Below, in pieces: positions 1 through 10,580 of a DNA stretch of 10,580 nucleotides (the first letter of the stretch is position 1; each line of letters begins with the position of its first letter). Both the position numbers and the translations under genes were made by a program. The stretch covers positions 2,751-13,330 of the forward strand of contig PFAI01000043.1 in NCBI GenBank assembly GCA_002763225.1, given 5' to 3'. Origin of the DNA: Candidatus Diapherotrites archaeon CG10_big_fil_rev_8_21_14_0_10_31_34. GTDB lineage: Archaea > Iainarchaeota > Iainarchaeia > Iainarchaeales > 1-14-0-10-31-34. The notes below the pieces were generated by a model that was not told where the DNA came from, made no database searches, and was given only the letters and a program-made list of their open reading frames with translations.

Positions 1-1
1 T

Positions 2-994
2 TCTTGTCTTCATTGTGCTGAAGCAAACGAAAAATTAATTGACTTAGAAGAAAAATACGGTTTTTTGGAAATCAAAAGATTTGTGTTATCTGAAAACATG
101 GATTTTGTAATGCAGCTTTATCAGGATTATGGAGTTCCTTCAAGTGAATGGGGTTATGTTCCGGTTCTATTTATTGGAGAAAAATATTATGTTGGGGACA
201 CTCCAATAATCCAGAATATTGAAGCAGACATTATTGAATTGCATAAAGCAATGCCTGTTGAACCAGAACCAATTCCTGAAACAGAGCCTGTTAAAGCAAA
301 AGTTTCTTTGGTTCAGCTTTTAGGGCTTGCATTAGTTGATGCAGTTAACCCCTGTGAATTAGCTGTTTTAGTTATTTTAATGACTGCAATTCTTTCAAGG
401 CATCCAAACAAAAAAGACAAGGCATTAAAGGCAGGGCTTGCATTCAGTTCAGCGATTTTCTTAATGTACACTTTATTTGGATTTCTAATAATCTTTGGGT
501 TTAAAACTCTTGTTGGCTTGGCTGACATCCAGACTTTATGGTTTTATAAAGTGCTTGCAGTTCTGGCAATAATTCTTGGATTGCTTAATTTAAAGGATGC
601 AGTATGGTATGGCGGCGGCGGATTTATAATGGAAGTGCCGCAAAAATGGCGCCCAAAAATGAAAGAAATAATTAAAGGAACAACTTCCACTGCAGGAGCT
701 TTTGCTGCAGGAATTATTGTAAGCTTTTTTTTGACTCCTTGTACTGCAGGCCCTTATTTTGTTTTTGGGGGAATTCTTTCAAACATGCCTTTTTTTGAAA
801 CACTTCCTTACCTGTTTATTTATATGCTGGTTTTTATTTCTCCTATGATTGCAATAACTTTAATCACTTTTTTTGGTTTTATGGTAATAGAAGATGTTGC
901 AGGCTGGAGAGAAAAAAACTTAAAAAAACTTCATTGGGTTGCAGGCCTGCTTTTGCTTGGATTAGGCTTTGCAATGCTTTTAGGCTGGATTTAA
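2..994 (+). CDS. Thioredoxin/glutaredoxin-like domain fused to a CcdA/DsbD-beta-type transmembrane electron-transfer domain (5'-partial, runs off the window edge)
   Basis: The frame is open from position 2 (SCLHCAEANEKLIDLEEKYGFLEIKRF...), giving a CxxC motif upstream of the track's TTG at 65. It also has a glutaredoxin-like YVPVLFIG, a Pro/Glu-rich linker, and multiple TM helices carrying the two CcdA-type cysteines (DAVNPCEL, LTPCTAGPY). Confidence 0.8.
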   Translation, partial: SCLHCAEANEKLIDLEEKYGFLEIKRFVLSENMDFVMQLYQDYGVPSSEWGYVPVLFIGEKYYVGDTPIIQNIEADIIELHKAMPVEPEPIPETEPVKAKVSLVQLLGLALVDAVNPCELAVLVILMTAILSRHPNKKDKALKAGLAFSSAIFLMYTLFGFLIIFGFKTLVGLADIQTLWFYKVLAVLAIILGLLNLKDAVWYGGGGFIMEVPQKWRPKMKEIIKGTTSTAGAFAAGIIVSFFLTPCTAGPYFVFGGILSNMPFFETLPYLFIYMLVFISPMIAITLITFFGFMVIEDVAGWREKNLKKLHWVAGLLLLGLGFAMLLGWI

Positions 995-999
995 TTAAT

Positions 1000-1431
1000 T
1001 TATTCACTGAATTTTGCTATTGCTATTCCTGTTCCAAGCATATACAATAAGCTTCCAATAAAAGAGCTGATTGTGAATCCAATTGGATAATCCATGCTGG
1101 TGTATACAATGAAAGCTGATGGAATTCCTGCCACAAGCCATACCATAAAACCAAAGCTTGTTCCTTTCCTTAAATAGTCTCCGCTAAATGGCTTGGAAAA
1201 AAACCTGTAAATATAGCTCATTGCAAAGCTTAACACAAAAGGATTCAAAAAAAACAAAATCATTAAAGGGTCTTCCATGCTTCTCATCCCGCCTAAACTG
1301 AAGATATCATAAGGAAAAACCTGCATTAAGAGAATGTTGTCAAAAATAAAGGAAATTATCCAGATAACTATTCCTCCAATTATTCCTGAAATCAAAAACT
1401 TTTTTGTGCCCAAAAAACACCAACTCAACAT
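1000..1431 (-). CDS. Small ~4-TM hypothetical membrane protein (DUF1761-like); true start may be TTG at 1413
   Basis: 143-aa hydrophobic ORF convergent with the CcdA gene. A GGTG SD-like motif precedes the in-frame TTG-GGC-ACA (MGTKKFLISG). Confidence 0.65.
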   Translation of the reverse strand: MLSWCFLGTKKFLISGIIGGIVIWIISFIFDNILLMQVFPYDIFSLGGMRSMEDPLMILFFLNPFVLSFAMSYIYRFFSKPFSGDYLRKGTSFGFMVWLVAGIPSAFIVYTSMDYPIGFTISSFIGSLLYMLGTGIAIAKFSE

Positions 1432-1470
1432 TAAATCAGCTTTTCTTATTTAAATTTGTTTTGGTAACTC

Positions 1471-1486
1471 GTCATTAGTTTATAAA
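1471..1486 (+). promoter_or_regulatory. Archaeal TATA box for the YdeI-like gene (probably leaderless mRNA)
   Basis: TTTATAAA at 1479-1486 starts 31 nt before ATG 1510, which has no SD. Confidence 0.55.
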
Positions 1487-1509
1487 TTTCAGCTGTTTTA
1501 TGTTATTTA

Positions 1510-2079
1510 ATGGAAATAACAAAAAAACTGTATGTAACTGAACCAAAGCAATGGCGTGAATGGCTTAAAAAAAATCATGCAAAAGAAAAAGAAGTCTGGC
1601 TTGTTTATTTTAATAAAAGCTCTGGAAAAAAAAGGATTGCATACAATGATGCAGTCAACCAAGCATTATGTTTTGGTTGGATTGATTCAACAGCAAAAAA
1701 AATTGATGAAGAAAGTTTTGTCCAAAGGTTTACTCCAAGAAACCCTAAAAGCCCTATTTCTGAAATGAACAAGGAAAGAATTAGGAGAATGATAAAGAAA
1801 AAACAAATGACTAAAATTGGATTAAATGCAGTAAAAAAATTTTTTGATTCTGAAAAAGACAAAAAAGAAAAATTTGTTGTTGCTTAAGACATAATAACTG
1901 AATTAAAGAAAAGTAAAGAATCCTGGAAAAACTTTCAGAATTTTCCTGAAGGCTACAAAAGAGTAAGAATAGGCTATATTGAATCACAAAGAAAACACAG
2001 TGTTCAGGCTTTCAAGAAAAGCTTTAAAAATTTTATTAAAAAAACTGAGCAAAACAAAAAGTTCGGCATGGTGCAATAA
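1510..2079 (+). pseudogene. YdeI/OmpD-associated (OmdA-domain) family protein interrupted by an in-frame TAA at 1885-1887
   Basis: The N-terminal part has WREWLKKNH, EVWLVYF, ALCFGWIDS and QRFTPRNPKS. After the TAA the same frame continues DIITELKKSKESWKNFQNFPEGYKRVRIGYIESQRK...KKFGMVQ* to 2079, the expected C-terminal domain. Confidence 0.8.
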
Positions 2080-2091
2080 CTGATTAAAAAA

Positions 2092-2166
2092 TGCTCCGGC
2101 CGGGATTTGAACCCGGGTCAATGCCTTGAGAGGGCACTATGCTTAACCGGACTACACTACCGGAGC
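2092..2166 (-). tRNA. tRNA-Glu (anticodon CTC)
   Basis: Cloverleaf: acceptor GCTCCGG/CCGGAGC, anticodon arm GTGCC-CTCTCAA-GGCAT, T arm CCGGG-TTCAAAT-CCCGG, discriminator A, no CCA; followed by an oligo-T run. Confidence 0.95.
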
Positions 2167-2289
2167 GGCTGCCACTGTCAGCCGGCACCAGTGCACCATC
2201 TTCGCTTCGGCTCGATGGAGCTTCACTCTTTGCAGCTCGGCTGAGCGCAAGCGAATGCCGTGCACGCATGTTAACTGGGCGTGGCAGTT
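2167..2289. repeat. 123-bp GC-rich degenerate palindrome filling the tRNA-Met/tRNA-Glu spacer (structured ncRNA or REP/MITE-like element)
   Basis: About 60% GC in an AT-rich context. Paired blocks CTGCCAC/GTGGCAG, CAG/CTG, GTGCAC/GTGCAC, TTCGCTT/AAGCGAA, GCTC/GAGC and GAGCT/AGCTC all share one dyad axis at 2228. Confidence 0.75.
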
Positions 2290-2290
2290 A

Positions 2291-2364
2291 TGCCGGTGGA
2301 GGGATATGAACCCTCGACCTTTTGATTATGAGTCAAACGCTCTACCAGGCTGAGCTACACCGGC
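2291..2364 (-). tRNA. tRNA with anticodon CAT, probably elongator tRNA-Met (Ile2 not fully excluded)
   Basis: Acceptor GCCGGTG/CACCGGC, D arm GCTC-AGCCTGGTA-GAGC, anticodon arm TTTGA-CTCATAA-TCAAA, T arm GAGGG-TTCATAT-CCCTC. It lacks the initiator A1:U72 pair and the three G-C anticodon-stem pairs. Confidence 0.9.
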
Positions 2365-2402
2365 AAAAAAAATAACAAGATTAATATTTTCTTTAAGGAA
2401 AG

Positions 2403-2410
2403 CATTTAAA
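2403..2410 (-). promoter_or_regulatory. Putative TATA box for the tRNA-Met/palindrome/tRNA-Glu transcript
   Basis: TTTAAATG on the minus strand, starting 46 nt upstream of the mature tRNA 5' end. Confidence 0.4.
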
Positions 2411-2481
2411 GAGTAATAGAATTATTTTTTTTGCAGCACGACTTTATGTCGTGCATTTTGTTACGCCTTTTGGAAAAGGAG

Positions 2482-3153
2482 TCATTCCTTTCCAATACGG
2501 CTTTTTACTTCTATTTTTCCTTTTTCGTATAATAAGATTCTGTCTGCGTAACCGACAAACAAGCCTGTTTCTAATACTCCGGGAATTTCTTTTGCCTGAA
2601 ACTCAAATTCTTCCGGAAAAGGAATTGAGTCAGTTAAAACATCGATTACATAATTTCCTGATTCAGTTTTAGTTAAGCTTTCATTTGTTTTTCTTTCTCT
2701 TGCTGCGCCCATGCTTTCCAACTGCATTTTGGTTCTCTTCCACCAAAAAGGGGAAACCTCAAATGGAACTACTCCAAACAGTTTTGAAACAAAATTTTGT
2801 TTTCTTGCAATAATAATCAAATCTTTTGCGCTTTGGGCAATCATTTTGTCTCTGACAAAACTCTTTGAATCTCTTTTAATATAATTATAATTATAGTCAA
2901 CTAAGTCAGCGAATTCTATTGCTACATCAACTTCTTTTTCATCTAAAGAGCCAATTTCCAGATTTAATTGTTTTAAAATAAAAGTTATTTCAGCTGAAGT
3001 TGGGACAATCTTTAAGTCTAGTCCTTCAATTTCTTTTCTTAAAGCCATTTTCTTCAAAAACTTTATTCCTAACTCGCTTGAGCCAATTCCAATTGTCTGG
3101 CCATGCTTAATGTATTTTTCAACTAACAATTCAATCTGGTCTTCAGGAATCAT
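2482..3153 (-). CDS. rpiA: Ribose-5-phosphate isomerase A-like protein with degenerate active-site motifs
   Basis: RpiA layout: TIGIGSS, IVPTS, VPFEVSP, GNYVID, IPGVLETGLF. The DGADE and KGGG...REK motifs are altered. GTGAT SD before the ATG. Confidence 0.75.
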   Translation of the reverse strand: MIPEDQIELLVEKYIKHGQTIGIGSSELGIKFLKKMALRKEIEGLDLKIVPTSAEITFILKQLNLEIGSLDEKEVDVAIEFADLVDYNYNYIKRDSKSFVRDKMIAQSAKDLIIIARKQNFVSKLFGVVPFEVSPFWWKRTKMQLESMGAARERKTNESLTKTESGNYVIDVLTDSIPFPEEFEFQAKEIPGVLETGLFVGYADRILLYEKGKIEVKSRIGKE

Positions 3154-3211
3154 TTAATCACTTTATATTACACTGTTTTAATTAAAAAAACTGCTGTTTT
3201 TTTTGTTTTGC

Positions 3212-3226
3212 CGTAAACCTTTAAAA
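3212..3226 (+). promoter_or_regulatory. BRE + TATA promoter of the kinase-trpB2 unit
   Basis: CGTAAACC followed by TTTAAAA (3220-3226). The TATA starts 31 nt before ATG 3251, the same spacing as the YdeI-like gene, which implies a leaderless transcript. Confidence 0.55.
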
Positions 3227-3250
3227 TTACCTTTGTTTATTATTTTATTT

Positions 3251-3283
3251 ATGAAAAGAGCTGAGTGCCTTTGGCAAAATTAA
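3251..3283 (+). other. Trp-containing leader ORF MKRAECLWQN* with candidate +1 frameshift site CTT-TGG-C (3269-3275)
   Basis: ATG AAA AGA GCT GAG TGC CTT TGG CAA AAT TAA lies at the predicted transcript start. The +1 frame is open from GGC 3273 to TAG 3366-3368. Confidence 0.55.
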
Positions 3284-3368
3284 TTCTGATTCTGTTTTAA
3301 TTAATTATAGCTCAAAAAAAATTTTTTCTGAAGGGAGCTGTCAGTACAGCGGCTGTTTTTGGCTTTAG
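3273..3368 (+). other. Second leader segment [31 protein letters not shown] with candidate +1 frameshift site TTT-TGG-C (3357-3363)
   Basis: No ATG/GTG/TTG in this segment. It ends TTT TGG CTT TAG, and a +1 slip enters GGC TTT AGT GAA GTA AAA CTA, where the kinase-like sequence begins. Confidence 0.5.
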
Positions 3369-3867
3369 TGAAGTAAAACTAATTGAATTATCTGAATTAA
3401 AGCCTCATGAAAAAATAAATAACGCAAAATTAACTGAAGTAATTAATTCAATTAAAAAGCATAAAACCCTTTTTTTTCCTGTTGTAATAGAAAAAACTAA
3501 TTTAGTTATTTTGGACGGCCATCATAGAGTTCAGGCATTCAAATTACTTGGAATAAAAAAAATTCCTTGTTTTTTAGTAAACTATTTTTCTGATGAAATA
3601 AAATTATTTAACAGGAGAAAAAATTTTAATGCAACAAAATCCGGTGTGGTTTTAAGGGCTCTGGACGAAAACCTTTTTCCCTACAAAACCACAAAGCATG
3701 TTCTTGAATTATTCAGGATAAACTATAAATTGGAGGTAAAAAAAATGCATAAAATAAATGAAATAAAAAAAACAGGAGGAAATAAAATGAAAAAAGAATT
3801 AACTGAAATAAAAACAAAAAACTCTGGTGAAGGGAGGCGTCTTTGGCGTAATACAATTGAATGCTGA
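3361..3867 (+). CDS. Compact ParB/Srx-fold protein, SerK/SbnI-like free L-serine kinase candidate; no canonical start for the full domain
   Basis: The frame is open from 3301. Motifs [36 protein letters not shown] and LFPYKTTKH resemble SerK (KPHE, DGHHR, DYF, PKTTRH). The track's start at 3511 would remove the KPHE motif. Confidence 0.7.
3732..3789 (+). promoter_or_regulatory. Two strong SD+ATG initiation sites in the kinase frame, not the trpB2 frame
   Basis: GGAGGT (3732-3737) with ATG 3745, and GGAGGA (3775-3780) with ATG 3787. Both read into ...[13 protein letters not shown] ending at 3867. Confidence 0.65.
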
Positions 3868-5134
3868 TGATTTTCCAAAACATTATTATAATATTCTTCC
3901 AGACCTGCCTGAACAACTTCCTTTTCCTTTGAATCCCGAAACAATGGAACCAGTTAAACCAAAGGATTTAGAGCCATTGTTTCCAAAAGAATGTATTAAA
4001 CAGGAATTCAGTTCAGATTCACTTATAAGAATTCCAGAAGAACTAAGGGAACAATACATTTTTTTAGGGAGGCCAAGGCCTTTATACAGGGCTTTAAGGC
4101 TGGAAAAAAAATTAGGGCTTCCAAAAGGAATAGAAATCTATTATAAAAGAGAAGACTTAAGTCCTGTTGGCTCGCATAAGCCAAACACTGCTTTGGCTCA
4201 AGCATATTATGGAAAAAAGCAGGGATTTGAAAATGTTGCAACTGAAACCGGTGCAGGGCAATGGGGTTCAGCTGTTTCTTTGGCGGCAATGTTCAATGAA
4301 TTAAAAGCAGAAGTGTTTATGGTGAGAAGTTCTTTCCAGCAAAAACCTTACAGGGAAATTTTAATGAATTTGTTTGGAGCAAAAGTTTTTGCTTCTCCTT
4401 CAGAACACACAAGCATAGGAAAAAAATTATTGCAGGAAAAAAAGAATTTTAACGGCTCTTTAGGCATAGCCATAAGCGAGGCAATAGAAAAAGCTGTTTC
4501 AGATGAAAAAACTTTTTATTCTATTGGTTCTGTTTTAAACCATGTTTTAATGCATCAGACAATAATCGGCTTGGAAACAATAAAACAGTTTGAATTAATT
4601 GACAAAAAACCTGATGTATTAATCGGCTGTGTTGGGGGAGGAAGCAATTTTTCTGGAATGGTTTATCCTTTCATGGAAAAAAAACTAAAAGGAAAAGAAG
4701 ACTTTGAAGTAATTGCAGTTGAACCAAAAGCAGTTCCGACTTTAACTAAAGGAGAATACAGATATGATTTTGCAGACACAGGAAAAATGACTCCATTAAT
4801 TAAAATGTATACTATGGGTTATGACTTTATTCCAGAGCCAATTCATGCAGGAGGGCTAAGATATCACGGAGATTCTCCTTCTCTTTCTCTGCTGAAAAAA
4901 TTGGGTTTTTTGGATGCAGTGGCTTATTTACAGGAAGAAACATTTGAAGCAGCAAGAATTTTTGCAAACAGCGAAGGAATAATTCCTGCTCCGGAAACAG
5001 CTCACGCAATCAAGGCTGCAGTTGATTCAGCCTTAAAAGCAAAGAAAAACAATGAACAAAAAACAATTGTCTTTAATTTTTCTGGGCATGGCTTGCTTGA
5101 TTTGGCTGCATACAAACAAATGCAGAGGGCTTAA
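3827..5134 (+). CDS. trpB2: Tryptophan synthase beta-chain type 2 (TrpB2, PLP-dependent); probably entered by a +1 shift at 3841-3844 rather than from GTG 3827
   Basis: [29 protein letters not shown] (PLP lysine), [53 protein letters not shown]. No trpA in the window. Confidence 0.95.
3832..3847 (+). promoter_or_regulatory. prfB-like +1 programmed frameshift cassette with a Trp codon: GGGAGG-CGT-CTT-TGG-C
   Basis: Internal SD, 3-nt spacer, P-site CTT(T), A-site TGG. The +1 frame is trpB2 and the zero frame stops at TGA 3865-3867. Confidence 0.7.
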
Positions 5135-5148
5135 TGCCCTCTTTTTTT
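5124..5148 (+). terminator. Hairpin + oligo-T terminator after trpB2
   Basis: AGAGGGC-TTAAT-GCCCTCT followed by a T run, between convergent genes. Confidence 0.65.
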
Positions 5149-5151
5149 ATT

Positions 5152-6891
5152 TTATTTTTTTGTGGAAATAGTTATTTTCTTGACTTTAATGAAATAATAT
5201 GCTGTTCCGGCTAAAACTGCTATTACCAGGAAAAGCCACATCTGGCCAAGCCAGTCATCTGAATACAATCCTTTTATTCTTGCTTCCTGGCAGGCAGTAA
5301 CATAATTTTGTGCGTAATACATTCCAGGGCTTAAAGTCAGAACTTCTTTCATTAATCTTTCAGTTGAACTGCAGTCTTTTCTGAAAAAAGCTTCTACTCC
5401 TTCCTGAAATTTTTGGCCTGTAATTCCTTGCTCGTTTTGTACATTAATTTCATTCATGAATTCTTTTGCAAGGTTTATAGGCATAATAAAGCCGATGTTC
5501 TGCACTTCATCAGAGCCAAAAGTTGCTATTCCTATTACTTCTCCTTTGTCGTTAAATACAGGGCCTCCACTGTTTCCATGATTTATTGCTGCGTCAGTCT
5601 GGATTACTTCAACATTGTTTGTCATTGTTCTTCTTGCACTTACAATTCCTGAAGTAACTGTCGGCTCTATTGTTTGTTTGTTGTCAAAAACAACATCCAT
5701 TCCTGTGTTAGGATAGCCGATTACAAAAACCTGTTCTCCTGTTGACAGCTGGTCTGAGTCGCCTAACTTTAATGCAGGAATGTTTTTCTGGTTTACCTTG
5801 ATTATTGCAATATCTTTTCCCCAGGAAATAGTTTCAGCTTTTTCGTCTATTACCTGTCCTTTTGCTTTAATGTCTGCAGGCCAGGCAATATTGGTAAATG
5901 CTTCTCCCGGCAAAAGCACTCCAGGCAATGCATAATTATCCACATTAATACTGCTTAGTTGACCGTAATTTGAAAGATATGCAATAAGTTTTTCTGATAA
6001 AGATTTGATTACTCTTTGTTTTTGGTCTTCAGTCAGATTATATCTGCTGGCTACATCAGCATAAATTTCATTTTGTATTTGTATAAACCACGCGTTATAC
6101 AATTTATATATTGCTTCTTGTTCTGAAACATAAACTACATGCGCATTAGTCATGATATATCCATTAGGGTTAATCACAAAGCCTGTTCCGCTCATTCCGG
6201 TCTGAACTGTTTCGCTTACTTGTTTTGCTTCAATTCCCTGCAATGGAACAAACTCCAGGTTTTCAATTGCCTGAACAACTATTTCTTCATCCTGAAGCAT
6301 TAATTCTTTTTCTTCTTGAATTTCGCTTAATTGCACACCTGTTCTGATATAAATGACTGTTCCTCCTGAAGCAGTAATATTCATTGTATTATTGTTTGGA
6401 AAAGAAATGCCAAAAGCCAGGCTCATTGGATTCTGAACAACACCATTTAATGAAAGACTGCCGTAATCCATTGAAAGCGTTGAACCTGTAACTGAAAAGC
6501 TTCCTGAATAAACATAGTATTCTCCTACTTCAGGATAATCTTCCCATCCGGAAAAAATTCCGTTGCTTTTATAAGTTATTTCAGCAGTGTAATTTCCTTT
6601 ATTGGAGTTTGCTGCACTGCTCCATGTTCCAATAATTAACTGCTGTGCATTTAAAGTGCTTCCTGTATTTCCAGTGTTCCCTGTATTTCCTGTCTGGCTT
6701 GGAGCAACCATTTCAAAGTCAGGGTAATTGATTGTTCCTGTTATTGTTGTTCCAATAACCATTATTCCTGGTTCATACACTTGTTTTGTTTTTTGTATTA
6801 TGTTTGGCTCTTTTTCAGGCCACTGTAAAGTGTAAGCAAAAGCTCCTGAAACAAGCATTAAAATCAAAATAAACAACAACGTTTTTTTCAT
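5152..6891 (-). CDS. Secreted, C-terminally membrane-anchored trypsin-like (S1C/HtrA-like, PDZ-less) serine protease with an inserted beta-rich domain
   Basis: Signal peptide MKKTLLFILILMLVSGAFA; SGTGFVI, TNAHVV (His), KDIAII (Asp), DAAINHGNSGGP (Ser); C-terminal TM plus basic tail; GGAGGT SD. Confidence 0.88.
   Translation of the reverse strand: MKKTLLFILILMLVSGAFAYTLQWPEKEPNIIQKTKQVYEPGIMVIGTTITGTINYPDFEMVAPSQTGNTGNTGNTGSTLNAQQLIIGTWSSAANSNKGNYTAEITYKSNGIFSGWEDYPEVGEYYVYSGSFSVTGSTLSMDYGSLSLNGVVQNPMSLAFGISFPNNNTMNITASGGTVIYIRTGVQLSEIQEEKELMLQDEEIVVQAIENLEFVPLQGIEAKQVSETVQTGMSGTGFVINPNGYIMTNAHVVYVSEQEAIYKLYNAWFIQIQNEIYADVASRYNLTEDQKQRVIKSLSEKLIAYLSNYGQLSSINVDNYALPGVLLPGEAFTNIAWPADIKAKGQVIDEKAETISWGKDIAIIKVNQKNIPALKLGDSDQLSTGEQVFVIGYPNTGMDVVFDNKQTIEPTVTSGIVSARRTMTNNVEVIQTDAAINHGNSGGPVFNDKGEVIGIATFGSDEVQNIGFIMPINLAKEFMNEINVQNEQGITGQKFQEGVEAFFRKDCSSTERLMKEVLTLSPGMYYAQNYVTACQEARIKGLYSDDWLGQMWLFLVIAVLAGTAYYFIKVKKITISTKK
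6658..6693 (-). repeat. Coding tandem repeat (TGN)3-TGS in the protease linker
   Basis: Degenerate 9-bp repeat encoding TGNTGNTGNTGS. Confidence 0.7.
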
Positions 6892-6954
6892 GAAATTACC
6901 TCCAAGTATCTATTAAATCAGCTGTTCTAATATTTAAGCGTTTTCTTTTGGTTT

Positions 6955-7797
6955 TCAGAAGAAAAGCAATGTCAATCCGATAACAGAAACAAGTATTGCA
7001 ATGTATTTTGTTTTAGAAAGTTTTTCTTTTAAGAAAATTCTTGCAAGAGTTGAAGTAATAATCGGAGTCGGAGCAACTAATATTGCAGTTAAAGAAGCGC
7101 CGATTAAAGAAATGGAATAATTGTATGCAATAGAGCCAATAACTAATAAAACAGCAGAAACAATTAACAGCAAATTAGATTTTTTTTCATTTAATTTTAA
7201 TTCTTTTTTAGTTGCAAGAGCATAAATTAAAATCATGAAAAAAATAGTTGACTCTAAAAACAAGGAAGCATTAAATGGATTTAATTCTAATACAATCGGC
7301 TTAATTAAAGCAAAATAAGCTCCCCAGCCAACAACAGTAAGTAAAGCAAAAACAACTCCTTTGCTTAACCCAAAATTTTTTTCTTTTTTGTCAAAAGCCA
7401 AAAGAAAAATTGCTGAAAGAATCAGAATTACTGCAATCCATTGATTCCAGGAAAGAGTTTCCTGAAAAAAAATAATTGAAATAATAATTGTAATCAAAAA
7501 ATAGTTTTTGGCTATGGCTGTAGCAAGGCTTACTCCTGCCTGATTCATTGCCTTAAAGAAAAAAATTATTGCAGTGCTTCCAATAAAACAAGTGAATAAA
7601 AAGTATGGGATTAACTGAATTGAAGGAAACTTTATTTCAGTGAAAATTATTGCAGCAAAAATAACCAGAAAAAAAACAGCTGAATAACGTAAAACCAAAG
7701 CATTATATATATTTAATTTATTCAAAGCTTTTTTGTCAAAAATTCCTTCAGAACCCCAGACAAACAAAGAAATTAAAGCATACAAGACTTGGAACAT
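6955..7797 (-). CDS. EamA/DMT family transporter
   Basis: 280 aa, about 10 TM in two repeats: LFVWG, FFFKA...VSLATAI, FFQETLS; VVGWG, IFLKEKLS. Confidence 0.88.
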   Translation of the reverse strand: MFQVLYALISLFVWGSEGIFDKKALNKLNIYNALVLRYSAVFFLVIFAAIIFTEIKFPSIQLIPYFLFTCFIGSTAIIFFFKAMNQAGVSLATAIAKNYFLITIIISIIFFQETLSWNQWIAVILILSAIFLLAFDKKEKNFGLSKGVVFALLTVVGWGAYFALIKPIVLELNPFNASLFLESTIFFMILIYALATKKELKLNEKKSNLLLIVSAVLLVIGSIAYNYSISLIGASLTAILVAPTPIITSTLARIFLKEKLSKTKYIAILVSVIGLTLLFF

Positions 7798-7836
7798 TAA
7801 ATACTAAGGAAAAACAAGTATTTATTGTTTTAGGAA

Positions 7837-7908
7837 AGCCTCTGGCGAGAATTGAACTCGCGACCTTGTCCTTACCAAGGACACGCTCTACCACTGAGCC
7901 ACAGAGGC
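7837..7908 (-). tRNA. tRNA-Thr (anticodon GGT)
   Basis: Acceptor GCCTCTG/CAGAGGC, anticodon arm TGTCC-TTGGTAA-GGACA, T arm GCGAG-TTCAATT-CTCGC, discriminator T. Confidence 0.95.
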
Positions 7909-7990
7909 AAAAAGAAAAAATTGAGTGAAAAAAAGCTTATTAAGTAATTCACTTAACTAAATCCTTTAATTTCTTTGGTTAATTCAATAA

Positions 7991-8812
7991 TTATCTTTCT
8001 GCAAACAAAATTGCTGTTTTTGCTGTCACTTTAAATCCCTTGGATTTCAAAAAATCAATTAAAGAAACCATGTTGTTTTTTTGTTTATCAATGTCATGGC
8101 ATTCCATTGTTATTCTCTGGATTTTATTAAAGCAGGAATCAGGTAAACCGTAAAAAACATTGTATTCTGCTCCCTCGATATCCAATTTTAATAAATCACA
8201 GTGATTAATCTCGTTTTTTTTAAAAACTTCATTTAAAGTAATTGAATTAACTTCAACAAAGTTTTTTTCGCTGAATCCTTTCGAGGTTATGAACTGGCTG
8301 ATGAATTCATTTTGTGCATCTTTTTTTTCACAGCCATAAATTGAATGCCCTCCTGAATGATTTTTTGTCAGAAAAATTTTTTCTTTTCCTGTTTTATCTG
8401 ATAAAGCTAAATTAAAAGGAATAATTTTGTTTTCCAGTTTATTCAATTCAATGTTTTTCTTTAATAATTCAAAATTTTCCGGAACAGGCTCAAAAGCAAA
8501 AATTTTTTTTGCTTTATTTGAAGCATGAACTGAAAAAAAGCCGATGTGAGCGCCTAAATCAATTATTGTTGCGTTTTCAGGAAACTCAATGCTTTCAAGC
8601 AAATACGTGTTTTCAAGGGCAACTTCAGTGAAAAGAAACACGTCAACTGTTTTTGCCCTTAAAATGTAATTTAAGCCGTTGCGCATTTTAAGCATAACAA
8701 GCTTTTTTTTGGTTAAATTAAACCTGGCAAAAAAATATTCATGGAAATTCTTTATTCTTTTAATTATCTTGGGAAAACGCATTATTTCTTCAACTAAAAA
8801 ATAGCCTTTCAT
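7991..8812 (-). CDS. FkbM-family SAM-dependent methyltransferase
   Basis: IIDLGAHIGFFS, AFEPVPENF, LALSD, ITLN and DLLKLDIEGAE motifs. Confidence 0.9.
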   Translation of the reverse strand: MKGYFLVEEIMRFPKIIKRIKNFHEYFFARFNLTKKKLVMLKMRNGLNYILRAKTVDVFLFTEVALENTYLLESIEFPENATIIDLGAHIGFFSVHASNKAKKIFAFEPVPENFELLKKNIELNKLENKIIPFNLALSDKTGKEKIFLTKNHSGGHSIYGCEKKDAQNEFISQFITSKGFSEKNFVEVNSITLNEVFKKNEINHCDLLKLDIEGAEYNVFYGLPDSCFNKIQRITMECHDIDKQKNNMVSLIDFLKSKGFKVTAKTAILFAER

Positions 8813-8828
8813 GCAGTCCCTTTTGCAG

Positions 8829-10121
8829 TCATTTTAAAACAGTTTTAAGTTTTTCTAAATCAGAAAACTTTATTTTAATTTCTTTTCCTGAATCCATGTT
8901 TTTCAGGGAAAATTCTTTTGCTTTAAATTCTTTTTCCCCTAAAACAATAACAAAAGGAATTCCTTGTTTTGAAGCAAAATCCAGGTTCTTTGAAATGCTT
9001 CTGTTCAGTAAATCTATTTCAGCATTGATTTTAAGTAAGCGAATTTTTTCAACAAAATCAATTGCCTTTTTTCCATTATTAATTGGAATAACAAAAATTT
9101 GTGTAACAGAAAAATTTTTTTTTAATCCTTTTGATTCTAATTCATCCAAAATCCTTTCCAAACCAAAAGAAATTCCCACAGCAGGAAACTCTTTTTTTCC
9201 TGCAATTAATCCAATCATTTTGTCATATCTTCCTCCTCCTCCAACAGAACTCCTGACTTCTCCTTTTTTCAAAAGAATTTCAAAAATTGGGCCAGTGTAA
9301 TACGCCAGACCGCGCACCAAAGACGGAGTTATGCATAAGTTACTTGTTTTGTATTCTTTTGATAACTCTAAAATTTCTTTTAATTCTTTTATTCCTTCTT
9401 TTCCTTCTTCTGAAGAAACTTTTTTTTCCAGTTTTTCCAGTATCTCATAATTGCTTCCTTTTAATTCAATTAATTCAAATATTTTTTTGATTTTCCCTGC
9501 TTCAATTCCTTTTCCTTTTAATTCTTTTTCTATTTCTTTTTTTGGCTGTTTATCTAATTTATCTATTGCAAGCAATACACCCAGAATTTTGTCTTTTTCT
9601 ATTCCAATTTCTTCCATTAAGCTGTTTAATAATTTTCTGTTATTCAATCTGATTTCTGCATCTAATTTTAATTCTTTAAACACTTGTTCTGCTATCTTAA
9701 TTATTTCTGCATCAGCTGTCATTGTTTTTATTCCAATTGCATCTACATCACATTGATAAAATTCCCTGTATCTTGAGGTTGTTGTCGGCCCGTCCCTGAA
9801 AACTCTTTCAATCTGGTATCTTTTGAAAGGCATTCTTAAAGCAGGATTCAATGCAATTACTCTTGCTAATGGAACAGTCAAGTCATACTTTAACCCTAAT
9901 TTTCTTTTGCCTTGGTCTTCAAAAGAAAAAGTTTCTTTTAGTATTTCTTCTCCTCCGGCATATTTTGAACTCAGTACATCAAATCTTTCAAATACAGGAG
10001 TTTCTATTGGTGAATAACCATATAATTCAAATATTTTTTTCATTTTTTTAATTATTTCTTGTTTTGGAATCTGTTTTTCCGGTAAGAAATCTCTTGTTCC
10101 TTTTGGTGCAATTAATTCCAT
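8829..10121 (-). CDS. hisS: Histidyl-tRNA synthetase
   Basis: PKGTRDF, LKYDLTVP, RYREFYQCDVD, LVRGLAYYTG, GGGRYD, GISFGLERI, and a C-terminal anticodon-binding domain. Confidence 0.97.
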   Translation of the reverse strand: MELIAPKGTRDFLPEKQIPKQEIIKKMKKIFELYGYSPIETPVFERFDVLSSKYAGGEEILKETFSFEDQGKRKLGLKYDLTVPLARVIALNPALRMPFKRYQIERVFRDGPTTTSRYREFYQCDVDAIGIKTMTADAEIIKIAEQVFKELKLDAEIRLNNRKLLNSLMEEIGIEKDKILGVLLAIDKLDKQPKKEIEKELKGKGIEAGKIKKIFELIELKGSNYEILEKLEKKVSSEEGKEGIKELKEILELSKEYKTSNLCITPSLVRGLAYYTGPIFEILLKKGEVRSSVGGGGRYDKMIGLIAGKKEFPAVGISFGLERILDELESKGLKKNFSVTQIFVIPINNGKKAIDFVEKIRLLKINAEIDLLNRSISKNLDFASKQGIPFVIVLGEKEFKAKEFSLKNMDSGKEIKIKFSDLEKLKTVLK

Positions 10122-10223
10122 TTTTGGTCACTTGTTTTTTTGAACTCGTAAGAGTTCCTTTTTTGATCAAACTTTTTTGTGAAAAAAGTTTGTGTTCTTT
10201 TTGGTGCAATTAATTCCATTTTT
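10095..10223 (-). repeat. 31-bp direct repeat (1 mismatch) duplicating the hisS start
   Basis: 10095-10125 vs 10193-10223, offset 98 bp; both copies encode MELIAPK. Confidence 0.9.
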
Positions 10224-10318
10224 TTTTCACCAATAGTTTTCGCATAGCGAAAACCGTTTTTGATACAACTTTTTTCTAAAAAGTTGTTTTTGATTAAACC
10301 TTTTATTAAAAGGTTTAA
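10142..10318. repeat. Array of five short perfect palindromes
   Basis: 10142-10157 (6-bp stem), 10168-10192 (11 bp), 10236-10254 (8 bp), 10265-10287 (10 bp), 10294-10318 (11 bp). Confidence 0.85.
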
Positions 10319-10390
10319 GGCCGACGCCGGGATTCGGACCCGACCCAAGAGCTCCACAGGCTCTTATGCTACCGCTACACTACGTCAGCC
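10319..10390 (-). tRNA. tRNA-His (anticodon GTG) with genomically encoded G-1
   Basis: G-GCTGACG/CGTCGGC-C acceptor (G-1:C73), anticodon arm AGAGC-CTGTGGA-GCTCT, T arm TCGGG-TCCGAAT-CCCGG. Confidence 0.93.
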
Positions 10391-10580
10391 ATGATAGAAA
10401 GAAGTTTAGGTTGGAATAAATTTTTATTTGAATTGCATTCTGGAAAGTAATTAAAAAATCAGTTAAATTGTTTTTTGTTGTGAAGATATTCACTTTTCAT
10501 GTTAATCCAATAAAATTTATGTTATGTAGTTATTAAAAAGGTTTTGCAGGAAAACTGCATTAACCAAAAATTTTAATGCA

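Follow-up and report, generated by a model that had tools for sequence, protein, structure and literature searches.

In bacteria, the gene prfB for release factor 2 is autoregulated through a +1 shift at CUU-UGA-C, with a Shine-Dalgarno (SD)-like element 3 nt upstream of the shift site, and control by a leader with a single decisive codon is also known there. For archaea, little is known to us of the means by which the synthesis of amino acids, the synthetases and the tRNA genes are adjusted to supply, and we know of no leader-peptide attenuation or T-box found in archaea. In yeast, Ty1 has a +1 site of the form CUU-AGG-C, which is driven by low availability of the A-site tRNA, and frameshifting at hungry codons was reported for starved E. 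coli by Gallant and co-workers using laboratory constructs, as reviewed in PMC5009743. In this 2016 review, natural trans-frame proteins made specifically under starvation are described as unknown (PMC5009743).

The window analysed here (the whole stretch of 10,580 nt from a Candidatus Diapherotrites archaeon of groundwater, numbered from its first letter, with all features below on the + strand) seems to hold an undescribed way of sensing amino-acid shortage, in which Trp-codon +1 gates stand in series before a tryptophan-salvage operon. Three frame segments each carry a single TGG, and the downstream frame is +1 from this codon, called the specifier below, at all three sites; the P-site codons are able to re-pair in the +1 frame (CTT-T at 3269, TTT-T at 3357 and CTT-T at 3841). 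A tRNA-Leu(GAG) gene is present in the genome, and UGG is used 7.5 times per 1000 codons and would become slow to decode according to the level of Trp-tRNA charging in the cell. The layout had been proposed in a first-pass annotation, and re-reading reproduced its ATG 3251, the string CTT TGG CAA AAT TAA, the 29-codon +1 stretch, the junction at GGC 3361 and the single Trp codon in each of three consecutive frames. Its motif YTT-TGG-C stood as YTT-TGG and failed in the trailing C, since L003, another species of the genus, has TGG-A and TGG-T, and L005, from another genus, has TGG-G; its caveat that TTTGGC is common was correct, with 604 genome copies of [CT]TTTGGC. We regard +1 frameshifting limited by the supply of Trp-tRNA, here arranged in series, as the most likely reading, and hold it with moderate confidence.

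The comparison with prfB gives likenesses in the P-site CUU followed by U, in a product encoded in the +1 frame, in site 3, which has GGGAGG, a 3-nt spacing and CUU, and in the principle that the shift rate would report the supply of the factor reading the A-site codon. The differences from prfB are that the A-site codon is the sense codon UGG, so that Trp-tRNA rather than a release factor would be sensed, that the host is an archaeon, that the 0-frame product would be a throw-away leader, that the gates stand in series, and that next to sites 1 and 2 an SD-like element is lacking. With Ty1 the sites share the heptamer form of CUU, a hungry sense codon and C, whereas the Ty1 shift is constitutive through a rare tRNA and yields Gag-Pol; here the tRNA supply would vary with the amino acid and control that amino acid's own pathway. 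With hungry-codon frameshifting in E. coli they would share a one-base shift when the A-site aminoacyl-tRNA is limiting.

The leader mini-gene ORF1 (3251-3283; ATG AAA AGA GCT GAG TGC CTT TGG CAA AAT TAA) encodes MKRAECLWQN*, in which codon 8 is the sole Trp codon. A TATA-like box, TTTAAAAT (3220-3227), read directly from the letters, has its first base 31 nt upstream of ATG 3251 and leaves a gap of 22-23 nt before this ATG, and L002 and L003, which represent two further species of the genus, share both box and spacing, implying a transcript start at or close to the ATG and thus a probably leaderless, or nearly leaderless, transcript. The orthologues of ORF1 read MQRVERLW.. and MKRVECLW.., and CTT-TGG of site 1 (CTT TGG C, 3269-3275), where a +1 shift from frame 2 to frame 3 is proposed, is kept in all three species. 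Because a +1-frame stop lies at 3252-3254 and the 0-frame stop at 3281-3283, the shift would be confined to 3255-3280. The kinase frame cannot be reached from ORF1 by one -1 shift instead, as stops of frame 1 stand at 3262-3264 and at 3298-3300, the latter beyond the stop of ORF1.

The middle frame (3273-3368) lacks any ATG, GTG or TTG and runs from GGC 3273 through 29 open codons up to TTT 3357-3359, followed by TGG CTT TAG; site 2 (TTT TGG C, 3357-3363) is the proposed +1 shift from frame 3 to the kinase frame. The claim of two serial +1 gates leading from the ATG into the kinase is favoured by comparative data, because the entire three-frame arrangement (ATG-ORF1, a +1 open frame and a +1 kinase frame, with YTT-TGG at both junctions) occurs in three species, namely that of the window and the two others, with indels of 3 and 6 nt in this comparison. 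The codon preceding TGG at site 2 is TTT, CTT and TTT in the three species, so that the amino acid varies and YTT-T is constant. Leader identity is 92% and 80%, on par with coding regions, and synonymous to non-synonymous changes between the sites number 6/26, 5/27 and 6/25 for the three frames, which with three sequences only are indistinguishable. Such counts do not prove translation of the middle frame, and a translational bypass, in which peptidyl-tRNA-Leu on CUU 3269 would land on UUU 3358-3360 and skip 86 nt as in phage T4 gene 60, could draw on this as well as on its compatible take-off and landing codons, each placed before GGC. We nevertheless consider a bypass very unlikely, since the middle frame is free of stops in all three species, in DNA of 31% GC where the other two frames have 4 and 14, since the single indel between sites 1 and 2 is 3 nt, and since, in two other genomes of the order (G025 and G032), the +1 frame of the first cassette contains a second one with a complete RRDLLW or RRNLLW.

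Four codons ahead of the GGC of site 1, at 3261, the middle frame has TTG in L002 and L003 and CTG in the window, and the CTG-to-TTG and AGT-to-AGC changes near this position are synonymous in the middle frame. These changes would suit an arrangement in which only site 2, perhaps also site 3, is a gate, the middle frame being started at CTG/TTG 3261 and ORF1 being a separate overlapping regulatory mini-ORF. This arrangement appears improbable to us: the window itself has CTG, no SD precedes the position, which lies 10 nt inside a probably leaderless transcript, the length of ORF1, the position of its ATG and its NTT-X ending match the leader family of the genus, and the serial cassettes of G025, G032 and G174 are linked by the +1 frame only.

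As for possible stimulators, GGGAGG stands 3 nt before the shift codon at site 3, GAAGGGAG (3330-3337) lies 19 nt 5' of TTT-TGG at site 2 with a small GCUG..CAGC hairpin between, and site 1 has none. A 16S 3' end is absent from this genome. GAAGGGAG is a core common to the order-wide cassette and site 3, and two of its 12 copies in the genome are at this locus. The canonical AGAAGGGAUUUA element does not adjoin the shift codon at site 1 or 2, and we found no support for GAGCTGA and GCGG, which the first-pass annotation had named as weak SD-like stimulators there.

In the shuffling test for chains arising by chance that was suggested there, 252 of 200,000 dinucleotide-preserving shuffles of 3254-3360 linked the ATG to the kinase frame through two YTT-TGG steps. 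A crude scan of this genome for an ATG followed by TGG and then a long startless +1 ORF was noise, giving 13 cases for +1, 5 for +2 and 1-27 for control codons, and it missed the locus itself. When a 21-mer of the leader was compared with genome contigs, nine matches were obtained, two on contigs of archaeal metagenome-assembled genomes and seven bacterial chance matches.

The kinase frame (3361-3867) encodes a ParB_N/SerK-like small protein, here called the kinase. It begins at GGC 3361 and ends at TGA 3865-3867, and in this genome the frame continues into the leader of TrpB2. No ATG, GTG or TTG is present in this frame between TAA 3298-3300 and TTG 3511 (3301-3510), just as the first reading had it. 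The lack of a canonical start and the presence of homopolymers might be taken to mean that the kinase has lost its start and is decaying, or that the layout is an artefact of assembly or of transcriptional slippage at A8T6 (3314-3327), which we consider extremely improbable. The layout is no assembly artefact, because two other metagenome assemblies carry the same sequence. A locus from another metagenome (L009) is identical over 3151-3682 with 3683 A>G as the sole difference in the region, Logan contigs of runs X2 and X3 cover 3151-3950 with this one difference and no indels, which excludes homopolymer assembly errors, and run X4 covers 3176-3517 with no difference at all; among the sequencing runs listed for the locus there is no RNA run. 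The A/T run is not retained in L003, the kinase frame is intact with 12 synonymous and 17 non-synonymous changes directly after site 2, and both orthologues have a stop, TAG, where the window has TAA 3298, so that the refuting case of a simple nonsense pseudogene fails. The Gly at the site 2 junction coincides with the N-terminus of relatives having ordinary starts. Against a gate at site 2, L002 has a TTG just past this site, giving MNKIKLIE, a normal-looking N-terminus that is used in public annotation (P0005).

In profile searches the kinase scores 26.7 bits against Pfam ParB_N, just above the cut-off of 26.3, and 67.4 bits against NCBIfam SerK, below its cut-off of 380 and covering only profile positions 15-99 of 244, so that a full-length SerK match above the NCBIfam cut-off is not reached. 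The gene adjoins TrpB2 in seven of seven matched loci from five genomes, two of these loci being one gene. TrpB2 uses O-phosphoserine (PMC11917138), and from this use and the neighbourhood we infer a serine kinase activity. A metagenome scan with the kinase protein gave four loci, two from the same organism and two distant ones, and no further two-step relatives among them. Conservation of the number and frame of sites upstream of kinase orthologues, which the first reading had proposed to examine, extends over two other species for the two-step form; in another genus, L005 leads from MKRRDLLW to the orthologous kinase by one +1 step, with no start codon for 26 codons, and in L004 the same type of MKRRDLLW cassette leads into TrpB2.

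TrpB2 itself (3845-5134; NCBIfam PRK12391, 658 bits against a cut-off of 366) has GGC 3845 as its junction codon and follows site 3 (GAAGGGAGG-CGT-CTT-TGG-C, 3829-3847), where the SD-like GGGAGG is 3 nt before CTT and a +1 shift would lead into TrpB2. Unlike the kinase and middle frames, which have no initiation codon, TrpB2 has a possible conventional start at GTG 3827, with CTG at this place in L003. Two strong SD+ATG pairs in the 3' end of the kinase (3732-3789; GGAGGT 3732-3737 with ATG 3745, and AGGAGG 3774-3779 with ATG 3787) may allow independent entry to leader 3. In L003, where the kinase ends with ..KLEVKK*, the leader MKKQITQAKTIKETEGSCLWRNKFAC* forms an ORF by itself. The sum of three shifts given previously, 626 aa (7 + 29 + 161 + 429), is arithmetically right; the site 3 step and the fusion are not conserved, with the stop in L003 lying between the kinase and leader 3, and both are optional to the reading.

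Leaders of the same kind were found across the order. Each consists of a short ORF, canonically ..RRDLL-X, which starts with ATG just behind a TATA box or SD and ends in NTT plus one specifier codon; ORF1 is likewise short, and its ATG follows a TATA-like box. The exact 17-mer GAAGGGATTTACTTTGG occurs in 21 copies in 20 of the 196 genomes of the order. Of 15 long +1 ORFs, 14 were counted and L062, whose site is inside a 397-codon ORF, was dropped as a leader. The enzyme ORF is in the +1 frame from the specifier in 14/14 and in the +2 frame in 0/14, where none exceeds 51 codons; ten are devoid of ATG, GTG and TTG between codons -40 and +10 around the junction, and four (L013, L042, L052 and L063) have a possible start near it. 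Pfam assigned the scanned +1 ORFs to TrpE, TrpD, PALP (TrpB2), HisG, AA_kinase and Asp_Glu_race, and the domains begin about 10 residues past the junction in the cases for which the first stretch is listed.

In all 20 cases with a tRNA gene downstream (Trp in 11, His in 6, Pro in 3), the specifier is a codon for the amino acid which that tRNA carries. It agrees with the downstream enzyme too, TGG being found before trpE/D/B, TrpB2 and the kinase, CAT before hisG and CCT before proB; in the window, TGG likewise precedes the TrpB2 operon. No trpE or trpD was found in this organism, and its own tRNA-Trp gene has no such leader. In 18/18 leaders of the tRNA-Trp type, no stop interrupts the +1 frame within the first 28 codons past UGG (median open length 36), and the median open length is 5.5 codons in the 0 frame and 6 in the +2 frame. 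With a pattern leaving the codon before TGG free, this codon was CTT in 26 recognisable cassettes, TTT in 2, GTT in 3, GCC in 2 and ATT in 1-2, with no other Leu codon, and the CTT share of Leu codons in the genome of the window is 16%. Serial cassettes, in which a +1 shift at the first opens the frame of the second, are present before trpE in G025, before trpD and again with Cys in G032, and before proB in G174. Candidates inside a gene in the +2 frame (L079, L080 and L082), those with no ATG (L074 and L075) and those reading ..WFRRDLLHH.. with no ATG nearby (L081, L083-L085 and L087) were not counted as leaders. A literature search covering main texts found no description of leaders of this kind.

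The same window holds a His version, MKSEYLH with CTT-CAC, ahead of tRNA-His; in the +1 frame of this leader 33 open codons extend into the tRNA, and the leader is kept in five of five species of the genus with a match. ORF1 resembles this His leader (MKSE[CY]LH in the genus), and M-K-[SR]-x-[ED]-x-[LIV]-X can be given as the genus-specific variant. ORF1 and MKRRDLLW of L005 are identical at 18/24 bases, counted by eye from the sequences. The core motif AGAAGGGAYNNN, found right before the NTT codon elsewhere, is absent at site 1, which has AGA GCT GAG TGC and retains from the core only R(-5), an acidic residue at -3, L(-1) and W; site 3 retains GAAGGGA, offset by one base. Judged from these comparisons, ORF1 is probably a diverged copy of the order-wide leader.

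Under serial frameshifting, ORF1 would be the sole entry point of ribosomes on this transcript. When charged Trp-tRNA is abundant, UGG 3272 would be read and the ribosome would stop two codons on, giving no downstream product. When it is scarce, the A site at UGG would stay empty, and peptidyl-tRNA would move by +1 from CUU to UUU, after which GGC is read and the middle frame is translated up to UUU-UGG (3357-3362), where the same stall would recur. After a second +1 shift, translation would be at the point where the SerK-like protein naturally begins, and the third cassette (3841-3847) could pass ribosomes into TrpB2, whether they had come through the kinase frame or had entered at the internal SD+ATG pairs. 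Output would climb steeply as Trp-tRNA drops. The two products would form an indole-salvage pair, with the serine kinase making O-phosphoserine and TrpB2 joining O-phosphoserine to indole. Two low-efficiency shifts in series would mean a very low yield.

For the order as a whole, we give about an even chance to a regulon based on specifier codons read by the ribosome, in which shortage of an aminoacyl-tRNA causes a +1 shift after NUU. The shifted ribosome would make the enzyme directly, couple to the ATG of the enzyme, or escort RNA polymerase to the tRNA gene, and with cassettes in series the response would scale as a power of the shift rate. Among the variants with GTT or GCC (L064-L068), a +1-frame TAG stands two codons ahead of the junction, so that a shift is possible only at X-UGG; GTT and GCC are unable to re-pair in the +1 frame, and simple slippage is therefore not the mechanism everywhere.

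These leaders recall the trpL attenuator in having a short leader ORF before trp genes and in what would be Trp-codon translation as a sensor; they differ from it in having one Trp codon per leader, not a tandem pair, and here in an enzyme ORF that is startless and in the +1 frame. Leader-peptide control might accordingly act with no frameshift, if a pause at UGG altered folding or termination and the kinase started at ATT 3304, ATA 3307 or CTG 3328, and single-codon control in bacteria, the conservation of TTAATTATA in all three species and a protein (P0003) that starts with M at the position of CTG 3328 are in line with it. We judge such control unlikely: CTG 3328, which had also been named as a candidate start, is CAG in L003, no SD is found ahead of any of the three codons, and no terminator/antiterminator fold of the trpL type was detectable by folding 3251-3400 against shuffles (-26.6 kcal/mol versus a shuffle mean of -27.8, z = +0.37), with Rfam empty as well. 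It also leaves unexplained the +1 rule in 14/14, the TAG before the junction in five cassettes and the long +1 frames before tRNA genes.

The likeness to T-boxes lies in a single leader specifier codon that corresponds to the amino acid which the controlled gene serves, be it a synthetase or a biosynthesis gene. The specifier here, in contrast, is apparently read by the ribosome within an ORF, not by uncharged tRNA on folded RNA, and tRNA genes would also be controlled. A structured RNA sensor, riboswitch-like or T-box-like, to which the short ORFs are incidental, could account for the high nucleotide conservation given above and for one compensatory pair in a predicted helix, AGAGCUGAG/UAUAGCUC. 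Its probability is very small in our estimation, because Rfam, including its T-box model, gives no match at E <= 1 over 3100-3950, the folding energy above is no better than that of shuffles, the alifold covariation term is positive (+1.12, three orthologues), and what is conserved order-wide is the ATG, together with the specifier codons and the way in which the frames relate.

If serial, Trp-limited frameshifting is true, the locus would do in an archaeon what attenuation and T-boxes do in bacteria, and it would be the first case in nature of hungry-codon frameshifting put to regulatory use; with gates in series, expression is predicted to respond more steeply to Trp limitation than it would through one gate. 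Gene callers would then need to be changed, because trpE, trpD, trpB, hisG, proB and the kinase would be truncated or mis-started in these genomes. The locus also ties a short SerK-like protein to TrpB2 as a putative two-gene indole-salvage unit. In line with frameshifting at this codon pair, in-frame CTT-TGG is depleted in long ORFs of the genome, with 14 observed against 28 expected.

The leader lies in an archaeal MAG (1.04 Mb, 30.8% GC, 81% complete), in a plus-strand unit with the divergent rpiA on its 5' side. The unit consists of a 110-nt leader, a ParB_N / SerK-like small protein, hereafter the kinase (Pfam ParB_N, 26.7 bits; NCBIfam SerK in its N-terminal part only, 67 of 380 bits), and TrpB2 (NCBIfam PRK12391, 658 bits). 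A TATA-like box read from the sequence (TTTAAAAT, 3220-3227, plus strand) precedes the leader mini-gene ORF1 (3251-3283, plus strand; MKRAECLWQN, then stop), whose +1 frame is free of stops from 3255 on. This middle frame has 29 codons, from GGC 3273 to TTT 3357, followed by TGG CTT TAG, and the kinase frame is the next +1 frame, from GGC 3361 to 3867. No ATG, GTG or TTG occurs in it at 3301-3510, and each frame segment contains exactly one TGG. The first-pass annotation had described these features as serial YTT-TGG-C shift sites (sites 1, 2 and 3: CTT TGG 3269, TTT TGG 3357 and CTT TGG 3841); re-reading the sequence proved every one of its statements on the layout correct, and its observation is confirmed. 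In the shuffling test that it had proposed, run for the two-step YTT-TGG chain, 252 of 200,000 dinucleotide shuffles contained such a chain. It had also named homopolymer assembly errors as a possible source of the layout, and this failed because independent contigs have no indels: a contig of a separate metagenome is identical over 3151-3682, Logan contigs of sequencing runs X2 and X3 cover 3151-3950 with a single substitution (3683 A>G) and zero indels, and that of X4 covers 3176-3517 without change. Assembly error is ruled out by these contigs.

The full layout is retained in two further species of the genus (loci L002 and L003), in both of which the TATA box lies 22-23 nt 5' of the ATG. 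ORF1 reads MQRVERLW and MKRVECLW there, its +1 frame is stop-free up to the second [LF]-W, and the kinase is in the next +1 frame. The stop at 3298 is TAG in both, contrary to the suggestion that orthologues might have a sense codon in place of TAA. Indels among the orthologues are of 3 nt in the interval between the sites and of 6 nt past site 2, and across the three species the middle frame has 0 stops between the sites, the other frames 4 and 14. The codon before the TGG of site 2 is TTT, CTT and TTT, so that YTT-T is constant while the amino acid varies. Identity is 92% and 80% in the leader versus 78% and 80% in the kinase; the conservation of the leader is that of coding DNA. Several points weigh against the frameshift reading: L002 has a TTG directly after site 2, used as the start by public annotation (protein P0005), protein P0003 has its N-terminal M at the position of CTG 3328, close to site 1 the middle frame of both L002 and L003 contains a TTG, and counts of synonymous versus non-synonymous changes are without power at this locus. 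CTG 3328, which had been raised as a non-canonical start, is CAG in L003. The comparative evidence supports a two-step +1 frameshift cascade at ORF1 and the kinase, which we consider moderately probable, and our confidence in the leader class as a whole is higher. Rfam scan, folding and three-species alignment folding detected no structured RNA at the leader. A predicted helix at 3259-3313, in which AGAGCUGAG (ORF1 codons 3-5) pairs with UAUAGCUC (3306-3313), has one compensatory change among the three species (C-G, U-G, U-A) and would surround site 1 and the ORF1 stop.

Similar cassettes are found across the order. A different genus of this family (locus L005) has ATG AAA AGA AGG GAT TTA CTT TGG (MKRRDLLW), from which one +1 step leads to the orthologous kinase; this kinase lacks a start codon over 26 codons, and TrpB2 there has a normal SD and ATG. 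In a third genus the same cassette stands before TrpB2, and it is the kinase that has a normal ATG. Exact copies of the 17-mer GAAGGGATTTACTTTGG number 21, in 20 of 196 genomes of the order, and a looser pattern gives 74 matches in 54 genomes; a tally of the table puts this at roughly double the reversed control. Among the listed matches that are recognisable cassettes, the codon before TGG is CTT in 26, TTT in 2, GTT in 3, GCC in 2 and ATT in 1-2; a pattern with this codon free found no other Leu codon among recognisable cassettes, and CTT makes up 16% of Leu codons in the source genome. Outside the window, the +1 ORF reaches 100 codons or more in 15 cassettes, one of which (L062) was dropped, its site being internal to a 397-codon ORF. 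In all remaining 14, the ORF begins at the second base of the specifier codon, that is, the single codon after NTT in the leader ORF (canonically ..RRDLL-X) that matches the amino acid of the downstream gene, and the +2 frame has at most 51 codons. In ten of them the stretch between 40 codons upstream of the junction and 10 codons downstream lacks ATG, GTG and TTG; the other four (L013, L042, L052, L063) have a possible start codon near the junction. A Pfam scan covering part of these ORFs assigned TrpE (3), TrpD, TrpB2-type PALP (3), HisG, an amino-acid kinase (ProB-like) and Asp/Glu racemase (2), with no score for the L005 kinase; where the first stretch is listed, the domains begin about 10 residues past the junction. 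The five GTT and GCC cassettes carry a +1 TAG two codons before the junction, and any shift in them would therefore have to occur at X-UGG. The Asp/Glu-racemase-family genes (L064:100-771 and L066:795-1502, both minus) follow Trp-specifier leaders (RRDLVW) in the +1 frame, which hints at a Trp-related role such as D-Trp use. The serial design is not limited to the window: in genome G025, two RRDLLW cassettes lie 67 nt from each other, with the second placed in the first one's +1 frame, and the TGA of the final +1 ORF overlaps the ATG of trpE; in G032, a +1 succession of two cassettes is fused to trpD, and there is an additional Cys pair (TGC, then TGT); and G174 has two Pro cassettes before proB.

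When the order was searched for the same motif with other codons, 26 matches were obtained in 22 genomes. The tRNA gene 3' of the leader, as assigned by ARAGORN, matches the specifier in every case: tRNA-His for CAT/CAC (6/6), tRNA-Pro for CCT/CCA (3/3) and tRNA-Trp for TGG (11/11). In addition, hisG lies in the +1 frame of a CAT leader, and proB and proC have CCT leaders ahead of them. We did not count L079, L080 and L082, located inside a PAC2-like gene, two CAA matches without ATG, and five ..WFRRDLLHH.. matches without a nearby ATG; the last (L081, L083, L084, L085, L087) share a conserved stretch, ..SWI[KN]SS..[WL][FG]RRDLLHH.., with the motif plus two His codons and no obvious downstream partner. 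In tRNA-Trp-type leaders, the +1 frame is stop-free for at least 28 codons after UGG in 18 of 18 (median 36), the median open lengths of the 0 and +2 frames being 5.5 and 6 codons, and in about half the +1 frame ends within about 25 nt of the tRNA 5' end. Unless ribosomes enter at the specifier, a startless frame kept open only in +1 would be hard to explain. The +1 ORF after RRDLLW in the order-wide tRNA-Trp leaders (L034-L059, e.g. L037:1501-1703) often has a conserved tail, ..S[IY]FIKF[FY]S[IL]Y[AS]W[HR]W, with two further Trp codons; it overlaps a T5-7 run (TATTTTTAT), a possible oligo-T terminator of the archaeal kind, and the combination suggests a second control layer before the tRNA gene. 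Directly 5' of tRNA-Trp and tRNA-Glu genes we noted a conserved small hairpin, ..CCATCGAGCC-N3-6-GCGAAGATGG.., resembling a kink-turn (source genome C13, ~31730-31770, and window ~2190-2225, both minus; also many tRNA-Trp leaders, such as L043 and L049). The tRNA-Trp gene of the source genome (C13 minus, ~31773-31910), missed by ARAGORN, has an intron of about 60 nt after the anticodon loop and no RRDLLW-type leader.

The window itself contains a His leader (MKSEYLHNKKQFN, then stop; 10500-10459, minus; CTT-CAC), with tRNA-His (10390-10318, minus) 3' of it and then hisS (8829-10121, minus). Its +1 frame extends over 33 codons and ends at a TAG located 8 nt into tRNA-His, and its +2 frame stops after 5 codons. 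Of the other species in the genus, the four with a match retain the leader (MNSECIH, MKSECLH, MKSDRVH, MKSEYVH), all four with NTT-CAY and with +1 frames of 33-69 codons. These peptides define a genus-type leader, M-K-[SR]-x-[ED]-x-[LIV]-X, of which ORF1 (MKRAECLW) is the Trp version; this gives independent support for site 1. Between tRNA-His and hisS (10095-10225, minus) there is a repeat of the opening ~30 nt of hisS (ATGGAATTAATTGCACCAAAA..), about 90 nt upstream of the gene.

In the simplest account, the A site would be starved at the specifier codon with peptidyl-tRNA sitting on NUU, and a +1 shift would occur either by re-pairing of CUU or UUU onto UUU or UUC, like prfB and Ty1, or, where the codon is GUU or GCC, through the next tRNA binding out of frame. 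In-frame CTT-TGG occurs 14 times in long ORFs of the source genome against 28 expected, with ATT-TGG at 0.30 and TTA-TGG at 1.32 of expectation; the deficit fits avoidance of shift-prone pairs and could also reflect other biases. Hungry-codon frameshifting and the Ty1 CUU-AGG-C site are covered in the review of Atkins et al. (2016; PMC5009743), according to which no starvation-specific trans-frame proteins are known. Our full-text literature search found no published description of such archaeal leaders.

The distance from the GAAGGGA core to the CUU that follows it is 4 nt in canonical cassettes and 5 nt at site 3, with different codon registers, which points to a role of the core as RNA. The core at site 3 makes GGGAGG, followed by 3 nt and CUU; in prfB an SD-like element likewise lies 3 nt before the CUU shift codon. 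Sites 1 and 2 have no adjacent GAAGGGA or SD-like element, and the C after TGG in the annotated motif is not conserved. The proposed 626-aa leader-kinase-TrpB2 fusion is possible in the window and is not conserved, L003 separating the kinase from leader 3; two SD and ATG pairs (3745 and 3787) provide independent entry to leader 3, and GTG 3827 could be an alternative TrpB2 start. No TrpE or TrpD homologues were found in the source genome with relatives' TrpE and TrpD proteins as queries. The kinase and TrpB2 adjoin in all seven matched loci (five genomes of the family; two loci represent one gene), and a serine kinase with TrpB2 would make a sensible indole-salvage pair, because O-phosphoserine is a substrate of TrpB2 enzymes (Busch et al. 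2014, as cited in PMC11917138).

Follow-up and report, generated by a model that had tools for sequence, protein, structure and literature searches.

Tryptophan codons at conserved +1 frame junctions suggest a starvation-responsive frameshift switch in an archaeal SerK-like–trpB2 operon

The window, meaning the whole stretch of DNA analysed here, comprises 10,580 nt from Candidatus Diapherotrites archaeon CG10_big_fil_rev_8_21_14_0_10_31_34 (GCA_002763225.1, contig PFAI01000043.1, positions 2,751–13,330, forward strand). The genome was assembled from a metagenome as a draft with 81% completeness. The organism, a small groundwater form, is taken to be an archaeon because the draft contains eRF1 and a search of it for PCRF gave nothing; neither the archaeal nor the bacterial 16S rRNA model has a match in the draft. 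The window contains what appears to be a two-gene tryptophan-salvage operon, in which a SerK-like gene is followed by a stand-alone trpB2 (Table 1). The TATA-like box upstream of the first leader has a counterpart, CTTTAAA(A/T), at equal distance in relatives L002, L003, L104, and L105, and the operon mRNA is probably leaderless.

Table 1. Coordinates of the features of the putative operon (position 1 is the first letter of the window)
Feature	Positions	Strand	Remark
TATA-like box, TTTAAAAT	3220–3227	+	~31 nt before ATG 3251
Leader ORF 1, MKRAECLWQN*	3251–3283	+	Zero frame of shift site 1
Candidate shift site 1, CTT TGG C	3269–3275	+	+1 frame resumes at GGC 3273
Bridging frame, GKINSDSVLINYSSKKIFSEGSCQYSGCF then W-L-stop	3273–3368 (TAG 3366–3368)	+	Sole open frame between sites 1 and 2
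Small hairpin, GCUGU-CAGU-ACAGC then T5	3337–3359	+	Overlaps site 2; resembles a terminator
Candidate shift site 2, TTT TGG C	3357–3363	+	+1 frame is the SerK-like frame, resuming at GGC 3361
Putative mini free-serine kinase core (SerK/SbnI-like, ParB_N fold)	3361–3744	+	Pfam ParB_N, E 6e-6
Extra SD and ATG	3732–3747 (GGAGG 3732–3736, ATG 3745)	+	Copy of the trpB2 leader start (42-nt duplication); shares the frame of ATG 3787
SD and trpB2 leader ORF	GGAGG 3775–3779, ATG 3787–3789, stop TGA 3865–3867	+	Zero frame; direct read and translation
Rival start GTG, trpB2 frame	3827–3829	+	Without SD
Internal SD-like GGGAGG	3832–3837	+	3 nt before P-site codon; candidate frameshift stimulator
Candidate shift site 3, CTT TGG C	3841–3847 (CTT 3841–3843, TGG 3844–3846, C 3847)	+	Direct read
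trpB2 reading frame	GGC 3845 to 5134	+	+1 frame; Pfam PALP, E 2e-37
Candidate reinitiation start TTG, trpB2 frame	3857–3859	+	8 nt before leader stop

The TrpB2 of the window is 53–65% identical to the TrpB2 of many archaea and bacteria. It has the PLP β-subunit fold, and the (W/Y)YN(I/V)xPDLP motif and GAGQWG are read in its sequence. With dN/dS of 0.07–0.18 the gene is under strong purifying selection, and synonymous divergence among genus-level genes is dS 0.5–1.0. TrpB2 of this type was found in 19 of 215 genomes searched; these 19 genomes, all of one archaeal class, and two metagenome contigs form our comparison set. Since TrpA and IGPS were not found in any of five family genomes, TrpB2 would act as a salvage enzyme. 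Specifically, it is predicted to form tryptophan from scavenged indole and either O-phosphoserine or serine; O-phosphoserine is known as a substrate of TrpB2 enzymes.

The upstream “ParB” gene is a putative mini free-serine kinase. Its best solved relatives are the “free serine kinase” of PDB 5X0B (E 3e-11, residues 27–125) and SbnI (E 4e-4). N-terminal similarity covers KPHE and DGHHR, while the C-terminal KTT(K/R)HVL motif aligns weakly. The full-length SerK architecture is absent, because the middle part is missing and the core has ~128 aa versus the 242-aa SerK chain; the whole window protein would have ~130–190 aa, and its likeness to SerK is one of sequence. According to PMC5120207, the ParB-annotated protein TK0378 of T. 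kodakarensis is a kinase of free serine, and the SerK-like product may likewise make O-phosphoserine. The gene has dN/dS of 0.16–0.39, indicating purifying selection.

The original prediction placed TrpB2 in the +1 frame of an SD-led ATG, with the frames meeting at GGG AGG CGT CTT TGG C. Reading and translating the sequence bears this out, from ATG 3787 to the resumption of the TrpB2 frame at GGC 3845. Direct reading also confirms that TAA 3809–3811 closes the trpB2 frame upstream, and GTG 3827, TTG 3857, and ATG 3944 lie where they had been placed. The predicted 26-aa leader peptide stands as far as its end at TGA 3865–3867 is concerned, but in this genome the same codons also form, in frame, the end of the upstream gene. 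Specifically, the frame of ATG 3787 is open from 3301 to 3867 and is the frame of the preceding ParB_N/SerK-like gene, a continuity that the prediction had missed. The duplicated SD and ATG occur only in L001 and L018; L003 and L004 each have a single leader ATG, which shares bases with the SerK stop (ATGA).

Two further YTT TGG C junctions, at 3269–3275 and 3357–3363, had been overlooked. Leader ORF 1 keeps its layout (ATG, six codons, TGG, and a stop two codons on) in all five genus-level sequences. Site 1 reads CTT TGG C in L001, L002, L104, and L105 and CTT TGG A in L003; site 2 reads TTT TGG followed by C, T, A, and A in L001, L003, L104, and L105, respectively, and CTT TGG C in L002. No SD-like element is present near either site. 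The bridging frame between them is open in all five sequences, and a 3-nt indel in L003 preserves it. Its dN/dS ranges from 0.57 to 3.11 with unusually low synonymous change (pS 0.03–0.27), suggesting that it is read through and conserved as nucleotides, while the peptide is not conserved.

The SerK-like frame lacks ATG, GTG, and TTG from its upstream stop (3298–3300) to TTG 3511. In L001, L104, and L105 none of these codons occurs between the upstream stop and the conserved KPHE motif, so that the downstream gene is entirely without a start of its own. The sole open path from an ATG to the SerK-like gene begins at ATG 3251 and passes through the sites at 3269 and 3357, and this path is kept in all five diverged sequences.

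Interrupted frames in a draft of this completeness could in principle reflect pseudogenes or sequencing or assembly error. Logan contigs from other runs, however, align with zero gaps and no listed insertions or deletions. These independent contigs come from four runs and cover 3150–4150 (X2 record 1), 3150–4100 (X3 record 6), 3522–4150 (X4 record 13), and 3749–4023 (X6 record 18). None of the sites is a homopolymer, and the dN/dS values of both genes speak against decay. The same ATG and junction architecture recurs in diverged sequence in 13 genomes and two contigs, a further argument against an artefact. Pseudogenes or error are therefore extremely improbable. Transcriptional slippage was also rejected, because no site is a long homopolymer; the A-runs of L003 precede a +1-frame stop.

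The architecture recurs upstream of trpB2 in relatives, as the original prediction implied. A −1-frame SD and ATG with a single UGG at the junction are present in 13 of the 19 genomes, which span three families, and in both metagenome contigs. In a fourteenth genome, G008, trpB2 is ordinary, and the same leader (MKRRDLLW, CTT TGG G) precedes the SerK-like gene, which is first in the operon. There are 16 distinct trpB2 junctions (those of L006/L127 and L124 were read by hand), and counts over such kin genomes and junctions are not independent. All 16 have the SD and ATG in the zero frame of the leader and TGG at the junction. The preceding codon is CTT in 11, GCC in four, and GTT in one; the next base is C in 15, and ten match CTT TGG C exactly. 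Purine runs (GGGAGG, GGGAG, GGGGAG, GAGGGGTGA, GAGGTGA, or AAGGGA) lie 3–5 nt before the P codon. Such a GGGAG-like run is found at most trpB2 junctions, and L131 and L133 have AGTGAG only.

With the SerK-leader sites included, UGG, the sole Trp codon, occupies the A site at every site (16 trpB2 junctions and 11 SerK-leader sites), although UGG makes up 0.8% of codons. Re-pairing of the P-site tRNA in the +1 frame (CUU to UUU or UUU to UUU) is possible at 11 of 16 trpB2 junctions and at 11 of 11 SerK-leader sites. It is less clean at the four GCC junctions (two of three pairs) and at the GTT junction. In L128, L131, and L132 a TAG directly next to the site closes the +1 frame, and the zero frame stops 2–3 codons on, so the two frames overlap for only 3–4 codons, and TGG lies inside this overlap.

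In orthologues with ordinary starts, the reading frame includes a colinear N-terminal extension rich in K/N/E. L129 matches L131 except that it lacks 19 nt (3n+1), among them the site. Outgroup TrpB2 genes were compared at 69 of 79 loci, those located by a motif regex; the other 10 were left out, and L116 and L117, likewise not located by the regex, are outside the counts. None of the 69 located loci has the shifted layout of a −1-frame ATG ORF and a TGG junction, and all 69 have an in-frame start 12–30 codons before the motif. Conservation of site and frame, tested by these counts (13/19 genomes, TGG 16/16, outgroups 0/69), thus goes beyond coding constraint and beyond chance. On the TrpB2 tree the shifted state is found on both deep branches of the order’s clade and at least four changes are needed, which suggests that it is old and maintained.

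The main rival to frameshifting holds that the leader ORF is translated without any shift and that TrpB2 is started separately, either at a weak in-frame codon (GTG 3827 here; ATG, GTG, TTG, or CTG in relatives) or by reinitiation near TTG 3857, so that the leader would modulate initiation or transcription in an attenuation-like manner. The original prediction had held that trpB2 has no in-frame start. This is true of six of the 15 tabulated junctions; the other nine have a canonical start 12–30 codons before the YYN motif, none with an SD, and the hand-read L124 has an in-frame ATG as well. GTG 3827 lies 19 codons before the motif and would give a normal TrpB2 N-terminal length, since outgroup TrpB2 starts lie ~13–19 codons before it. 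The rival is favoured by ATG at that position in L105 and L121, and L105 combines its ATG with a poorly slippery GTT. In genomes of family f10 an ATG is conserved 10 codons ahead of the motif. The missing SD at GTG 3827 is weak evidence, because SD use is modest in the window genome and many of its genes lack one: SDs precede 206 of 631 long ORFs in a crude count, against a background of 4.5% per start-like codon.

On the other side, L003, L005, and L122 lack a canonical start at a usable distance, and the supposed start varies in position and identity among relatives. Specifically, the position of GTG 3827 is GTG in L001, L018, and L104, ATG in L105, CTG in L003, and ATA in L005; in L002 it is AGG, and the codon before it is TTG. 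The position of TTG 3857 is TTG in L001, L002, L003, L104, and L105 and CTG in L018, and it has no counterpart in L121, L122, or L005. A ribosome paused at UGG would probably also cover a start 15 nt upstream, so that starvation would lower, not raise, TrpB2. Separate initiation fits the SerK-like gene of L001, L104, and L105 least, as this gene has no start at all and yet is under purifying selection.

The hairpin and T5 that overlap site 2 are what a leader acting on transcription might use. A stem of 4–5 bp is kept in all five sequences, and the T5 in four of five; the T-run is absent in L002. Conserved alternative hairpins were not found, with fold z-scores of 0.37, −0.57, and −0.43 and a consensus fold of −11.7 kcal/mol, and Rfam has no match in 3100–4000. 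Classical attenuation was rejected as the main mechanism given the weak consensus fold of the SerK leader, its ordinary single-sequence folds, the small size of the hairpin, and the T5 not kept in L002. Taking both genes together, we regard a leader acting without frameshifting as unlikely.

How readily the heptamer itself would shift was judged from ordinary genes. Long ORFs of the window genome contain 83 in-frame TTT-TGG (100 expected) and 14 CTT-TGG (31 expected), and this tolerance in many genes has been counted for separate initiation, as the heptamer alone cannot be very shift-prone if it is so frequent. Avoidance of the heptamer was rejected as support for shifting: the preference for NNC over NNT before TGG (0.63 versus 0.23 overall) also appears before AGG, AGA, AGC, and TGC, and the depletion of NNT before TGG is thus a general context bias rather than a specific one. 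A scan of the window genome (G000) over 4,174 junction-like positions (any codon) gave no further convincing TGG junction; each YTT-TGG candidate inspected in it either had an in-frame start of its own or was a short shadow ORF. A prfB-like shift at the stop codon of the leader was rejected too, because the surroundings of that stop vary among relatives and L122 lacks a zero-frame stop close by.

The interpretation that we favour, and on balance consider probable, is that +1 ribosomal frameshifting at a slowly decoded Trp codon, when charged tRNA-Trp is scarce, switches on an operon for making tryptophan from O-phosphoserine and indole. Translation would begin at ATGs whose frame differs by one base from that of the enzymes. 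With YUU UGG N in the ribosome, the P site would hold a peptidyl-tRNA, either Leu-GAG paired to CUU or Phe paired to UUU, and UGG would stand in the A site; a tRNA-Leu(GAG) is present in the window genome. With ample charged tRNA-Trp, UGG would be read and the ribosome would reach a nearby stop, giving the 26-aa and 10-aa products. With scarce charged tRNA-Trp, the P-site tRNA would re-pair on UUU in the +1 frame, a GGN glycine codon would be read next, and the enzyme would be made. For trpB2 one slip would suffice, possibly aided by the GGGAGG 3 nt upstream, while the SerK-like kinase would require two, at 3269 and 3357. What we observe is the architecture and its conservation; the slipping itself, its dependence on tRNA-Trp, and the substrates of the enzymes are deduced.

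All of the architectural evidence for frameshifting also fits a shift that is real but does not sense tryptophan, being either constitutive +1 recoding at a set efficiency, which would fix the enzyme level or give two products, or quadruplet reading of UGGN by a tRNA. Four-base reading of UGGC would give the same downstream frame. The 2016 review PMC5009743 describes +1 shifts at UGG_(A) in glass-sponge mitochondria, alongside a tRNA-Gly whose anticodon loop is enlarged. However, the A-site codon here is always UGG, although any codon starting with U would permit the slip and UGG is rare, and the gated genes would make tryptophan. The tRNA-Trp genes beside trpB2 in relatives have normal 7-nt anticodon loops, and the sole call of a “4-base anticodon” tRNA in the window genome is a tRNA-Pro(GGG) with an intron. 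We therefore judge a non-sensing shift decidedly unlikely. In six relatives a tRNA-Trp gene lies 21–60 nt upstream of the leader; no tRNA-Trp was found in the drafts of G000 (81% complete), G001, G005, and G008, either by aragorn or by BLAST with a relative’s tRNA-Trp.

The proposed switch resembles several known systems. E. coli prfB, encoding release factor 2, uses a programmed +1 shift at CUU UGA C, where an internal SD precedes the CUU by 3 nt. Both have CUU in the P site, able to re-pair on UUU, and a purine run 3 nt upstream (GGGAGG-CGT-CTT at trpB2); the proposed slow A site is a further parallel, as is the proposed negative feedback, in which shortage of the factor reading the A site raises synthesis of its remedy. 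Unlike in prfB, a sense codon, UGG, stands in the A site, and charged tRNA-Trp would be sensed in place of a release factor. The gene belongs to an archaeon and encodes a metabolic enzyme rather than a decoding factor, and there are three sites in one operon, of which the two SerK sites have no SD-like element.

In trpL attenuation, the leader has tandem Trp codons, its RNA folds into either a terminator or an antiterminator hairpin, and the structural gene has its own initiation. As in trpL, a short upstream ORF would read charged tRNA-Trp through a Trp codon and control genes for Trp synthesis. Unlike trpL, each leader has exactly one TGG, at the frame junction, where an attenuator would have at least two cognate codons; terminator and antiterminator hairpins that exclude each other were not found, and the SerK-like gene lacks a separate start. 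The +1 frameshift of antizyme is a polyamine sensor with a stop codon in the A site, stimulated by high product. The two systems would share a metabolite-responsive +1 shift that closes negative feedback on its own pathway, whereas here low product would stimulate. The antizyme shift is also mentioned in PMC5009743.

Yeast Ty1 and ABP140 shift +1 at CUU AGG C and Ty3 at GCG AGU U (PMC5009743). The Ty1 heptamer is one base apart from CUU UGG C; in both a sense codon, slow in Ty1 and presumably slow here, is in the A site, a P-site Leu tRNA slips (or, here, would slip), and the +1 codon is GGC (Gly). Unlike the window operon, Ty1 is a eukaryotic element whose shift depends on a tRNA-Arg that is always rare, whatever the amino-acid supply, and serves to fix the ratio of Gag to Pol rather than a metabolic feedback. 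The GCC UGG C of family f10 parallels Ty3, with an Ala codon in the P site and poor re-pairing. The proposed physical cause, a limiting aminoacyl-tRNA for the A-site codon, is that of E. coli “hungry codon” frameshifting under amino-acid starvation (Gallant and co-workers, reviewed in PMC5009743). Of functional, starvation-specific trans-frame proteins the 2016 review states that “no examples are known” (PMC5009743). Unlike such laboratory or error shifts, the shift here would be a programmed route to two enzymes.

Beyond a single switch, an order of small-genome archaea may use the Trp codon itself to switch translation, and the three hungry-codon sites in one leaderless operon may form a cascade, in which salvage of indole to tryptophan is turned on steeply as charged tRNA-Trp falls. 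In this genus the kinase frame runs stop-free into the trpB2 leader, so a third slip would also yield a kinase–TrpB2 fusion. This would be the first natural amino-acid-sensing programmed frameshift, would do in archaea what attenuation does in bacteria, and is maybe ancestral to the order; we offer this fuller picture tentatively, as a possibility somewhat short of even. We found no description of a trpB2 or Trp-codon programmed frameshift in archaea in open-access PMC and bioRxiv full text, a scope that does not extend to older subscription papers on RF2-site variants.

To our knowledge, little has been described of how translation in archaea responds to the supply of amino acids, and we know of no established archaeal counterpart of bacterial attenuation or T-boxes. 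If our interpretation is correct, hungry-codon frameshifting, a laboratory phenomenon, becomes a real regulatory device. The element is short, consisting of a heptamer and an SD-like run. Gene callers would then misplace the starts of trpB2 and miss or truncate the SerK-like gene, and tryptophan salvage would be under-called in DPANN-type genomes.

Direct reading and translation of the window bear out the layout originally predicted around the trpB2 start, in which a Shine-Dalgarno (SD)-led leader ORF and the enzyme's +1 frame overlap at a TGG codon (see the table). The trpB2 frame is shut upstream by TAA 3809-3811, and its only canonical start-like codons before YYNILPDLP are GTG 3827 and TTG 3857. 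A 42-nt duplication at 3732-3789 gives two same-frame SD+ATG pairs (ATG 3745 and ATG 3787) and is otherwise present only in L018, one of two trpB2 copies in the bin of the related genome G001. The two copies (L002, contig C30; L018, contig C21) are 91% and 88% identical to that of the window, and both have the shifted leader; a true duplication, or two strains binned together, could account for them.

Features of the window and tRNA-Trp genes at related trpB2 loci
Feature	Position	Strand	Basis or remark
SfLAP/DsbD_2-like membrane protein	2-994	+	Pfam
Ribose-5-phosphate isomerase A, divergent from operon	2482-3153	-	Pfam
Leader ORF 1	ATG 3251	+	~31 nt past TATA-like TTTAAAAT; MKRAEC-CTT-TGG-C (site 1), stop two codons on
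Bridging frame	from GGC 3273	+	sole open frame over next 29 codons; ends TGT-TTT-TGG-C (site 2), then TAG
Kinase frame	from GGC 3361	+	+1 relative to bridging frame
SD GGAGG	3775-3779	+	sequence read
trpB2 leader ORF, 26 aa	ATG 3787 to TGA 3865	+	sequence read, translated
GGGAGG	3832-3837	+	then CGT, CTT 3841-3843, TGG 3844-3846 (leader's only Trp codon), C (site 3)
trpB2, +1 frame	GGC 3845 to 5134	+	Pfam PALP, E 2e-37
Trypsin-like protease	5152-6891	-	Pfam
EamA transporter	6955-7797	-	Pfam
FkbM methyltransferase	7991-8812	-	Pfam
HisRS	8829-10121	-	Pfam
tRNA-Glu, tRNA-Met, tRNA-Thr, tRNA-His			window tRNA genes
tRNA-Trp(CCA), L121	2130-2205	leader's
tRNA-Trp(CCA), L123	2175-2247	leader's
tRNA-Trp(CCA), L124	2166-2240	leader's
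tRNA-Trp(CCA), L130	2098-2168	leader's
tRNA-Trp(CCA), L133	2145-2215	leader's
tRNA-Trp(CCA), L135	332-405	leader's

The source genome, G000 (1.04 Mb, 65 contigs, 30.8% G+C, 81% complete), encodes tRNA-Leu(GAG), the reader of CUU. A domain search of this genome found an eRF1 domain and no bacterial PCRF domain, and thus the host is an archaeon. Two eRF1_2 matches (L019 and L021; contig C51, 7141-9039) lie ~1.5 kb apart in one 910-aa open frame, and the release-factor gene may hold an insertion, perhaps an intein. A tRNA with the four-base anticodon 'cggg' (contig C13, 3973-4151) was rejected, as aragorn calls it only without the intron option; with introns allowed, the sequence is a tRNA-Pro(GGG) with a 101-nt intron.

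The frame change is present in independent assemblies, as the original prediction of a genuine shift implies. Specifically, Logan contigs from four other sequencing runs span the region, with neither gaps nor listed insertions or deletions (X2, 3150-4150; X3, 3150-4100; X4, 3522-4150; X6, 3749-4023). The window DNA occurs in groundwater and aquifer metagenomes. Because other runs may hold the same population, conservation in diverged relatives is the stronger argument against error. Selection, conservation and the independent contigs together rule out a pseudogene or an assembly error.

Searches covered 196 genomes from the order and 215 from the class. This TrpB2 occurred in 19 of the class genomes (E <= 1e-40), and the 5' region of each of the 20 trpB2 loci was examined in three frames. 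The prediction that relatives would share the arrangement held in 13 of the 19 (G000, G001 twice, G005, G007, G076, G077, G080, G081, G132, G139, G143, G145 and G154), although these relatives are kin and the counts overstate independence. In the 14 shifted loci, a short SD+ATG ORF lies one base behind the trpB2 frame, with a single TGG in the overlap. The remaining six genomes (G008, G010, G083, G144, G146 and G166) have an ordinary in-frame SD+ATG. Among metagenome contigs, two match the window exactly at the junction, two (L104 and L105) have diverged and carry the shift, ten remoter ones (46-59% identity) have ordinary starts, and two fragments lack the 5' end. The outgroup comprised 79 TrpB2 loci of numerous phyla. 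The 69 that a script located each start in frame 12-30 codons ahead of the motif (with ATG in 61), and the shifted architecture occurs in none of them. In the TrpB2 tree, the 21 rows of the order form one clade, with the shifted state on both deep branches and at least four changes between the shifted and ordinary states.

The conceptual products of leader plus +1 frame proved colinear, on alignment, with the N-termini that ordinary TrpB2 orthologues encode in frame, and the leader-encoded peptide therefore has a true homologue in an N-terminal extension of this order's TrpB2. For example, G144 TrpB2, with an ordinary start, begins MKTENKKESELSKKVIML; in G139 the leader reads MENKKSELA and GYNDLGKKVVML follows the junction. 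Relative to G139, G144 lacks 19 nt (3n+1) that lie between two GAkTTAG repeats. G166 TrpB2 has a long K/N/E-rich extension, in frame.

At 16 distinct trpB2 junctions, the codon in the overlap is always TGG, preceded by CTT (11), GCC (4) or GTT (1) and followed by C in 15; most have a purine-rich SD-like run 3-5 nt before the P-site codon. This identity does not merely reflect a lack of divergence time, because dS between genus-level genes is 0.5-1.0. In three genomes of family f10, a +1-frame TAG lies directly against the site and a zero-frame stop follows 2-3 codons on, which confines any frame change to 3-4 codons including TGG. Recoding at a constitutive level, or decoding of UGGN as a quadruplet, is less likely and would leave unexplained the invariant UGG in the A site of Trp-making genes.

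Several features weigh against the proposed frameshifting. GCC UGG C would allow only poor re-pairing, SD usage in G000 is modest, and long ORFs contain TTT-TGG (83 cases) and CTT-TGG (14 cases) in frame, so the heptamer alone is not very shift-prone. Avoidance of T before TGG was rejected as a site-specific signal and reflects a general context bias: genome-wide in G000, NNC is favoured over NNT before AGG (0.86), AGA (0.76), AGC (0.73), TGG (0.63) and TGC (0.59), against 0.23 overall.

The original claim that trpB2 has no usable in-frame start stood in part. It holds for the loci L003, L005 and L122, whereas a start-like codon lies at a plausible distance in 9 of 15 tabulated junctions and in L124. 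In the window, GTG 3827 would give a TrpB2 N-terminus of normal length, and L105 combines ATG at that position with GTT, which is poorly slippery. Separate, weak initiation of trpB2 behind a leader ORF explains part of the trpB2 data, but it leaves L003, L005 and L122 unexplained, and a start beneath a paused ribosome would have the wrong regulatory sign.

Nor does separate initiation explain the gene upstream of trpB2. This ORF matches Pfam ParB_N (E 6e-6), and its closest solved relatives are the Thermococcus 'free serine kinase' 5X0B (E 3e-11) and SbnI; the SerK report describes a protein annotated as ParB that phosphorylates free serine (PMC5120207). The window's putative kinase is shortened, with the KPHE and DGHHR region and the KTT(K/R)HVL tail retained. 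Its frame is open from 3301, and the earliest ATG, GTG or TTG is TTG 3511, within the conserved domain; a canonical start before KPHE is absent in L001 (the window's locus), L104 and L105. The kinase gene is under purifying selection (dN/dS 0.16-0.39).

Two junctions in series lead into this kinase frame, and each of the five readable genus-level sequences (L001, L002, L003, L104 and L105) retains both steps, with a 3-nt indel in L003 that leaves the bridging frame open. Site 1 reads CTT TGG then C or A; site 2 reads TTT or CTT, TGG, then C, T or A. Both lack the SD-like run. The bridging segment (3273-3359) has dN/dS of 0.57-3.11 and pS of 0.03-0.27, compared with 0.37-0.60 in flanking genes, and seems to be read through and constrained as RNA, not as peptide. 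It contains a conserved small hairpin (3337-3350) with a T5 run. Hairpin and T5 together overlap site 2 and might point to control by termination, but the element is weak and L002 does not retain it.

No stop closes the kinase frame (3301-3867 in the window) ahead of the trpB2 leader in G000, L002, L018, L104 and L105, and the kinase therefore has a ~40-aa tail that ends ...LWRNTIEC, or would be fused to TrpB2 if the slip at site 3 took place. In L003 and L004, ATGA combines the leader ATG with the kinase stop. G008 has a single leader (MKRRDLLW, CTT TGG G) before the kinase gene, followed by trpB2 with an ordinary ATG overlapping the kinase stop. G007 has the two genes in the opposite order, with the leader before trpB2 and an ordinary ATG for the kinase. 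Hence, in both genomes the first gene of the pair bears the Trp-codon junction. An RRDL(L/A)W leader is common to the G008 kinase gene and to trpB2 of G007, G132, G145 and G154.

TrpB2 enzymes prefer O-phosphoserine. TrpA and IGPS were not found in the five family genomes searched (81-96% complete), which argues that TrpB2 is a stand-alone salvage enzyme. Six relatives from families f27 and f10 carry a tRNA-Trp(CCA) gene 21-60 nt ahead of the trpB2 leader and in its orientation. The matching place holds a tRNA-Trp copy with a damaged anticodon loop in L128 and, in L131 and L132, AT-rich relics resembling a tRNA, which aragorn annotates as tRNA-Lys(ttt).

Judged from sequence comparison, some +1 recoding at the UGG junctions is probable, and Trp sensing through it is somewhat favoured; the comparative data support the original prediction of a Trp-gated shift and would extend it from one site to three. 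The system would class as +1 frameshifting of the prfB/Ty1 type with a new sensor. The design is that of prfB, with UGG in place of UGA. The Ty1 heptamer CUU AGG C, quoted in a 2016 recoding review (PMC5009743), is one base from CUU UGG C, with GGC as the +1 codon in both. This review covers other kinds of archaeal recoding and, in sponge mitochondria, +1 shifts at rare UGG_(A); on hungry-codon frameshifting with a function, it states that 'no examples are known' (PMC5009743). We found no description of such a system in the open-access full-text literature.

In the proposed mechanism, the ribosome would initiate at the out-of-frame ATG, and at YUU UGG N the peptidyl-tRNA would re-pair one base forward on UUU, with a chance set by the time for which the A site is vacant and hence by charged tRNA-Trp. 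Ample Trp would yield a short peptide and termination, while scarce Trp would allow Gly (GGN) to be read in the +1 frame and the enzyme to be made. Two serial sites before the kinase would probably steepen the response, and in this genus a ribosome arriving from the kinase gene may produce a kinase-TrpB2 fusion via the third site.
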